Shown one piece after another: positions 1 through 64,000 of a stretch of DNA of 64,000 bases (the stretch's first letter is position 1; each line of letters begins with the position of its first letter). A model generated the notes under the pieces. It made no database searches. It was not told the origin of the DNA and saw only the letters and a program-made list of their open reading frames with translations. The DNA lies in contig CAXGOB010000018.1 of the NCBI GenBank assembly GCA_964011275.1, forward strand, positions 2,951 to 66,950, given 5' to 3'. The position numbers and the translations under genes were made by a program. Source of the stretch: an uncultured Saprospiraceae bacterium (GTDB lineage Bacteria > Bacteroidota > Bacteroidia > Chitinophagales > Saprospiraceae).

Positions 1-139
1 AATAATCTACTTTCTTTATTCGAGCATGGGCGCAACTTGAGTCATAAGCCAATGCATACAAAGTACCTGCTCTAACCGGGATATCATCAAGATAAATAGA
101 TGTCCCTTTTACATGGCTATTTGAATCGATGTTTTTCAT
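1..139 (-). CDS. xdhB: xanthine dehydrogenase family molybdopterin-binding large subunit, first 46 codons only (runs off the window)
   Basis: My own minus-strand translation from the ATG at 139-137 gives MKNIDSNSHVKGTSIYLDDIPVRAGTLYALAYDSSCAHARIKKVDY. This is a typical N-terminus of XdhB/aldehyde oxidase a/b-hammerhead domains. The start overlaps the TAA of the upstream small-subunit gene. Confidence 0.75.
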   Translation of the reverse strand, partial: MKNIDSNSHVKGTSIYLDDIPVRAGTLYALAYDSSCAHARIKKVDY

Positions 140-1548
140 TATTGGGCCACACTTTTGAGAGTGATCAATTCAAATTTCTCAGGAAAAAGTTCTAAGAAAT
201 GTGCCCAAAAAAGTTGCCTAAGTAAGAGCCTTTTATAAGACTCTGTACCTCTAGCATCACTTATAGGAGCAATCTCATCCTGCATAATATCGATAGCCGC
301 TAATATTGTTTTTTCGTTTAAAATCTTTCCAAGTAAAAATGCTCTGGTTTTTGCTAAATACTTTGGAATAGGGGCTACACCACCAGCAGAGATATGTATA
401 TCTGAAATTATCATTCCGCTGAGTATAATACTCATAGCACTGTTCACACTGGCTATATCAAGATAGGTTCTTTTACTAACCTTTTCAAAGTTGAAATGTG
501 TATTTTCCCTAGGCATATCAAATTGAATCTTAATTAAATGCTCATCAACAGCTAAGTCATAGGTTTTATATCCTCGATAGAAATCTTTGAGAAAAAGATC
601 TCGTTGATCTCCATTATTATTTTGGATAAGGATTGAGCTATTCAATGCTAAAAAAAATGCTGTCAAATCACCAATTGGCGAGGCATTGACAAGATTGCCT
701 CCTATGGTTCCACTATTTCTTATTGGGGTAGAAGCTACTAATTTCATATGATTAAATAGGTTTGGAAACATACCTATCATTTCTTCTGATTCCATCAGCT
801 CGCTGACAGATGTTATAGCTCCAATTGAACATTTACCTTCTGAAACTTTTATGCCTATTGAACCTTTTTTACCAAATAGACCTTGTATGCTTGATTCGTA
901 AACATCATCATGTTTTTGAACTAAAAGATCCGTTCCTCCTCCAATAGTCACTGCCCCAATACTTTGTGGAAGAGGTTTTATATGTTCAATTCTCTCTACA
1001 ATACGATTAAAATAATCAGGAACAATTTTATTTTTTGAGCACCAAGGAATTGGGTTAGAAATATCTTTTTCTTTTAAATGTGAATGTATATTGTTACAAG
1101 CACGTTCGATAGATTTATATCCTGTACATCTGCAAATATTCCCATCTACTGCTCCTACTACATCGTCATATGATGATATCTTCCTAGAAAGACATTCACC
1201 TGTGAGTGATACAACAAAACCAACAGTACAAAATCCACATTGAGATCCTGATTCATCTACTATTGCTTGTTGCACTGGAGTCAAGTCTGAGCCATTGATT
1301 CCCTCAATACTTACCACATGTTTGCCATGTACATTGATCAATGGTGTAATGCAAGAAGTCATGGACAGGTATTGCATTTGTCCATCTACTAATTCACCTA
1401 ATAATATGGTACATGCTCCACAATCACCTTCGCGACAACCGATTTTTGTACCTACCAGTCGTTTTTCATATCGGATGAAATCCAATAATGTCATACCTGC
1501 AGGTTGCAAAGTTTCAATAGTGGTGTCATTCAGAATAAAGCTGATCAT
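139..1548 (-). CDS. xdhA: xanthine dehydrogenase small subunit (2Fe-2S plus FAD-binding domains)
   Basis: 469 aa. Has 2Fe-2S ligand blocks CREGDCGACT, CGFCT and CRCTGY, followed by a CO-dehydrogenase-flavoprotein-type FAD domain (GGGTDLLV). Sits in an operon with xdhB-like and xdhC-like genes. Confidence 0.9.
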   Translation of the reverse strand: MISFILNDTTIETLQPAGMTLLDFIRYEKRLVGTKIGCREGDCGACTILLGELVDGQMQYLSMTSCITPLINVHGKHVVSIEGINGSDLTPVQQAIVDESGSQCGFCTVGFVVSLTGECLSRKISSYDDVVGAVDGNICRCTGYKSIERACNNIHSHLKEKDISNPIPWCSKNKIVPDYFNRIVERIEHIKPLPQSIGAVTIGGGTDLLVQKHDDVYESSIQGLFGKKGSIGIKVSEGKCSIGAITSVSELMESEEMIGMFPNLFNHMKLVASTPIRNSGTIGGNLVNASPIGDLTAFFLALNSSILIQNNNGDQRDLFLKDFYRGYKTYDLAVDEHLIKIQFDMPRENTHFNFEKVSKRTYLDIASVNSAMSIILSGMIISDIHISAGGVAPIPKYLAKTRAFLLGKILNEKTILAAIDIMQDEIAPISDARGTESYKRLLLRQLFWAHFLELFPEKFELITLKSVAQ

Positions 1549-1550
1549 AC

Positions 1551-2030
1551 TTAATATTTGATCTTGATTTCACTTTTAGCCCATTCCTCGAAAGCAATCA
1601 ATGCCTCCTCTCTTAAGATTTGTTTAGTAAAAAGTTTTCTCTCAGAAATTGGCTTTGATATTTCTTCATAGATGAATTGATCATCGAAATTGATATGGGC
1701 AGCATCTATTTTAGAATTGGCAAAGAATACACTTTTAGGGCGAGCCCAATAAATTGCTCCAAGGCACATCGGGCATGGTTCACAGCTAGTGTAAATTTCG
1801 CAGTCGTCAAGTTGGAAAGTTTTTAATTCCTTACATGCATTTCTTATAGCCATTACTTCAGCATGTGCTGTAGGGTCGTTAAGCGAAGTCACCTGATTGG
1901 TGCCTCGAGCAATTATCTTTTTATCTTTTACTACCACAGCACCAAAAGGTCCTCCTTGTCCAGAGGTCACATTTTTTATAGAGAGCTCAATTGCTGCTCT
2001 CATGAATTTGTTTTCTTTTTCAGAATCCAT
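1551..2030 (-). CDS. guaD: guanine deaminase (cytidine/deoxycytidylate deaminase fold)
   Basis: 159 aa. Has zinc motifs HAEVMAI and PCPMCLGA. The size and sequence resemble the small GuaD type. Lies between xdhC and xdhA. Confidence 0.8.
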   Translation of the reverse strand: MDSEKENKFMRAAIELSIKNVTSGQGGPFGAVVVKDKKIIARGTNQVTSLNDPTAHAEVMAIRNACKELKTFQLDDCEIYTSCEPCPMCLGAIYWARPKSVFFANSKIDAAHINFDDQFIYEEISKPISERKLFTKQILREEALIAFEEWAKSEIKIKY

Positions 2031-2047
2031 ATTAGGCTTAAATCTTG

Positions 2048-3013
2048 CTAATTAATAAGGAATTTACCATTTTTCACAGCAATTATTTGAGCTGCTACAC
2101 TTATTGCTATTTCCATAGGAGTTTGGCTGTTTATTTCGATTCCAATAGGAGTATGAATCTTGTCTAATTGTCCTTGCTCAAATCCATCAGTCAAAAGGGA
2201 AGTAAATAATGTCTCCATTTTAGATTTACTTCCCATCACACCAAAATATCTGTAATTTCTATTTAAAAGTTGTTTTATACAAGTCTCATCTGTCCTATAC
2301 CCAAAAGACATTAAGACAAGAAAGTCAGTGGAGTTGTCAGGAATCACTTCAGTTAGGTTTTGATAGTTTACAACATGCCTCTCATGAGCATAAGAGTTAT
2401 TCTCCATGGTGTTTAGGTTGTTGCGCTCATCATAAATTTTGACATGAAAGTCTAGTTGGTTCATGACCTGAGATAAGGCAAGTCCAACATGCCCACCACC
2501 AATAATATGGACCATAAGTTTATGATTTATGGACTCTTTGTATGTCCATTCCTTAGGACTACGCGATTCAAAATTGGATTTTGAAGTTGTAAATTCATCC
2601 TCTATCAAATTAAATCCATAATGATTTAGAATTAGGAACGGGTGGTCTTTTGATTTAGAGTTGGTATTAATTTTTTCAAGGAATGGCAAGGCAGAATCAT
2701 CAAAATGATAAAAGCCAATAGTCTGTTCTCCAGAACAAATCATTCCTGATTGTTCCTTTTCTATATTCTTTCTGTGTATTTGTTTCTTAATAAATGGTTG
2801 GAATGATCCTTTATCTAAAAGTGATTTGGCAAGTTCTATCAACTTGTGCTCCATTATTCCTCCTCCTATTGAACCCTCAAGTTTATGATCATCAGTAACA
2901 TACATCTTGAAACCCTGACGACCTGGACTACTGCCGTCACTATCCAACACACACATAAGAACAAGTTTCTTCTTTTGATTTAACTCCTCTAATATTTTGT
3001 TCCAGATATTCAA
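2048..3013 (-). CDS. xdhC: XdhC/CoxI family xanthine dehydrogenase accessory (Moco insertion) protein
   Basis: 321 aa. Has an N-terminal XdhC/CoxI-like region (SPGRQGFKM) and a C-terminal Rossmann part (HIIGGGHVGLAL). It is the first gene of the minus-strand xdh operon. Confidence 0.85.
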   Translation of the reverse strand: MNIWNKILEELNQKKKLVLMCVLDSDGSSPGRQGFKMYVTDDHKLEGSIGGGIMEHKLIELAKSLLDKGSFQPFIKKQIHRKNIEKEQSGMICSGEQTIGFYHFDDSALPFLEKINTNSKSKDHPFLILNHYGFNLIEDEFTTSKSNFESRSPKEWTYKESINHKLMVHIIGGGHVGLALSQVMNQLDFHVKIYDERNNLNTMENNSYAHERHVVNYQNLTEVIPDNSTDFLVLMSFGYRTDETCIKQLLNRNYRYFGVMGSKSKMETLFTSLLTDGFEQGQLDKIHTPIGIEINSQTPMEIAISVAAQIIAVKNGKFLIN

Positions 3014-3139
3014 TTAAAATTTGAGTTTTTGTAGTTCGTACTATAATTGTTGTGATAATATTAAGTCATTTAATGTAGACATTATACTTACTCTTAAAAT
3101 GATGTATATCTTGCCGAGACTGAACGAACAATACAAAAG

Positions 3140-4771
3140 TTGAAATTGGTTAAACCTTTGATTACTATATTCAAAATTTTTGCAACATTTTGCTTTATCA
3201 TTTTGGTAGCTGATGGTTATGCTCATTCTTCGATGTACCAAGGTGATACATCCACTATTGAAATAGCAGATACTATAGTCCAAAATTCAATAGTGAACAC
3301 ATCAGATATTGAAGAGAAGGTGTCCTATTTTGACAAGTTATTGGCGGATGAGTTTTTGCCCTTCTTTCTGTTACTGATATTCATATTCATTGTGCTTTAC
3401 TACATGGCTCATGTTTTTGTGGAGAGCTATAATGCTGTAAATAAGAAGAAGATATCAACCGGTGCAAATATTGAAAACAATGAAAACCAAGGATACTTTC
3501 AGGCTACTTTAAATGCGCTGTATTATATCATTCCTATTTCAATATTTTCTTACTTGATTTATATAGCCGTTAAGGGGACGATGATGCAAGGTTATACGAT
3601 GGAATGGTTAAATCTGATCATAAGATGGGCTCATGTGGTAGCTGGGATTATGTGGATTGGAGCTTCATTCTATTTTGTTTTTCTTGAAAATAATCTGAAC
3701 AGAACTAAAAATATCCGAGATGAATTAGCTGGTAATTTATGGGCAGTTCATGGAGGAGGGTTTTATTTTCTTGAAAAATATAGAGTAGCTCCAAATCAAA
3801 TTCCTAATGATTTACATTGGTTTAAATATGAAGCCTATTTCACATTTCTTACTGGTTTTTCATTGCTAGTGGTTGTATATTATATGAATGCGGACTCTTT
3901 CCTTATCGATCCTTCAGTAGCCGATATTTCTATTGGCATGGCTATAGGAATAAGTCTATTATGTTTGGTAGGAGGGTGGTGGATTTATGATATGATGTGT
4001 AAGTCTTCAATTGTAAATAAGTCATGGCTATTTATTTTCTTAGGAATCTTGCTTCTTTCAAGCCTAGCCTATTTTTTGACTCATGTTTTTAATAGTAGAG
4101 CAGCTTTCATTCACTTTGGAGCGGTCATCGGAACGATAATGGTCGGAAATGTCTTTTTCAATATTATCCCAGCTCAAAAAGAAATGGTTAAAGCGGCCAC
4201 TTTAGGACTTCCTCTTGATCCTTCCTTGGGGCAAAAAGCTGGGCAAAGATCTTTGCATAACAATTACTTTACCCTTCCTGTGATTTATGTTATGATTAGC
4301 AATCACTTTCCGAGCACATTTGGACATGAATATAATTGGGCGGTACTAATAGTAATCTCATTAGCTAGTGCCGGAATAAAGCATTATTGGAACCTTGTTG
4401 AACGAGGTCAAAAAAATACCAAAATATTAATCATCTCTGTGGTGTCATTATTCTCATTGGCATTAGTAATATCTCCAGCTTTTGAAGCTAAGATGGACTT
4501 GGCTGTGCCTGTAAGTTTTCTAGAAGTGAAAGAGGTAATTGACAATAGGTGTATACAATGCCACTCTGCAAGCCCGACTGATGATGTCTGGAAGGCAGCT
4601 CCAAATGGTGTGATGTACGATACTCCTGAGCAAGTCAAAAATATGAGTGACAAAATAATGGCAAGAGCTGTCAGAACGAAGACAATGCCTCAAGCCAATA
4701 AGACCAATATGACTGATGACGAAAGGAAAATTCTAAAAAGGTGGATTTTACAAGGAGCTAAAATAGACTGA
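3140..4771 (+). CDS. puuD: membrane urate hydroxylase PuuD-type (cytochrome c fused), start uncertain
   Basis: Multi-TM protein with the conserved core WLNLIIRWAHVVAGIMWIGASFYFVFLEN and a C-terminal heme-c motif CIQCH. It heads the allantoin arm of the cluster. The tracked start is a TTG. About 150 aa precede the conserved core, so the true start could be an internal Met. Confidence 0.75.
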   Translation: MKLVKPLITIFKIFATFCFIILVADGYAHSSMYQGDTSTIEIADTIVQNSIVNTSDIEEKVSYFDKLLADEFLPFFLLLIFIFIVLYYMAHVFVESYNAVNKKKISTGANIENNENQGYFQATLNALYYIIPISIFSYLIYIAVKGTMMQGYTMEWLNLIIRWAHVVAGIMWIGASFYFVFLENNLNRTKNIRDELAGNLWAVHGGGFYFLEKYRVAPNQIPNDLHWFKYEAYFTFLTGFSLLVVVYYMNADSFLIDPSVADISIGMAIGISLLCLVGGWWIYDMMCKSSIVNKSWLFIFLGILLLSSLAYFLTHVFNSRAAFIHFGAVIGTIMVGNVFFNIIPAQKEMVKAATLGLPLDPSLGQKAGQRSLHNNYFTLPVIYVMISNHFPSTFGHEYNWAVLIVISLASAGIKHYWNLVERGQKNTKILIISVVSLFSLALVISPAFEAKMDLAVPVSFLEVKEVIDNRCIQCHSASPTDDVWKAAPNGVMYDTPEQVKNMSDKIMARAVRTKTMPQANKTNMTDDERKILKRWILQGAKID

Positions 4772-4782
4772 GATCATTTTTT

Positions 4783-6123
4783 ATGAAAAGTGCACTATAT
4801 AGTAAAAGAGTAGTTCTAAAAGAAGAGATAAAAGAAGCTACAATCTTTATTGATGGTGATCGGATATCTGCGATCGAAAATGGCCTTATACATAGAAGTG
4901 GATATGAGATAGAAAATTGTGGCAATGATGTGATCATGCCCGGACTGATAGATAGTCATGTACATATTAATGAGCCAGGAAGAACAGATTGGGAAGGATT
5001 TGAGTCCGCTACTAAATCTGCGGCAGCAGGAGGAATTACGACTCTAATTGATATGCCATTGAATTCTAGTCCAGTCACAACTAGTGTAGCGGCATTTGAA
5101 GCAAAACTAGATTCAGCGAGATTTAAAATTCATACCAATTGCGGTTTTTGGGGTGGATTTGTCCCTGATAGTTTGGGAGAAGTAAAAGAGTTGTTGAAAA
5201 GTGGAGTCATGGGCATAAAAGTTTTCCTTTGTCATTCTGGTATTGATGATTTTCCAAATGTAACAGAGGAAGATTTACGTAGAGCACTGCCTATTCTAAA
5301 AGAAGCAGACCTGCCTTTACTTGTGCATTGCGAATTAGAAAGTGATCACACTGATCAAGTTTTTTTAAAAAAATCACCTTACTCTTATGATGCTTATCTA
5401 AAATCTAGACCAGCAAGTTGGGAAGATGAAGCAATATTTCTAATCATCAGATTATGTGAGGAGTATGATGTAAGATGTCATATCGTCCATTTGTCATCAG
5501 AAGATAGCTTAAAGCAAATCAGAGAGGCCAGAAAATCTGGCTTACCACTGACTGTAGAAACTTGCCCTCATTATTTGGTTTTTAATGCTGAAGACATTAA
5601 TGACGAGTCCACAGAATACAAATGTGCACCACCAATCAGAGGAAAGAAAAATAATAAAGCCTTATGGCAAGCTATAAGAGACGGGCTTATTGATTTCATT
5701 GTAACAGATCATTCTCCTGCGCCTCCTGAGTTAAAAGAAATTGAGTCAGGTAACTTCGATAAAGCGTGGGGAGGCATTGCTAGCTTACAGTTGAGCTTGC
5801 CCGCTGTGTGGACAAGAGCGCAAAAAGAAGGATTAGGAATCAAAAAGCTGTCAGAGTTGATGTGCAGTAATGTGGCTCAATTTTTAAGAATAGATAAAGA
5901 AAGAGGCCAAATTGAGAAAGGTTATTATGCAGATATTGTGGTTTGGTCCCCAGAAGAATTATTTGTTGTAAACGAACATGATTTGCATCATAAACACAAA
6001 GTCACTCCTTATCTTAATAGCGAATTGAAAGGTGTAGTTAGGAAAACATATGTGTCAGGGTATAAGGTTTTTGATAATGGTGATTTTGGTGAAAAACCAA
6101 GAGGGGAAATTATATTAAAATAA
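4783..6123 (+). CDS. allB: allantoinase
   Basis: 446 aa cyclic amidohydrolase. Has the DSHVHINEPGRTDWEGF metal-binding block, HCE and TDHSP motifs. The context is purine catabolism. Confidence 0.9.
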   Translation: MKSALYSKRVVLKEEIKEATIFIDGDRISAIENGLIHRSGYEIENCGNDVIMPGLIDSHVHINEPGRTDWEGFESATKSAAAGGITTLIDMPLNSSPVTTSVAAFEAKLDSARFKIHTNCGFWGGFVPDSLGEVKELLKSGVMGIKVFLCHSGIDDFPNVTEEDLRRALPILKEADLPLLVHCELESDHTDQVFLKKSPYSYDAYLKSRPASWEDEAIFLIIRLCEEYDVRCHIVHLSSEDSLKQIREARKSGLPLTVETCPHYLVFNAEDINDESTEYKCAPPIRGKKNNKALWQAIRDGLIDFIVTDHSPAPPELKEIESGNFDKAWGGIASLQLSLPAVWTRAQKEGLGIKKLSELMCSNVAQFLRIDKERGQIEKGYYADIVVWSPEELFVVNEHDLHHKHKVTPYLNSELKGVVRKTYVSGYKVFDNGDFGEKPRGEIILK

Positions 6124-6126
6124 TAG

Positions 6127-7101
6127 ATGAAAAATCCGGAATTTCTAAAATTTATCAATGTAGGTGCCGAAAAACTAGGTGCAAAATCTATGTCCTGTTC
6201 TGATGACTTCTTTGCTGAAAAAGAAAACCTTTTAAAAGAGGGTAGAGGTGTTTTTATCGCTGATAAATATACAGACAGAGGAAAATGGATGGATGGATGG
6301 GAGTCTAGAAGAAAACGAATCGAAGGACATGACTGGTGCATTGTAAAACTTGCAGAAACATCTATAATAAAGGGTGTAGATGTTGATACTAATCACTTTT
6401 TAGGTAATCACCCACCTTATTGTTCTATCGAAGCATGTAATTCCAGAAGTGGTGATTCTGAATCTTCAGAATGGTTTGAAATATTGCCTAAATCTCCACT
6501 AGATCCAGGATCCCAACACTTTTTTGAAATCCTTAATGATAGTCAATGGACACATGTGAAATTGCATATCTATCCTGATGGAGGAGTGGCCCGATTGAAA
6601 ATATATGGTGAAGTCAAAAAGAATTGGGAACAGGTGTCAAATAATGAGTTAATAGATCTCGCAGCGGCTATTAATGGAGGTAAGTCCATTAATTGTAATG
6701 ATATGTTTTTTAGTCATATGGATAACCTAATTATGCCCGGAAAGGGCAGAAACATGGGAGATGGATGGGAAACTAAAAGAAACCGTACTCCAGAAAATAG
6801 AGATTGGGTAATGATTAAATTAGCCCATAAAGGTTTGGTGAAGAAAATAGTTGTGGATACAAAACACTTTAAAGGAAATTATCCAGATACATGTTCGATT
6901 GATGGTTGCTTTGCTCCAAATACAGATCCACAAGAGCAAGATTGGTTCTCATTATTAGATAGAGTTAAACTTGGCCCTGATCAAGAACATATTTTTGAAC
7001 GGGAAATTTTAACCGATAAAATGCTGACTCATATTAGATTGAATATATTTCCAGATGGAGGAATTAGTCGACTTCGTGTTTTAGGAAACATCATAAGATA
7101 A
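6127..7101 (+). CDS. alc: allantoicase
   Basis: 324 aa with two internally repeated allantoicase modules (WMDGWESRRKR... and GDGWETKRNR...; HIYPDGGVARLKIYG and NIFPDGGISRLRVLG). Confidence 0.9.
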   Translation: MKNPEFLKFINVGAEKLGAKSMSCSDDFFAEKENLLKEGRGVFIADKYTDRGKWMDGWESRRKRIEGHDWCIVKLAETSIIKGVDVDTNHFLGNHPPYCSIEACNSRSGDSESSEWFEILPKSPLDPGSQHFFEILNDSQWTHVKLHIYPDGGVARLKIYGEVKKNWEQVSNNELIDLAAAINGGKSINCNDMFFSHMDNLIMPGKGRNMGDGWETKRNRTPENRDWVMIKLAHKGLVKKIVVDTKHFKGNYPDTCSIDGCFAPNTDPQEQDWFSLLDRVKLGPDQEHIFEREILTDKMLTHIRLNIFPDGGISRLRVLGNIIR

Positions 7102-7605
7102 ATGACACTTTCAGAATTAAATATTGCTCCTCTCAAAGAGGTAAAAGAAGCTCTTTTGAAGTGTTGTGGATCAACCTATTGGGCCAAAAATGTATTTGAT
7201 GCACGTCCTTTCGAATCTCGGAGTGATCTTATTAAAAAGTCAGATATGTCATGGAGTATTTGTTCCAATGTGGATGCACTCGAAGCATTCAGTCATCATC
7301 CCAAAATTGGAAGTGTTGCGAATTTGGAAAAGAAGTTTGCTTCCACTGCTCATTGGGCGAAAAATGAACAGCAAAGTGTAAAGGAAGCCACATTTGAAAC
7401 GATCAAAAAATTAGCAAAAGGTAATAAGGAATACGAAGATAAATTTGGTTATATTTTTATTGTTTTTGCTAGTGGGAAATCAGCAGAAGAGATGCTTGCT
7501 TTGTTAGAAATGAGATTAAAGAATGATCCGGAAGAGGAAATTCTGATAGCTATGCAGGAACAGAATAAAATTACTAAACTGAGATTAGAAAAACTTTTGG
7601 AATGA
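7102..7605 (+). CDS. uraD: 2-oxo-4-hydroxy-4-carboxy-5-ureidoimidazoline (OHCU) decarboxylase
   Basis: 167 aa. Has the AFSHHPKIG motif and the size and context of UraD. The start abuts the alc stop. Confidence 0.85.
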   Translation: MTLSELNIAPLKEVKEALLKCCGSTYWAKNVFDARPFESRSDLIKKSDMSWSICSNVDALEAFSHHPKIGSVANLEKKFASTAHWAKNEQQSVKEATFETIKKLAKGNKEYEDKFGYIFIVFASGKSAEEMLALLEMRLKNDPEEEILIAMQEQNKITKLRLEKLLE

Positions 7606-7943
7606 GTCAGATTACAACACATATTCTTGACACAATGACTGGAAAACCTGCTGAAGGGATTACAATAATGTTGGAAGAATTGGATGAAAATAATAATTGG
7701 TCTGAATTGGCTTCTGGTATAACTAATACTGATGGAAGAATTAGTGATTTACTCAAGGATAATCAAGTGCTAGAAGAAGGGGTACATAGAATGTTGTTTC
7801 AGACTAAGGCTTATTTTGAAAACCAAAACTTGAAAAGTTTTTATCCAGAAATTCCAATCATTTTCGAGATAACCGATGAAAGCCATTATCATATACCGTT
7901 GCTTTTGAGCCCATATGGATATAGCACATATAGAGGAAGTTAG
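7602..7943 (+). CDS. hiuH: 5-hydroxyisourate hydrolase (transthyretin-like)
   Basis: 113 aa. Has the N-terminal ITTHILDT motif and the C-terminal YHIPLLLSPYGYSTYRGS signature of HIU hydrolases. There is a 4-nt overlap with uraD. Confidence 0.9.
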   Translation: MSQITTHILDTMTGKPAEGITIMLEELDENNNWSELASGITNTDGRISDLLKDNQVLEEGVHRMLFQTKAYFENQNLKSFYPEIPIIFEITDESHYHIPLLLSPYGYSTYRGS

Positions 7944-8112
7944 AGTTTATTATTGGAATAAAATGAGTCATACAAGGATCGCATGACTATAGGATAGACA
8001 CTCCCCCCAACACCTCTCTTTAAAATGAGAGGAGGAATTTACGCTTAGAGAAGGAGGGGTGAATTCAACGATAAAATATTAGCTGATTAAGCATTTATAA
8101 AATGTAACAGAG

Positions 8113-9552
8113 ATGAATACTTCTATACCAACAGAAGACAAACAGAGAATACTCAATGATTTGTCAACAGCAAATAAAGTTTTTCAACAGAAATATCCAG
8201 GAGATAGTTCAGAACGACAACCTGTACATACCGTATATGGGGGGGCAGATCTTTTTAGGCATGATTCGGCTCAAAAAATGGCTGATGTAGCTCTAAATAC
8301 AATAAGAGATAATGCAGCAAATTTTGTTGAATTTGCTCGGGCTATAAAATTAACCGGCTATGCTGACCTTCCAACTGATGACGTTGTCATTGAGGCTTTA
8401 AAAAATGAGCTTGATGGAATGTCTGATGGGGAGCGAAAGGAACATTTCGCATGGTTGTCTTATACTACTTTTAATAAAGTCATTTCCAAACTTGAGAAGG
8501 AGGCTGTTGAGGATTTTAGAATAGATTTTGAAGATGGATTCGGCAATCGATCTTGGGAAGAAGAAGATGAGACCGCAATCCGAGCTGCCACTGAATGTGC
8601 CATAGGAATGGAAAAGAATTCATTACCTCCTTTTATAGGTATCCGCATCAAGCCATTTACAGAAGATTTGAAAGAGAGGGGAATAAGAACATTAGATTTA
8701 TTTTTGTCCACCTTGGCTCACAAAACTCATGGCAAACTGCCAAACAACTTTGTAGTTATGCTTCCTAAGGTTACAATTCCAGAACAGATAGAATCATTGA
8801 TTGCGATTTTTGAAATCATTGAATTTCAAACGGATATTAAGTCAGGAGCATTAAAAATGGAAATGATGGTGGAAACTACTCAGTCAGTTATCGATTCTGA
8901 TGGAAGTAATCCTTTGAGATCTTTTGTGTTGGCGAGTAAAGGGAGAATGATTTCTACAGCTTTTGGTACTTATGACTATACTGCATCTAATAATATTACT
9001 GCCAAGTATCAGGACATGGGCCATTCTGTATGTGATTTTGCGCATCATTTTATGAAAGTAGCATTAGGGGGAACAGGGATATGGCTGTCAGATGGTGCAA
9101 CTAATGTGATGCCAATTGGGCCGCATAGGGGAAAAGACTTGACTGACGATCAAAAAGCAGAAAATAGATCTGTTGTGCATAATAGCTGGAAAAAAGCATT
9201 TGACCATACAAGGTATTCTCTTTGGAAAGGATTATATCAAGGATGGGATTTACATCCTGCCCAGTTTCCTATGAGATATGCAGCAATCTATTCCTTCTTT
9301 TTAGAAAGTTATGAAGAGGCCGCTAAGCGATTAAAAGCATTTGTGGATAAAGCTGCTCGAGCAACTCTAACAGATGATGTTTTTGATGATGCTGCTACTG
9401 GTCAGGGATTACTTAATTTTTTTCTTAGAGGGCTAAACTCTGGTGTCATAACTGAAGATGAAGCAAGAGTTACTGGTCTTACTATGGACGAACTACGTAG
9501 TCGTTCATTTTTAGCAATAATGGAAGGAAGGAGAAACAATAAGAAATTATAG
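8113..9552 (+). CDS. conserved hypothetical enzyme in the purine operon, possibly an HpcH/CitE/malate-synthase-like TIM-barrel fold
   Basis: 479 aa soluble protein with no signal peptide. The acidic block FRIDFEDGFG resembles the xDxEDxx metal/substrate block of CitE/HpcH-type lyases. It is co-oriented between hiuH and the purine permease. The family assignment was not verified. Confidence 0.35.
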   Translation: MNTSIPTEDKQRILNDLSTANKVFQQKYPGDSSERQPVHTVYGGADLFRHDSAQKMADVALNTIRDNAANFVEFARAIKLTGYADLPTDDVVIEALKNELDGMSDGERKEHFAWLSYTTFNKVISKLEKEAVEDFRIDFEDGFGNRSWEEEDETAIRAATECAIGMEKNSLPPFIGIRIKPFTEDLKERGIRTLDLFLSTLAHKTHGKLPNNFVVMLPKVTIPEQIESLIAIFEIIEFQTDIKSGALKMEMMVETTQSVIDSDGSNPLRSFVLASKGRMISTAFGTYDYTASNNITAKYQDMGHSVCDFAHHFMKVALGGTGIWLSDGATNVMPIGPHRGKDLTDDQKAENRSVVHNSWKKAFDHTRYSLWKGLYQGWDLHPAQFPMRYAAIYSFFLESYEEAAKRLKAFVDKAARATLTDDVFDDAATGQGLLNFFLRGLNSGVITEDEARVTGLTMDELRSRSFLAIMEGRRNNKKL

Positions 9553-9555
9553 AAC

Positions 9556-10959
9556 ATGTTTGAAAAAATATTTAAGCTCAATCAAAATGGCACTACGGTT
9601 AAGACCGAAATACTGGCTGGCCTCACCACATTTTTAACGATGTCTTATATCCTATTCGTTAATCCTTCTATACTTTCTCAAACAGGAATGGAATACGAAT
9701 CCGTCTTCATTGCCACATGTTTAGCTGCTGCTATAGGGACTTTCCTTATTGGAATCCTATCAAATTATCCAATGGCTCAGGCTCCAGGAATGGGCTTGAA
9801 TGCATTTTTCACTTTTACTGTAGTTTTTAGTTTGGGATATAGCTGGCAGCAAGCCTTGGCCATAGTGTTTTTATCAGGTGTATTATTCTTGTTATTGACA
9901 ATAACAGGACTTCGGGCAACCATTATTAAAGCCATTCCCAAAAATCTAAAGCTGGCAATTGCTCCTGGAATCGGTTTGTTTATTGCGTTGATAGGATTGA
10001 ATAATGCAGGGCTGATTGAAGTAAATCAAGGGCCAATCATAAGCCTGATTCTGGATAGTGATTTATTGAGTAAAGATCAATTAATTGACCAAGTGAATTC
10101 GGTTCCATCACAAATAATCCAATTGGGTAAATTATCAGATCCATCAGTATTGTTGACAGTAATTGGATTGGTTTTACTTGTGGCATTGATGGTGCTTAAA
10201 ATAGACTCTGCCATGTTATGGGCCATTATTGTAACCACCATTATTGGTATTCCTATGGGTGTGACTGTACTTCCTGATTCATATGATTTAAGTAGAATTT
10301 CATTGTCTCCAACGGCATTTAAGATGGATTTTGTAGGACTTTTTCAAATTGGAAAAGGCTTATCCTTCGTCACGGCCGTTCTGCCAGTCATTATTGTTGT
10401 TATAAGTTTTACACTCGTGGATTTGCTAGATACTTTGGGGACTTTATTAGGAACAGCTGGAAAGGGAGACATGCTAGATGAAGATGGTAATCTTCCAAGA
10501 ATGAATAAGGCTCTTTTCGCTGATGCTACTGCTACCACATTAGGAGCTATGCTTGGCACATCCTCAGTCACCACGTACATTGAAAGTAGTTCTGGTATAA
10601 TTGCTGGAGGTAGGACTGGGTTGACTTCCACCACAACCGCTGTTTTGTTTTTATTTGGAATATTATTGGCTCCAATTGCAGGCATAGTTCCGGTCGCTGC
10701 CACTTCTCCTGTTTTGATTATAGTAGGTGTGCTAATGATGGATGGCATCAAAAAAATAGATCTGTCATCTATCGATTCAGCAATTCCGGCTGTATTGCTG
10801 ATTATCATAATGCCATTCACTTATAGCATAGCAAATGGAATTGCTTTTGGATTAATGTTTTATGTCCTTATTGAAGTTGTTAAAGGCAATTTCAAGAATA
10901 TTCATCCGATACTTTATCTTTTGGTTGGACTGTTTCTCTTGAAATATGTGGCTCTGTAG
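9556..10959 (+). CDS. NCS2/AzgA-family purine (guanine/hypoxanthine/adenine) permease
   Basis: 467 aa polytopic protein. The N-terminus FKLNQNGTTVKTEILAGLTTFLTMSYILFVNPSIL is characteristic of PbuG/AzgA-type permeases. Confidence 0.85.
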   Translation: MFEKIFKLNQNGTTVKTEILAGLTTFLTMSYILFVNPSILSQTGMEYESVFIATCLAAAIGTFLIGILSNYPMAQAPGMGLNAFFTFTVVFSLGYSWQQALAIVFLSGVLFLLLTITGLRATIIKAIPKNLKLAIAPGIGLFIALIGLNNAGLIEVNQGPIISLILDSDLLSKDQLIDQVNSVPSQIIQLGKLSDPSVLLTVIGLVLLVALMVLKIDSAMLWAIIVTTIIGIPMGVTVLPDSYDLSRISLSPTAFKMDFVGLFQIGKGLSFVTAVLPVIIVVISFTLVDLLDTLGTLLGTAGKGDMLDEDGNLPRMNKALFADATATTLGAMLGTSSVTTYIESSSGIIAGGRTGLTSTTTAVLFLFGILLAPIAGIVPVAATSPVLIIVGVLMMDGIKKIDLSSIDSAIPAVLLIIIMPFTYSIANGIAFGLMFYVLIEVVKGNFKNIHPILYLLVGLFLLKYVAL

Positions 10960-11131
10960 GAGGAGTGACTGCCCAGAGATTAATTTCTTATTTCTACAAT
11001 AATGGAGTTATCCATTTTATTTAATTTTTGGATTATGATTTTATAAAAAAAATCCCTCTATAAGGGCGTGGGCTGTCAAATATGTAAGGTTAGAGCGGCT
11101 TTGATAAAGTTCTGTTTCCAAAGCTTGTTAC

Positions 11132-11386
11132 TCACCTAAAGAATTATTAAGTCACTGATTTAGCAAAAGACATAAACTATAGTCAGAGACAATTGGGTAG
11201 AATTCTTAAAAAATTAACAGGACTTAGCCCAAATCAATTCATAAAGGAGATTAGGATGAAAAAAGCTTGTCAACTCGACAATTCTCAACTATATCGGACG
11301 TCAGGGGTGAGGTAGGAATATCTCATGCTAGTTACTTTACAAGTGAGTTTGAAAATAGATTTGGTGTAAAACCAAGTGAAGTTTAA
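11132..11386 (+). pseudogene. remnant of an AraC-family HTH regulator (C-terminal DNA-binding domain only, frameshifted)
   Basis: My own translation gives three pieces in three frames: SPKELLSH*, then LAKDINYSQRQLGRILKKLTGLSPNQFIKEIRMKKACQL, then TISDVRGEVGISHASYFTSEFENRFGVKPSEV*. Together they form a typical two-helix-turn-helix AraC C-terminus. There is no N-terminal domain and no intact ORF. Confidence 0.7.
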
Positions 11387-11391
11387 AATGA

Positions 11392-12945
11392 TTAATGAAA
11401 GACCACGTGCAGTAAAACCAAAGACCCTGCTAGTCCCAGCCCCACTTGCCATACTTCACGATCATCATATCGTATTAAGTTTTTCCATTTAGTCCATCCT
11501 TCTTTATAAGATGATGCATAGAGTATCATAAAAGCAATGACAATTACCCATCCGGCTCTAACGAAGTAATTCATCTCTGGAAAAAAGTGAATGATCATCA
11601 AGTGCAGAGGAATAGTTACTAAGAAAGCAATCAATGCGACACGATGATTAGGCGCTACCAAAAATGCTGCTGAGCAAATCAAAACCACAATTCCACAATT
11701 GATATAATACCTCAATTCATTGAGTGTGTGGGTGAATGCATCTTCAGGGTTCTCAAACTTCACATACAGCAATATTAAACCCATTATTATACCTGTAAAT
11801 AAGGTAACCAAAATTGTCTTCCTTCCTGCTGCAATTACTTGTGAGTCAGAAGCTTCTTTATTGATATAAGTCTTATAAATATCTATAGACCACAGGGTCG
11901 CTAATGAATTAAATGTGCTATCCACAGTGCTCATCAGAGAAGCGAATAAGGCACAAAGGATGATACCTTTGGCTCCAATAGGAAGATAGGTTTTGACTAT
12001 ATACGGAAAGGCCAAATCAGGTTCTGATAGGGGAGTGCCACTTTCTTGGAGAATACCATAAAGAGCAATGCCTGGAACTATTATAATCACAGCCATCACA
12101 TATTTCATTACACCTCCAACCATGAGTCCAATTTGTGCTTCACGAAGACTCTTTGCAGCTATAGATCGCTGCATTACAGTCTGATTAGCACACCAATAAT
12201 TAATGTTAAGAAGGAAGAGTCCAAATATGTGAATCCAGGGTAATTTTTCATGATCTGCAGGTAGATGGAGATGCATCATCTCGGGAGTTTTGATGTAGAG
12301 CTGTTGCCATCCTCCAAAATGATATATGGTCACCAAAGTGATAACGATACCACCCGTGAGTAATATGCCAAATTGGATGATATCTGTTTTTACAACAGCT
12401 CCAAGCCCGCCTAGGTAAGTATAAATGGCTGAGAATACACCTAGTCCTATGACTAAAATAGAAATCCTTATAATCCGATCTTCATGGATGACACTCAGAT
12501 ATTCTGCGAATACCAAATCAGCAGCATATGCTCCCCAAAACAAGGCGGCTCCTAGGGTAATAGTAGAAAAGAGAAGAATATTAGCAATGGTATAAATAAA
12601 GCCAACACGCTCTCCTAATCTATTCTTAATAAACTGAGTAATGGTGATGATTCCATCTTTGAGATACATCGGGACAAAAATGAAAGCAGCCATTAAAATC
12701 CCCTGTACAGCATTGATTTCGAGACTAGCTTGTGCTAATCCATAGAGGTATGCAGAACCCATCATCCCTAGAAACTGATACCCATTTATATTAGTAGCAA
12801 TGGTGGAGAGTGCAATAGAAGGCCATCTCAAATTGCGGTTGCTCAAAAAATAAGATTCAACAGTAGCATTTGCCACAGCTCTTCCTTTTAAGGCCACTAA
12901 CATGATAGCCGTGAAATAGGTGATTACAATTAGGAGATCTAGCAA
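11392..12945 (-). CDS. sodium:solute symporter family (SSF) transporter
   Basis: 517 aa, about 13 TM. Has SSF blocks including GGLGAVVKTDIIQF and YWCANQTVMQRSIAAKS. Confidence 0.85.
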   Translation of the reverse strand: MLDLLIVITYFTAIMLVALKGRAVANATVESYFLSNRNLRWPSIALSTIATNINGYQFLGMMGSAYLYGLAQASLEINAVQGILMAAFIFVPMYLKDGIITITQFIKNRLGERVGFIYTIANILLFSTITLGAALFWGAYAADLVFAEYLSVIHEDRIIRISILVIGLGVFSAIYTYLGGLGAVVKTDIIQFGILLTGGIVITLVTIYHFGGWQQLYIKTPEMMHLHLPADHEKLPWIHIFGLFLLNINYWCANQTVMQRSIAAKSLREAQIGLMVGGVMKYVMAVIIIVPGIALYGILQESGTPLSEPDLAFPYIVKTYLPIGAKGIILCALFASLMSTVDSTFNSLATLWSIDIYKTYINKEASDSQVIAAGRKTILVTLFTGIIMGLILLYVKFENPEDAFTHTLNELRYYINCGIVVLICSAAFLVAPNHRVALIAFLVTIPLHLMIIHFFPEMNYFVRAGWVIVIAFMILYASSYKEGWTKWKNLIRYDDREVWQVGLGLAGSLVLLHVVFH

Positions 12946-13082
12946 ATGATAGTGTTTTAAATAGCCAAATTATGAATAATACTTTTGGTCCTATTTGGCC
13001 TTGCATCAATTATCATTATATCTATGGCAATTATTTAAAATTACTTGATTTCGAATTTATATCATTTTCATTTCGATGTTGT

Positions 13083-13090
13083 ATATTTGT
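13083..13090 (+). promoter_or_regulatory. candidate Bacteroidota-type -7 promoter box (TAnnTTTG)
   Basis: TATATTTG lies 28 nt upstream of the ATG at 13118 and matches the TAnnTTTG consensus of Bacteroidota sigma-A promoters. This is a motif match only. Confidence 0.3.
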
Positions 13091-13102
13091 AAGCTGTTAT
13101 AA

Positions 13103-15436
<2,334 letters not shown>

Positions 15437-15440
<4 letters not shown>

Positions 15441-16777
15441 AGAACTCTTATCCAACCCATAAGGCCAGCATTGCTCTTCACCAGTTTGTATTCATTATCT
15501 GACCCAAGTACAGTTAATTGATTATTTGCAGCGACCATTTTTATTGAATGTGCATCATCAGATGGGCTATCAAGAAGCGCATAAGACGCTTCAGATACTA
15601 TATTATTAACTTCATCTTCTACTGATTCTATGTCCTTAAAGCTTATGTATCCCACCGATTCATTGGGAAGTTGTACTCTGAAATAAGAAGATGTAGCTCC
15701 TAATACTTCTAGAATTTGATGCTTTTGAAGAGATATGGATTCTTCTTTAGTACCTGTTCCGTTTAATCTTAATGTAGACTTTTTGTTAGTTCTCATAGTC
15801 TGGTTGACTATAGACTTATCGGCGAATTGGCGTTTTAATTTTGTTTTAGTTATCGCCACGTGATGATAAGGGTCAATAGGTCCATTTTGATATATTCCAA
15901 AATGTAAATGAGGAGGGGTGGTGCGTGCATTACCAGTGTTTCCTACTGTGCCTATTGTATCACCTTTGGCTACATTTTGGCCTTCTTGTACTAATAGTTT
16001 TTGCAAGTGAGCAAAGTATAAGGTCTGTCTTCGGTTTTGATCTCTCATCCATATCACGGTGCCTCCAAGCCCTCTTTCTCCAGCAAACCTGATATATCCA
16101 TCCGTTGGAGCAATTATCGGTGTATGCCTTTTGGCAAATATGTCTATACCATGATGCTTTCGTCTACCTCCATCTCTTGGAACTCCAAAAAGACTTCCAA
16201 TTGCCGCATTGTTTTTACCACTTACAGGAAAGTCTAATGAAGGTGATTTTTGCACAGTTATTTTAAAATTACCACCTCTTAGTAGTTCAGTTTGAAATCT
16301 AATGATATAATCAGTATCAATTCTAGATTCGATATCCATGGATGTCTCTTGATTCTCACTGCTCGCTATTTTTTCAAAAGTGCCATTTGTTGCATCTTCG
16401 ACTCTATAGATATCAAGAAATGATTTCATTCGATCATTTGATTCTAAGGAGACCTCAATATTTATTTTTTGACCCTTTTTAAGAGAAATAAGATATCCAA
16501 CCGAATTGGCCTCGGTAGGGCTAAAATAAATATGTTCTACATAGGGCGATTCGATCCTCATTGGCTTTGAGAGAGCTTCTTCCGCTGCATCAATCCAATC
16601 TTGCCCGAGAGCTGTATCAGAAAGATCTAATTTGTTCAATGCATTTATATATTGGACATGACTATCTGTAGGAATATATTCCTCGGGTACTATTTCTTTT
16701 TTGCAAGAACTGATTAATAGGATACAAACAATGAACAACAGTGAGAATGAGCCAAAAGCTGAAGGTGATCTGTACAT
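15437..16777 (-). CDS. M23 family metallopeptidase lipoprotein
   Basis: 446 aa. Has a lipobox-like LLISSCKK, the LytM catalytic motifs HHGIDIF and PPHLHFGIY, and a C-terminal SH3-like tail. Confidence 0.85.
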
Positions 16778-16946
16778 TAAATTGACTTTGCAAAACTCTT
16801 TAACGCAATATTATACTGAGTCATTTTGAGACCTCGGTTTTCTATTTCAAAATCAAAGAAAATTTCAAGCTTTTTATGTTCGCATTTTGATTTGTAATTA
16901 AATGCAGAAATTTGATGTGCAATTCATCATTCAATGAATAAACTAA

Positions 16947-17933
16947 ATGGAAAAAATTTTGATTACAGGGGCTTCAGGATTTGTAGGTAGTTTTCTAGTA
17001 GAGGAAGCTCTGAAAAATGGTTTGGATACCTATGCGGGAATCAGATCCTCAAGCAGTAAACAATGGCTTCAAGATGAAAGGATCAATTTTATTGAAATGA
17101 ATTTGTCCAATGAAAATCAACTGAGCGAATTGATGCATGAGCATCAGTTTGATTATATTATTCATAATGCAGGAGTGACTAAATCAAATAGCAAAAGTGA
17201 TTTTTTTAGAGTGAATGTTGAGTTCACACACAATTTAGTAACAAGTAGCTCAAAAATTAAAAGCCTAAAGAAATTTAGTTTCATGAGCAGCCTTGCGGCT
17301 TATGGGCCTGCAGATTTTCAAGAGAATAAGATACTATCAAATGATTCTGAGCCCAATCCCGTGACCACTTATGGCAAAAGCAAATTGAGGGCAGAAAGAA
17401 AACTAAAAGAGGTGGCTGGGCTGCCATTACTCATATTTAGACCTACAGGTATTTTTGGCCCTAGAGAATCAGATTTTTTGACGGCATTTAAAGCTATCCA
17501 AAATGGATTTTCACCACACGTTGGCTTATCCGATCAATGGATATCATTGGTCTACGTCAAAGACCTGGTAAGAGTGATAATGGATGCGACAATATCTTCT
17601 GTATCTAATAAATCATACTTTGTTACAGATGGTAATCTATATAAGGCAACAAAATTCAATGCAATAATTGCGGATAAGCTAGGAAAGAGTCCTTTAAAAA
17701 TAAAAGTGCCTTTGCCTTTAGTGTATGCTGTAGCATCAATAAGTGAAGGAATATCTAGATTAACTGGAAATGCTAGTATTCTCAATATGGACAAATTTGC
17801 TGAAATTAAGGCAAGGACTCTGGATTGTGACATATCAGAATTAGTTAATGATTTTGATTATATACCTAAGTATGATCTTCCTTCAGCAGTAGAAGAAACG
17901 GTAAAATGGTATAAAGAAAAAAAGTGGCTATGA
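16947..17933 (+). CDS. NAD-dependent epimerase/dehydratase family (extended SDR) protein
   Basis: 328 aa. Has the N-terminal ITGASGFVGS Rossmann motif and the YGKSK catalytic Tyr-x3-Lys. Confidence 0.8.
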   Translation: MEKILITGASGFVGSFLVEEALKNGLDTYAGIRSSSSKQWLQDERINFIEMNLSNENQLSELMHEHQFDYIIHNAGVTKSNSKSDFFRVNVEFTHNLVTSSSKIKSLKKFSFMSSLAAYGPADFQENKILSNDSEPNPVTTYGKSKLRAERKLKEVAGLPLLIFRPTGIFGPRESDFLTAFKAIQNGFSPHVGLSDQWISLVYVKDLVRVIMDATISSVSNKSYFVTDGNLYKATKFNAIIADKLGKSPLKIKVPLPLVYAVASISEGISRLTGNASILNMDKFAEIKARTLDCDISELVNDFDYIPKYDLPSAVEETVKWYKEKKWL

Positions 17934-18023
17934 TCTGATAATGATTCAGAACTCAATCAATTAAGGTCCCGCGTAAAAACATGTACTTTTTGTCAATTTT
18001 AGAAAATAGTTTGACAATGATTT

Positions 18024-18629
18024 TTAATCTTGATCTAATTCATATAACATCTGTTCGGCACTATTTGTAATCTTTTTGTACCATCCCAATCCCCACTGAG
18101 CTACATAAACCACGAAGACACAACCGATGCCTATAACAAACCACATTTGGGTGTCAAATTCTTTTGCAAAGAAATCTTCTCCATTTAATAATTTGTCGGC
18201 TACAGGAATAGTAATAAACATCATAAAAATGGATGCTACAACTGCCCATTTTTGGAACGCTATAGTTTTTTTTCTTACGTCCTGATATTGCTGAATTATC
18301 TTTTTATAAGTGGAATTTGTTAAATCTATGTTTGACAATTTCTTTAAATAGCCTAATGAGAAATAAGGCATAATGGTCAGAAATGCTAAAGATATGACAC
18401 CGCAAACACTCAAGTACCATGTATCTAATTTGTAAAAATTGAGCAAAATAAAAATTGCAATGAAATAGCAAAAGACAGCACCTATGGATTCATATTTTGT
18501 AATTGTGTTGAATTTGTTTTTGTATTTGATTTGTGTGATTTCCATAATTTTTTGATTATTGATTATTTCTAATTTTTCGATTCTCTGACTCAATGATGTC
18601 CAGAGTGTTTGCATCTCTTCTAGTTCCAT
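18024..18629 (-). CDS. 4-TM membrane protein downstream of an ECF sigma factor (possible anti-sigma partner)
   Basis: 201 aa. Has a cytoplasmic N-terminal helix followed by four hydrophobic segments. Lies 4 nt downstream of the sigma gene. No recognisable ZAS or RskA motif. Confidence 0.4.
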   Translation of the reverse strand: MELEEMQTLWTSLSQRIEKLEIINNQKIMEITQIKYKNKFNTITKYESIGAVFCYFIAIFILLNFYKLDTWYLSVCGVISLAFLTIMPYFSLGYLKKLSNIDLTNSTYKKIIQQYQDVRKKTIAFQKWAVVASIFMMFITIPVADKLLNGEDFFAKEFDTQMWFVIGIGCVFVVYVAQWGLGWYKKITNSAEQMLYELDQD

Positions 18630-18633
18630 TGAA

Positions 18634-19125
18634 TTATTTTAATATTTTATTTTTCAATTTTTGCTTAACCCTGCCTATTCGAGTACCCACATTTGTATTG
18701 CTATAACCTGTAATTTCAGCTATCTCATCATGACTTTTGCCTTCTAAGTACAGTAGTATGATGCCTTTTTCTATGGCATTAAGATTTCTTATTTGATCAT
18801 ACATGATTTCTAGCTGTTCCTTTAAGTTTTTATCTTCTTCAGGGCTCATTAACATTTCAAAGCTGAATTCATCGGTCAAAAGTGTTGGTGACCTTTTTGA
18901 CTTTTGTAAGTGTGCTAGTGCTGTATTTAATGCTACGCGATAGATCCAAGTGGTGAGTTTTGATTTCCCCTTAAAAGAATCAAAAGATCTCCATAGTTGA
19001 AATATGATATCCTGATATAAGTCCTTTTGATCTTCTCTGCTTGAGGCATAGACCTTTGTGATCTTATATATGATCCCTTCGTTCTTTCTTATGGTCTTGA
19101 CAAAATAGTCCTCTGTTTGCATCAA
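18634..19125 (-). CDS. ECF-type RNA polymerase sigma-70 family factor
   Basis: 163 aa. Region 2 is DLYQDIIFQLWRSFDSF...TWIYRVALN. The region 4 HTH is HDEIAEITGYSNTNVGTRIGRVKQKL. Confidence 0.85.
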   Translation of the reverse strand: MMQTEDYFVKTIRKNEGIIYKITKVYASSREDQKDLYQDIIFQLWRSFDSFKGKSKLTTWIYRVALNTALAHLQKSKRSPTLLTDEFSFEMLMSPEEDKNLKEQLEIMYDQIRNLNAIEKGIILLYLEGKSHDEIAEITGYSNTNVGTRIGRVKQKLKNKILK

Positions 19126-19317
19126 TTTTTCTGTTACATTCTATTAGTATGAGAAAAAAATAGAAAATCACACTCTTTATAAAAAAAAAATATTCTTGTG
19201 GCAATGTGATCAGATATAAGTATTCACTTTCTTCTCTATTAATATTTTCGTACATTTTAGGAGTTTTTTAACCTTAAAGTCAATTGAGTTGACTTCCTAT
19301 TATTAAAACCATTTATA

Positions 19318-20382
19318 ATGAAAACACTATCTAAATTCTGGTTTGTATTTATGCTCCTGTTTACTATCGCATTTAACCCAACAGCGACCTCTCAAGATGC
19401 GGAGAAGGATATGAATACAACTCTTTTTCAGATGCTATATGATCAAACTGATCATCTTCCTACCATGAAAATCCATACTAAAGTGAAGGAACTCTTTAAA
19501 AATAAAAGTATAACCGAAGAGTATTACATCCCCGGGACAATGTCAATTACAGTTGCTGATGGCGACCCTTTAGAGTTTGACATTGAGGCAAAAATCAGAG
19601 GTAACACGAGGAAAAAAGTATGTGACAATGCACCTATAAAATTGAAACTGAATAAGGAGCAATTAAAAGCTCTTGGAATCAATGCTGATGTAGATAAATT
19701 GAAATTAGTACTTCAATGTGAAAATAACCTTAGAAACTTTCAGCAACTTCTAAAGGAGAAGGTGATTTATGATCTATATTCTGCTATTGATCCAGATAAC
19801 AGTATGCAATTAAAAATGATTAAACTAGAAATGTATGAAAATGGAGAAATGAAGGAAATGATGAATGCATATTTAGTTGAGGAAGAAGAAAACTACGCTT
19901 TCAGAAAGAATGCTATAGTCTTAGAATCAGGAAAAATTAATTATGCTGCATTGCCTAGAGATGATTATTTCAGATTAGCCTTCTTTCAATATATGATAGC
20001 TAATTGTGACTGGTCTATTGCAAATAAGCACAATATAGAATTGGTCCTGCTTCCAAATGTCAAGAGCCTAGTGTCAGTCCCATATGATTTTGATTATGCA
20101 GGTTTAGTGAATAATGGATATGCAGTACCGCCAGAGCAATTTCCTATAACAAGTGTAACGCAACGCTACTTTATGATCAGAACTCAGATGACTAAAGATG
20201 AAGTAGATACAGTAGTTGATTATTATGAGGGCATGAAACCTCAATTCATGGATATTATTGCTAATCAAGAATATATGGATGATAAGACAAAGAAAAATGT
20301 TACTTCATTTATAGAGGGATTCTACAAATACATAAAAAATAGAGGTAAGGTTTTGAAGGCAGTCAAACCTAGGAATGGGTAA
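19318..20382 (+). CDS. secreted hypothetical protein (weak CotH-like motifs)
   Basis: 354 aa with a signal peptide (FVFMLLFTIAFNPTATSQ). The blocks IRGNTRKKVCDNAPIKLKL and FFQYMIANCDWSIANKHN faintly resemble CotH-type proteins. Not verified. Confidence 0.3.
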   Translation: MKTLSKFWFVFMLLFTIAFNPTATSQDAEKDMNTTLFQMLYDQTDHLPTMKIHTKVKELFKNKSITEEYYIPGTMSITVADGDPLEFDIEAKIRGNTRKKVCDNAPIKLKLNKEQLKALGINADVDKLKLVLQCENNLRNFQQLLKEKVIYDLYSAIDPDNSMQLKMIKLEMYENGEMKEMMNAYLVEEEENYAFRKNAIVLESGKINYAALPRDDYFRLAFFQYMIANCDWSIANKHNIELVLLPNVKSLVSVPYDFDYAGLVNNGYAVPPEQFPITSVTQRYFMIRTQMTKDEVDTVVDYYEGMKPQFMDIIANQEYMDDKTKKNVTSFIEGFYKYIKNRGKVLKAVKPRNG

Positions 20383-20995
20383 GAGGAGTTCGATGAGAAA
20401 TGTCATTATGGCTTAAAATTTCAAAAGATTTTCCCTTTTGAATAACTTTGTAGAGTCCCACATTACTTATCTTATAAGATTCCATTTCAGAGTATGGTTC
20501 TTCTTGAAGAGCACATAATAGACCTCTCATTGCTCTGCCGTGAGAACAGAGTAGAATTGTTTTTTCTTTGCGATCTTTTAGCTCATTTACAAAAGAAGAA
20601 AGCCTTTTCTTAAGGTCCTGTGCTGTTTCACCGTTATTTATTCCTATATCTAGATTTCCTCTAGACCATTCATCCACAATACTTTTATATAAAACAACTG
20701 ATTCTTTAGTTCCTTTTTGCCCTTCTGCATCTCCCCATGACATTTCATCGATTCTTTTGTCCGCAATGATAACTGGGCCATTTTTTATCCAAGGACTGAT
20801 GGTTTGTTTTGTTCTTTTGAGAGCTGAATGAATGATAAGGTCAAAATAAACTTCATTGCGATAATGGCGATAAAATTGTTCTGCTTGAATCATTCCCAAA
20901 TCATTCAAATCAGAATCTACTCCACTTCCTTGTACAATTCCGTTTTTATTGTAATCTGTCTGGCCATGCCTGATGCAATAAATCACTTTGTCCAT
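20369..20995 (-). CDS. histidine phosphatase (phosphoglycerate mutase-like) family protein
   Basis: 208 aa. Has the catalytic RHGQTDYN motif near the N-terminus and a second His block, CSHGRAMR. Confidence 0.8.
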   Translation of the reverse strand: MDKVIYCIRHGQTDYNKNGIVQGSGVDSDLNDLGMIQAEQFYRHYRNEVYFDLIIHSALKRTKQTISPWIKNGPVIIADKRIDEMSWGDAEGQKGTKESVVLYKSIVDEWSRGNLDIGINNGETAQDLKKRLSSFVNELKDRKEKTILLCSHGRAMRGLLCALQEEPYSEMESYKISNVGLYKVIQKGKSFEILSHNDISHRTPLTHS

Positions 20996-21031
20996 TCGCG
21001 CTATATTTATCCTATAAAGTTAGAAAGATAA

Positions 21032-21955
21032 ATGCTATCAATACTGATTCCAATATATGAGGTTAAGGTGGAAAAATTAGTGATTAAGCTAGTCAAACAA
21101 TGTCATGGTTCTAAGATTGAATTCGAAATAATATGTTTTGATGATGGATCTTCAGAAAAAGTGAAATCTGCAAATAAGGCCATTGACCTGATTATGGGTG
21201 TAAACTATGTCGAATTATCAGAAAATAAAGGGAGGGCTAAGATTAGAAATCTCTTAGCTAAAATGGCTAGATATGAGTACTTGCTCTTTTTGGATTGCGA
21301 TTCAAAGATCACAGGAAAGAAATTTATTGAAAAATACATTTCAAATTTAGACGGAAGAATGGTCATTTGCGGAGGGCGGAAGTATTCGCAAACTCCACCC
21401 AAGAATGAAGGAAAGTATCTGCATTGGCTGTATGGTACAAAAAGAGAATCAAAGTCGATGTCGTATAGAAAAAGGAAAAAGGCAGAGTTCTTTCATTCTA
21501 ATAATTTTGTCATTGATAAACACACATTATTTGAAAACCCTTTTGACGAATCTATTTCTGGATATGGTTATGAAGATTTAGCTCTGGCACATCAGATAAC
21601 TCAGAGAGGTATTCCTATTATGCATATAGACAATCCAACCGTTCATGAAGGATTAGAATCTGTAAATGATTTTATAGACAAATCTATTATTGCTACCAGT
21701 AACCTCTGGTTATTACACAAAGAACGAAGAGTTCCATACACTCGATTGATCAAAGCTTACAAGTTTTTGGACTCATATTATCTTAAAAACTGGTTTTTGA
21801 GAATAATCAATATAAGAAAAGATAAGTTTTTAGCCAATCTGAGATCACAATCTCCCAAACTCTACAATTTAGATTTATTGAAGTTAACTCACTTTTGCGA
21901 GCTCTCTATTGAGCAAAAAAAGGAAGAAAACTGTGGAAAAAGGCTGAATTCTTAA
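21032..21955 (+). CDS. family 2 glycosyltransferase
   Basis: 307 aa. Starts with LSILIPIY, has the DDGS motif (CFDDGSSE), the DCD acceptor block (FLDCDS) and an ED motif (GYGYEDLAL). Confidence 0.8.
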   Translation: MLSILIPIYEVKVEKLVIKLVKQCHGSKIEFEIICFDDGSSEKVKSANKAIDLIMGVNYVELSENKGRAKIRNLLAKMARYEYLLFLDCDSKITGKKFIEKYISNLDGRMVICGGRKYSQTPPKNEGKYLHWLYGTKRESKSMSYRKRKKAEFFHSNNFVIDKHTLFENPFDESISGYGYEDLALAHQITQRGIPIMHIDNPTVHEGLESVNDFIDKSIIATSNLWLLHKERRVPYTRLIKAYKFLDSYYLKNWFLRIINIRKDKFLANLRSQSPKLYNLDLLKLTHFCELSIEQKKEENCGKRLNS

Positions 21956-22286
21956 CAAATGTATAAGGGTTGAATCTGTGTCTTTTTTATTTTTGTTCGT
22001 CTAAATGGTATAAGATTGGTACGGTTTTCTCAATGTATTAGATACCAAGAAGATCTCTGAAAGATAGAGGTCTCAATAAATTGAAAAAATGGACAAAGAA
22101 AATTTCGACATATTATGGTATGTTGGAATATGACATAACGAATCCTTCGTTAAACTAGTATATCATATGTTAAATATAATACTGATAGGCTAAAAATTTC
22201 GTGGATTTTTGCGTGGTATGCTAGGTTATGTTAAATTTGTCTTAAAGATATATTTCAAAGTATACCTTTTTCATGATGACGTTTTT

Positions 22287-22317
22287 GCCTGATCTGTTGT
22301 GAGGTCAGGCTTTTTTT
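22287..22317 (+). terminator. rho-independent terminator with no annotated upstream gene nearby
   Basis: GCCTGATC-TGTTGTGA-GGTCAGGC hairpin followed by TTTTTTT. The nearest plus-strand CDS ends 330 nt upstream. Confidence 0.6.
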
Positions 22318-22327
22318 ATGCCTCATA

Positions 22328-23398
22328 CTAAAATTCCACAGCTATATTAGCCATATTTCCTGATTGTATTATTTCGTGTAATTCATCTTTTAATGCAGTT
22401 CCTCTTTCGGATATTTCAGTCCAATACTTTGCTCTGCCATCTTGATCTTCACCAAATTCTAGGAAGTCATCTCTTGAACTAATTTTACCTTTTGGTAGTG
22501 ATCTTACATATTCAGCGCTAGGGTGCACCATGATCACATTGCTCAAGTCTTCTCCTTTGGCTCTTCTGTATTTTAATGATTTATCCATCCAGCCAGGTGC
22601 TAAGTCAGGAAAAAAATGAGGCATTAATACTAGTCCCTCTTGATAATAAGGCAAGACCATATGATAATCAGTAAGACCTCCATCCCAAAAGGTATTGTGC
22701 TCTTGTCCATTTACAGATTGGACTCCATTCATCACAAGTGGTATAGCCGCTGTGGCCATGAGGACATCTCTGAATTTCTGCTGATCTAATTGGACAAGGT
22801 CTGTTGAAAGCACTGATTTTGACTGATCAAATGGCATTTCCATCTGAGTAGAAAAGATATAACGATCGAATGAAAGCCCAATTAATTTTCTGCTTAGTGC
22901 ATTAGTTAAGAAATTGAAAAGTAATCCTGGATATACATTATATTTTGATGTGCCTCTTAAAATTCCTTTTCCTCGAGCGGCAAAAATGTTTAAATTGACT
23001 TTTTGATTATTAATAATGAAGGAAATGTCATCATCAGTAATTGTTTTCAATAGTGTGGAATGACATCCTCGGCTTATCTCATCCGTTGTAATAGGCATTT
23101 GATAAACTTCATCAGCATATCTATCCCTTAGTCTTTGTAGTGCAGGACCTGGATTAGACGTTGACATACACGCCATTTGCCATCCACCTACTGAAGAACC
23201 TAAAAGGTTAATTTTTCCTTCGGTAAATGGAAGTATATGTTCTGCTATATAACGCGTAAGATGATAAATGACAAACCATTTGGGACCTCCTGCTGCTGCT
23301 GATATTGCTTTTACATCTTTAGGGTTAAATCCATTTTTCTTGAGATGTTTTAATGCTTTTGGCCCTGCCTTTATAACTAAATTATTGTTTTGACTCAT
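22328..23398 (-). CDS. patatin-like phospholipase family protein
   Basis: 356 aa. Has an oxyanion-hole-like AAAGGPKW, the GxSxG nucleophile block GSSVGG, and the catalytic-dyad DGG motif (FWDGGLTDY). Confidence 0.6.
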   Translation of the reverse strand: MSQNNNLVIKAGPKALKHLKKNGFNPKDVKAISAAAGGPKWFVIYHLTRYIAEHILPFTEGKINLLGSSVGGWQMACMSTSNPGPALQRLRDRYADEVYQMPITTDEISRGCHSTLLKTITDDDISFIINNQKVNLNIFAARGKGILRGTSKYNVYPGLLFNFLTNALSRKLIGLSFDRYIFSTQMEMPFDQSKSVLSTDLVQLDQQKFRDVLMATAAIPLVMNGVQSVNGQEHNTFWDGGLTDYHMVLPYYQEGLVLMPHFFPDLAPGWMDKSLKYRRAKGEDLSNVIMVHPSAEYVRSLPKGKISSRDDFLEFGEDQDGRAKYWTEISERGTALKDELHEIIQSGNMANIAVEF

Positions 23399-23501
23399 TC
23401 TAAAAATAATCGAACCTGATCAGTTATTCAAAAGACCGAAAGATATTGTAAAATCGATTATTAGTAAGAGATACAGCTTTAATTACTATTTTGCTTTCCT
23501 C

Positions 23502-24395
23502 ATGCACGAAGTGGACCAACTGATAGTTAATTTTAATGAGGATTCAGCTTTTATCTTGAATTTGAGCCTTGGTGTTATAATGTTTAGCGTCGCTCTTGGC
23601 CTCACTTTAAATGATTTTAAGCGAGTAATAAAAAGCCCTAAATCAGTAGTATTAGGTCTTTTTTCTCAGTTTTTCTTGCTCCCGCTTATTACATTTTTAT
23701 TGATCATTTTGATAAACCCCGTTCCTAGTATTGCCTTAGGCATGTTTATGGTGGCCTCTTGTCCAGGAGGTAATGTTTCTAATTTTATGTCTTCTGTAGC
23801 AAAGGCAAATGTGGCATTGTCTGTGAGCTTATCTGCTGTTGCCACTGCTTTGGCGGTATTTTTAACACCATTAAATTTTGCATTGTGGTCAGGACTATAT
23901 GAACCTACTTCTGGGTTTCTATCAGATATTAATGTTTCTAAATGGGAGATGGTAAGAACGGTATGTATCATTATGGGATTGCCTCTAATACTCGGAATGT
24001 GGTGTAGAAGTAAATTCTATAATTTTACTTTATGGATTGAGAAACCAATTCGAATAATTGCATTATTAATTTTTGGCGTTCTAGTAGTTACAGCACTTTA
24101 TCTCAACTTCGATGCATTTTGGGCTAATCTTTACTATGTTTTGTTTATAGTTTTAGGTCATAACTTTTTGGCATTTTTTACCGGTTTTTCATTGGCTAAA
24201 GGTTTTCAACTACCATGGAAAGATGTGAAGTCATTAACAATAGAAACTGGGATTCAAAACTCTGGATTGGGACTACTTTTGATTTTTACATTCTTTAATG
24301 GATTAGGTGGAATGGCATTGGTCGCAGCATGGTGGGGTATATGGCATTTGATCTCTGGTTTGAGTCTTTCATATTATTGGAAAAGTAGAGTATAG
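23502..24395 (+). CDS. bile acid:sodium symporter (BASS) family transporter
   Basis: 297 aa polytopic protein with the ASCPGGNVSNF signature and GIQNSGLG. Confidence 0.85.
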   Translation: MHEVDQLIVNFNEDSAFILNLSLGVIMFSVALGLTLNDFKRVIKSPKSVVLGLFSQFFLLPLITFLLIILINPVPSIALGMFMVASCPGGNVSNFMSSVAKANVALSVSLSAVATALAVFLTPLNFALWSGLYEPTSGFLSDINVSKWEMVRTVCIIMGLPLILGMWCRSKFYNFTLWIEKPIRIIALLIFGVLVVTALYLNFDAFWANLYYVLFIVLGHNFLAFFTGFSLAKGFQLPWKDVKSLTIETGIQNSGLGLLLIFTFFNGLGGMALVAAWWGIWHLISGLSLSYYWKSRV

Positions 24396-24399
24396 GCAG

Positions 24400-25461
24400 A
24401 TGAAAACTCTTTTTTACTGGACAATTAGGAATCTTTGCAAAGTTGGAGCAAAGTTTTATTTTAGGAAGATTGAGATCAATGGCATGCCACAGATTCCTTC
24501 AGATGGACCAGTTATATATGCCCCGAATCATCAAAACGCCTTTCTTGATGCTATTTTAATAGGTGTGTTTTCTCCAAAACCAGTGGCGTTTTTCACACGA
24601 GGTGACATTTTTGTTCAACCTTATTTATGGTTTTTGAATGCATTGAATATGCTTCCTGTTTTCAGGGCAGTTGATGGATTCTCAATGGCGGCTCAAAATG
24701 ATAAAACATTTGATTTAGCAGTACAAACCTTGTTAAATGACAAACCACTAATGATCTTCCCTGAAGCAAATCATGATTATCCCTATACTTTAAGAACACT
24801 ATCTAAAGGAACAGCACGTATTGCTTTTGCTACTCAATCAAGATCTACTAAACCCGTTTACATAGTTCCAGTTGGTTTGAATTATTTTAGGCGACACTCT
24901 CCTCGTTTTAAGTTGATAATTAACTATGGTAAGCCGATTCCATTGAAAGATTATTCATCCCTTTATAAAGAGCATAAAGGACAAGCCTTGAGTGCAGTGA
25001 GGAAAGAGATGACTAATGTTTTAAAGAGTGAAATGATCATTCCTGATTTGGATGCAAATTATGAAGATACCGCAAGAATATTTAGTCGCAAGAATGAGAA
25101 CTTGACCTTTAAAGAATTACAAGAAAACCGGCAAACACAAATCAATAATGATGAAGTCTTATACGACGGTCTCAAAGCTGTTGTATTCTTTCTCAGCATA
25201 ATAAATTTTGTGCCCATCTTGCTTTCTAATTATTTAGTTTCTCTTTTTAAAGACCCTGTTTTTGAAGGTTCAATGAAGTTTGGTGTAGCAGCGTTATTCT
25301 GTCCTCTATGGTATGTCGGTCTTTTCTTCTTACTTGGATCAATTTGGAATTACAATATTTCCACTATAATTATTGCTATTTCTTTAGCACTATTATTTAT
25401 TAGACAAGAATTGAAAAGGTTATATACTGATACAGAGCATGTATTCATAACTAAATGGTAG
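24400..25461 (+). CDS. lysophospholipid/glycerol-phosphate acyltransferase (PlsC family) with C-terminal TM anchor
   Basis: 353 aa. Has the acyltransferase block I APNHQNAFLDA and block III IFPEANH, plus C-terminal hydrophobic helices. Confidence 0.75.
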   Translation: MKTLFYWTIRNLCKVGAKFYFRKIEINGMPQIPSDGPVIYAPNHQNAFLDAILIGVFSPKPVAFFTRGDIFVQPYLWFLNALNMLPVFRAVDGFSMAAQNDKTFDLAVQTLLNDKPLMIFPEANHDYPYTLRTLSKGTARIAFATQSRSTKPVYIVPVGLNYFRRHSPRFKLIINYGKPIPLKDYSSLYKEHKGQALSAVRKEMTNVLKSEMIIPDLDANYEDTARIFSRKNENLTFKELQENRQTQINNDEVLYDGLKAVVFFLSIINFVPILLSNYLVSLFKDPVFEGSMKFGVAALFCPLWYVGLFFLLGSIWNYNISTIIIAISLALLFIRQELKRLYTDTEHVFITKW

Positions 25462-25471
25462 AATAGGGCAT

Positions 25472-25948
25472 ATGAAGATTTTGTTATTCGCACCGGAGTA
25501 TAGACCTAATCTTTCTAATATGATTAGAACTGCCGAATTTTATGGTTTTAAAAAGATTTATATCTATGATAGGAATGGATTGATGAATCCTCCTTCTAAT
25601 AAAGTAAGTCGAGCTGATATGAATCACATGGCTAGAGTTTGGACGGCAGGGGCAATTGAACACATAGAAATTATAGTCGTAGATGATGTAGGAAGTTTTA
25701 TTACTGAACATCAAGGAAGATCAATTGCAACATTAGTATCTGAAGATGCTTGTTCGATATATCATTTTGAATTTAAAAAGAATGATTTGATTATTATGGG
25801 GCCAGAAAAAGAAGGGCTTCCTGATGACTTAATTACTATATCAAGTGATCAATTGTTCATTCCCAATAGAGGTAAAACAGACTGTTTAAATGTTTCAGTG
25901 AGTTTAGGAATTGTTATAAACGAGGCTATTAGGCAATTGTATTCTTGA
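25472..25948 (+). CDS. SpoU/TrmH-family RNA 2'-O-methyltransferase
   Basis: 158 aa. Has SPOUT motifs IIMGPEKEGLPDD and LNVSVSLGIVINEA. Confidence 0.75.
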   Translation: MKILLFAPEYRPNLSNMIRTAEFYGFKKIYIYDRNGLMNPPSNKVSRADMNHMARVWTAGAIEHIEIIVVDDVGSFITEHQGRSIATLVSEDACSIYHFEFKKNDLIIMGPEKEGLPDDLITISSDQLFIPNRGKTDCLNVSVSLGIVINEAIRQLYS

Positions 25949-26008
25949 TTAGTTCTGATGATGCATTCTTTATGTGAATTTTCAAAATTCATATTTCTTT
26001 TGAATTAA

Positions 26009-26668
26009 TCATGATCGTTTTAGAGTTTTGATATCAGCAATAAGTTGTTTGATATCAGCTTTGTTGAGACCATTATATATTCCTCTTATATGCTTTTGTT
26101 GATCTATTAATACAAAATTTTCTGTATGTAAAAAGTCATCTTCTTCCATTTCTAGCCCCATATCCTGTTCAACAAAGTAATCGAATCTACCTAGTCGATA
26201 TATTTCACTTCTTTTTCCAGTTACAAGATGCCATTTGTCGGCATTAATCCCTCTTTCAACAGCATATGTTTTTAGAATAGGTACAGAATCTCTTTTTGGA
26301 GTAACAGAATGTGAAAGAAGTCTTACCTCATCGTCATTTATGAATTCATCATGAAGGATGGCCATGTTTTGTGTCATCTTGGGGCATATGCCTGGGCAAG
26401 CCGTGAAAAAAAAATCTGTCACATATATCTTATTTTGGAAGGTGTTTTGGTCAATAGTGTCACCCAACTGATTGAATAATTCAAATGCGGATATTTTATG
26501 AAAATCAGATAATTCTCCATTGTCTGCCTCTATCCACTTTGGAGTAAAAGTAGCCTCGTCGTAATAGGGGAGAGATGCTACTCGACTATTGTTGACAATC
26601 TTTGAATTGCAAGAAATAAAAGACAATAATGCAATTATTATCCAAAAAATGTTATTCGTATTGTACAT
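26009..26668 (-). CDS. SCO1/SenC family copper chaperone (thioredoxin fold)
   Basis: 219 aa. Has a signal/lipobox (LSFISCNS), the CxxxC motif FFFTACPGICP and a conserved downstream His region. Confidence 0.85.
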   Translation of the reverse strand: MYNTNNIFWIIIALLSFISCNSKIVNNSRVASLPYYDEATFTPKWIEADNGELSDFHKISAFELFNQLGDTIDQNTFQNKIYVTDFFFTACPGICPKMTQNMAILHDEFINDDEVRLLSHSVTPKRDSVPILKTYAVERGINADKWHLVTGKRSEIYRLGRFDYFVEQDMGLEMEEDDFLHTENFVLIDQQKHIRGIYNGLNKADIKQLIADIKTLKRS

Positions 26669-27272
26669 CTTCTTTTTTTAGTTGATAACACAAGCTTGCT
26701 CTTTTTAAGCCAAAAGCTCTACCGTTCTTTGCTTCATAATTTATATACAGAATGCCATTTTCTCTCCATGCTTGTTGAAGTCCCTGTTCTTTTCCATTTA
26801 CAATGGTTGTTTTTTTAAATATCTGACCATTCGAGTACCAAAGTTTCTGGATTCCATGGGTAACTCCATTCACATAGTGTGACTCTTTGACTAATGTTCT
26901 GTAGGAGTGAGGAGACCATACTTTCAGAACTCCATCTAATCTGTTTTTCTTGTAAAATGCCTCTTTTCTAATAGTGCCATCTGGATACCAAAATTCTGCT
27001 TTCCCTTCCTTTCTTCCTTCATAATAGCCTATATTTTCGGACATTCTTCCATTTTCATGATGTGAAATGGATTGTCCAGAGAAGGGTACATTTCTATAAT
27101 ACCATTGACCCTTTTCTGGTATTAAAACTATTGAGTCTCTAGATATTTTAATATCAGGTACGATTGTATTGTACTCAACAGTTTTGCTGAAAGATTCAAA
27201 CAATGGACTTGAACCTAACCAGCAAACCATCAACAGAGTAGAGAAGTATTGAAAAATCTTAATTAATTGCAT
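26652..27272 (-). CDS. MORN-variant repeat (YwqK-like) protein
   Basis: Has repeated G-x-W-x-x-Y/W-x-x-G modules (GQWYYRN, FWYPDGT, KLWYSNGQ). The ORF is open to 27299. I prefer the Met at 27272 (MQLIKIFQYFSTLLMV..., signal-like). Both ends overlap the neighbouring genes. Confidence 0.6.
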   Translation of the reverse strand: MQLIKIFQYFSTLLMVCWLGSSPLFESFSKTVEYNTIVPDIKISRDSIVLIPEKGQWYYRNVPFSGQSISHHENGRMSENIGYYEGRKEGKAEFWYPDGTIRKEAFYKKNRLDGVLKVWSPHSYRTLVKESHYVNGVTHGIQKLWYSNGQIFKKTTIVNGKEQGLQQAWRENGILYINYEAKNGRAFGLKRASLCYQLKKEDVQYE

Positions 27273-28011
27273 TTGGAATTCCTTGATAATCTCCACCAAA
27301 AATTAGAATATGGGTACCTGTGTAAAATTCATTTATTATGTGATAATGATACTCAGATTCATTAGTGTGCTGAGTAACAGATGAATGCCCACCAGAAACA
27401 TCTAGGTCAGTGGGATAACCATTTGTAGCATGGCATTTTCTACCATAGATAAAAAAGCCATCTGCCATAATACCAACCAAATTTGTATCATTATTGCTAA
27501 GTGGAGAAGGTTCTAAATGATAATGATATACACCTGGACCTATATGTCCACCAGCATGATCAATACTCACAATAGCATTGGAAAGGGGGCCATTACCTTC
27601 TTCTCCGTTAAATATTGCAGCTCCACTTACAGATATTCCAATAGGACCAAGTCTGGTGGAACTGGTTGAGGCGGCTTTTTGAGGATCTGCAGATATCCTC
27701 AATGTAGCCGATGCATCAAAATTAGGAATAATGGAAGGTGTAGTATTAACATTTGGCTCATCTAGATACATCTCATGACCTTCACCCCAATAGGTGGTTG
27801 TGTGGTTAGGCATTCCATTTGTCTCTATTACAAATTCAGAACCGTCCATGTAAATATCTGTGTTGTTTTCATCGAACTCTGCAAATGCGGCATGGAGGGT
27901 GGCTTCTTGATCAGGATCTGTAATAGAAGGACCGCTGTCATTATCACTATTACATGATAACATACCAAATAAGGTGATGAGAATAAAATTGAAAAATATT
28001 GTGCCCTGCAT
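27259..28011 (-). CDS. YHYH-motif lipoprotein
   Basis: 250 aa. Has the lipobox GMLSCNS and two copies of the YHYH signature (GVYHYHLEP and SEYHYHIINE). Confidence 0.65.
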   Translation of the reverse strand: MQGTIFFNFILITLFGMLSCNSDNDSGPSITDPDQEATLHAAFAEFDENNTDIYMDGSEFVIETNGMPNHTTTYWGEGHEMYLDEPNVNTTPSIIPNFDASATLRISADPQKAASTSSTRLGPIGISVSGAAIFNGEEGNGPLSNAIVSIDHAGGHIGPGVYHYHLEPSPLSNNDTNLVGIMADGFFIYGRKCHATNGYPTDLDVSGGHSSVTQHTNESEYHYHIINEFYTGTHILIFGGDYQGIPNAIN

Positions 28012-28123
28012 AATTGTAGATTAATTCAGTTAAGGTGATTGGCAATTCGCCATATGCACTTTACAAAGACAGATAGCCTGACAGTATACTGAATTAATAG
28101 TTGAATTATTTGTTAAAATATTT

Positions 28124-28160
28124 TGAAAAAGAAAGGCCTTGAAACCATTGGTCCAAGGCC
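28124..28160 (-). terminator. rho-independent terminator of the GMC oxidoreductase operon
   Basis: On the minus strand there is a GGCCTTGG.ACC..GGT.TCAAGGCC-type hairpin (28135-28160) followed by a TTTCTTTTTC run, 63 nt after the stop at 28223. Confidence 0.6.
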
Positions 28161-28222
28161 TAATATTCTTATAGGAATAAGGTATATCGCTTCCTCATTC
28201 TAGAGTATCACATTCTCTTTCA

Positions 28223-28864
28223 TCAATGAGTCCAGGCCATTTGGCCTTCTGTCATCTCCATACATGGATTATAATCCCCAGGAATTGGATCATAAGCCAA
28301 AACTTCTGTGCCAACCTGTTCTGAGGTAAAATATCCTGCCATGATCAAACCCTTTAGCTCAGAATAGTAATGTCTGAATGACTCTGGCTCTTTTCTCTCC
28401 ATTGGTCCAGCTCTCACCGGTTCTTGATCTCCTTTATCTGCTTCTTTAGCTTTCATTGCCTCTCTTCTTGCTTCATTGGCACTATCTGCTTTGTCTTCGA
28501 GTGCTAATACTGCTTTTAACTTGTCATCCGTAGAAAGGCTCATAAATGAACCTCCTAAATCATTGCTTAAATTCTTTAAACCTGACAAAATGTGAGCTTT
28601 TTGATTAGGGCCAAAGGCATGAGCAATAACCTCATCCACAAATCTATGCGCTAATACATCTTTAGCGCCAGGAGTATCCGTAGCTGGAAGTATGGTTTCT
28701 CCTAACTCTGCAATCAATTCAATAGTGCTTTTATCAATTGCAGATGGCATCCACCCGGTTTCTGTAGGAGCTTTACAACCATTCATCACCGCTGCTATTG
28801 TACCGGCCGAGAGTGAATAACCTAATGCTAATCCAGTGTTTCTTAATGCTTCTCGTCTATTCAT
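28223..28864 (-). CDS. gluconate 2-dehydrogenase subunit 3-like small subunit with TAT signal
   Basis: 213 aa. Has the twin-arginine leader MNRREALRNTGLALG. Lies immediately downstream of the GMC flavoprotein. Confidence 0.7.
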   Translation of the reverse strand: MNRREALRNTGLALGYSLSAGTIAAVMNGCKAPTETGWMPSAIDKSTIELIAELGETILPATDTPGAKDVLAHRFVDEVIAHAFGPNQKAHILSGLKNLSNDLGGSFMSLSTDDKLKAVLALEDKADSANEARREAMKAKEADKGDQEPVRAGPMERKEPESFRHYYSELKGLIMAGYFTSEQVGTEVLAYDPIPGDYNPCMEMTEGQMAWTH

Positions 28865-28876
28865 AATTAGGTTATT

Positions 28877-30577
28877 TTAGATGTTATTATTCAATTGATT
28901 AGTGGCGTGACTAGCTGCTCTTGCAGTAAGTGCCATGTAAGTAATAGAAGGATTTTGACAAGCAGATGAAGTCATGCATGCCCCATCAGTGACATATACA
29001 TTAGGTACCGCATGAATTGCATTATCCCCATTCAGTACAGAGGTTTTTGGATCCCTGCCCATACGAGCTGTCCCCATTTCATGAATTCCAAGCCCTGGCC
29101 CTCCAATATCGCTATATGTTCTAATGTTCTTAAATCCTGACACTTCTAACATTTCAGCAGCATTATTAGCCATATCAGCTCTCATGGCCATTTCATTCTC
29201 TCTGAATTCGCAATCAAAAGTGACGGTAGGAACACCCCATTTGTCTAGCTTGTCGTAATTCAAATACATCTTATTTCTATGATCTGGGAGCATTTCAGCG
29301 AAAGCTGTCATACCCATTGACCATTTGCCTGGTTGCCCCATCATTTCTTTGAATTGAGGACCAGCTTTTAGTTCAGCTACCATGCTTCCCCAGCCACCTC
29401 TTCTTGCTCCTCCTTGATAACCCCAACCTCTTAGATAGTCTTTTTTGGATGCCTGGTCACCAAGATTAGTAGTCCTTGCTACATAAAACCCTGTCGGTCG
29501 ACGTCCTTTGTAGTACTTATCATCAAATCCATCTACTTCTGCACTTGCTCCGGTCTTGAAATGATGATCCATAAGGTTATGTCCTAATTCTCCACTGTCA
29601 TTGCCCATTCCATTTGGAAAACGTTCTGACTTACTGTTCAATAATATACTTGTAGAGGCAATTGCAGATGCACAAAGGAAGATCACTTTTGCGTAATACT
29701 CATAGGTTTCCTTAGTCTCTGTGTCTATTACATTTACACCAATGGCCTTACCTGAAGCATCATCATAGATTAATGAATGTACAATAGAGAAAGGTCTTAA
29801 TGTCATGTTTCCTGTGGCCATTGCTGCAGGAAGAGTAGAGGCTTGTGATGAAAAGTAAGCCCCATAAGGACATCCTCTTATACACCTGTTTCTATTTTGA
29901 CATTTTCCTCTACCGTTATGCGGTTGAGTAAGGTGTGCTGTCCTTCCAATAGTCATTGTCCAACCTAATGCCTTTTTGATTCTCTCTCTAGCATGTTGTT
30001 CGACACAGTTTAACTCAAAATTACCCATGAATTTTGCATCTGGTACTTGGGCTAAACCTTCATTCATTCCTTGAATACCAATAAATTGCTCTACATAATC
30101 GTACCAGGGCTCTATATCACTATACCTTATGGGCCAGTCTACTGCTACTCCGTCCTTTGCATTAGCTTCAAAATCCATTTCACTCCATCTATATACTTGT
30201 CTACCCCAAGTTATGGATCTACCACCTACGTGATAACCACGACACCAGTCAAATCGTTTGTCTTCATAGTACGGATGTTCGCTATCTTTAACAAACCAAT
30301 GCTTCGTTGCCTGGCTTGTAGTATATCCAGTTCTACTTTGCATTGGATAGTGTTCCATTTGTTCGGCATAATCACTTCTGCCACGCAATGGAAGATCCCA
30401 TGAGTCTAAACTTGCTGTAGGGTATTCTCCATGTTTGACATCTCTTCCTCTATCAAGAACCAAAGTTTTTAATCCTTTTTCTGTTAACTCTTTTGCAGCC
30501 CAGCCTCCACTTATTCCTGATCCTACAACTATTGCATCATAAGTTACTTCTGCTTCTCCTTGTGAATTGAATAACAT
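28877..30577 (-). CDS. GMC family FAD-dependent oxidoreductase
   Basis: 566 aa. Has the N-terminal FAD fold YDAIVVGSGISGGWAA and the C-terminal GMC active-site region GIHEMGTARMG / VTDGACMTSS. It has no signal peptide of its own. Confidence 0.85.
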   Translation of the reverse strand: MLFNSQGEAEVTYDAIVVGSGISGGWAAKELTEKGLKTLVLDRGRDVKHGEYPTASLDSWDLPLRGRSDYAEQMEHYPMQSRTGYTTSQATKHWFVKDSEHPYYEDKRFDWCRGYHVGGRSITWGRQVYRWSEMDFEANAKDGVAVDWPIRYSDIEPWYDYVEQFIGIQGMNEGLAQVPDAKFMGNFELNCVEQHARERIKKALGWTMTIGRTAHLTQPHNGRGKCQNRNRCIRGCPYGAYFSSQASTLPAAMATGNMTLRPFSIVHSLIYDDASGKAIGVNVIDTETKETYEYYAKVIFLCASAIASTSILLNSKSERFPNGMGNDSGELGHNLMDHHFKTGASAEVDGFDDKYYKGRRPTGFYVARTTNLGDQASKKDYLRGWGYQGGARRGGWGSMVAELKAGPQFKEMMGQPGKWSMGMTAFAEMLPDHRNKMYLNYDKLDKWGVPTVTFDCEFRENEMAMRADMANNAAEMLEVSGFKNIRTYSDIGGPGLGIHEMGTARMGRDPKTSVLNGDNAIHAVPNVYVTDGACMTSSACQNPSITYMALTARAASHATNQLNNNI

Positions 30578-30642
30578 ATATAGTTTTTAGTTTATATTTT
30601 AAATATTGATAATCAATGATTTATATTGTTTGTTTCGATTTT

Positions 30643-31503
30643 TCAAACATCACATATCGTAATCCCTTCTGCTAATGATATGAATGGATCTTTTCTTGTC
30701 GGAATGAACTCTTGAGCTACAAAACCATCAAAGTCTTCTAGATCAGCAATAGCATTCATTATAGCCGGATAGTATAGTTCTTGGCTTTCATTAATTTCAT
30801 TTCTACCAGGTACTCCTCCCGTATGGTAATGTGATATATATTTTGAATTTTCACGAATTGTTCTAATCACATCACCTTCCATAATTTGCATATGGTAGAT
30901 ATCATAAAGTAATTTAAATTCTTCCATACCCAGTTTCTCACATAGTGCTGCGCCCCAGGTAGTATGATCACACATATAATCCTTATGATCTACTTTACTA
31001 TTGAGGAGTTCCATGACAATTTTAATGTTGTGCTTCTTTGCCAATTTTACAACAGGATCTAATCCAATTGCGCAGTTTTCAAGTCCTGTCATATCATCCA
31101 TTCCATTTCTGTTGCCAGAGAAACATATGATTTGTTCTATTCCAAGATCAGCGGCCTTGGGAATGAGATCTGTCAAATCTGATAAAAGCTGAGCATGATT
31201 ATTAGTATCACAGAATCCCTTTGATATTCCAAGTGGACTTCCATTTGCCATACCTACTTGTAGTCCAGCTTTGACTACCATATCCCAGTTGTCTGGTCCT
31301 ATAATTTCAATAGATGAAATTCCAATATCCTTACACTTGTCAATCATTTCCTCCATAGGCACTCTACTGTAACACCATTTGCATACAGAGTGATTGATTC
31401 TTTGAGATATCGGCTTTTTTAACTTAGGAACTTGTCCTTCACATTGTATCATACTGCCTCCTGTAACTAATGCCATTGTTGATAGAACTTGACGTCGTTT
31501 CAT
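30643..31503 (-). CDS. xylose isomerase-like TIM-barrel protein (sugar phosphate isomerase/epimerase, hydroxypyruvate isomerase-like) with TAT signal
   Basis: 286 aa. Has the leader MKRRQVLSTMALVTGG, a TIM-barrel pattern with conserved E/D/H metal residues (VMELLN, YDIYHMQ, AQEF). Confidence 0.7.
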   Translation of the reverse strand: MKRRQVLSTMALVTGGSMIQCEGQVPKLKKPISQRINHSVCKWCYSRVPMEEMIDKCKDIGISSIEIIGPDNWDMVVKAGLQVGMANGSPLGISKGFCDTNNHAQLLSDLTDLIPKAADLGIEQIICFSGNRNGMDDMTGLENCAIGLDPVVKLAKKHNIKIVMELLNSKVDHKDYMCDHTTWGAALCEKLGMEEFKLLYDIYHMQIMEGDVIRTIRENSKYISHYHTGGVPGRNEINESQELYYPAIMNAIADLEDFDGFVAQEFIPTRKDPFISLAEGITICDV

Positions 31504-31727
31504 CTGGTGAATTCTTATGAGTTGGAAATATATAGATTTTTTGGGTTAATGAAAGAAGAGCTCTTTGATTAGAACAATAGAACAGGAGAATCTATTTGCT
31601 TTTTTCTCAAGATGGTGAAGATTATGGTTAAAATGCTAAAAGTCTTCACACATTAAATATGTACTGATTCTCCTATTCTAATTAGTGATTCTAAAAAGGA
31701 CAAGCTTTAAAATACTAAATTTAGTAG

Positions 31728-32729
31728 ATGGATTTAAAAATCGGATCATTAGGGGGAGGATCATGGGGAACCACAGTGGCCGCCCTTACGGCAAGGAATA
31801 GCGCTACTAAGATATGGGCAAGAAGCTCAGAAACAGTAGATGATATCAATAAGAATCATAGAAATGAAAAGTATCTACCTGGAGCTAATTTGCCTAAATC
31901 TTTAGTGGCATGCAATACGATTACTGAAACCGTAAAAGATGCAGATGTTATTGTAATGGGAATTCCTGCCCAAAATTTTCGAAGTGTGTTAAGGGATGCT
32001 AAACCTTTTATTAGACCATGGGTGCCTATTATAAGCCTAGCTAAAGGATTAGAAATGGGTACTAAAATGAGAATGACAGCTGTCATTGAAGAAGAAATGC
32101 AAGGCCACCCTGCAGGTGTATTGACAGGTCCAAATTTGGCAAAGGAAATTGCAGCTGGACAGGCAGCAGCAAGTGTAATTGCAATGGTGGATAATACTAT
32201 TGCTCAAAGGCTTCAAAAAGTTTTTAACACAGGTCTATTTAGGGTGTATACTAACAATGATGTGATTGGATGTGAATTAGGCGGAGCTTTAAAAAATATT
32301 GTTGCAATAGCGACAGGAATGGGAGATGGAGCGAACGCTGGGGACAATACTCGATCAGCGATAATTACCAGAGGATTAGCGGAGTTGACCAGATTAGGAA
32401 TAGCGATGGGAGGAAAACCAACTACCTTCGCAGGGTTAGCAGGAATGGGAGATTTAGTGGCAACCTGCTCAAGTACCAAAAGTAGAAATAGGTATGTAGG
32501 TTTTAATCTTGGACAGGGAAGAAAGATAGAAGACATCATAACTGAAATGGCTGAAGTTGCAGAAGGAGTAAAAACTTCAAAAGTTGTAATGGAATTAGCC
32601 AATGAACTTAGCATAGATATGCCTATTGCAAACTCTGTTTACAAAGTGCTGTATGAAGGGGATTCTGTGAATGATGCTTTCCGGGGGCTACTTAGAAGGG
32701 ATGTGGGATCAGAAGCGGAGCCTGGTTAG
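31728..32729 (+). CDS. gpsA: NAD(P)H-dependent glycerol-3-phosphate dehydrogenase
   Basis: 333 aa. Has GGGSWGTTVA dinucleotide fold, GPNLAKEIA and GGALKNIVAIATGM signature blocks. Confidence 0.9.
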   Translation: MDLKIGSLGGGSWGTTVAALTARNSATKIWARSSETVDDINKNHRNEKYLPGANLPKSLVACNTITETVKDADVIVMGIPAQNFRSVLRDAKPFIRPWVPIISLAKGLEMGTKMRMTAVIEEEMQGHPAGVLTGPNLAKEIAAGQAAASVIAMVDNTIAQRLQKVFNTGLFRVYTNNDVIGCELGGALKNIVAIATGMGDGANAGDNTRSAIITRGLAELTRLGIAMGGKPTTFAGLAGMGDLVATCSSTKSRNRYVGFNLGQGRKIEDIITEMAEVAEGVKTSKVVMELANELSIDMPIANSVYKVLYEGDSVNDAFRGLLRRDVGSEAEPG

Positions 32730-32832
32730 TAACATGGGTGAGTTAGATATCTAAAATTTAATTTTGACCATTAAAGCCCATCAAATGAATTGCTCATCCT
32801 AATTCAGAGAATAATTTATGTTAGTAATTTTC

Positions 32833-33285
32833 TTAAGACTTTTCTATCTTTTGCTGTAAATAATCAGTAAGTCTGTCCTTTAGAAAATAATTCCATCCTG
32901 CCACTCCGCTTTCTCTTTTAAACTCAGGGATGTCGCTAGGATAGGGTTTAGTAATTACACTGGTTAAGGTCAAGGTGCATTCATCAGCAGAAGGTTTTAA
33001 ATCAAACTGAACATATCCATCACCATCATATTCAGCAAAATTAAAAGTGTATCTGATCATCTGACCTTCCAAGACTTCTAGTACTTTAAACTGATGCGTG
33101 AAATCTCTGCCTTCATTTGTGAGCAAGAATGAAGTATAAAAACCTACTTCTGGTTTGAAATCAGGAATTGCTTCAAAATACCACTGTTTCATTTCTGAGA
33201 TATTCGTAAGAGCATGCCACAATTGTTCTGAAGTACAAGAAGGGTATGAGTGGGTTATGATGATTGGCTGATCTATAAGATTCAT
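32833..33285 (-). CDS. SRPBCC (AHSA1/START-like) domain protein
   Basis: 150 aa. Size and pattern (LWHALTN...MKQWYF) are typical of Aha1-like SRPBCC proteins. Assigned from memory only. Confidence 0.5.
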   Translation of the reverse strand: MNLIDQPIIITHSYPSCTSEQLWHALTNISEMKQWYFEAIPDFKPEVGFYTSFLLTNEGRDFTHQFKVLEVLEGQMIRYTFNFAEYDGDGYVQFDLKPSADECTLTLTSVITKPYPSDIPEFKRESGVAGWNYFLKDRLTDYLQQKIEKS

Positions 33286-33397
33286 AAGAGTTATGATATT
33301 ATTATCCCATAAAGTTAAAAATCAGAAAACAAAGTTCTAGTCAAAAAAATAGGGAACATTTTATTACAAATGAGTCATTCAGCTTTTCTTTACAAAT

Positions 33398-34813
33398 ATG
33401 AAGTCAAATGAATTTCGAAAGCATGCACATCATTTTGTTGATTGGATGGCTAATTATATGGATGCTGTAGAGTCCTATCCCGTAAAGTCTCAAGTTGCTC
33501 CCAAAGAAATTTACGATCAGATAGAGCAAGAAATGCCTATTGAAGGAGTAGAAGTGGATCAAATATTCTCTGATTTTAAAGACATTATAATGCCAGGGAT
33601 TACCCACTGGCAAAGTCCTAATTTCTTTGCTTATTTCAATGCTAATGGCAGTGCACCATCAATACTAGCAGAGATGATCACAGCTACTCTTGGTGTTCAA
33701 GGGATGAAGTGGGATACTTCTCCTGCTTCTACTGAACTAGAAGAAAGAATGATGGAATGGCTCAGAGATGCGATGGGAATTCCGAGTGACTGGAGTGGGG
33801 TAATTCAGGACACAGGATCTACATCTACATTAGCATCGATTCTTACCGCAAGAGAGCAAAAGTCAAATTATCAAGTTAATGAAAAAGGCTTTAAGGGCTA
33901 CTCAAATATGCGAGTATATTGCTCAGAGGAAACTCATTCATCCATAGAAAAAGGAGCAAAAATAGCTGGAATAGGAAAAGAAAATGTGGTGAAAATTAAG
34001 TCTGATGAGCTGCTTCAAATGTGCACTGACGACTTAGAAAAAGCTATTTTGTCGGACATCGAAAATGGATATGTTCCTTGCTGTATTGCATCCACATTAG
34101 GCACTACAGGCACCACTGCAATGGACTCTGTGGATGATGTAGGGACTGTTTCCCAAAAATATAAAATATGGCATCACATAGATGCTGCATATGTTGGTTC
34201 TGCGCTATTACTTCCTGAATTTCAATTCCTAATAAAAGGGATAGAGAAAGCGGACAGCTTTTTTTTCAACCCTCATAAATGGATGTTTACCAATTTTGAT
34301 TGTTCTGCCTACTTCGTGAAAGATAAGAATGCACTTATTAACACCTTTGCCATACTCCCGGAATATCTGAAAACTTCAAATGACGGTGTAGTTAATAATC
34401 ATTGTGATTGGGGAGTGCCTTTAGGTAGAAGATTTAGATCATTGAAGTTGTGGTTTGTGATAAGATACTATGGCCTTAAAGGAATTCAACAAAAACTCAG
34501 AAGTCACATTGAATTAGCAAAATGGTTAGAAGTTCAGATTAATGACTCTAAAGACTTTCAAATGATTATTCCAAGGACCATGAACTTAGTTTGTTTTCAC
34601 TTTAATCCTATGGAATCAAAGGATGTGCCTGCATTGAATGAGGTAAATGAAAAGCTACTTAACACACTCAATGCTTCAGGATCTATCTATCTTACACATA
34701 CGAAAGTGGATGAAGTCTACACATTACGAATGGTGATTGGCCAGACCAATGTGACACAAAATCATGTTGAAAATGCATGGAGTCACATTTTAGAATCTGC
34801 TAAAAATTTATGA
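33398..34813 (+). CDS. group II pyridoxal-dependent decarboxylase (aromatic-L-amino-acid/tyrosine decarboxylase-like)
   Basis: 471 aa. Has HWQSPNFFAYF, HIDAAYVGSA and the PLP-lysine block FNPHKWMF. Confidence 0.85.
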   Translation: MKSNEFRKHAHHFVDWMANYMDAVESYPVKSQVAPKEIYDQIEQEMPIEGVEVDQIFSDFKDIIMPGITHWQSPNFFAYFNANGSAPSILAEMITATLGVQGMKWDTSPASTELEERMMEWLRDAMGIPSDWSGVIQDTGSTSTLASILTAREQKSNYQVNEKGFKGYSNMRVYCSEETHSSIEKGAKIAGIGKENVVKIKSDELLQMCTDDLEKAILSDIENGYVPCCIASTLGTTGTTAMDSVDDVGTVSQKYKIWHHIDAAYVGSALLLPEFQFLIKGIEKADSFFFNPHKWMFTNFDCSAYFVKDKNALINTFAILPEYLKTSNDGVVNNHCDWGVPLGRRFRSLKLWFVIRYYGLKGIQQKLRSHIELAKWLEVQINDSKDFQMIIPRTMNLVCFHFNPMESKDVPALNEVNEKLLNTLNASGSIYLTHTKVDEVYTLRMVIGQTNVTQNHVENAWSHILESAKNL

Positions 34814-34825
34814 GAGAGAAATTCC

Positions 34826-35392
34826 TTATAAGAAGTCTACCTTCCCTCCATCCAGATTATAATAAGCAGGAACAATCTCAACTTCACCTCTATCCACAAA
34901 ATCTTTGATAATAGCCGATCTGCTTGCTAATTCTTGGGCTGTCAGTTTGGCGTTGACTTTTACAATGTCGTTGATTTCTGCTCCCTCTTCAGATGCTGCT
35001 AACGCAGGGGCAACATGTGATAATAAGTGATTTAAGTTATAACCGTTATCTCCTCCTGCTGCTGCTGCTGTCACTGCTCCGCAGCTCTCGTGTCCTAAAA
35101 CCACTATTACTTTGGATCCGCAATGAGCCACAGCATATTCTATACTGGCCATTGATGATGTATTAGCAACATTACCTGCTACTCTAACAACAAAAAGTTC
35201 ACCTAGACCTGTATCAAATGCCAATTCAGGAACTACACGACTATCTGCACAACTGAGCACTATTGCATAAGGCTGTTGTCCTCCTACTAATGAATCGCGT
35301 CTTGTGCTATTTTGAAGTTTGCCATCCAATTGATCTGATACGAATCTGGCATTTCCATCCTTTAGCCTTTGTACTACTTCATTATTTGTCAT
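34826..35392 (-). CDS. beta-class carbonic anhydrase
   Basis: 188 aa. Has zinc ligand motifs SCADSRV and GHESCGAV. Confidence 0.85.
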   Translation of the reverse strand: MTNNEVVQRLKDGNARFVSDQLDGKLQNSTRRDSLVGGQQPYAIVLSCADSRVVPELAFDTGLGELFVVRVAGNVANTSSMASIEYAVAHCGSKVIVVLGHESCGAVTAAAAGGDNGYNLNHLLSHVAPALAASEEGAEINDIVKVNAKLTAQELASRSAIIKDFVDRGEVEIVPAYYNLDGGKVDFL

Positions 35393-35505
35393 GATATCTT
35401 ATATTAAATTGTTTCTGAATTTTGCAAAAATAATTTTCAAAATTGAATGTCAATACATTTTTGGAAATAAATCTAATAACTACTAATAGTTATTAACAAA
35501 CGACT

Positions 35506-36213
35506 CTAAACCTCAAGTTCCTGATTTTCAATTTTGGGGTATTTCTTCATTAAAACCCATGTGACGAAACCTGGAATAATTATAGCTTGCCAAAGAAAAA
35601 ATACTAGATTGGTCCATTCACCAAATTGTTCTGTAGGGCCAGCCGGAATGAAAAGCGAGTTGCCTAGAGGGCCTGCAGAAAGAAAGACAATGCTTACTAA
35701 AATCCAGCCGAAATGTAGACCCAAAGGAGCATAAAGAGATTTAGTTTTGGCAAATGCATAGGCAAACATCCATCCTCCAGCACCTGTTAATAGAAATACA
35801 TAAATCATAGGAATAATACGCCCTCCGATCATATTGTAGCTGAACCAATGATATATTCCAAATGCTATGGCACTAAGCATACACCCTTTGACAATTCCAA
35901 TATATCTTATCAAAATATATAATATGGCTCCGCGGAAAATGAGCTCTTCAAAAAGTGCAGCTTTCAAGGTCCACCAAGCCCCATTAATGCCTTCATTGAA
36001 TCCATAATCTGGATTCCGGATGTAATGTTCATTTTTGAGATAGGCTTGGCCAACTAAATTTATAACACAAAATATCGCCATAGGTATAAATCCCCATAAA
36101 AACTCTTTCAATCTTTGGAAAGAAGGAACTATGCCTAAGGCTGTTATATGCTCTTTCAAAACAAACCATAGAATTAACCAAGAAAGAATGAAAACTACTA
36201 TAACACCTAACAT
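35506..36213 (-). CDS. CPBP (CAAX) family intramembrane glutamic endopeptidase
   Basis: 235 aa polytopic protein. Has motif 1 EELIFRG, motif 2 FGIYH and a later H (GLHFGW). Confidence 0.8.
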   Translation of the reverse strand: MLGVIVVFILSWLILWFVLKEHITALGIVPSFQRLKEFLWGFIPMAIFCVINLVGQAYLKNEHYIRNPDYGFNEGINGAWWTLKAALFEELIFRGAILYILIRYIGIVKGCMLSAIAFGIYHWFSYNMIGGRIIPMIYVFLLTGAGGWMFAYAFAKTKSLYAPLGLHFGWILVSIVFLSAGPLGNSLFIPAGPTEQFGEWTNLVFFLWQAIIIPGFVTWVLMKKYPKIENQELEV

Positions 36214-36293
36214 CTACTGTTTAAATTTGAATGATTGAAGAAAAATGTTTGGTCAAACCATCAATAGGTTGATATTGATTCATGAATGAATTC

Positions 36294-37316
36294 TCAAATC
36301 AAAATATCAAAATTTTCTGTAGGTTTTATAGGAGAAGGTAAATCTGTTTCATCTAACATTTGTCTTATATCTATTTCTATTCCTCGAGATATGGAGGTGA
36401 TAGGGACATCGTTATGAAGTCCTTCAAATGGGTTCTCACTATAGTCTCCAATCAGCTCCATCATCCAGAATACCCACGAGCCAATTATAGAAAATGGAAT
36501 GGCTATCAGGGTAAACATTTCATTATCATGATCATGAAAGATATTCAGCATACCGAATGGCAATAATGCAATGAAGATTACAACAAAGAAATAATTGACA
36601 GATGCATATTGTCGAGGAAAAGGAAAGTTTTTAATCCTTTCTGATTTTCCTTGAAGGGTATAAAATTCAGTAATCAGACCCTGCATCTCTAGATGCCTGA
36701 AGTGCTCTAAGTGTCCTGTTTTTCTAAGAGCCATTAAGCTCTTACTCTGCATACTCAATAGATGTGAAGACCTATTGCCTTTTTTCATAACATATTCGAA
36801 CTCATCTCAGGAGAGATAAGGTTTTATCTGATCAAAATTTTCTTCTTTACAGCTTAGACCTAACTCTTTTCTGAAGGCTTCGTCTCTTTCGCTATCATGT
36901 TCCCATGTTTTAATCTTTCTCATTTCTAGAGCCAATGCGCGGAGCCATGCCACATGTCGATGGACTATAGACTGTCTCGTTTGAATAAGTTCCTCATTCG
37001 TTTTTTCAACTGTTGCTTCATCATTAATTATAAAATCTCGGGCCATTACTGTGAAAGATCTGGATGCATTCACAATCCCTCCCCAGATTTTTCGTGCTTC
37101 CCATAACCTATCATAGGAGGAATTATTTTTAAATCCTAAATAGAATGCTACTGCTATACCTATAAGTGATATAGGTTGCCATGGAAGATGTAACCATTCT
37201 AAACCTAAAACGGAATGAGCTAAAACTATGGCAGAATCAAATATGACAAAAATCATCACGTATTTCTTGCTCCACATTAGTGTTCTCCAAAAAGAAAATC
37301 TAGTACCTATATACAT
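36294..37316 (-). pseudogene. bestrophin/YneE (UPF0187) family anion channel gene interrupted by one in-frame TGA
   Basis: ORFs 36807-37316 (N-terminal half, FYLGFKNNSSYDRLWEARKIWGG) and 36294-36788 (C-terminal half, FPFPRQYA...ENPFEG) are in the same frame. They are joined as ...QIKPYLS-TGA-DEFEYVMKKGNR... with the stop at 36807-36809. Confidence 0.75.
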
Positions 37317-37807
37317 ATTGGTTATTTATAAATCTTATCAGCTTTGCAAAATATATAATTCAATTGAAATGATATGTATGGGATCCCAAATCGGAACCCT
37401 TAAGCTGCGATAAGGCAGCAGATCAGCATAGTGAGAAATAAAATGATGAGACCAGAAAAGAAATACTGCAGTGTCTTTTTATAATAGGCCTGTGAATATA
37501 TTGGGCCCGCTTAGATTTATCATTTAATATGAGCCTAGAAGCTCTTTCTGCGGACATTAAAGTATGTATATAATGACCTCATCCCAGAAGTCAATTGTCT
37601 TCTGGTTTTTCATTATGAGCTTAATTTATGTCCTCCTAGTATTCTTCTGAATTATCAACTTCATCACAGATGATAAAATCAAAATTTGAGCTATTTGCTT
37701 CTAATTGATTCATGGATAAAACATGGATTCCAGGCAGGACCATTTTTCAAATCGAATACTAGAATTTCATGGCAAGCACCTGCAGATGATATTTATTAAA
37801 CTGTGGA

Positions 37808-38971
37808 TTACATTAATTTTCTAAATCCTATTCCAAAGTATAATTTCTTAATCATTTCTATATATTGATTTGTAAATCGTTCATTATCAAAAAGATCAAA
37901 AAAAGATCTTTTTGACGAACAAATGCTATTCTTTCATTTTGGGTGTATTTTACCATCTGATGTAATCTGATCTTCTTTTATCAATGATATCCATGACAAC
38001 CTTTTTTTCGTCTACTCCATTATCGCTATAATAACACCATGCTGTAATCACTAATGTTTCGTACTCTTTACTCCCTCTGGATTCTAAATTTTCAATAAGT
38101 GTGGCAATTAAGAATTTAGGCAATTTAACAGAGCTCTCTGAGCATATTCGACTTACACCATCACTAATGTTAGAGATAGAAAAACTTCTTCAAGACTATC
38201 TTTTTATTTATCTAAATCTATACCTTATGTTTCATCAAGATTGACAGAGGCCTCTTTATCCTTAAATGCCCATATGAATTGGCTAAATACCGGATCATTC
38301 ATACAATACTCAATAGTGTCATGGCCGTGAATTGCTCCGGGAATCCCTAATACAGAATTTCCAGCATTGAGCAATCGAATTTTCATTTTTTCATATGGTA
38401 GGACGTCAGGTACAAATTAAACTCCTAATTTTTCTAATTGGGCCTTCCATTACAAAATTTATCTTCAATTATCCATTTAAAAAATGGCTCATATACTACA
38501 GCTCATTCATCAATGATTCCATAATTTGTTTTTAGATAATTAGAATCAGAATCTTTTGATACCGGAGTGATTCTGTCTAGTATTGAATTGAGGAATCTTA
38601 CCATTTTCTCAATCCACTTTGCTAGTTCTAGATCTTGTCTTTCTTTCCGAATTTTTAGAACTGCTGTCAAATATCCAGATGCTGTTTTGGGTGGACTATT
38701 ATTTTTTAGAGCATGAATGATCTCAGGGTTGTTAAAGTAGAATTCTCCTGTTGAAGGATTAAAGTTATATCCTCATGTGTAATTGTGAGTGAAACAATTT
38801 TAGTGTCGGAATGAGAGAGTTCTTCAATGGCTAATTCAGGAGTATCAACTGCAAGGGTATTATTCATAATAGATGCTATAATTTTACTTTCTATCTGTCC
38901 ATCAGGATGTTGAATGATAAGAGTATATCATCGATCTTGTTTTCTAAGAATTTTAGATTTGATATGTTCAT
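37808..38971 (-). pseudogene. decayed mannitol dehydrogenase family gene (mannitol 2-dehydrogenase/fructuronate reductase-like)
   Basis: My own minus-strand translation recovers ordered family blocks in shifting frames. The blocks are YTLIIQHPDGQIESKIIASI...IVSLTITHE; GYNFNPSTGEFYFNNPEIIHAL...ASGYLTAVLKIRKE; LAKWIEKMVRFLNSILDRITPVS; DE*AVVYEPFFKWIIEDKFCNGRP; VPDVLPYEKMKIRLLNAGNSVLG; NISDGVSRICSESSVKLPKFL...VITAWCYY; and FDNERFTNQY...*. There are at least 3 in-frame stops and at least 4 frameshifts. The N-terminal Rossmann part and the SCDN region are missing. Confidence 0.8.
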
Positions 38972-39048
38972 TTGATCAGGACCTGACTTAATCTTTTATC
39001 AATATGAAATTTTAGTTTGTATCATTGTTAAATTAGAAATTGGAAGCT

Positions 39049-40221
39049 ATGATAAAATATATTATTCTATTGACCACAATGGTATTTTTAATATCATGCA
39101 AATCCGAACAAAAGGAAATGGATAATGACGTTGATTTGCCATTTGTTTTAGACCTAAATGCAATCAGCGATAAGATTATTGATCTATCTAAGTTAAAGCC
39201 AGGAGAAAGAGTCCTTTTGGTTATGGCTCCAGGAGAATTTGATGACATTATCAATGAACTAAGAGAGTCGATAGAAGCTAAAAACGCTGCCTACTTGGGT
39301 ACAATGAGTGTTTCAGATTTGCAACCTGAAGAATGGACCACAACATGGATATCTGAAAGAATGAATAAGGATGATGAACGACTCGAAGCACTATTTGAAG
39401 ACGTGGATTTAGGGATAATGCTTCCAGGAGCATCACCCATTCATCAGCCATATAAAGTGCTGCAAAGTATGCTCGAAGGAACATCTAAGAGAACTATTCA
39501 TTTTCATTGGGCTGGAGCCTATGACTTGAATGGAAATCTTTTAAATACTGATGATGAAAAGAGTGAATTTTACCAAAATGTGATCCTGAATACTGATTAC
39601 AAAGCCTTAAGCGAAGCTCAAGTATCTTTCGAAAATGCAATGAGGAATGAAGAGATTCGGGTAATCACTGAAGAAGGAACCGATATAAGCTTTAAAATAG
39701 GAGATCGCCCTGTTACTAAACAAGATGGGAATGCCTCAAAATCAAGAGCATCAGAAGGGATGAATCTAATAGATCGTGAAATAGAAATCCCTTCAGGGGC
39801 GATAAGGGTGGCACCAATAGAAGAAAGTGTAAATGGTATTATTGCCTTCCCAAATGCCAAGTGGGATGATACTGATGTAGAAGACTTAAAAGTAACTATT
39901 GAATCAGGTAAAATCGTGGAGATTAAAGCTTCCAAAGGTGAAGAAGCAGTAAGGAATGAGATGACCAAAGCAGGAGATGCTGGCAGATCATTTAGGGAGT
40001 TCGCTTTAGGATTTAATCCTATGATGACAATTCAGGAAGGAAATCTGCCTTGGATACCTTACTATGGATATGGAGCAGGAGTAGTAAGATTGTCACTAGG
40101 TGATAATACTGAATTAGGTGGAAAAGTAGGTGGAGGATATGTAAGATGGAATTTCTTTCCTAATGCAACGGTTACAGTTGGGGATGAAATATGGGTAAAA
40201 AAGGGCAAATTACTCAGGTAG
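39049..40221 (+). CDS. aminopeptidase-like lipoprotein (M29 aminopeptidase T/S-like)
   Basis: The ORF is open from the TTG at 39040. The ATG at 39049 gives MIKYIILLTTMVFLISCKSE (lipobox). Blocks LKPGERVLLV, EIEIPSGAIRVAPIEESVNG and EFALGFNP resemble the M29 family. Not verified. Confidence 0.45.
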   Translation: MIKYIILLTTMVFLISCKSEQKEMDNDVDLPFVLDLNAISDKIIDLSKLKPGERVLLVMAPGEFDDIINELRESIEAKNAAYLGTMSVSDLQPEEWTTTWISERMNKDDERLEALFEDVDLGIMLPGASPIHQPYKVLQSMLEGTSKRTIHFHWAGAYDLNGNLLNTDDEKSEFYQNVILNTDYKALSEAQVSFENAMRNEEIRVITEEGTDISFKIGDRPVTKQDGNASKSRASEGMNLIDREIEIPSGAIRVAPIEESVNGIIAFPNAKWDDTDVEDLKVTIESGKIVEIKASKGEEAVRNEMTKAGDAGRSFREFALGFNPMMTIQEGNLPWIPYYGYGAGVVRLSLGDNTELGGKVGGGYVRWNFFPNATVTVGDEIWVKKGKLLR

Positions 40222-40223
40222 GA

Positions 40224-41432
40224 TTAACCGAATATCCAATTTTTAAGCCCTTGTTTCATTTCAGAAATTCCAATATGAGTGGCTAATCTTAATCCTGAGT
40301 ATTCATGATTGAGGCCTTTTCCTTTTGCCAAATTCTTAATTTGTAGATCATAGAATCCAGCTTCAGCATTATCAGGATTGTTCTTATCTAATACTTCGAA
40401 ATATGGATCTGGAATTATTGAATCAGAACCATTTATGAAGCCACTAGGGAAATCTTCTTTGATTAAAAATGGTCTTCCAAATCCTATAATGTCCAACTCT
40501 TCATTGGTTAGTACTTCATTGCAAAAGTCTAGCGATCTGAAACCTCCTGTTACCATTAATGGAATTTTATACTCAGTTTTCATTTCTTTAGCAAAGTCTA
40601 TAAAGTAAGCCTCTCGCCTCTGAGTACTTTCTTTTAAACCATATCCGAAGAGAGCAGTCTGTTCATAGGTGCCTCCAGATATTTCAACTAGATCTAGCCC
40701 TCTTTCTTCAAGGCCTTTTATAACAATTTTCGCATCATTTTGATCATAACCACCTTTCATGAAGTCAGCGGAGTTTAGCTTAACGGAAATTGGAAAATTT
40801 GTTCCTAATTTCTTTCTTGCTTTTTCTACTATGGTAAAAAGGAGTCTTGCTCTGTTATCTATTGATCCGCCCCATTTGTCTTCTCTCTTATTCGTTTTGG
40901 GAGATAAGAACTGACTGATTAGATATCCATGCGCAGCGTGAAATTGAATCCCTGAGAAACCAGCCTTTTTACAAAACACAGCCCCATGAATAAATCTTTT
41001 GATCACGTCTTCTATACCACTCTCGGATAGCGCTTTAGGTTTTCCAAAAAGGCCCATCTTATTAAGCTTTACATCAGAGGCTGATACTGGTTTTCTAGTA
41101 GAAAATAAAGTTGCTTGTCTTCCGGCATGACTGAGTTGAGCCCAAAAGTGATTGCCATGATTCAACACGCCTTCAGCCCATTTTTTGAAAGGAGTGATAT
41201 CAGTTTTGTCCTCGACTACAACATTACCTGTAGATTCTAAATATCTCTTATCTACAAGGATGTTGCCACTAAGCATCATTCCAGCTCCATTTTTTGCCCA
41301 ATGATCATATAGATCAAAATGACGCTTATTTGGGAGGTGATTAGCTTTTGCCTGACGTTCAGTGAGGGCTGCTTTTGCTATTCGATTACCCAGTGTAACA
41401 CCACAGGGAAGTGTAAAAGGAGTATTTATCAT
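40224..41432 (-). CDS. NADH:flavin oxidoreductase (Old Yellow Enzyme family)
   Basis: 402 aa. Has HAAHGYLISQFLSPKTNKREDKWGGSIDNRARL, the canonical OYE active-site block. Confidence 0.85.
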   Translation of the reverse strand: MINTPFTLPCGVTLGNRIAKAALTERQAKANHLPNKRHFDLYDHWAKNGAGMMLSGNILVDKRYLESTGNVVVEDKTDITPFKKWAEGVLNHGNHFWAQLSHAGRQATLFSTRKPVSASDVKLNKMGLFGKPKALSESGIEDVIKRFIHGAVFCKKAGFSGIQFHAAHGYLISQFLSPKTNKREDKWGGSIDNRARLLFTIVEKARKKLGTNFPISVKLNSADFMKGGYDQNDAKIVIKGLEERGLDLVEISGGTYEQTALFGYGLKESTQRREAYFIDFAKEMKTEYKIPLMVTGGFRSLDFCNEVLTNEELDIIGFGRPFLIKEDFPSGFINGSDSIIPDPYFEVLDKNNPDNAEAGFYDLQIKNLAKGKGLNHEYSGLRLATHIGISEMKQGLKNWIFG

Positions 41433-41438
41433 ATATAT

Positions 41439-43082
41439 CTAGTCTAACACATCTACTACTGGCCTATTGTCCATATTAGCAACTTGCCATGCTGTAGCGA
41501 ATATGAGTTGTGTTCTTTTCGCGTATTGAGGGTAGTCTATTTTATCAGGTGTATCCGTGTGTTTGTGATAGTCCTCGTGGGTACCATTAAAATAGAAGAT
41601 AACAGGGATATTATGCTTAGCGAAGTTGTAATGATCAGAACGGTAGTAGAATCGATCTGGATGTGTTTTTCCATTATATAGATAATCCATATCCATATCT
41701 CCAAAATGTGTGCTTGATACTTTCTCATGTACTCCATGTAATTCTGTGCTCAACATGTCAGAACCAATGATGTAGATATAATCATTATCATCTTTTCTTT
41801 CACTACCATTTCTGCCTATCATATCGATATTGAGATTGGCAACTGTATTTGACAATGGAAAAATAGGATCAACATCAGCATAATACTCTGATCCCCAAAG
41901 TCCTTTTTCTTCTCCTGTCACATTTAGAAATACTACTGTTCTTCTAGGTCCATTTCCTTCATTTGCTGCTGCGATGAAAGCCTCAGCAATCTCAAGAACA
42001 CCCATCGACCCTGAGCCATCATCATCAGCTCCATTATAGATCTTTCCATCATTGATGCCCACATGGTCGTAATGAGAAGATATAATAACTACTTCATCTT
42101 TAAGGTCTCTACCAGGTAAAACTGCCACTATATTTTCTGAGGTAATAGTTTTGCTCGGCCGTTCTATTTCAATTTCTATATCTGACGCTGTGTATAGTCC
42201 ACCCAATGTCTCTTTTTGATTTAATTTCATCGAAATGTCATTGAAGAAATTTTCGGATGAAGTGCCAAAAAGTTGTGCAGCTTTAGATGGCGAGATAAAA
42301 TATAAATTATACGGTCGTTCAAGTTTATCTGAATCATCTAAAGTGAACATTGGTTTAAATTTTTCACTTCTTCTTGATGCAAAAGTCATTTGAGCATCAT
42401 ATCGCTGCTGATTAGTAAATGTGATAAAAAGGTCCGTTATTCCTTTCGCTGCAAGGTTTTTTAGATTTAAAAAACTATCCTGAGGAGCATTAGCAATATT
42501 CTTCCCATTAGAGTCCATAGGATCTCCCCAAATGGCACATATAGCTTTTCCTTTTACATCAATATTTTCATAATCATTGTATTCTTCAGTTTCCATTCCG
42601 TGACCGACAAATACCATTTCTGTTGCTGTGGAGGGCTTTGGATAGGCTTGAGTAAGGAAGTCTGTACCATTGTCGAGTTGTACACTTTTACTCCGGATCG
42701 TTCCGTAGGATGTCTTTTCTTCAAGAAAAGGTATTCGCTGTAGATATGGATTTGCTTGAGACTTTATGGGACCTTTTAATCCCAAGTGATGGTAGGCATC
42801 TGACAAATAATTAGCAGCTAATTTTTGACCTCTTGTTCCTGTTTCTCTTCCTTCGAAAGCATCTGAGGCAAAGATGTATAGATGCTCTTTTAGCTCATCA
42901 GCTGTGATAGTATTCATGTATTTGATCATGGTTTGGTCGGCAAGAAGAGTTTTAGAATCTATCGTTGGGATTTTAGCTGTGGTTACCGTTTTATTGGATG
43001 CACAAGATGCAAATGTGATGATCAATAAGATAGAAAGAATTCGAAAAGAAAGAGACATGTCAGATTTTTTTATGAGTTGCAA
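41439..43082 (-). CDS. M28 family aminopeptidase lipoprotein with PA domain
   Basis: 547 aa. Has the lipobox ITFASCAS and zinc ligand blocks SHYDHVG, GADDDGSG, GEEKGLWGS and a C-terminal H region. An alternative start is the Met at 43058. Confidence 0.85.
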   Translation of the reverse strand: MQLIKKSDMSLSFRILSILLIITFASCASNKTVTTAKIPTIDSKTLLADQTMIKYMNTITADELKEHLYIFASDAFEGRETGTRGQKLAANYLSDAYHHLGLKGPIKSQANPYLQRIPFLEEKTSYGTIRSKSVQLDNGTDFLTQAYPKPSTATEMVFVGHGMETEEYNDYENIDVKGKAICAIWGDPMDSNGKNIANAPQDSFLNLKNLAAKGITDLFITFTNQQRYDAQMTFASRRSEKFKPMFTLDDSDKLERPYNLYFISPSKAAQLFGTSSENFFNDISMKLNQKETLGGLYTASDIEIEIERPSKTITSENIVAVLPGRDLKDEVVIISSHYDHVGINDGKIYNGADDDGSGSMGVLEIAEAFIAAANEGNGPRRTVVFLNVTGEEKGLWGSEYYADVDPIFPLSNTVANLNIDMIGRNGSERKDDNDYIYIIGSDMLSTELHGVHEKVSSTHFGDMDMDYLYNGKTHPDRFYYRSDHYNFAKHNIPVIFYFNGTHEDYHKHTDTPDKIDYPQYAKRTQLIFATAWQVANMDNRPVVDVLD

Positions 43083-43281
43083 AAGTAAGAAGTATCTATA
43101 TATTCAGCTCTATGATAAAATGTACGATTTAACAAGTTCCAAAAACGGCTTTGGCATCAATTTTTCTTTGGACTAAAGTGTTTTATAGAGATCAAGAATC
43201 ACCTAATGTTAGTACATTAGTATTGAGATACCTTAGTTTCAATTTCAACATTCTTAATAGTCATATACTTCTAGTTAATTC

Positions 43282-45393
43282 ATGATCTCTACCTCTTCAT
43301 ATCTTAAGACTAAAATTGACTTTCTCAAAGGAGTTGGAGAAAAAAGGGCAGAATTGCTTAGGGATGAATTGGGTGTTAAAACATTCTTTGACTTGATAAA
43401 TTTATATCCATTTAGATATATAGATCGGACTCAGTTTCATAACATTTCAACGTCCCAAGATGGAGATACCGCACAACTTAAAGGAACTATTGTCGAAAAG
43501 GAAAAGGTGAAAGGAAGGAATAATCGATATAGACTTACAGCACTGTTTAAAGATAGCAGTGGCTTTGTGGAGTTAATTTGGTTTCAGTCTGTGAAATGGT
43601 TAGAAGAGAGTATCAAAATAGGGGAGGAATATATCGTTTTTGGGAAAGTGAATGTTTTTAAAGGAAAGAAAAGCATACCTCATCCAGAATTGGAATTGGC
43701 ATCTAAGATGTCGGCACCTAAAGCCCTAGAACCTGTATATAGCAGTACAGAAAAACTGAATGCCTTTAGTTTGGATAATCGGAGTAGAAGGAAACTGGCC
43801 CAGACTGTTATCTCCAAAATATCACAAGAAGATCTACCTGAAAATTTATCCGAGAAAGTGATATCACAACTTAAACTATGTAGTAGATTTCAGTCTTATC
43901 AATGGATTCATTTTCCTCCATCTGATCTTGCATTAAAATCAGCTCAGAATCGGATTAAATTTGAAGAAGTCCTTTTTCTTCAATTGCGATTATTACAGAT
44001 AAGAAAGAAAAGAGAATTGGATTTAGCTGGGTTTTCATTTGAAAAAGTGGGGTCCTATTTTAATTCTTTTTTTAAAGAAAAACTGCCATTTGAACTTACT
44101 GATGCGCAGAAAAGAGTACTTAAAGAGATTCGAGCTGACCTTAAAAGAGGTGCTCAGATGAATAGGTTACTTCAAGGTGATGTAGGTAGTGGAAAAACGA
44201 TTGTTGCACTCATGAGCATGTTCATAGCCTTAGATAATGGCTATCAGGCATGTATGATGGCACCTACAGAGATATTGGCTCAGCAGCACTATGCATTCAT
44301 CAGTGAAAGTGTCAAAGGACTGGGTGTACAAGTGGCTTTTCTATCGGGCTCGGTTAAAGGTAAAACTAGAGCACAGCTACTTCAGTTTTTAAAAGAAGGT
44401 CATATAGACATTTTGGTAGGGACACATGCTTTGATTGAGGACCCTGTTGTGTTCAAGAAATTAGGTCTTGCAGTGATAGATGAACAACATAGGTTTGGTG
44501 TAATACAAAGAGCTAAGTTATGGAATAAAAATGATGACTATCCTCCACATGTTTTAGTTATGACAGCTACCCCTATACCACGGACATTAGCTATGACGGT
44601 TTATGGAGATTTAGATGTCTCTATTATTGATGAATTGCCACCTGGTAGAAAAGAGATAGAAACGGTGCATCGGTTCGAAAAAGACAGAACGAGGATTGTC
44701 GGATTCATGCACGAGGAAATTAAGAAAGGTAGGCAGATCTATATTGTCTATCCATTAATCGAAGAATCAGAAAAACTTGATCTTCAAAATCTGCAAGAAG
44801 GATATGAACAATTATTACCATATTTCCCTGCTCCAGACTTTCAGATAGCCGTGGTTCATGGGCGAATGAAACATGCAGATAAAGATTTGGAGATGCAAAG
44901 ATTTGTAAGTGGAAAAGCGCAGATTATGGTAGCAACAACAGTCATAGAAGTGGGTGTGAATGTACCTAATGCTTCCGTCATGATTATAGAAAATGCTGAA
45001 CGTTTTGGCCTATCTCAGTTGCATCAGTTGAGAGGTAGAGTAGGTAGAGGAGCTGAGCGATCTTTTTGTATTCTGATGACCTCATTTAAGCTCACCAAAG
45101 AAGGAAAAAAGAGGATAGAAACGATGTGCCGGACTAATAATGGATTCGAAATATCTGAAGTGGATATGGAGCTCAGAGGAGCAGGGAATATAGAGGGCAC
45201 TCAGCAAAGCGGTTCTATAGAGTTTAATCTATTAGATTTATTTCAAGATCGAAATATATTGATTACAGCAAGGCATTTGGCAGATTCTATTCTAGAGGAT
45301 GACCCGTTATTAGAAAAAGAAGAAAATCACCCAATAGCTGAGTACTTGGCAATGTATAGAGCTAAGTATAGAGATTGGGGAAGAATAAGTTGA
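43282..45393 (+). CDS. recG: ATP-dependent DNA helicase RecG
   Basis: 703 aa. Has a wedge/OB N-terminus, Walker A GDVGSGKT, the DEQHRFG box, TATPIPRTL and motif VI QLHQLRGRVGRG. Confidence 0.95.
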   Translation: MISTSSYLKTKIDFLKGVGEKRAELLRDELGVKTFFDLINLYPFRYIDRTQFHNISTSQDGDTAQLKGTIVEKEKVKGRNNRYRLTALFKDSSGFVELIWFQSVKWLEESIKIGEEYIVFGKVNVFKGKKSIPHPELELASKMSAPKALEPVYSSTEKLNAFSLDNRSRRKLAQTVISKISQEDLPENLSEKVISQLKLCSRFQSYQWIHFPPSDLALKSAQNRIKFEEVLFLQLRLLQIRKKRELDLAGFSFEKVGSYFNSFFKEKLPFELTDAQKRVLKEIRADLKRGAQMNRLLQGDVGSGKTIVALMSMFIALDNGYQACMMAPTEILAQQHYAFISESVKGLGVQVAFLSGSVKGKTRAQLLQFLKEGHIDILVGTHALIEDPVVFKKLGLAVIDEQHRFGVIQRAKLWNKNDDYPPHVLVMTATPIPRTLAMTVYGDLDVSIIDELPPGRKEIETVHRFEKDRTRIVGFMHEEIKKGRQIYIVYPLIEESEKLDLQNLQEGYEQLLPYFPAPDFQIAVVHGRMKHADKDLEMQRFVSGKAQIMVATTVIEVGVNVPNASVMIIENAERFGLSQLHQLRGRVGRGAERSFCILMTSFKLTKEGKKRIETMCRTNNGFEISEVDMELRGAGNIEGTQQSGSIEFNLLDLFQDRNILITARHLADSILEDDPLLEKEENHPIAEYLAMYRAKYRDWGRIS

Positions 45394-45435
45394 ATATTCA
45401 ATATGTCTTTTTAAAATTGATTTTTTCAAATTCAT

Positions 45436-46074
45436 TTAAGCAAAGACTTCCATTTTAGCGATATTGCTTTCCAATTTTTTCATCTCGGCTCCATAAGCCT
45501 TTTTGTTCATCTTCTCAGTCAGTAAATAGAGAAGCGGAGTACCAACACATAGAATAGTTATCAACAGAAAGAGAATTTTAGGTTCAGAAATTCTACAAAC
45601 AAATTCTCCTGTAGAATCTAATCCACTTATAAAGCCTAGAATCAAACAAACGGGAAGGAAGAACATACCCCAAATGGTCTCCATCCTCAGAGCGGATCTG
45701 ATCATTTTGTGCTCATGTTTCATTGACATGAGGATAGAATCAAAGACAGGACCTTCTTCTTTTAGGTCAAAATATTTATATAGCATGGGGAATAAGCCGA
45801 TCATATAAATGAATATACCGGTTCCTAAGGCATAGGATGTAATTAGTTTGCCCCAAGTCAATACTAATGCAATGGTTAATAATGCAATGAAAAACAAACA
45901 CCAATAGACTTTCATCAAAATCGTATTCTTTAATCTACCAATAGCATGATTTGATTCATTGGTTATAGCATCCATGATTTCTTCTTTTTTAATTTTTGAA
46001 TGAGAAAATTTTTGTTCAGACATCTTCTTCCAAGCAACCATGATGTCTTGATCTGTTCTGCTTTTTTGAATCAT
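45436..46074 (-). CDS. 4-TM membrane protein downstream of an ECF sigma factor (possible anti-sigma partner)
   Basis: 212 aa. Has a 4-nt overlap with the sigma gene. The architecture matches 18024-18629 (soluble N-terminus plus four hydrophobic segments). Confidence 0.4.
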   Translation of the reverse strand: MIQKSRTDQDIMVAWKKMSEQKFSHSKIKKEEIMDAITNESNHAIGRLKNTILMKVYWCLFFIALLTIALVLTWGKLITSYALGTGIFIYMIGLFPMLYKYFDLKEEGPVFDSILMSMKHEHKMIRSALRMETIWGMFFLPVCLILGFISGLDSTGEFVCRISEPKILFLLITILCVGTPLLYLLTEKMNKKAYGAEMKKLESNIAKMEVFA

Positions 46075-46598
46075 GATGTATAATTTTTGAATTTTGTTTT
46101 AATTGTATTTTTTATTCTGTACACTTTCACATTGATCTGATTTGCACTCATGCCAGTGATCTTAGCTATCTCGATATTCTTATATCCATCCAGATATATA
46201 GTGGCTATCATTCTATCTATTTCATCTAATGTTTTTATGATAAGATACAGTAGTTCATGATGTTCTTTAGCATCTTTTTCTTCTTGCTTATTCAGAATAG
46301 AATCGTCCAATTCTGAAGTGAATGAACTTTTATCTTTCTTTCTAAATGTCAACACTGTATTCAGTGATACTTTGTATAACCAAGTGCTAAAGGCGGATTG
46401 ACCTCTAAAATTTTTAGAAGATTTCCAAGTCTGGAGAAGTACTTCTTGTTTTACATCTTCCAGTTCATCCCGATTGTCCACATACAATCCCAGAACTTTG
46501 TGTATAATGCCCTCATGAGCATGTATTTTTTTGATAAACTCATTTTCTATTCCTGTCGCCAAAGTCAACTTTCTATTGTGATTTCCTAGTAAGTACAT
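46071..46598 (-). CDS. ECF-type RNA polymerase sigma-70 family factor
   Basis: 175 aa. Region 2 is VKQEVLLQTWKSSKNF...TWLYKVSLN. The region 4 HTH is IEIAKITGMSANQINVKVYRIKNTI. It is a paralogue of 18634-19125. The start may be internal. Confidence 0.8.
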   Translation of the reverse strand: MYLLGNHNRKLTLATGIENEFIKKIHAHEGIIHKVLGLYVDNRDELEDVKQEVLLQTWKSSKNFRGQSAFSTWLYKVSLNTVLTFRKKDKSSFTSELDDSILNKQEEKDAKEHHELLYLIIKTLDEIDRMIATIYLDGYKNIEIAKITGMSANQINVKVYRIKNTIKTKFKNYTS

Positions 46599-46785
46599 TT
46601 TAAAATGAAAAAATTACAGCAGATATGATTTTTTTATAAAAAGATTGATCCAATAACTAATCATTGTTAGGTACTTTATAAGAAATGATGTAAGTCAATA
46701 TTCGTATTGATTACCGTCATCAGTATTATTAGTTAAATGCACAACATTTGAAGAATTAATCACAACAATTAACAGAAATTCTCAA

Positions 46786-47322
46786 ATGAAAAATTATTGT
46801 AATTCTCTCATTTTATTAATACTGATAGCTTTTTTGGGTTCGTGCTCTATTAACACTTGGAGCGATTTTGATCATACCGTAGAAAAAGGTGAGTATAATA
46901 CCTATAAAATGTTTCAGCATGATTCAGACCTAGAGTTTGGTACTAATCCTATAAATAAAATTAGAATTGAAAACGCTGTTAAGTCTGGTCTTAAAAGTAT
47001 TGGACTTTCTCCTTCCGATAGCCCTGATTTACTCGTGAAGTATTTTGTGAAGTTGGATAGAAAGGAATTTATTGAGAGGTGTAATGATACTTATGAAAAC
47101 TATGAGGGTGGCGGATATTGTATAGATAGGGTCGTTCACTATGAACAAGGGACCTTAGTGTTAGATATGATAGATGTAGCGGACAACAGAATTATTTTCC
47201 ATGGTGTGGCTGAAGGAGCTCCATTAGATAAAGCTTCTGACCCAGATAAAAAGATCAATAGAATGGTTAATAAGTTAGTAGCAGATTTCGAGAAATATAG
47301 AAATGAGTATTTAATGAATTAA
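46786..47322 (+). CDS. DUF4136-type lipoprotein
   Basis: 178 aa. Has the lipobox AFLGSCS. Size and pattern (GTLVLDMIDVADNRIIFHGVAEG) are typical of DUF4136. Confidence 0.6.
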   Translation: MKNYCNSLILLILIAFLGSCSINTWSDFDHTVEKGEYNTYKMFQHDSDLEFGTNPINKIRIENAVKSGLKSIGLSPSDSPDLLVKYFVKLDRKEFIERCNDTYENYEGGGYCIDRVVHYEQGTLVLDMIDVADNRIIFHGVAEGAPLDKASDPDKKINRMVNKLVADFEKYRNEYLMN

Positions 47323-47353
47323 AAATTGTAGCATGTAGGGGTTATGATGTATT

Positions 47354-47988
47354 TTAAATCAAGTCCCAGTCCATGACTTTCTTTATCATTCCCACTGAAT
47401 TCTGTACGTCCATTTTTACAAATAAATTTCTTTTATGCGTGGCTACAGTATTAGTACTCAGAAATAGTTTGTCAGCAATTTCCTGAGTCGTAAATTCTTT
47501 AGCAATAAGTTTTATTACTTCTAGTTCTCTTTTAGTAATCTTGGGAAGATCACCAGGTTTTGCAACAGGCTTTTCTGATAAGCTCTCAATCATTTTAGCA
47601 GTAAGATTGGAACTCAATATTTTCTTTCCTTGATAGGCATCTTTAATACCTTGAATGAGTACTTCTTTGCTAGAATTTTTAAGTAAATAGCCGATAGCCC
47701 CTTTTTTGAATATGGATGTAATAATACTTCCTTCGTCATTAGTTGTAAGCATTAATATTTTCAAGTTTGGATAAGACTTAGAAGCATGCATAGTGGTCTC
47801 TAAGCCGTCCATTACCGGCATTTGAAGATCTGTAGAAGAACATCTACATCATTGTTACTAAGAAACTCTGGTACCTCTAGACCATTTGAAGCCGTACCTA
47901 TGACCTTTAAATGTTTGTCTTGTGAAAGTATAGCCTTGATGCCATCCAACAAGATTTGGTGGTCATCAGCAAGAAGTATTTTTATCAT
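47354..47988 (-). pseudogene. NarL/LuxR-type response regulator with a 1-nt frameshift at the phospho-acceptor region
   Basis: From the ATG at 47988 the translation is MIKILLADDHQILLDGIKAILSQDKHLKVIGTASNGLEVPEFLSNNDVDVLL, then the frame breaks around 47831-47840. The next frame continues TDLQMPVMDGLETT...LKILMLTT... and ends in a LuxR HTH (LTKRELEVIKLIAKEFTTQEIADKLFLSTNTVATHKRN). The total is 635 nt, one nt short of an intact 211-codon gene. There is an ATGA overlap with the kinase stop. Confidence 0.8.
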
Positions 47989-49880
47989 GATATTTCGTTT
48001 TCTGTGTTGGAATCGCTTTCTATTCTTTGAAGTGGAACATTTATAGTTACTAATGTTCCAGCACCTGGCCGGCTGTCTATCTCATAATTTCCACCTACAT
48101 AGCCGGTTCTGAATTCTATACTTTTTAGACCCATTCCTTTTTCGGAGTCTATTTGTTCTATATCAAAGCCCTTTCCGTCGTCCTCAATAGTTAGATTGAG
48201 CCACTCATCACTGTAAGTTAACTGTAACAACACCTCATCGGCTTGAGCATATTTTACTATATTATTTAGGAGCTCTTGTACTATGCGAAAGAGCATCACA
48301 TTTGTGTTGTCATTCAAAAGCTTATCAGAGCCATAAACTAAAAACTGAGCATCAAAAGGATGAGTCATGTCCATTTTAGTAATCAAATCTTCAAGGGCCT
48401 TTCTTAAACCAAGTTTTTTAAGAGCTTGAGGCATCATCTTGTGGGCAATTTTTCTTACTTCACTACAGGCTTCGTCTATCATATCACTAGCCGTATTGTA
48501 AATCCTAGTGGTCCCCTTATTGTCAAAATCAATTTTAAGAGTACTGATCTTCGCTTTCAAAGTAGATAGAAGATTACCAAGACCATCATGTAAATCTCTA
48601 GCAATTCTAGACCTTTCTTTTTCCTGACCATCCAGCATTGATCTCATAGATATTATCTGTTGTTCTTGTTTAGCTTCAGTTAACAATAGTTGATTTGCCT
48701 TTATTCTGTTTTGATAAAATAGCACTCCAATGATTAGTGCTGATAGCAGGACTCCAATTGAAAATACCAATAAATTCACTTGTCTTTCTTTTTTACTATT
48801 AATAATCTCTTCTTCAAGTAGTCGGTTTCTTAGCCTTTCTCTTTCATATTGAATTTTCATATCAGCTAGAGCCTCAAGGCTAGATTCGCTCAGTTTATAT
48901 TCCTCATATATAGTTTTTTGATCCCACAGAATTTGATAGGCTTGACGAAATTCATCAAGAAGGAGATGCTTTCTTCGCTGTGCATCCATGATCGTGTACA
49001 TGAATCCATCGCTGTCAGTAACTCCTGGTATAGCCAAAGCACGATCTAATAATCCTTGCGAACTTGAAACACCAATCTTTTCTAAATTTTGAACTAATAA
49101 GGTGGTGTCTTTACCATTTTCTGCAGCTTCATATATTAGTGAAGCCATATTGATAAGAGACTCAGCAGCTCCTATGTTATTAACCTTTATCCTCTATTCA
49201 TAGGACTCAATGTAGTTCTCAAGTGCCAAATTGTAATTTCCCATGAGTCTCGAACATTGTCCTAACCCAACATAAATTCTAGCAATGTCTATTGGTGCTC
49301 TAGGTATTTCTGATAATCTGAAATCCAGAGCTCTGTTATACTTAGCTATGGCCTTTTCAGGTTGTCCATTCATGTAATCACATATTGCCCAATTGTTAAG
49401 AATGGCAGCCTGTCTTTCTTTATTTGACGTTTCTACATATAAATCAAATCCTTGTTGATACGCTTTTTCACTTTCTTCAAAAGACTCATAATTCATAAGA
49501 ATCGCTCCTTTGGTATCATAGACTTTACCTAGCCCATTTTTATCATTGATTGAGTTGAAGAATAAAACGGCACTATCCAAATAAGCAGTTTTTAAATTCA
49601 TTTTATCATAGTCATGGCACCAAGCTGCTCTATGAAAAGCACGGCCTATTAGACGAGGGGAATTGAGTTTTTTTGCTAAAGAAATTGCTCGATATGAATA
49701 TTCTACAGCATCATTTCCATTATAAAGTATATAAGCGATTTTTATATAGGTCTCACATTTAAGACTATCATCTGGCATGGTTTCCACTACTTGTATCAGA
49801 CTATCCAATACATCTATAGTATAATTCTCAGAAGGATGTGCTAAAATGAAAAAGAGGATGTAAATCAATTTTTTGAACAT
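47985..49880 (-). pseudogene. TPR-repeat sensor histidine kinase (HisKA_3 + HATPase_c) split by one in-frame TAG
   Basis: ORF 49194-49880 (signal peptide plus TPR repeats) and ORF 47985-49148 (TPR tail, TM, H-box RIARDLHDGLGNLLS, ATPase N/G boxes) share one frame. The junction reads ...ENYIESYE-TAG-RIKVNNIGAAESLINMASLIYEAAENGK..., with the stop at 49194-49196. Confidence 0.8.
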
Positions 49881-50165
49881 ATCCTAAGTTACTATGTCTT
49901 TGTCGATTTTTATGTCTGGACTTTGGGAATAGTGAGTCATAATGCTTTTAGTCTAAGAATATGTAGCAAAGTTAGATGACAACATGACTGAATGGTATAG
50001 TTCAATTCTATGATTTTATTCCTCACACAATTGTGTAATGCTTTTAGTAGAAAAGGATGATTTTAAGAAATCATGGTTTTGGGTGTAGCCTCACCATACA
50101 TTTCTAAGTGAACTTTGTGTCATCAGAAATAATCTGATAAGCTTGTAAATCAAAAACTAAAAGTT

Positions 50166-50672
50166 TTGGAAAACCAAGAAACACTTTCAGTATCACGTCT
50201 TCAAAGAATTCGAGATCAAGGCTATTTTGAGGAAACCCAAGACGAACTAATAGCAATGGCTTATGGCAATAGATTCGCTTATATACTCTGCACTGGAATG
50301 TTAACTCTTGGTGTTTTAAGTGGGAGTATATTGATCCTCTCTACTATCATGTGCATAGTCACATTGACATTGGTGCTGCCATATCATCCTTTTGACCATG
50401 TCTATAATATGCTTATAGCCAATGGGAAAGACAAACTAGAATTACCGCCAAGATCACCTCAAATAAAATTTGCTTACGGCATAAAGGCTATTTGGATAGG
50501 ACAAATTATTTGTTTGTTTGCGACAGGTCTCTATTCTGTGGCTTTCCTGATGGGATGTTTATTGGTAGTTCTGATGCTTATAGTAAGTATAACTGATTTG
50601 TGTCTATTTTCTGTGATTTACAATTCTTTTTTCCTAAAGGATTCTTCAAAAACCGACTATTCAATTTCTTAA
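50166..50672 (+). CDS. small 4-TM membrane protein of unknown function
   Basis: 168 aa from a TTG start. Has four hydrophobic segments and faintly resembles DUF4395-type proteins. Start and family are uncertain. Confidence 0.35.
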   Translation: MENQETLSVSRLQRIRDQGYFEETQDELIAMAYGNRFAYILCTGMLTLGVLSGSILILSTIMCIVTLTLVLPYHPFDHVYNMLIANGKDKLELPPRSPQIKFAYGIKAIWIGQIICLFATGLYSVAFLMGCLLVVLMLIVSITDLCLFSVIYNSFFLKDSSKTDYSIS

Positions 50673-50804
50673 ATAAGAAACCATGAGACAGTTATTAAAG
50701 CCATTCTTTTCCTATTTCTCGATATACCACTTGTTCCTCTGGAGAGGCCACTTGCCTGATAGCACAATCATCGCAGATTACTTGAATAATAAATTATAAA
50801 GAGT

Positions 50805-52178
50805 ATGTGCCATAAAGTGACTTATGCTGGAATAAATCAAGAGGTTTCAAATGATGATGCCTTCAATACGTTATTGGATGTCTCTATTGAGAATCAAATT
50901 CCTCATCTTCATGAATGCGGAGGTCAAGGCAATTGTACCACATGCAGGGTAAGGGTGATTAATGGTATGCAAAACCTGACATCAAAGACCTAAAAGGAAA
51001 AGATCGTATCCCAAGCTAGAAAATGGGATCCTACAATCCGCTTAGCATGTCAAGCTTGTGTGAAAGGAGATGTGGAGATACAAAGATTAATTTGGTCAAA
51101 TGGCGAGGTGAATCAACTTCAAAAAGAACTTGCTCCTGAAGGTAGAGCCGAAGAACGTCCAATCGCAATTCTATTCTGTGATTTAAGGAACTACACGAGC
51201 ATGTCATCTAAGAACTTGACATTTGACATGGCATTTATGCTGAATCGGTTCTACACTGCATTAGGCGAACCAATTTTGATGAATAATGGAATTATTTATC
51301 AGTATGTTGGTGATGAGATAATTGGAGTTTTTGGAACAACTGGAGGTACTAAAGAGAAGAATTGTACTGATGCAATTAGAGCAGCTCTTGGAATGCAATA
51401 TGCCCTGGATTTATTGAATAAGACAGAGCTTCGGGATTTTAATATCACTTTAAAATCTGGAATTGGTGTAAACTTCGGTAGAGCATATGTCGGACATTTA
51501 GGTCATCCAACTCATCGGCAATTTTCTGTAATTGGTGATCCTGTAAATGTGGCAAGTAGGATTCAAGGACAAACCAAATTGAATGGAGTAAATATTCTTA
51601 TTTCTAAATCAGTAAGAGATAGCATCAAAAACAATCCGATAATGATTGGTGAATCTTTTGATGCTGACTTAGCTGGTATAGAAGAGACAGCTGAACTCTA
51701 TGAGCTTATTGGATTCAAGGATATGGACCTTCAGCTAGAATTGCAAGCCTCTCTGAATTTGATGTTGGATGATGAAGATAAGTTTGCGGCATTATTCTAT
51801 AACAATGTCTTTAAGATTGCTCCTCAAGCTAGAGCTTTGTTCAGAAGGAATATGACTGATCAAGGAAGATTGCTTACACATATGTTAGGAGGTATTGTTT
51901 ATTCACTTTCTAGACCACAACATCTGACCACAGGGCTTAAGAAATTAGGTGAAAGTCATGTCAAATATGGAGTGAAATTAGAGCATTATCCTGTTGTCAA
52001 ACAAGCAATGCTCGAGACCATTGATATGACCTTAGGGGAGAACAAAACGGAAAAGACCATGGATGCATGGAATGCTGCCCTGGATTTTGTCATAGATGCT
52101 ATGCAGAATGCCGCGAAAGCTATAGATATGAGAGAAACATCAATCAATGAGCAACAAGAAATAAAACAGGCTTCATAG
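50805..52178 (+). pseudogene. 2Fe-2S ferredoxin / class III adenylate-guanylate cyclase / globin three-domain gene with one in-frame TAA (alternatively a cyclase-globin CDS from the GTG at 51060)
   Basis: One frame is continuous across the TAA at 50991-50993. The Fer2 ligands are CGGQGNCTTC before the stop and IRLACQAC after it. The cyclase has metal Asp blocks ILFCDLRNYT and YVGDEIIGVF plus GDPVNVASRIQ. The C-terminal globin-like region is ALFYNNVFKIAPQARALF...LGESHVKYGVKLEHY...DAWNAAL. Confidence 0.65.
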
Positions 52179-52228
52179 GGAAGAACTGAAACATTTATTA
52201 TATTTTATATATCTAAAATTCAAAACGA

Positions 52229-52960
52229 ATGAAAGCAATCACATTCATTTATGGTATTATCGCTTACTTCATATTCTTTGCTACTTTTTTATATGCAGCA
52301 GGATTTATGGGAAATCTATTGGTTCCAAAAGACATTGATACAGGCCCTGAGACTAGCATGACATCTGCTCTCATTATTAATGCTCTTTTGTTGTCTGTTT
52401 TTGCTGTCCAACATAGTCTCATGGCTCGACCAGCATTCAAGGAATGGTGGGTTAAATTAGTAGGTAAAGCGGGAGAACGTAGTACATATGTATTGTTCTC
52501 TAGTTTGGCACTTATTCTCCTTTTTTGGAAATGGCAGCCTATTAAATCAACAATATGGGAAGTTGAGAATGAAACATTGAGACTGGTCTTGACAGGAGTG
52601 TTTTTAGTTGGGCTATTAGTTGTATTGCTTTCTACTTTTATGATAAACCATTTCAGCCTTTTTGGTCTAAAGCAAGTTTATCAGAATATGATGAATCAAA
52701 AAGAAACAGAAGAGCCTTTTACAACTCGATTCTTTTATGCATTTGTAAGGCACCCCATTATGCTCGGTTTTTTGATTATGTTATGGGCTGTCCCTACCAT
52801 GACCTTAGGCCACCTATTCTTTTCAATAGGAAGTACTCTTTACATATTTATTGCCGTGAAATATCTAGAAGAAAAAGACTTAAGAAATATGATTGGAAAG
52901 AAATATGAGGACTATCAGAAAAAGGTCCCTATGTTGATTCCATTCATTGGATGGAAATAA
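52229..52960 (+). CDS. ICMT/PEMT-superfamily membrane methyltransferase (MddA-like)
   Basis: 243 aa polytopic protein. Blocks FLYAAGFMGNLLVPKDID, FAVQHSLMARPAFKEWW, ERSTYVLFSS and INHFSLFGLKQV match my memory of the methanethiol S-methyltransferase MddA family. Not verified. Confidence 0.5.
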   Translation: MKAITFIYGIIAYFIFFATFLYAAGFMGNLLVPKDIDTGPETSMTSALIINALLLSVFAVQHSLMARPAFKEWWVKLVGKAGERSTYVLFSSLALILLFWKWQPIKSTIWEVENETLRLVLTGVFLVGLLVVLLSTFMINHFSLFGLKQVYQNMMNQKETEEPFTTRFFYAFVRHPIMLGFLIMLWAVPTMTLGHLFFSIGSTLYIFIAVKYLEEKDLRNMIGKKYEDYQKKVPMLIPFIGWK

Positions 52961-52967
52961 ATAGAAG

Positions 52968-52999
52968 GTGTCGAGCATATAAAGTGTTCGACACTTTTT
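52968..52999 (+). terminator. rho-independent terminator
   Basis: GTGTCGA-loop-TCGACAC hairpin followed by TTTTT, 8 nt after the stop at 52960. Confidence 0.6.
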
Positions 53000-53109
53000 A
53001 GTAAAAGAGAGGAGTCAGATGTTGGTTAAATTGTCATTGTTATGTAAGTTCATATAAATATTTATATAGCGGCATTTTCCTGTTGCTTACCATTGTAAGC
53101 CCAATATTT

Positions 53110-53592
53110 ATGACACCCACATACCAGAGAATATGTGCATTGCTTCAGAGTCAAAATCTTCGTTTTGAGGAAATCCATCATATAGCCACGCCGACATCTA
53201 TTGATTCTGCAAAGATTAGAGGGGATGATCTATCTCAAGGTGCAAAGGCTATATTGTATAAAGTACAGGATGGATTTTCATTATTCGTTTTTGCTGCTGA
53301 TAAAAGAATGAATCCAAAATTGATAAAGGATCACTTTAAGTCCAAGGGAAAGAAAGCAAAAAAGACTCGATTTGCATCTAATGAAGAATTGAAGGACTTG
53401 ACAGGACTAGTTCCAGGATCTGTACCACCTTTTGGAAGACCTATATTAGACTTTGACCTCTATATTGATCCTTCTTTATTGGAAAATGAAATCATTGCTT
53501 TTAATGCAGGTTCAATTACCGATTCTATTAAAATGAGTCTTTCTGACTACATTGATGTGAGCAGAGGAGAGGTCTTTACATTTTGCGACTGA
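53110..53592 (+). CDS. YbaK/ProX-type aminoacyl-tRNA deacylase domain protein
   Basis: The ORF is open from the TTG at 53083. The ATG at 53110 gives MTPTYQRICALLQSQNLRFEEIHH. Blocks GAKAILYK, VPGSVPPFG and FNAGS are typical of YbaK/EbsC domains. Confidence 0.65.
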   Translation: MTPTYQRICALLQSQNLRFEEIHHIATPTSIDSAKIRGDDLSQGAKAILYKVQDGFSLFVFAADKRMNPKLIKDHFKSKGKKAKKTRFASNEELKDLTGLVPGSVPPFGRPILDFDLYIDPSLLENEIIAFNAGSITDSIKMSLSDYIDVSRGEVFTFCD

Positions 53593-53687
53593 TTCTCTTT
53601 TCTATTCTTGATATTAATGATCAAAATTGGTTAGGAAGCGGATTTTTCGATACCAATATATGAGAGTACTGTTAACTTGACATCTCC

Positions 53688-54122
53688 TCAGATTGCCTTT
53701 TTACTTTTTACTAAATCATCTAAAATGATGCTGGTCTTAGAAATGCCATATTCCGCAATTCTATCCAATAAAGAAACCAAATGCTGATTATTACGGAGAT
53801 GTGCAGTCATAATCACACAATCTTCACCCGTAACCAGAAAACAGGACTGAATTTCTGGGAATGAATCAAGTGAATTTAGAAATGAGGCTCGTTTACCTAA
53901 ACCATATTTTACAGTAATGATAGCTTTGATATCAATACCTAACTTTTCCTCATTTAGTGCTATTGTGTAGCCTTCTATAATGCCTTCACTTTCCATGCTC
54001 TGTATTCTTTGTGCTACAGCCGGAGCAGTAAGTCCTATTGCTTTGCCAATTTTAGCAAAGGACATTCGAGCATTGGTTTTGAGTAGGGAAATGATTTCTA
54101 TATTAAAACTATCAATTTTCAT
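53688..54122 (-). CDS. Lrp/AsnC family transcriptional regulator
   Basis: 144 aa. Has an N-terminal HTH (ARMSFAKIGKAIGLTAPAVAQRIQSME) and a C-terminal AsnC-type ligand domain. It is divergent from a decarboxylase gene. Confidence 0.85.
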   Translation of the reverse strand: MKIDSFNIEIISLLKTNARMSFAKIGKAIGLTAPAVAQRIQSMESEGIIEGYTIALNEEKLGIDIKAIITVKYGLGKRASFLNSLDSFPEIQSCFLVTGEDCVIMTAHLRNNQHLVSLLDRIAEYGISKTSIILDDLVKSKKAI

Positions 54123-54214
54123 AATCGAAAGATAAATATCAAAAATAATACATAATCAATAGTTATAATGATATAATAGATATAAATACAAAGTGCTTTA
54201 ATTTTTATGCTTTG

Positions 54215-54222
54215 TATGTTTG
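54215..54222 (+). promoter_or_regulatory. candidate Bacteroidota-type -7 promoter box (TAnnTTTG)
   Basis: TATGTTTG lies 42 nt upstream of the ATG at 54264, in the Lrp/decarboxylase divergent region. This is a motif match only. Confidence 0.3.
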
Positions 54223-54263
54223 TAAGTGTTAATTAGAAAGTAATACGAATAGCTATACGAATT

Positions 54264-55673
54264 ATGAACAAATTTGATTTTACAAAAGAAGAAAGGAAAC
54301 AAATACGATCTATTGTTGAAGAGAACCTGAGTGAGTATTATTCAAATACCAAATCTAAAAAAGTAGGTAGATTGTTCGATCCTATTGAGGTAAAAGAATT
54401 TGTGAATCAGTTTGAATTTAAAGAGGAGAGTAATGCTGAAGATGTCATAGAAAATGTGATATATGGTTTGAGTGAATATGCCATTCAAACACCACATCCT
54501 AGTTATTATGGATTGTTTAACCCTAGACCTGGATATGCATCTATAATGGCTGATTATATTTCAGCTATGTTCAATCCTCAATTGGCTTCATGGAGTCATG
54601 CACCTTTTGCAAATGAGGTAGAAAGAAAGTGTATTGAAGAATTGGGTGCTAAACTTGGAATTAAAGACGCTGCAATAGATGGAGCTTTTTGTTCAGGAGG
54701 TGCAGAATCAAACCTCACAGCAGTGCTTTGTGCTTTAAATAATAAATACCCAAAACTAGCTAAAGAAGGAATAATTGGAATGAATTCTAGACCCGTCATT
54801 TATATCTCAGCAGAAGCACATCATTCTGTTCATAAAGCGGCTAGAATAACGGGATTGGGCACTGATGTCATTAGAACCATTAAGGTGAATAAAAACCTTG
54901 AAATGGATATTGATGATCTTGAACTCAGAATTGAAGAAGACCTTTCTTCAGGATACGAGCCCTTAATGGTTGTAGCCACCACGGGATCTACTGGAGCAGG
55001 AGCTATAGATAATGTGAAAGAAATTCTCGCTATCTCTAGTAGACATGGTATCTGGTTGCATGCAGACGCAGCATATGGAGCAGGGTTAAAAATTTCTTCT
55101 AAATATAGAGAGCATCTAGGAGCTGTTCATCTTGCTGACAGTATTACCATTGATTTGCACAAATGGTTTTCAGTACCGATGGGAGCAAGTGTAATATTGG
55201 TAAAAGACAGAAATATTCTTAAAAAAACATTTGAGATGCGGACGGATTACATGCCTCTTCATGAAAATGAGGTTACAGTTGATCCTTACTCCAATTCTAT
55301 ACAATGGTCCAGAAGAGCAATTGGATTAAAATTCTTTTTGCCTTTGGCGATACATGGTTGGAAAGTTTATGATGATACCATTACCCACCAAATTGAGATC
55401 GCTCAATATATGCGACAACAGCTTAAACGGTACAATTGGGAGATTACCAATAATACGCCACTACCTATTGTGTGTTTTACACATGATAATCTCAAAAACA
55501 GTGATGCTAAGGTGAATAAATTGATTGACACAATTGTGCAAAGTGGAAAGACATGGTGTTCTGCATATTCAGTGAATAATGAAATGTCGATTAGGGCTTG
55601 TATTACTAATTATGCTACATCAGAGCAGAATGTTGATGAGTTTGTCGAATTGTTAAATAGCGCAATGGAATAG
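54264..55673 (+). CDS. group II pyridoxal-dependent decarboxylase
   Basis: 469 aa. Has GGAESNLTA, HADAAYGAG and the PLP-lysine block IDLHKWFSVP. The substrate cannot be called from sequence. Confidence 0.8.
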   Translation: MNKFDFTKEERKQIRSIVEENLSEYYSNTKSKKVGRLFDPIEVKEFVNQFEFKEESNAEDVIENVIYGLSEYAIQTPHPSYYGLFNPRPGYASIMADYISAMFNPQLASWSHAPFANEVERKCIEELGAKLGIKDAAIDGAFCSGGAESNLTAVLCALNNKYPKLAKEGIIGMNSRPVIYISAEAHHSVHKAARITGLGTDVIRTIKVNKNLEMDIDDLELRIEEDLSSGYEPLMVVATTGSTGAGAIDNVKEILAISSRHGIWLHADAAYGAGLKISSKYREHLGAVHLADSITIDLHKWFSVPMGASVILVKDRNILKKTFEMRTDYMPLHENEVTVDPYSNSIQWSRRAIGLKFFLPLAIHGWKVYDDTITHQIEIAQYMRQQLKRYNWEITNNTPLPIVCFTHDNLKNSDAKVNKLIDTIVQSGKTWCSAYSVNNEMSIRACITNYATSEQNVDEFVELLNSAME

Positions 55674-55687
55674 AATTATTTGTTCTA

Positions 55688-56119
55688 ATGTTATTGAACA
55701 TTGAATTGGAATTTAACAGAATGAGTGCAAAATTTATCGGATCAGCAACAGTTTTGATCGTGCATGATGTAGAATCTACAGTCCTTTATTATAGAGATAA
55801 ATTGGGTTTTCATTTTAATAGATTTTGGGGAGACCCACCTTCATTTTGTATTCTTCATCGAGATGCTCACAGTATTATGCTGAGCAAGGTGGAATCTGAT
55901 TCTTTATTAACTCCAAATAATAATCTAACACTGGATTTTTGGGATATCTATTTTTGGACGGATGATGTAAGGGCATTAAGGGAAGAGTACATTACAAAAG
56001 GTGCAGAACTCTATCATCCTTTAACTGAAAAGGGATATGGAGTTTTAGAATTTGAGGTAAAGGATATAAATGGCTACATCATTGCCTTCGGTGAGGAATT
56101 GCCAGAACCTATACATTGA
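55688..56119 (+). CDS. VOC (glyoxalase/bleomycin resistance) family protein
   Basis: 143 aa. Has a beta-alpha-beta-beta-beta module pattern (VLIVHDVESTVLYYRDKLGF ... FEVKDINGYIIAFGE). An alternative start is the Met at 55721. Confidence 0.65.
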   Translation: MLLNIELEFNRMSAKFIGSATVLIVHDVESTVLYYRDKLGFHFNRFWGDPPSFCILHRDAHSIMLSKVESDSLLTPNNNLTLDFWDIYFWTDDVRALREEYITKGAELYHPLTEKGYGVLEFEVKDINGYIIAFGEELPEPIH

Positions 56120-56123
56120 CAAT

Positions 56124-56879
56124 ATGCATCGACACTCTTCAATAAATAAGATTCTCGCATTTCTTTCATTAATCCTTTATATATCGTGTACTGATTTAAG
56201 CTCAAATGAAAATGCAGAATCTAAGGAAGATTATGAGCTTCTGATCAATTTAGAAGGAGAAAGTAATTTTTGGTTAAGACGACACCTTGTGGACTATTTT
56301 GTCATGGTTGCACTTGGATCAGAATATGGCTCTGATTTTAAAATCAGTAGAAAATGGCATAGCCATATGAAAGTTATTGTAAAAGGAGTTCATGACCCTT
56401 TATTAATCAATGAGCTGGATAAAATTATAAATGAAATTAATGACCTCTCTCAGGATGGGTTTAGAATTGAAAGGGTGGGGGATGACGAAGAATCAAATTT
56501 TACGATCTTCTTAGGAGGAAAACGAGAATACAACCTGTTGTTTCCTGGTGCAAGTGATTTGATAGAAAAAAATGATGGTTTGTTTAGATTGAAAATGGAT
56601 GATTTTGTCATTAAAGAGGGTAGTCTTTTTGTGAATTCGGAGTTAAATTCATTTGAAGTGAAAAAGCATTTATTAAGAGAAGAATTAACTCAATCACTTG
56701 GGCTAGGAAATGATATTGAACATTATGCCAATAGTATTTTTTATCAGCAGCCATCTAGAGTAACAGAATACAGTACAAATGACAAAGAAATAATCAGACT
56801 ACTTTATCATCCGCAAATGGTAGCAGGGCTTTCAGAAGATTCTGTGAGGGGAATACTAGAAGGAATTTTGGGATTATGA
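56124..56879 (+). CDS. hypothetical lipoprotein (DUF2927-like?)
   Basis: The ORF is open from 56070 inside the previous gene. The ATG at 56124 gives MHRHSSINKILAFLSLILYISCTD (lipobox) right after the VOC stop. The block LREELTQSLGLGND is reminiscent of DUF2927. Not verified. Confidence 0.4.
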   Translation: MHRHSSINKILAFLSLILYISCTDLSSNENAESKEDYELLINLEGESNFWLRRHLVDYFVMVALGSEYGSDFKISRKWHSHMKVIVKGVHDPLLINELDKIINEINDLSQDGFRIERVGDDEESNFTIFLGGKREYNLLFPGASDLIEKNDGLFRLKMDDFVIKEGSLFVNSELNSFEVKKHLLREELTQSLGLGNDIEHYANSIFYQQPSRVTEYSTNDKEIIRLLYHPQMVAGLSEDSVRGILEGILGL

Positions 56880-56885
56880 CTTGAT

Positions 56886-56930
56886 AAAAAAAGCCAACAA
56901 CTTTAGTAGTCATTGGCTTTATTTTCTTTC
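56886..56930. terminator. possible bidirectional terminator between convergent genes
   Basis: The A-run, AAGCCAA-loop-TTGGCTT hairpin and T-rich run lie between the stops at 56879 (+) and 56975 (-). The loop is long (about 16 nt), so this is a weak call. Confidence 0.4.
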
Positions 56931-56974
56931 ACGTTCATGAACGAAGTGGGAACGCTAAGACATTGCTGTATCAT

Positions 56975-57919
56975 TTACCCTAATGTAGCAATTAACTTTT
57001 CTGCGAGTTCTATACCTATTTTTTCTTGTGCTTCTCCTGTACTTGCTCCTGTATGAGGAGTAAGCGATACCTTTTGATGATTTAATATATCAGCTCTTGG
57101 ATTGGGTTCATTTTCAAATACATCTAATCCAGCAGCCGCGATTTTACCACTATTTAATGCTGATATCATGGCTTCTTCATCAACAGTGCCACCTCTTGAG
57201 CAGTTTATAAGGATAACACCATCTTTCATTTTTGAAAACCCATCTGTAGAAAGGACATACTTTCCAATGTTTGGAATATGAAGAGTAATGATATCCGCAG
57301 AAGCTAACATTTTATCCATCGGAACAGTATTTACATCTACATCCATTCCAATCTCTTTTCCACCTAATCTTAATGTCGCTTTATCTATAAACGGATCTAC
57401 AGCCATGACATTCATTCCCATACTTAATCCAATCTCAGCAGTAGATTGTCCTATTCTACCGAATCCTATTACACCTAAGGTTTTTCCTTCAAGTTCAAAC
57501 CCTTTGGAGTAAGCTTTCTTGAGGGATTTGAACTCTGTACCACCTTTTGATGGCATATTTCTATTAGAATCATATAAAGATCTCGCTACTGATAGCATAT
57601 GAGCAAATGCTAGTTCTGCTACTGATCTAGATGATGCAGCCGGTGTGTTAAGAACAGCTATACCTTTACTTTTGGCATGATCCACATCAATATTATCTAA
57701 GCCAACACCACCTCTTCCTATTGCCTTTAGATTTGGACAAGCATCAATTAATTCAGTTCTTACTTTAGTCGCGCTTCTCACGCATATAGCATCGAAATCA
57801 GGCAATTGAGAAGGAAGATCTCCTTGCTCTATTTTGTCTAAACTTACTTCATGCCCAGCATCTTGAAGCAATTTAGCACCAGAAGGATGTATACCGTCGT
57901 TGATTAATATTTTAGCCAT
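56975..57919 (-). CDS. D-isomer-specific 2-hydroxyacid dehydrogenase (short D-3-phosphoglycerate dehydrogenase-like)
   Basis: 314 aa. Has the NAD fold [10 protein letters not shown], the CSRGGTVDE block and the catalytic His region LTPHTGAST. Confidence 0.8.
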
Positions 57920-58315
57920 GGTAGGATATAATTTTATAATAAGTCACAAATGTATGACTAAGATCTTCTTAAGGAAAGTGCGGGTATTAAAAGGCTATTT
58001 AGACAAATAATCTTAATAATTGGATTATCATTCATCTTGCATAATAATGTGTAGTACTCTCCTTGAATATGAAATAAATAGGTAACTCATCTCTATTGTA
58101 GGAAAGAAAATTTGGGTGAATTAATATTCCAGAATCTTGGATTAATGATCTTTATCTTAATCATGTGCACAATTAGTTTCTTGTTTTAAGCGAAATAATC
58201 TTGAAATAGTTTTTCTTGTACATCTAGAAGCCTCGCTTTTCTAGTAGTATAATAGAGTAGATATAAAAGTCAAAGAAAATTGAAAAGTTTAAAATCCAAT
58301 TCTTAGCATTGTCGT

Positions 58316-58906
58316 ATGAAGCAACCAAAACCTTTTTCTATACTATCAGACATTATTCATCAGAGAAGATCCATTTTTCCTCCTATGTATACTGGAGAAA
58401 AAGTGGATGATAAGATCATATTAGAATTGCTTAATAATGCGAATCAGGCTCCTTCTCATAAAAAGACCAATCCTTGGAGGTTTCATGTCATTTCGGGAGA
58501 TGGGTTGCTGCGATTGGCGAGTTTTTTTCAGAATACGTATAAAGAGAATATAGACCAAAGTGACTATAAAGAAGTAAAGTTTAAAAAACTTGGAACTAAT
58601 TCTCTCAAGGCAAGTCATGTTATAGTAGTCGGGGCAGAAATAAATCCTGAATCGGGTCTGCCAGAATGGGAGGAGATAGCTGCAGTAGCTGCTGCTGTTC
58701 AAAATCTGTATTTATCTGTTACTGCATTTTCTCTTGGTGGTTATTGGAGTAGCCCTTCACTTATGATTAATCATATTCATGAATTTATAGATTTAAGAAA
58801 AGATGAAAAATGTCTTGGCTTTTTCTTTATAGGTATTCCGCAAGGTGACCTAGGTCTAAAAGTTGAGAAAGGCGATATTGTTGAAAAGGTCAAATGGTAT
58901 CGATAA
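58316..58906 (+). CDS. nitroreductase family protein
   Basis: 196 aa. Has RRSIFPP near the N-terminus, APSHKKTNPWRF, and a C-terminal GIP block typical of the NfnB/FRase fold. Confidence 0.7.
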   Translation: MKQPKPFSILSDIIHQRRSIFPPMYTGEKVDDKIILELLNNANQAPSHKKTNPWRFHVISGDGLLRLASFFQNTYKENIDQSDYKEVKFKKLGTNSLKASHVIVVGAEINPESGLPEWEEIAAVAAAVQNLYLSVTAFSLGGYWSSPSLMINHIHEFIDLRKDEKCLGFFFIGIPQGDLGLKVEKGDIVEKVKWYR

Positions 58907-59001
58907 AATAATATTCTATTAATTACTGATATATAGACAAAGTTTATTGAAGTAAGAATATAAAACCCCAATCTTTGATAACTCTTTAGAAAGAAATTGG
59001 A

Positions 59002-59892
59002 ATGAAGAAAATAGCAGTAATAGGAGCAGGAACAATGGGGAATGGTATCGCTCATATATTTGCTCAAAGCGGCCATGATGTATCTTTAATAGATGTAAAT
59101 GAGGAAGCCTTAAAAAAGGCTATCTCTACAATTGAAAGAAATTTAGATAGACAGCTTACCAAGAATAAAATCACAATTGCAGAGGTGAAATCTGCACTTC
59201 AACATATCAAAACATTCACTGAAATGTCAGAAGGAGTAAAAGGAGCTGATTTAGTGATTGAAGCCGCAACTGAGAATGGAGATATCAAGGCTAAAATATT
59301 TAAGACTTTGGATGAAGTCACGGACCCATCTACCATATTAGCATCTAATACTTCATCTATTTCCATTACTAAAATCGCAGCTGGAACAAGCAGACCAGAT
59401 AAGGTGATAGGAATGCATTTCTTCAACCCTGTACCTGTCATGAAATTAGTAGAAGTAATCAGAGGATATTGCACCTCAGATGAAGTCACTGCTTCAATAA
59501 TGGATATTACTCAAAAACTGGGAAAGGTCGCTGTAGAAGTGAATGATTACCCTGGATTTACTTCAAATAGAATCCTGATGCCTATGATTAATGAAGCCAT
59601 TTATACTCTTCATGAAGGAGTAGCTGGAGTTCAAGAAATTGATACCGTTATGAAATTAGGAATGGCTCATCCTATGGGGCCTTTACAGTTAGCTGATTTT
59701 GTAGGATTGGATGTATGTTTAGCTATTTGCAATGTTTTATATGAAGGATTTGGAAATCCTAAGTATGCGCCTTGCCCTTTATTAGTGAATATGGTGACTG
59801 CCGGTAAGATGGGTAAGAAATCGGGAGAGGGTTTTTATGATTACAGCGGAGGTGGCAAGGATTTGGTGGTGAGTAAAAGTTTTGCTCAATAG
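59002..59892 (+). CDS. hbd: 3-hydroxybutyryl-CoA (3-hydroxyacyl-CoA) dehydrogenase
   Basis: 296 aa. Has the NAD fold VIGAGTMGNGIA, the catalytic region NTSSISIT / HFFNPVP, and the C-terminal dimerisation domain GMAHPMGPLQLADFVGLD. Confidence 0.9.
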   Translation: MKKIAVIGAGTMGNGIAHIFAQSGHDVSLIDVNEEALKKAISTIERNLDRQLTKNKITIAEVKSALQHIKTFTEMSEGVKGADLVIEAATENGDIKAKIFKTLDEVTDPSTILASNTSSISITKIAAGTSRPDKVIGMHFFNPVPVMKLVEVIRGYCTSDEVTASIMDITQKLGKVAVEVNDYPGFTSNRILMPMINEAIYTLHEGVAGVQEIDTVMKLGMAHPMGPLQLADFVGLDVCLAICNVLYEGFGNPKYAPCPLLVNMVTAGKMGKKSGEGFYDYSGGGKDLVVSKSFAQ

Positions 59893-60053
59893 AACTTTGT
59901 GAATTTAACTAAGCAAATGAAGTTACTTCTGCAGAAATAGTATTAACTGGAAAGTTTGACTGTCGAGGCTTGCTCACTCTGTAATAGAAGTTAGGAGATA
60001 CGTACAGTTTGGATGATAGATAGAAAACTGAATTACTTTTAAAATGTAGTACT

Positions 60054-61784
60054 GTGTCAATTACAATAATTAGAAATGGGCTTTATTTTGATGGCTCTGA
60101 TAAAAAAGGTAGAAAAGCGGATGTTTTAGTCAAAGAGGGGAAAATTGAAAGTATTTTACCCAAAGCTCCTAAGATTGAAGAAGCTAAAGATATAGATGCC
60201 ACAGGCAAATGGGTAACACCTGGATTTATTGATATCCATACTCATTATGATGCAGAAGTAGAAGTAATGCCAGGATTAAAGGAGTCTTTAAGGCATGGTA
60301 CCACGACAGTAGTAATGGGAAACTGTTCTATATCTGCCGCCATTGGTAAAGATGAAGATATCGTAGATCTATTTTGTCGAGTTGAAAATATGCCGGCTCA
60401 GGTTTTGACAGAATGGATAAAAGATAAAATTACTTGGAGAACACTTGGTGAATATTACGAGCATTTGGATTCACTTTCTATTGGACCAAATATTGCAAGT
60501 TTTGTAGGGCATTCTAATCTTCGAATAGCGTCAATGGGAGTGGAAAGGAGCTTCAAAAAGACTAGAGCAAATAAAGATGAAAATGCCAAAATGGTTGCCT
60601 ATCTAGAGGAAGCAATGGAGGCAGGATATTTGGGGATGTCAATTGATATGCTTCCTTTCCATAGATGGGGAGGAGTTTTCAATAAGGAGTATAAAGGGGC
60701 TTCTGTACCTTCTCAGCAAGCTTCAGTAAAAGAATATAGAAGGCTTGCTAACATTCTAAGAAAATACAACAGAGTGCTTCAGGCCACCCCTAATGCTTTA
60801 GATAAAATGTCAGGAATTCATTTGTTAGGAATGAGTGCAGGTTTATTCAGAAAACCTTTGAAGACGACCATTGTGGCTGCTATGGATTTAAAATCAGATG
60901 AAAAAATTCACAAATTGGTAACTTCTCTGGCTATCCTTGGTAAGAAGTTCTTCAATGCAGATATGAAATTTCAGGCTTTGGCTATGCCTTTCTTGAATTA
61001 TGGAGAAGGTCCTATAACTCCTTTATTTGAAGAGTTTCCTTCTATGGTAAAAGTAATTGGAGCTTCAGCGGAGGAAAGAAGGGCCTCGTTCGGGGATCCA
61101 ATTTTTAGAGATTGGTTTAGAAAGGATTGGAATCATAAATCTACTTCAGTGTTCCCAAGATTACTCAAAGAAATGACAGTGACAAAGGCTCCTGATGCAA
61201 GCCTCATTGGTCAGACATTTGAAGATTTGGCATTTAGCAAAAGTCAAGATGGATTAGATATGTTTATGGATTTGATGATCAAATATGATACAGATCTGGT
61301 TTGGAAATGCACAGCTGCTAATCATCGCGACGATGTAAGAGTTAAACTTTTGGCCCATGAAGCCACGATTCCGGGCTTTAATGATTCTGGAGCTCATAAT
61401 GTAAATATGGCTTTTCATGATGGGTCACTTCAGGCACTAAGACAATCTTTAGACTATCCTGAAATTTTTCCAATTGAAAAGGCTATTAATCGATTGACAA
61501 AAATGCCAGCTGAGTGGCTGGGGCTTGATGCTGGATCAATAGAAGAGGGTTGTCGAGCAGATATCTGTGTTATAGACCCTAAAAAGTTACATTCAGAATT
61601 AACAGAAGAACCAATTGAAGACTATCATCCAAATTTAAAAGGTGCATTTAGATATGTTAAAAGGTCTGATGGGGTAGTGAATCACGTATTTGTTAGTGGA
61701 GAAGAAGTATTTAATGATTCAAAAGGATTTGCTGATGGGCTAGGTAAGACGAAGTATGGTCAGTTGTTGAGAAGTATGAATTGA
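60054..61784 (+). CDS. amidohydrolase, N-acyl-D-amino-acid deacylase (D-aminoacylase) family
   Basis: 576 aa from a GTG start. Has the metal motif PGFIDIHTHYD, the later NDSGAHN block, and a beta-sandwich N- and C-terminal arrangement typical of D-aminoacylases. Confidence 0.7.
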   Translation: MSITIIRNGLYFDGSDKKGRKADVLVKEGKIESILPKAPKIEEAKDIDATGKWVTPGFIDIHTHYDAEVEVMPGLKESLRHGTTTVVMGNCSISAAIGKDEDIVDLFCRVENMPAQVLTEWIKDKITWRTLGEYYEHLDSLSIGPNIASFVGHSNLRIASMGVERSFKKTRANKDENAKMVAYLEEAMEAGYLGMSIDMLPFHRWGGVFNKEYKGASVPSQQASVKEYRRLANILRKYNRVLQATPNALDKMSGIHLLGMSAGLFRKPLKTTIVAAMDLKSDEKIHKLVTSLAILGKKFFNADMKFQALAMPFLNYGEGPITPLFEEFPSMVKVIGASAEERRASFGDPIFRDWFRKDWNHKSTSVFPRLLKEMTVTKAPDASLIGQTFEDLAFSKSQDGLDMFMDLMIKYDTDLVWKCTAANHRDDVRVKLLAHEATIPGFNDSGAHNVNMAFHDGSLQALRQSLDYPEIFPIEKAINRLTKMPAEWLGLDAGSIEEGCRADICVIDPKKLHSELTEEPIEDYHPNLKGAFRYVKRSDGVVNHVFVSGEEVFNDSKGFADGLGKTKYGQLLRSMN

Positions 61785-61847
61785 CCAACCTTCTATCGAT
61801 TGAATTGTAGGCACGAATCCAAAGGATGATGGCCTAAAAGAAAAAAA

Positions 61848-61878
61848 CCTCGACCTAAAAAGGTCGAGGCACTTTTTT
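61848..61878 (+). terminator. rho-independent terminator (possibly bidirectional)
   Basis: CCTCGACC-TAAAAA-GGTCGAGG perfect 8-bp hairpin followed by CACTTTTTT and preceded by an A-run. It lies between the convergent D-aminoacylase and ftsZ genes. Confidence 0.7.
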
Positions 61879-61996
61879 AATAAACCAATCTCATATTAAG
61901 AGAAATATATAGCTCTGGTAATCAGCCAGAACTTAAAAAGACGAAATCCATAACCGGGAGGTCCTATCCTATTCTCAGAAGGATATAGCTCGGTTC

Positions 61997-63457
61997 TTAG
62001 TCTACATTATCATGTAGAAAGCTGTTACCACTCTCCCTGATAGGATTGTCTTCATCCATCGTAACCTCAAATCTTGAAGTACGATCAGATGTGATTTCTC
62101 GTACACTGTCGAGTATTACATTTCTCCGCTTATAAGCTGGTTCACTCTCCATATTGGAGATAGATCTGGGATCATCCAGATTTTTCATTACTCCCTGTCG
62201 CATATAATCGCGACGGGCTTTTTCCATTTCTGCAAATTTTTCTTTTTCATTTTCATCTGCCCTTCGATTATGAGAAGGATTGCTGTAGGAAGGCTCGATC
62301 TTGTCTTCATTCCAGCTAGATGTATTTGTTACTTTATATTGATCAATCGTTGATTTTATGTCATCATCTTCAAAATCTATAGTATGAGCTTCATCACCTT
62401 CTGCTATGCCCATTACTATACCATTTTCAGGACTAAAGGCCATATCTTCATCTAAAGGAATGAATACAGTATCATCCACTTTTTTCTCTTTTACTAATGT
62501 CTTTTCATTGAACCCTGTTGCAATAATGGTTACGGATACTTTATTTCCTAATGCTTCATCTCTACATGTACCGAATATCATATCAGTACCATAACCAGCT
62601 TCTTCTTGCACGTAATCAGTGATTTCTGTAAGTTCATCCATTGTGAGTTCATCCGTGCCCGAAGTTATATTTAATAGAATATTCTTAGCACCTCGTATAT
62701 CATTGTCCTCGAGGAGTGGAGAGTTCATAGCTTCCTGAATTGCTTTCCGAGCTCTGTTGTCACCTTCAGCCACAGAATTGCCCATAATTGCTACTCCGCT
62801 TTCTTTCATCACGGTATTGACATCGGCAAAGTCAACATTTATAATACCTGCCACAGTAATAATCTCTGCTATTCCCTTGGCTGCAGTTGTCAATACGTCA
62901 TCGGCTTGTGAGAAAGCATCACCAATGGCCATATTACCATAATTGTCTTTAATCCTTTGATTAGAAATGGTCAAAATGGAATCGACATTTTTCTTCATTT
63001 CTTCTAATCCTTCCAGGGCTAGTCGCATTCTTTTTGTGCCTTCAAATTTGAATGGTAAAGTCACAATTGCAACTGTAAGGATACCCATTTCTTTAGCAAT
63101 TCGTGCTACTTCAGGAGCAGCACCAGTACCTGTGCCACCACCCATTCCGGCTGTAATAAAAATCATTTTAGTCTCTTCACCGAAATATGCTTTAAGTTCG
63201 GCTTCTGATTCTATACATGCTTGCTTTCCTACTTCTGGTTGTGAGCCTGCACCTCTTCCTTCTGTCAATGTCGGACCAAGAGATATTTTCAATGGAACCG
63301 AGTTGTTTTCCATTGCCTGATGGTCCGTATTACAAATTGCAAAACTTACTCCTGTAATACCTTGATCATACATGTGCGAAACTGCATTTCCACCGCCACC
63401 ACCGACACCTATTACTTTGATTATCGAGTCGTTATCTTTTATTCTTACTTTCTTCAT
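61997..63457 (-). CDS. ftsZ: cell division protein FtsZ
   Basis: 486 aa. Has the tubulin signature GGGTGTGAAP, the VIGVGGGGGNAV N-terminus, a long acidic linker and a C-terminal peptide. Confidence 0.97.
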   Translation of the reverse strand: MKKVRIKDNDSIIKVIGVGGGGGNAVSHMYDQGITGVSFAICNTDHQAMENNSVPLKISLGPTLTEGRGAGSQPEVGKQACIESEAELKAYFGEETKMIFITAGMGGGTGTGAAPEVARIAKEMGILTVAIVTLPFKFEGTKRMRLALEGLEEMKKNVDSILTISNQRIKDNYGNMAIGDAFSQADDVLTTAAKGIAEIITVAGIINVDFADVNTVMKESGVAIMGNSVAEGDNRARKAIQEAMNSPLLEDNDIRGAKNILLNITSGTDELTMDELTEITDYVQEEAGYGTDMIFGTCRDEALGNKVSVTIIATGFNEKTLVKEKKVDDTVFIPLDEDMAFSPENGIVMGIAEGDEAHTIDFEDDDIKSTIDQYKVTNTSSWNEDKIEPSYSNPSHNRRADENEKEKFAEMEKARRDYMRQGVMKNLDDPRSISNMESEPAYKRRNVILDSVREITSDRTSRFEVTMDEDNPIRESGNSFLHDNVD

Positions 63458-63474
63458 TTTTTGATCTTTTTGGA

Positions 63475-64000
63475 TTAGAAATCGGAGTCTGGTGTTGATT
63501 CAAAAAATTCCTTGGTATAGGTGAATAGCTTATTGAACCACTGATCTTTGTCTACGAGTTTTCGCTGTGGAGTGGTGTTATCCATGTTTTCTTCATTCAT
63601 TCCTTCATCCACAGTTTCAAAGATTTCATTTTCATAGGCCTCTTTTAGTTCTGCATTCTTGATGGCATGTATAAGTAGACCAATACTAGTGGCGTAAATT
63701 GGACTGGCAAGATTGGCATTATACCCATGAGCTAAATGCTCTATTGGTTCTCCTTTTCTGCATGACATACCTGTGTGATATTCTGCGAGTAATTCTAGAT
63801 TTTTCATTAGAGAACCACCTCCAGTAAGTACTAATCCTGCTATTAGATTCTTCTCATACCCAGATCTCTTTATTTCCCAAAAGACATAATCAAAAATCTC
63901 CTCTAATCTTGCTTGAATGATTCTTGCTAAATTCTTTTCGGATATCTCTTTGTGTTCTTTTCCTCTAAAACCAGGAATTGTAATTATGCGATTATCATAT
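63475..64000 (-). CDS. ftsA: cell division protein FtsA, C-terminal part (continues beyond the window)
   Basis: The frame is open from 63999 down to the stop at 63475: ...ITIPGFRGKEHKEISEKNLARIIQARLEEIF...GLVLTGGGSLMKNLELLAEYHTGMSCR... plus a C-terminal amphipathic tail. It lies directly upstream of ftsZ. Confidence 0.9.
   Translation of the reverse strand, partial: YDNRIITIPGFRGKEHKEISEKNLARIIQARLEEIFDYVFWEIKRSGYEKNLIAGLVLTGGGSLMKNLELLAEYHTGMSCRKGEPIEHLAHGYNANLASPIYATSIGLLIHAIKNAELKEAYENEIFETVDEGMNEENMDNTTPQRKLVDKDQWFNKLFTYTKEFFESTPDSDF

Follow-up and report, generated by a model that had tools for sequence, protein, structure and literature searches.

Operon context and gene model

Aerobic purine breakdown ends with the cleavage of ureidoglycolate, and the locus described here raises the question of which gene product carries it out in an uncultured Saprospiraceae bacterium with an allantoicase in its purine operon. 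The window that we analyzed, meaning the whole 64,000-nucleotide stretch of DNA, contains a plus-strand arm of purine genes that starts with a PuuD-type membrane urate oxidase (3140..4771; PF06181 Urate_ox_N, E 2.5e-120) and continues with the allantoinase AllB (4783..6123; TIGR03178, 520 bits against a cut-off of 358), the allantoicase Alc, which yields ureidoglycolate and urea (6127..7101; TIGR02961, 421.6 bits against a cut-off of 278), the OHCU decarboxylase UraD (7102..7605; NF010372 / TIGR03180, above cut-off), and the 5-hydroxyisourate hydrolase UraH (7602..7943; TIGR02962, 147 bits against a cut-off of 87). Directly after alc-uraD-uraH lies a gene of the DUF6986 family (8113..9552, plus strand), our candidate ureidoglycolate lyase, and a xanthine/uracil-family permease (Xan_ur_permease, 9556..10959, plus strand; PF00860, E 3.7e-39) starts 3 nt past its stop. 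These Pfam and TIGR matches confirm the order of the plus arm given in the original prediction. A divergent minus-strand arm (139..3013) encodes, according to Pfam, XdhC (2048-3013), a CDA-type deaminase (1551-2030), and the 2Fe-2S/FAD subunit of Xdh (139-1548).

The original prediction also held that the cluster lacks any enzyme for ureidoglycolate or glyoxylate, and this is borne out and extends to the whole genome, which is 98.5% complete and was covered entirely by our absence calls. Neither AllA (PF04115) nor AllD (PF02615) has a match anywhere in it, and no M20 amidase of the hydantase/UAH type scores above its cut-off. On the glyoxylate side, the same genome encodes no malate synthase (PF01274), no isocitrate lyase, and no glyoxylate carboligase above cut-off, and neither urease nor urea carboxylase was found.

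The gene itself is intact, with an ATG start, 479 amino acid codons, and no internal stops, and the 479-aa open reading frame claimed earlier is thus real. Because there are only four open codons upstream of the ATG (the whole open frame is 483 aa) and homologs of 474-480 aa align with the protein from residue 1, the start at position 8113 is secure. In the 169-nt gap 5' of the gene, there was no Rfam match, no significant fold (z -1.5), and no plus-strand terminator, and promoter-like sites occurred at chance level in a scan that excludes Bacteroidota-type promoters.

Family and predicted fold

The protein matches PF22484 (DUF6986) with 562.2 bits against a cut-off of 27 (E 7.8e-169), and the match is full-length, with residues 18-467 covering profile positions 2-406 of 408. 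More than 8000 homologs were found, the closest at 60-84% identity, and our literature search returned nothing on the bacterial DUF6986 family. Domain fusions are limited to four singletons, with sensor, kinase, GGDEF/EAL, and GntR-aminotransferase modules, which may be the result of gene-calling read-through and are uninformative on function. Searching the PDB with the protein sequence alone gave chance matches only (serpins, E 0.025), and a profile search was needed instead. Two Pfam profiles matched the protein below threshold, namely MS_TIM-barrel (18.1 against 26.4 bits) and HpcH_HpaI (17 against 25 bits), and hhalign aligned the DUF6986 profile with malate synthases at a probability of 93%, with approximately 17% identity over the aligned core.

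The AlphaFold2 model of the protein (pLDDT 94) points to the same relatives. Comparison of the model with CLYBL and malyl-CoA lyases gave Z scores of 25-27, and comparison with malate synthases gave 21-25 (21 for malate synthase A). In the VIA comparison, the individual values were 26.8 for 5vxc (rmsd 2.5 A, 285 aligned), 26.5 for 5ugr, 25.5 for 4l7z, 24.6 for 3oyx, 24.1 for 1sgj, 21.4 for 3cux, and 20.6 for 1n8i, with pyruvate kinase and other barrels at 18 or below, while Foldseek matches to superfamily members had E values of 5e-9 to 1e-7. An extra N-terminal helix and a helical insertion of approximately 90 residues between strands 1 and 2 are also predicted in the model. As modeled, the protein is a member of the CitE / malyl-CoA lyase / malate synthase superfamily, with a TIM barrel and a C-terminal helical lid domain, and the uncharacterized DUF6986 family is a distant relative of the malate synthases and malyl-CoA lyases. 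The suggestion that an acidic FRIDFEDGFG block resembles that of the HpcH/CitE/malyl-CoA lyase/malate synthase group was therefore right at the superfamily level, as judged by Pfam, fold, and hhalign, and the profile searches and structure prediction that had been proposed as a check led to CLYBL, malyl-CoA lyases, CitE, and malate synthases. The globular TIM-barrel model is also consistent with the earlier description of the product as soluble.

Membership of two specific families was considered and rejected. The protein falls outside the malate synthases (PF01274), with a score below the gathering threshold, and their G-R-W-D-Y box reads G-T-Y-D-Y here. It is also not AllA, as it has no match to the Ureidogly_lyase HMM (PF04115) and is a TIM barrel rather than a cupin.

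Predicted active site

The residues expected of a carbon-carbon lyase or synthase in this superfamily all have putative counterparts in the protein (coordinates below are on the plus strand). In the translation, the FRIDFEDGFG block (8515..8544) spans residues 135-144 on barrel strand 2 and appears, from a match made by eye, to correspond to the D-F-E-D of malate synthase (D117-D120 in AceB) and the D-x-E-D of CitE. It is kept family-wide, with D138 invariant and E140 and D141 at least 90% conserved. Two Mg2+ ligands are predicted from hhalign and from HMM alignments to 4l9y, 4l7z, and 5ugr: E254 on strand 5 (8872..8874), which aligns with AceB E250 and with the second Glu of the E-x-x-x-E-[ST] strand of malyl-CoA lyases, and D288 on strand 6 (8974..8976), which aligns with AceB D278 and the corresponding malyl-CoA lyase residue; each is at least 90% conserved. 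In the hhalign alignment, T286 stands in place of AceB R276.

The alignment to malate synthases stops short of the regions around R178 and D426, which were matched by motif and order. R178, at the end of strand 3 (8644..8646), is invariant both in close homologs and family-wide, and judging by motif order (IRIK against VRPR) it is probably the counterpart of AceB R166 and MSG R338, which polarize the leaving-group carbonyl. D426 (9388..9390), in an F-D-D-A-A-T loop of the C-terminal helical domain, would similarly correspond to the catalytic Asp of malate synthase (D447 in the M-E-D-A-A-T of AceB). D425 and D426 are at least 90% conserved and kept across the DUF6986 family, and the loop has a pLDDT of 69-76, as expected of a lid.

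The DFED, Arg, Glu, Asp, and C-terminal Asp are invariant even in distant members without purine-gene linkage, and comparison across the family revealed no clade-specific active-site substitutions of obvious catalytic meaning. As what appears to be the full C-C lyase/synthase catalytic set is kept, the sequence cannot separate a ureidoglycolate lyase from glyoxylate/acyl-CoA chemistry, and it is the genomic context and the occurrence patterns that bear on this choice.

Occurrence with allantoicase, AllA, and malate synthase

We examined co-occurrence in 301 Bacteroidota genomes (sample 1) and in an independent set of 151 genomes from the phylum of the genome carrying locus L106 (sample 2). A two-repeat allantoicase was present in 15 of the 301 Bacteroidota genomes, and in all 15 a DUF6986 gene lies on the same contig within approximately 2.5 kb, with AllA found in none of them. 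In sample 2, a stand-alone allantoicase occurs in 14 genomes, and 13 of these have an adjacent DUF6986 gene and no AllA. Pooled, 28/29 stand-alone-allantoicase genomes carry DUF6986 within approximately 2.5 kb and lack AllA, although genomes within a phylum are related and these counts overstate their independence. The fourteenth genome of sample 2, G391, has the same PuuD-AllB-Alc-UraD-UraH order without DUF6986, and divergently adjacent to its PuuD gene is the only full-length AllA of the 151-genome sample (E 1.8e-43). This swap of AllA for DUF6986 was observed in one genome, which itself encodes a canonical malate synthase, while four DUF6986-bearing relatives have none.

The linkage to purine genes, which had been proposed as a check of the original prediction, is strongly conserved across many phyla. 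In a census of 80 DUF6986 neighborhoods from at least eight named phyla, the recurrent neighbors were UraD (54), AllB (49), PuuD (42), UraH (42), and Alc (40), together with Xdh subunits, and there was no recurrent AllA, malate synthase, or carboligase. Clusters without allantoicase instead encode an allantoate amidohydrolase (NF006775) and an (S)-ureidoglycine aminohydrolase (TIGR03214), both above cut-off, and still end in uraD-uraH-DUF6986; the two routes converge on (S)-ureidoglycolate. Among 50 genomes with DUF6986 clusters, PF04115 is wholly absent from 43. The matches in the other seven, partial cupins not located near purine genes, were rejected as the pathway AllA; four of these seven share a conserved arrangement, identified by Pfam in L125 as nuoD-x-nuoH. 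Separately, one of the partial cupins adjoins a GCS2 gene.

Malate synthase follows a different pattern. It is present in 7/15 of the genomes with both alc and DUF6986 in sample 1 (background approximately 12%) and in 4/13 of those in sample 2 (background approximately 21%), and a canonical malate synthase was found in 13 of the 50 cluster genomes. DUF6986 is thus mutually exclusive with AllA and not with malate synthase. Of the associations that the original prediction had asked about, the co-occurrence with allantoicase and the anti-correlation with AllA were found, while the anti-correlation with malate synthase was not.

These patterns count against a reading in which the protein is a pathway-dedicated counterpart of malate synthase or of malyl-CoA lyase and condenses the glyoxylate set free from ureidoglycolate with acetyl-CoA, as DAL7 does in the allantoin cluster of yeast or aceB1 in Streptomyces, with ureidoglycolate breaking down spontaneously or through another enzyme. 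This would agree with the nearest folds, with the conserved Mg ligands, Arg, and C-terminal Asp, and with a genome in which malate synthase, isocitrate lyase, and carboligase are all missing; since urea cannot be used here, it would chiefly be glyoxylate that is worth retaining. The absence of canonical malate synthase from 37/50 cluster genomes and the presence of one in G391 but not in four DUF6986-bearing relatives also fit. However, DUF6986 is not depleted where malate synthase is present, a purine-linked AllA accompanies it in 0/28 allantoicase genomes, the malate synthase profile scores below its cut-off, and the residue equivalent to AceB R276 is lost. A glyoxylate-condensing role would moreover leave nearly all allantoicase genomes of two phyla without a lyase and make the in-cluster AllA of G391 a coincidence, and we consider it unlikely.

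The contrast with G391 could also be explained by a bifunctional enzyme that replaces both AllA and malate synthase, with a single active site turning ureidoglycolate and acetyl-CoA into malate, urea, and CoA; cleavage would come first, and the metal-bound glyoxylate would then be condensed with acetyl-CoA, channeling this toxic intermediate. G391 has both AllA and malate synthase, whereas 9/13 of the genomes with DUF6986 and alc in sample 2 have neither, and such an enzyme would explain the absence of both from the present genome and many other cluster genomes. The same catalytic residues could conceivably serve both half-reactions. Against this, the contrast is based on one genome, the 4/13 and 7/15 DUF6986 genomes noted above retain a canonical malate synthase, and in the eukaryotic case the two activities are separate, as the zebrafish ureidoglycolate lyase lacks malate synthase activity and a sea anemone malate synthase lacks ureidoglycolate lyase activity (PMC10120013). 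We therefore regard bifunctionality as highly improbable.

Not all members of the family are found with purine genes. Members at 34-40% identity lie beside TauD and methyltransferase genes, or have no purine genes nearby. In a sister lineage, locus L082, the operon encodes an acyl-CoA dehydrogenase, a RipB/mesaconyl-CoA-hydratase-like hydratase, a B12 mutase, and MeaB, a CoA-ester setting that would call for a lyase of beta-methylmalyl-CoA or citramalyl-CoA. L082 favors the glyoxylate-condensing alternative and counts against a ureidoglycolate lyase. It could further be proposed that the protein is a lyase or aldolase for another 2-hydroxy or 2-oxo acid, such as an oxalurate-, tartronate- or pyruvate-derived compound, or for a CoA ester unrelated to ureides, with the purine linkage reflecting co-regulation rather than a pathway step. 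The identical active-site residues of the members in unrelated contexts are in keeping with this, but in our tree the protein falls in a clade (99% SH-aLRT, 78 rows) that is overwhelmingly purine-linked across phyla, and the adjacency to uraH and uraD is kept through operon rearrangements, making a different substrate very unlikely. The distant members are uninformative for the purine-linked clade.

Proposed function and comparison to known systems

Based on genomic context and occurrence patterns, we believe that the DUF6986 gene probably encodes the ureidoglycolate lyase of the operon, which would convert ureidoglycolate to glyoxylate and urea. The original prediction had named a ureidoglycolate-cleaving or glyoxylate-condensing enzyme as the candidates; it is supported in this form, and the cleaving option is favored because DUF6986 is exclusive with AllA and not with malate synthase, with condensation remaining as the rival. 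The protein is a candidate for a non-homologous replacement of the cupin AllA on the CitE / malyl-CoA lyase / malate synthase scaffold.

(S)-ureidoglycolate, HOOC-CH(OH)-NH-CO-NH2, can be viewed as an aza-analog of malyl-CoA, HOOC-CH(OH)-CH2-CO-SCoA, and E254, D288, R178, and D426 may play the same roles as in the C-C cleavage of the latter. Mg2+ held by E254 and D288 would bind the carboxylate and hydroxyl of ureidoglycolate, and R178 would polarize the ureido carbonyl. The C2-N bond would then break, leaving glyoxylate, and the urea would take up a proton from D426 of the C-terminal lid as it leaves. Our data show the family membership, the fold, the conserved metal ligands, the operon setting, the linkage across phyla, and the occurrence pattern with AllA and malate synthase, and from these we infer substrate, product, and residue roles. 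Ureidoglycolate also decays spontaneously, and a dedicated lyase is thus not strictly required, which counts against our interpretation. As the genome has no recognized glyoxylate sink, urease, or urea carboxylase, a lyase would also leave the fate of both products unexplained.

AllA (E. coli, Pseudomonas) catalyzes the reaction that we propose for DUF6986 (EC 4.3.2.3) and occupies the same niche beside allantoicase, being the alternative in the otherwise identical operon of G391. It is nonetheless a cupin of approximately 160 aa without sequence similarity to the 479-aa barrel with its helical lid. Malyl-CoA / beta-methylmalyl-CoA lyases and CLYBL are the best structural matches and share the Asp-bearing C-terminal helical domain, and the profile HMM aligns with them over the beta4-beta6 segment that includes the Mg-binding Glu and Asp. 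The DUF6986 protein is approximately 140-180 residues longer, and its genomic context is one of ureide catabolism rather than of CoA-ester pathways. Malate synthase A enzymes dedicated to allantoin clusters, S. cerevisiae DAL7 and Streptomyces aceB1, belong to the same superfamily and handle the glyoxylate end of the pathway; they are true malate synthases (PF01274) that coexist with a separate ureidoglycolate lyase, whereas a second lyase is absent from DUF6986 clusters, and true malate synthases can be encoded elsewhere in the genomes that carry DUF6986.

As the closest precedent, a malate-synthase-fold protein has been experimentally shown to be the ureidoglycolate lyase (UGL) of zebrafish (Danio rerio MSL; Dembech et al. 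2023, PMC10120013). DrMSL was found through its co-occurrence with allantoicase-pathway genes, is metal-independent, and belongs to a UGL group of the malate synthase family that is reported to comprise eukaryotic sequences only and carries the substitutions R276I and W365M (PMC10120013). In both DrMSL and the DUF6986 protein, the residues of the glyoxylate site are retained and AceB R276 is lost, being Ile in the former and Thr286 in the latter. The DUF6986 protein was rejected as a member of the UGL group because it belongs to a different Pfam family (PF22484, structurally nearer to CLYBL and malyl-CoA lyase) and retains the Trp equivalent to W365 (W378), which is Met in DrMSL. Its predicted metal ligands are also strictly conserved, in contrast to the metal independence of DrMSL. 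In a second bacterial lineage, a malate-synthase-like module is fused with OHCU decarboxylase and allantoicase in a single polypeptide beside PuuD; like the zebrafish precedent, this speaks for our interpretation.

In Bacteroidota, Acidobacteriota, Melainabacteria, and several more phyla, no gene has been assigned to ureidoglycolate cleavage. If the DUF6986 proteins of purine clusters are ureidoglycolate lyases, this would fill a pathway hole in thousands of genomes, correct the database names "phosphoenolpyruvate kinase", "citrate lyase beta subunit", and "aldolase", and give better metabolic models of how purines and urea are cycled by bacteria of soil, fresh water, and the sea. It would also mean that the malate synthase / CitE scaffold has been recruited to ureidoglycolate cleavage at least twice, in the eukaryotic UGL and in bacterial DUF6986, with a four-module fusion protein as a possible third recruitment.

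Genomic context and missing steps

The DUF6986 (PF22484) gene at window positions 8113-9552(+) starts with ATG and translates into 479 codons without interruption. The gene model is sound, because the open frame extends just four codons upstream of the ATG and close homologues (474-480 aa) align end to end with the product. Upstream on the same strand are genes for a PuuD-type urate oxidase (3140-4771(+)), followed by an allantoinase (AllB, 4783-6123(+)), an allantoicase (Alc, 6127-7101(+)), an OHCU decarboxylase (UraD, 7102-7605(+)), and an HIU hydrolase (UraH, 7602-7943(+)), the last four all above their NCBIfam equivalog cut-offs. Downstream, a xanthine/uracil-family permease gene (+) starts 3 nt past the DUF6986 stop codon, and the divergent arm of the window encodes XdhC, a deaminase, and a xanthine dehydrogenase subunit. 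The 169-nt gap 5' of the DUF6986 gene contained no Rfam match, significant structure, or plus-strand terminator.

Two other features of the region were recorded. The longest ORF for PuuD starts with TTG; its Urate_ox_N domain spans residues 152-444 only, and the last ~100 residues gave no Pfam match to a cytochrome c domain. At 13118-15440(+), the ORF of a Bacteroidota-type serine palmitoyltransferase (NF047600, 689.5 bits; cut-off 640) overlaps the next one, whose 384-aa product carries a GNAT domain at its C terminus; the two probably act together in sphingolipid synthesis and have no relation to the DUF6986 finding.

The original prediction held that ureidoglycolate and glyoxylate enzymes are missing from the cluster, and we found them absent from the whole genome, which is 98.5% complete. 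There was no match to the cupin ureidoglycolate lyase AllA (PF04115), AllD, malate synthase, isocitrate lyase, urease alpha, or urea carboxylase, and nothing above cut-off for a hydantase/UAH-type amidase or glyoxylate carboligase. The ureidoglycolate and glyoxylate steps are therefore both without an assigned gene, and DUF6986 is the sole uncharacterised enzyme of the purine operon. We propose that it is probably a ureidoglycolate lyase. The lack of a recognised consumer of urea or glyoxylate in this genome is a loose end for that proposal and mildly supports a glyoxylate-condensing or coupled activity, of which a coupled bifunctional enzyme appears highly improbable.

Fold and active site

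The 479-aa protein matches Pfam DUF6986 over its full length (E 7.8e-169); the family has more than 8000 proteins by word-indexed search, with 2185 cluster representatives at E <= 0.001 in an exhaustive search. Database names for it disagree, ranging over "phosphoenolpyruvate kinase", "citrate lyase beta subunit", "aldolase/citrate lyase family", and "DUF6986 family". From 47 diverse members, AlphaFold2 gave a confident model (pLDDT 94, pTM 0.91). It predicts an eight-stranded barrel in which a long helical insertion separates strands 1 and 2, and a C-terminal domain that is also helical. Its structural matches by VIA Z-score were CLYBL (5vxc, 26.8), malyl-CoA lyases (5ugr, 26.5; 4l7z, 25.5), Haloferax malate synthase (3oyx, 24.6), CitE (1sgj, 24.1), malate synthase A (3cux, 21.4), and malate synthase G (1n8i, 20.6), with pyruvate kinase and other barrels at 18 or below. 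The family profile matched malyl-CoA lyases (E 3e-5) and an alignment of malate synthases with E. coli AceB as its lead sequence (hhalign probability 93%). In this alignment AceB E250, D278, and W365 correspond to E254, D288, and W378, and R276 to T286; by motif and order, AceB D117-D120 (DFED) would correspond to D138-D141, R166 to R178, and D447 (MEDAAT) to D426 (FDDAAT). These mapped residues are invariant or nearly so throughout DUF6986, including its distant members. Profile, structure, and active-site alignments thus bear out the placement in the CitE/malyl-CoA lyase/malate synthase superfamily that had been guessed from an acidic block. By their own thresholds, however, the malate synthase, CitE, and HpcH families do not include the protein; its Pfam matches to HpcH/HpaI and the TIM barrel of malate synthase were both sub-threshold.

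(S)-Ureidoglycolate is isosteric with a malyl thioester whose CH2 is replaced by NH and whose S-CoA is replaced by NH2, and the superfamily machinery, unchanged, would suit C-N cleavage to glyoxylate and urea. Mg2+ would sit on the 2-hydroxy-carboxylate, Arg would act on the leaving-group carbonyl, and Asp would be the proton donor or acceptor. Retention of the full catalytic set would therefore be compatible with lyase action on ureidoglycolate, and CoA chemistry would be compatible with the sequence as well.

Linkage to purine genes

DUF6986 was above cut-off in 21 of 301 Bacteroidota genomes, and in all 15 genomes of the sample with a genuine two-repeat allantoicase it lies on the same contig within ~2.5 kb. 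Two others (G155 and G195) carry it inside PuuD / AllB-AAH-UGlyAH-UraD-UraH-DUF6986 clusters, one match (G002), a fragment on a contig of 1.4 kb, offers no context, and the last three, complete but divergent genes (34-40% identity), have no purine linkage. We also took 80 further loci from a species-genome collection, covering Bacteroidota, Acidobacteriota, Melainabacteria/Cyanobacteriota, Fidelibacterota, Balneolota, Dormiibacterota, SAR324, Pseudomonadota-labelled MAGs, and others. At over 60 of these loci, a gene for UraD, UraH, Alc, AllB, or PuuD lies no further than 10 kb away, so that the conserved linkage called for by the original prediction is present across many phyla. Clustering of all neighbouring ORFs at these 80 loci recovered UraD (54), AllB (49), PuuD (42), UraH (42), Alc (40), Xdh subunits (30, 27, and 20), allantoate amidohydrolase (8), and a bicupin (6), and no recurrent AllA, malate synthase, or carboligase. 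Clusters without allantoicase encode allantoate amidohydrolase (AAH) and (S)-ureidoglycine aminohydrolase (UGlyAH) instead, as identified by NCBIfam. Both routes converge on (S)-ureidoglycolate, and past this point DUF6986 is the single constant of the two cluster types. In a maximum-likelihood tree, these proteins and that of the window form one clade (99% SH-aLRT, 78 rows) dominated by purine-linked rows.

A different context points to another chemistry within the family. At L082:1457-11043, from a Gammaproteobacteria MAG, a DUF6986 gene 53% identical to that of the window lies in an operon with an SDR fusion, a 556-aa acyl-CoA dehydrogenase, a RipB/mesaconyl-CoA-hydratase-like hydratase, a methylmalonyl-CoA-mutase-like B12 enzyme, and MeaB, and with no purine genes; a sister sequence occurs in locus L095. 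A beta-hydroxyacyl-CoA lyase is the enzyme type expected there, which suggests that some DUF6986 members are acyl-CoA lyases. This sister lineage (100% support) among CoA-ester enzymes, and the identical catalytic residues of members outside purine contexts, lend some weight to the rivals of a lyase: a glyoxylate/acyl-CoA enzyme, which we regard as unlikely, and action on another substrate, which we judge very unlikely.

Occurrence of AllA and malate synthase

AllA is absent from all 15 Bacteroidota genomes with allantoicase, which taken alone is weak evidence because it is rare in that sample (4/301). A second phylum sample (151 genomes, from the phylum of the genome with locus L106) included 14 genomes with a stand-alone allantoicase. 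In 13 of them DUF6986 lies beside allantoicase and AllA is absent; the fourteenth, G391, lacks DUF6986 and is alone in the sample in having a full-length AllA (E 1.8e-43). The gene order is AllA / PuuD-AllB-Alc-UraD-UraH in its cluster and PuuD-AllB-Alc-UraD-UraH-DUF6986 in that of its relative G354, the pattern expected under non-orthologous displacement. G391 also has malate synthase, which four DUF6986-bearing relatives lack, and the contrast fits replacement of AllA or of malate synthase alike. To this extent it accommodates the rivals of a lyase. The choice of enzyme replaced rests on the wider counts only.

After uraH in G391, where relatives have DUF6986, there are 295-aa and 199-aa ORFs (L131:5866-7353(-)), neither with a Pfam match.

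Across all phyla, PF04115 is wholly absent from 43 of 50 DUF6986-cluster genomes, and the matches in the other seven are partial cupins elsewhere in the genome, away from purine genes, and were not counted as the pathway AllA. One Acidobacteriota locus has a 152-aa partial AllA-like cupin (L125:1387-1845; PF04115 positions 57-148) between nuoD and nuoH of an NADH dehydrogenase operon; the arrangement was Pfam-identified there, and L126, L128, and L129 are alike by ORF arrangement.

Canonical malate synthase, in contrast, occurs in 7/15 Bacteroidota genomes with allantoicase and DUF6986 (against ~12% of the whole sample), in 4/13 such genomes of the second phylum (against ~21% of the whole sample), and in 13/50 DUF6986-cluster genomes. 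DUF6986 is therefore not an alternative to malate synthase, which argues against a glyoxylate/acyl-CoA enzyme. Of the co-occurrence pattern originally asked about, the association with allantoicase (15/15 and 13/14) and the exclusion of AllA stood, and the exclusion of malate synthase did not. Together, the two occurrence tests separate the ureidoglycolate-cleaving from the glyoxylate-condensing option.

Precedent and implications

A malate-synthase-like protein of zebrafish has been experimentally proven to be a urea-releasing, (S)-specific ureidoglycolate lyase without malate synthase activity, and its group, within the malate synthase family, was reported as eukaryote-only (PMC10120013). 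DUF6986, in contrast, is bacterial and falls outside the malate synthase family by its threshold; it would be a recruitment separate from the eukaryotic enzyme. Eukaryotes already supply a precedent for ureidoglycolate lyase activity on a malate synthase/CitE-superfamily scaffold; the DUF6986 family itself is uncharacterised.

In 16 genomes of the second phylum sample (around G350), a ~1550-aa fusion polypeptide is encoded beside PuuD and XdhB (for example, L141:3099-7823(+) and L142:2365-6966(+)). It consists, in order, of a divergent malate-synthase-like module (MS_TIM-barrel and MS_C), an OHCU decarboxylase, a beta-lactamase-fold module, and a two-repeat allantoicase. The first module keeps the DxED motif and the equivalents of AceB R166, E250, D278, W365, and D447, with Trp at R276, and neither AllA nor DUF6986 is present in these 16 genomes. 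The fusion shows, independently, that malate synthase/CitE-superfamily modules have been wired directly to allantoicase in bacteria.

We found no paper on DUF6986 in the searchable literature, although absence there is no proof that none exists. This analysis adds the swap between AllA and DUF6986 in an otherwise identical operon, the counts showing that DUF6986 and malate synthase do not exclude each other, the variant clusters with allantoate amidohydrolase, and the CoA-ester context of the sister lineage. As for the Saprospiraceae bacterium itself, with a urea-releasing allantoicase pathway and neither urease alpha nor urea carboxylase, it seems unable to use the urea nitrogen, and its gain from the purine pathway may lie in energy, in glyoxylate, or in the deaminase ammonia alone.

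What the first reader, a model, noticed from the sequence alone, without database searches (positions are those of the whole stretch)
50805..52178. Ferredoxin / class III nucleotidyl cyclase / globin fusion, interrupted by a single in-frame TAA
Architecture:
- ORF 50805-50993 and ORF 51060-52178 form one frame. There are 23 sense codons between the TAA at 50991-50993 and the tracked GTG, and no other stops.
- The joined 457-codon product starts with a 2Fe-2S ferredoxin domain with Cx5Cx2C (CGGQGNCTTC). The fourth Cys lies about 34 residues later (IRLACQAC), so the stop falls between cluster ligands.
- Next comes a class III cyclase homology domain. Both metal Asp blocks (ILFCDLRNYT, YVGDEIIGVF) and the Asn/Arg transition-state block (GDPVNVASRIQ) are intact.
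- It ends in a C-terminal globin-like domain with a B10-type Tyr (ALFYNNVF) and a proximal-His context (LGESHVKYGVKLEHY).

Why it stands out: characterised globin-coupled sensors carry the globin at the N-terminus, with GGDEF, MCP or kinase outputs. A cyclase sandwiched between an Fe-S domain and a heme domain would couple redox and gas (O2/NO/CO) sensing to cAMP or cGMP. I do not know of a characterised example of this architecture.

Effect of the stop: this copy could be dead, could express only a cyclase-globin protein from 51060, or could need readthrough.
Basis: partly seen in the sequence, partly recalled or inferred. Interest (0 to 1): 0.75.

Follow-up and report, generated by a model that had tools for sequence, protein, structure and literature searches.

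The report
Broken iron-sulfur/haem-linked nucleotide cyclase gene
This is a recently inactivated copy of a widespread but never-studied bacterial signalling enzyme that joins an iron-sulfur domain, a cyclic-nucleotide-making domain and a haemoglobin-like domain; the two partner regulator genes beside it are broken too, so this marine bacterium appears to be discarding the whole signalling unit.

Summary
A single TAA (50991-50993) interrupts one reading frame whose repaired 457-residue product carries Fer2, class III cyclase and globin domains, all above Pfam thresholds.

The architecture is not unique. More than 100 intact orthologues of about 440 aa (57-77% identity) occur in Flavobacteriaceae, Algoriphagus and Saprospiraceae. 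More distant full-length relatives exist, and so do variants where the Fer2-cyclase core carries a peroxidase, an FNR-like reductase or an N-terminal globin.

The globin belongs to the flavohaemoglobin family, not the sensor (GCS) family. The cyclase is CyaC/Cya2-like, with an unusual invariant Gln/Ser pair at the substrate-specifying positions.

In about 19 genomes the gene sits divergently from one intact TPR-histidine kinase plus a NarL-type response regulator. The shared spacer holds two conserved 16-bp palindromes.

In this window all three genes are broken by separate single-base lesions: TAA, TAG and a 1-nt deletion. The same lesions appear in independently assembled Tara Oceans contigs from other samples, so they are real. 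The stop codons are ordinary terminators here.

Best reading: a recent pseudogene within a decaying module of a marine Saprospiraceae. No characterised member of the family was found in the literature searched.

The parts
50805..50993 (+). 5' fragment of the gene: the first 62 codons of the 2Fe-2S ferredoxin domain (ligands C38, C44, C47), ending in the in-frame TAA
   Evidence: The exact 62-aa product is on record on 12-15 public contigs.
50991..50993 (+). In-frame TAA (codon 63). The closest orthologues have Glu here, so GAA to TAA is the likely single-base change. The position is variable across the family.
   Evidence: alignment. Identical in L082, L083 and L084.
50994..51059 (+). 22 sense codons continuing the ferredoxin domain, including the fourth cluster ligand C82 (51048-51050)
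50820..51065 (+). Fer2 (PF00111) domain, residues 6-87, split by the stop. Nearest solved relatives are PnsB3 and adrenodoxin/putidaredoxin-type ferredoxins.
51066..51155 (+). Conserved linker (RLIWSxGEVNxLQKELxPEG; W97, Q106 and E108 invariant), partly helical in the model. It joins the ferredoxin domain to the catalytic domain.
51156..51677 (+). Class III nucleotidyl cyclase catalytic domain (residues 118-291): D126 and D170 bind metal, N248 and R252 stabilise the transition state, Q166 and S241 occupy the substrate-specifying positions
   Evidence: Foldseek TM about 0.86 and rmsd about 2 A to CyaC, Cya2 and CyaB.
51795..52103 (+). C-terminal flavohaemoglobin-family globin domain (residues 331-433): Y332 (B10), Q353 (E7), H385 (F8)
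51060..52178 (+). Downstream ORF (GTG start, 372 aa) holding the linker, cyclase and globin. It would lack the whole iron-sulfur site if expressed alone.
   Evidence: Called as a gene in Tara/ENA data.
49881..50165 (.). Conserved divergent regulatory spacer of the module. It holds the CAAAGTTA box (49967-49974, facing the kinase), palindrome 1 TCACACAATTGTGTaA (50023-50038, one mismatch at 50037), palindrome 2 TGATTTTaAgAAATCA (50058-50073) and the GAACTTTG box (about 50110-50117).
50166..50672 (+). Intact DUF4395 membrane-protein gene, lying between the operator region and the cyclase gene in this lineage (also in L003)
47985..49880 (-). Partner TPR + HisKA_3 + HATPase histidine kinase, a single 621-664-aa gene (623 aa in most) in orthologous loci. 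Here it is interrupted by an in-frame TAG at 49194-49196, where the nearest relatives have Tyr.
47354..47988 (-). Partner NarL/GerE-type response regulator (about 213 aa in orthologues, 75-79% identical). Here it is frameshifted by loss of one base at 47831-47832, in the Leu codon just before the phospho-acceptor Asp.
52229..52960 (+). Intact NnrU-family membrane-protein gene directly downstream. It is a recurrent neighbour of the cyclase in 8-12 orthologous loci.

Best explanation
**What is shown.** The locus is a recently inactivated copy (pseudogene) of a conserved three-domain signalling enzyme with no experimental characterisation. The domains are an N-terminal [2Fe-2S] ferredoxin domain, a class III (CyaC/Cya2-like) nucleotidyl cyclase, and a C-terminal flavohaemoglobin-family globin.

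In many Bacteroidota this gene belongs to a module. It lies divergently from a TPR-HisKA_3 histidine kinase and a NarL-type response regulator. The shared spacer carries two conserved 16-bp palindromes between outward-facing promoter boxes.

In this marine Saprospiraceae population, all three genes have been knocked out by independent single-base lesions:
- the cyclase by GAA to TAA;
- the kinase by TAY to TAG;
- the regulator by a 1-nt deletion.

One palindrome is also mutated. The module is being lost.

**What is inferred for the intact enzyme.** It works as a homodimeric cyclase.
- The ferredoxin domain occupies the usual N-terminal regulatory position, attached through a conserved helical linker.
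- The globin has Tyr-B10, Gln-E7 and His-F8, like NO-dioxygenase-type globins. It would bind O2 or NO and exchange single electrons with the cluster.
- The combined redox and ligand state would then set the rate of cyclic-nucleotide synthesis.

The product is probably cAMP. The Gln/Ser specificity pair leaves this open.
For: **Fusion and domains.**

**Intact orthologues.** More than 100 proteins of about 440 aa have the same three Pfam domains. 143 genome stretches encode a relative, and the 80 loci kept all match the query in a single frame. All cofactor and catalytic residues are invariant in 112 sequences.

**Domain typing.**

**Module.**
- One intact kinase (621-664 aa, 623 in most) sits at a fixed position beside the cyclase in about 19 loci from three orders, followed by a regulator of about 213 aa in about 17 of them.
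- A HisKA_3 kinase is the commonest neighbour, in 33 of 79 loci.
- The exact palindrome TCACACAATTGTGTGA occurs once per locus in 16 orthologous loci, 114-144 bp upstream of the start.

**The lesions are real.** The TAA, the TAG and the frameshift are identical in contigs from other Tara samples and another assembler.

**The lesions are specific to the module.** Every other suspicious ORF pair in the 64-kb window is a pair of complete, separate genes.

**Decay is continuing.** The only three SNPs among the population's contigs over 8.2 kb are all in the module. They are kinase D/E, kinase W to stop, and the palindrome.

**Standard genetic code.** TAA 16, TAG 16 and TGA 11 terminate the 43 long ORFs. 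The window has no tRNA and no Rfam element.

**Support for a redox role.** The Fer2-cyclase core recurs with other redox partners: peroxidase, FNR-like FAD/NAD module, N-terminal globin.
Against: **Against 'dead'.**
- Apart from the stop, the cyclase copy shows no sign of decay. It has 0 departures from columns invariant in 18 orthologues.
- No SNPs fall in it among the population's contigs.
- So the inactivation is very recent, or a truncated product is still under selection.
- All three lesions lie in the N-terminal sensor parts of their genes, and an in-frame start codon follows each.

**Limits of the data.**
- No reads and no expression data were available.

**Limits of the proposed mechanism.**
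- It rests on domain identity, conserved residues and architecture comparisons only.
- No cofactor binding, electron transfer or catalysis has been shown for any member.
- I could not obtain model coordinates to measure the cluster-to-haem distance.
Confidence: 0.7

Rival explanations
1. Split but still functional. The stop removes only the ferredoxin domain. A cyclase-globin protein is made from the GTG at 51060 (or by re-initiation), and it acts as a haem-only sensor or as a deregulated cyclase. The truncated kinase and regulator fragments might likewise keep their output domains.
For: - The downstream ORF is otherwise pristine, with 0 departures at invariant columns and no SNPs in it.
- All three lesions lie in N-terminal sensor parts, each followed by an in-frame start codon.
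- Gene callers call the 372-aa ORF as complete.
Against: - The regulator's frameshift cuts the receiver domain at the phospho-acceptor Asp, so the fragment cannot be a normal receiver.
- One population variant has a second stop inside the kinase core region.
- The operator palindrome is mutated.
- The apparent Fer2-less relative P0116 turned out to be cut by its contig end.
- The linker and Fer2 residues are as conserved as the catalytic ones across 112 orthologues, which argues that the ferredoxin domain is needed.
Confidence: 0.17
2. Programmed readthrough or recoding of the TAA (and of the TAG in the kinase) gives full-length proteins.
For: - The frame is open on both sides of the stop.
- The sequence is otherwise intact.
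- Two in-frame stops lie in neighbouring genes.
Against: - TAA and TAG terminate 32 of the 43 long ORFs in the window, and 'TAAA' occurs seven times as a true terminator.
- The window holds no suppressor tRNA and no known RNA element.
- The stop sits at a variable, unimportant position, and intact orthologues use ordinary sense codons there.
- The third gene of the module is hit by a frameshift instead. That fits random damage, not a recoding system.
Confidence: 0.03
3. Sequencing or assembly artefact: the real gene is intact.
For: None beyond the prior that single in-frame stops in metagenome assemblies are sometimes errors.
Against: - The identical TAA, TAG and frameshift occur in contigs from different Tara samples and different assemblers. 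These are L082 (SAMEA2620980 scaffold), L083 (ERR599302 k127 contig) and L084 (SAMEA2620985 scaffold). They differ from one another by 1-3 SNPs, so they are not copies of one record.
- The fragment is on record on 12-15 contigs from NCBI, ENA and Logan.
- The rest of the window shows no broken genes.
Confidence: 0.03

Closest known systems
Globin-coupled adenylate cyclase HemAC-Lm of Leishmania, and globin-coupled sensors in general (HemAT, DosC/YddV, AfGcHK)
   Same: A haem-globin domain in one polypeptide with a signalling output. HemAC pairs a globin with a class III adenylate cyclase. The review PMC7475203 lists adenylate cyclase among GCS outputs.
   Different: - GCS proteins have an N-terminal S-family (sensor/protoglobin-type) globin. 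Here the globin is C-terminal and of the F (flavohaemoglobin) family: Protoglobin scores 12.5 bits against a cut-off of 25, and the best solved relatives are F-type.
- GCS proteins have no iron-sulfur domain.
Flavohaemoglobin (Hmp/FHb, NO dioxygenase)
   Same: - Same globin family with the Tyr-B10, Gln-E7 and His-F8 signature (NCBIfam PRK13289 local hit; 1cqx, 3ozu and 1gvh).
- A globin fused to a built-in electron-transfer domain.
   Different: - FHb carries a C-terminal FAD/NAD reductase and no cyclase. Here the redox partner is a 2Fe-2S domain and a cyclase lies between the two.
- The full-length FHb model is far from met (49 bits against 432).
- Relatives such as P0167 carry Fer2-cyclase-FNR, so the family between its members holds the pieces of an FHb-like electron chain.
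HbRC of Chloroflexus aurantiacus (globin fused to a Roadblock/LC7 domain, PDB 3wfw)
   Same: Best sequence match to the globin domain (E 2.5e-17, aligned over 118 residues). It is an F-type globin fused to a putative signalling domain.
   Different: Different partner domain and different domain order. It has no cyclase and no Fe-S domain.
Class IIIb-type soluble cyclases: CyaC (Spirulina, 1wc0-1wc6), Cya2 (Synechocystis, 2w01), CyaB (P. aeruginosa, 3r5g)
   Same: - Same catalytic fold (TM about 0.86, rmsd about 2 A).
- Same metal Asp pair and Asn/Arg.
- Homodimeric type, with all catalytic residues in one chain.
   Different: - The specificity pair is Gln166/Ser241, against Lys/Thr in CyaC and CyaB and Glu/Gly in Cya2.
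- The sensor domains differ.
Soluble guanylate cyclase (H-NOX haem sensor plus class III cyclase)
   Same: Works alike in outline: a haem gas sensor controls a class III cyclase (established knowledge; 4ni2 and 8hbe appear among the fold hits).
   Different: - The haem domain is H-NOX, not a globin.
- sGC is heterodimeric.
- It has no Fe-S domain.
- It is eukaryotic.
Mycobacterial cyclase with a Gln/Asn specificity pair (Rv0386 type)
   Same: Gln at the Lys/Glu position. Such an enzyme is reported to make cAMP with a guanylate cyclase side activity (preprint 10.1101/2024.03.06.583649 citing its reference 50; also my own recollection of Castro et al. 2005).
   Different: - The second residue here is Ser, not Asn.
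- The domain context is unrelated.
Putidaredoxin or adrenodoxin with P450
   Same: The Fer2 domain is closest to this ferredoxin class (terpredoxin, putidaredoxin, E. coli Fdx). Their known job is one-electron delivery to a haem protein.
   Different: Those are separate small proteins serving mono-oxygenases. No cyclase is involved.

Membership tests
Class III nucleotidyl cyclase | Catalytic domain matches PF00211 above the curated cut-off and has the class III fold | tested here: met
   52.0 bits against 21.9. Foldseek TM 0.84-0.88 and rmsd about 2 A to CyaC, Cya2 and CyaB.
Class III nucleotidyl cyclase | Two metal-binding Asp plus the transition-state Asn and Arg | tested here: met
   D126 and D170 are invariant. 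N248 and R252 are at least 90% conserved in 112 orthologues and present in the window copy.
Class III nucleotidyl cyclase | Canonical substrate-specifying pair: Lys/Asp or Lys/Thr for ATP, Glu/Cys-type for GTP | tested here: not met
   Gln166 aligns to Cya2 Glu488 and to the Lys of CyaB and CyaC. Ser241 aligns to their Thr or Gly. Both are invariant. The product nucleotide is therefore undetermined.
Class III nucleotidyl cyclase | Makes cAMP or cGMP | not testable with these tools
   Needs an enzyme assay.
Globin-coupled sensor (S-family globin, N-terminal) | Sensor/protoglobin-type globin domain | tested here: not met
   Protoglobin PF11563 scores 12.5 bits against a cut-off of 25. All the best solved relatives are F-family globins.
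Globin-coupled sensor (S-family globin, N-terminal) | Globin at the N-terminus with the output domain C-terminal | tested here: not met
   The globin occupies residues 331-433 of 457, C-terminal to the cyclase. A permuted relative with an N-terminal globin exists (P0158).
Flavohaemoglobin-family (F) globin domain | PF00042 above cut-off, with proximal His F8, Tyr B10 and Gln E7 | tested here: met
   54.4 bits against 22. H385, Y332 and Q353 are invariant and align to the corresponding residues of HbRC and Hell's Gate globin.
Flavohaemoglobin-family (F) globin domain | Binds haem and a diatomic ligand | not testable with these tools
   Needs spectroscopy.
Flavohaemoglobin (whole protein, Hmp) | Globin followed by an FAD- and NAD-binding reductase module | tested here: not met
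   NCBIfam PRK13289 scores 49 bits against a cut-off of 432, a local hit to the globin part only. No FAD or NAD domain is present.
[2Fe-2S] ferredoxin domain (Fer2, PF00111) | Model above cut-off and four Cys ligands with C-x5-C-x2-C...C spacing | tested here: met
   38.8-43.2 bits against 21. C38, C44, C47 and C82 are invariant in 112 orthologues. In the window copy the stop separates ligand 3 from ligand 4.
[2Fe-2S] ferredoxin domain (Fer2, PF00111) | Carries a redox-active cluster | not testable with these tools
   Needs UV-vis and EPR.
Pseudogene (inactivated copy) | The disabling lesion is real and absent from orthologues | tested here: met
   The same TAA appears in independent contigs. 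The orthologues are intact.
Pseudogene (inactivated copy) | Signs of relaxed selection | tested here: inconclusive
   The linked kinase, regulator and operator are damaged, and all 3 population SNPs fall in the module. The cyclase ORF itself has 0 departures at invariant columns.
Pseudogene (inactivated copy) | No functional product made | not testable with these tools
   Needs transcript or protein data.

The most novel reading that the evidence does not exclude
The Fer2-cyclase core is a general converter of redox state into cyclic nucleotide, and the first class III cyclases governed by an iron-sulfur cluster.

Its C-terminal (or N-terminal) partner domain would set what is sensed:
- O2 or NO through an F-type globin;
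- peroxide through a haem peroxidase;
- NAD(P)H through an FNR-like module.

The partner would do this by passing electrons to or from the cluster. In Bacteroidota the globin version is wired to a TPR-kinase/NarL two-component system through a shared palindromic operator. The unit is also found fused behind a cNMP-gated ion channel or a Ser/Thr kinase.
Probability: 0.4. Interest if true: 0.75.

Novelty: new variant of a known kind. Interest (0 to 1): 0.55.

Why it matters
**The family.** Sensor-coupled class III cyclases and globin-coupled sensors are both well known. No enzyme has been described in which an iron-sulfur domain and a flavohaemoglobin-type globin flank the cyclase.

The family is large, strongly conserved and abundant in marine and sediment Bacteroidota, a phylum whose cyclic-nucleotide signalling is little studied. 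Several features make it directly testable as a model for how redox and gas signals reach cAMP or cGMP:
- invariant cofactor ligands;
- an unusual Gln/Ser specificity pair;
- a conserved operator shared with a two-component system;
- sister architectures carrying a peroxidase or an FNR-like module.

Cultured species with intact genes are available, including Algoriphagus, Maribacter, Flagellimonas and Robiginitalea.

**This window.** The window's own copy matters less as an enzyme. It is a clean natural example of a whole signalling module being lost in a pelagic lineage: three linked genes and their operator are hit while every neighbour stays intact.

Tried and rejected
1. **General assembly error.** I tested every other overlapping or in-frame ORF pair in the window (26009-28011, 13118-15440, 55688-56879, 28223-30577 and others). 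All are complete, separate genes.
2. **A second lineage with a truncated Fer2 domain.** P0116 (398 aa, no Fer2 hit) is only cut by its contig end. The upstream frame is open.
3. **Scans of JGI metagenome contigs.** I searched for the DNA around the stop with the codon wild-carded, and then with a codon-degenerate pattern. An exact-protein look-up gave the independent contigs instead.
4. **Exact look-up of the Tara protein P0001.** Not on record because of its V-for-M first residue. Its twin P0121 is on record.
5. **Suppressor tRNA or a recoding RNA element.** The window has no tRNA and no Rfam hit.
6. **Codon reassignment.** Rejected from stop-codon usage.
7. **CRP-type reading of palindrome 1.** The half-sites TCACA and TGTGA are present but in the opposite order to the CRP consensus TGTGA-N6-TCACA as I recall it. 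I do not call it a CRP site.
8. **Measuring cluster-to-haem distance in the AlphaFold model.** Coordinates are not exposed to me. Only pLDDT 81.8 and pTM 0.78 are available.
9. **Literature.** Seven searches found no description of the architecture. The Fer2/Guanylate_cyc co-mention in PMC554113 is only a table of over-represented domains.
10. **Pfam scan of the 37.3-39.0 kb gap.** Abandoned because every frame is full of stops.
Full report
**1. The observation**

The sequence is as described. ORF 50805-50993 (62 aa) ends in TAA at 50991-50993. The same frame continues without a stop through the GTG at 51060 to the TAG at 52176-52178. There are 22 sense codons, not 23, between the TAA and the GTG.

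With the stop repaired, the 457-residue product matches three Pfam models above their curated cut-offs:
- Fer2: residues 6-87, 38.8 bits against 21.
- Guanylate_cyc: residues 118-291, 52.0 bits against 21.9.
- Globin: residues 331-433, 54.4 bits against 22.

The stop falls between the third (C47) and fourth (C82) cluster ligands.

**2. The architecture is real, conserved and common**

- A search of 5.8 billion proteins returned 671 hits. More than 100 of the top 120 are intact proteins of about 437-450 aa with the same three domains at 63-77% identity. They come from Flagellimonas/Allomuricauda, Maribacter, Robiginitalea, Eudoraea, Robertkochia, Algoriphagus and Saprospiraceae.
- A scan of one genome per species found 143 stretches that encode a relative. 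The 80 loci kept all match the query in a single frame.
- In 112 orthologues the invariant residues are the four Cys (C38, C44, C47, C82), the metal Asp pair (D126, D170), Q166, S241, Y332, Q353 and H385. N248 and R252 are at least 90% conserved.
- The one apparent Fer2-less relative (P0116) is merely cut by its contig end.
- A search of 1.84 billion cluster representatives shows the family reaches much further. It found 440 representatives at E <= 1e-30, and some 25 of them, at 29-45% identity, match end to end.

A Pfam sample of these distant relatives shows the Fer2-cyclase core in several contexts:

| Protein | Architecture |
|---|---|
| P0175 | Fer2 + cyclase only |
| P0181 | Fer2 + cyclase + haem peroxidase |
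| P0167 | Fer2 + cyclase + FNR-like FAD/NAD module |
| P0158 | globin + Fer2 + cyclase (N-terminal globin) |
| P0154 | Fer2 + an unassigned middle region + globin + cyclase |
| P0148 | cNMP-gated ion channel + Fer2-X-globin unit |
| P0161 | Ser/Thr kinase + Fer2-X-globin unit |

In P0148, P0161 and P0145 the middle (cyclase-position) region falls below the Pfam threshold.

**3. Typing the domains**

*Globin.* It belongs to the flavohaemoglobin (F) family, not the sensor (S) family of globin-coupled sensors.
- Its best solved relatives are the Chloroflexus globin-Roadblock protein HbRC (3wfw, E 2.5e-17), Hell's Gate globin, thermoglobin, Vitreoscilla Hb and flavohaemoglobins.
- NCBIfam gives a local hit to the globin part of Hmp.
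- Protoglobin is below threshold.

*Cyclase.* It is nearest to Cya2, CyaB, CyaC and the photoactivated cyclases. An AlphaFold model of the intact orthologue P0002 (pLDDT 81.8, pTM 0.78) superposes on them at TM about 0.86 and rmsd about 2 A. No solved chain covers more than one domain of the model.

Residue-level alignment puts Gln166 at the Lys/Glu position: it aligns to Cya2 Glu488, and to Lys in the E488K chimera 6fht. Ser241 falls at the Asp/Thr/Cys position. That pair is neither the adenylate nor the guanylate canon. A mycobacterial cyclase with a Gln/Asn pair is reported to make cAMP with a cGMP side activity (plus my own recollection). The product here is therefore undetermined, with cAMP the better guess.

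*Ferredoxin domain.* It is closest to PnsB3 and to adrenodoxin/putidaredoxin-type ferredoxins. Those are known as one-electron donors to haem enzymes.

**4. A conserved module around the gene**

- In about 19 loci from three orders, the cyclase gene lies about 280 bp from, and divergent to, one intact TPR-HisKA_3-HATPase kinase of 621-664 aa (623 in most). A NarL/GerE response regulator of about 213 aa follows in about 17 of these loci. It is 75-79% identical to the window's fragment.
- A HisKA_3 kinase is the commonest neighbour overall, in 33 of 79 loci.
- Other recurrent neighbours are a FAD/BBE oxidase (15 loci), an OsmC-like protein (9), an NnrU-family protein (8-12) and a universal stress protein (5).
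- The spacer is strongly conserved. It contains:
  - an outward-facing box CAAAGTTA, which reads TAnnTTTG on the kinase strand. That matches the Bacteroidota -7 promoter consensus as I recall it;
  - a perfect 16-bp palindrome TCACACAATTGTGTGA;
  - a second palindrome TGATTTTTAAAAATCA;
  - a GGGTGTA box;
  - a (T/G)AACTTTG box facing the cyclase.
- The first palindrome occurs exactly once per locus in 16 orthologous loci, 114-144 bp upstream of the cyclase start (125-144 bp in all but one), and nowhere else in those loci.
- The window keeps all these elements at 49967-50117, upstream of an intact DUF4395 gene. In this lineage that gene sits between the operator and the cyclase.

**5. What happened in this window**

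All three genes of the module are disrupted by separate single-base events:

| Gene | Lesion | Orthologues at that site |
|---|---|---|
| Cyclase | TAA at 50991-50993 | Glu in the nearest relatives (GAA to TAA) |
| Kinase | TAG at 49194-49196 | Tyr in the nearest relatives (TAY to TAG) |
| Response regulator | one base lost at 47831-47832 | Leu codon before the phospho-acceptor Asp (DVLLLDLQMPVMDG) |

*Nothing else is broken.* Every other suspicious ORF pair in the 64 kb is a pair of complete genes.

*The lesions are not artefacts.*
- The 62-aa fragment is on record on 12-15 contigs.
- Contigs from other Tara Oceans samples and another assembler carry the identical TAA, TAG and frameshift. They differ from the window by only 1-3 SNPs in 8.2 kb.
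- L082, a 70,372-nt Tara scaffold, is identical to the window over that span. It is probably the window's source.

*The population SNPs all fall in the module, and none is silent*:
- kinase D/E at 48324;
- kinase W to stop at 48925 (in L083);
- position 50037 inside palindrome 1. L083 keeps the consensus G there, while the window has A.

*Organism and code.*
- Identical neighbouring proteins are named by NCBI as coming from a Saprospiraceae MAG.
- The code is standard: TAA 16, TAG 16 and TGA 11 terminate the 43 long ORFs.
- No tRNA or Rfam element lies in the window.

**6. Interpretation**

The best-supported reading is a recent pseudogene inside a decaying three-gene module of a pelagic Saprospiraceae.

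The main caveat is that the cyclase ORF is otherwise pristine. It has 0 departures at columns invariant in 18 orthologues, and no population SNPs fall in it. So either the loss is very recent or a truncated cyclase-globin is still used. I give that rival about 0.17. Readthrough and artefact are each about 0.03.

For the intact enzyme I infer a homodimeric cyclase controlled by the redox and ligand state of its two metal centres. None of this has been shown.
- The ferredoxin domain sits in the usual N-terminal regulatory position, attached through a conserved, partly helical linker.
- The globin would act as the O2/NO-binding and electron-exchanging partner.

The recurrence of the same Fer2-cyclase core with other redox domains (peroxidase, FNR-like module) is the strongest indirect support for the cluster being the element that talks to the cyclase.

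**7. Comparison with what is known, and novelty**

- The enzyme would work like a globin-coupled or H-NOX-coupled cyclase. It fails the membership tests for globin-coupled sensors on both globin family and domain order.
- It passes the tests for a class III cyclase, apart from the specificity pair.
- It also passes those for an F-family globin and a Fer2 domain.
- The review PMC7475203 describes GCS proteins as carrying an N-terminal globin, with adenylate cyclase among their outputs.
- Seven literature searches found no description of a Fer2-cyclase-globin protein or of any Fe-S-linked class III cyclase. That library lacks most subscription-journal papers, so an earlier mention in a domain census cannot be excluded.
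- The domain composition is already machine-annotated in public records.

I rate it a new variant of a known kind. The family is interesting and directly testable, but this particular copy is dead.

Noticed in passing
window 47354-47988 (- strand): A NarL/GerE-type response regulator is split by a 1-nt deletion at 47831-47832, just before the phospho-acceptor Asp. Orthologues are intact proteins of about 213 aa, 75-79% identical to the fragment.
   Followed up: yes
window 47985-49880 (- strand): A TPR + HisKA_3 + HATPase histidine kinase is interrupted by an in-frame TAG at 49194-49196. Orthologues are single genes of 621-664 aa (623 in most). One Tara variant (L083) has a further W to stop change at 48925.
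   Followed up: yes
window 49967-50117; L004-L029 at about 7850-7990: The divergent spacer is conserved. It has two 16-bp palindromes (TCACACAATTGTGTGA and TGATTTTTAAAAATCA) between outward-facing TAnnTTTG-like boxes. The first palindrome is exact and unique in 16 orthologous loci. The window copy has a mismatch at 50037 that is polymorphic in the population. Which protein binds these sites is unknown.
   Followed up: partly
window 52229-52960 and 50166-50672: Intact NnrU-family and DUF4395 membrane-protein genes flank the broken cyclase. The NnrU-like gene recurs next to the cyclase in 8-12 orthologous loci, which hints at a link to the nitric-oxide response. I did not examine the function of either gene.
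   Followed up: partly
proteins P0148, P0161, P0167, P0181, P0158: Sister architectures of the Fer2-cyclase core exist. They are a cNMP-gated ion channel + Fer2-X-globin, a Ser/Thr kinase + Fer2-X-globin, Fer2-cyclase-FNR-like, Fer2-cyclase-haem peroxidase, and globin-Fer2-cyclase. In P0145, P0148 and P0161 the middle domain falls below the Pfam cyclase threshold, so it may be degenerate.
   Followed up: partly
window 37317-39039: A 1.7-kb stretch has no ORF longer than 57 aa and 44-49 stops in each minus-strand frame. Its GC is 31-33%, and it has no tRNA or Rfam hit. It may be a heavily degraded gene or a long non-coding spacer.
   Followed up: partly
L014 9370-10767 and 14 other loci: A FAD_binding_4/BBE-type oxidase gene lies about 46 bp downstream of the intact cyclase in 15 orthologous loci, probably co-transcribed with it. 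It is absent from the window.
   Followed up: no
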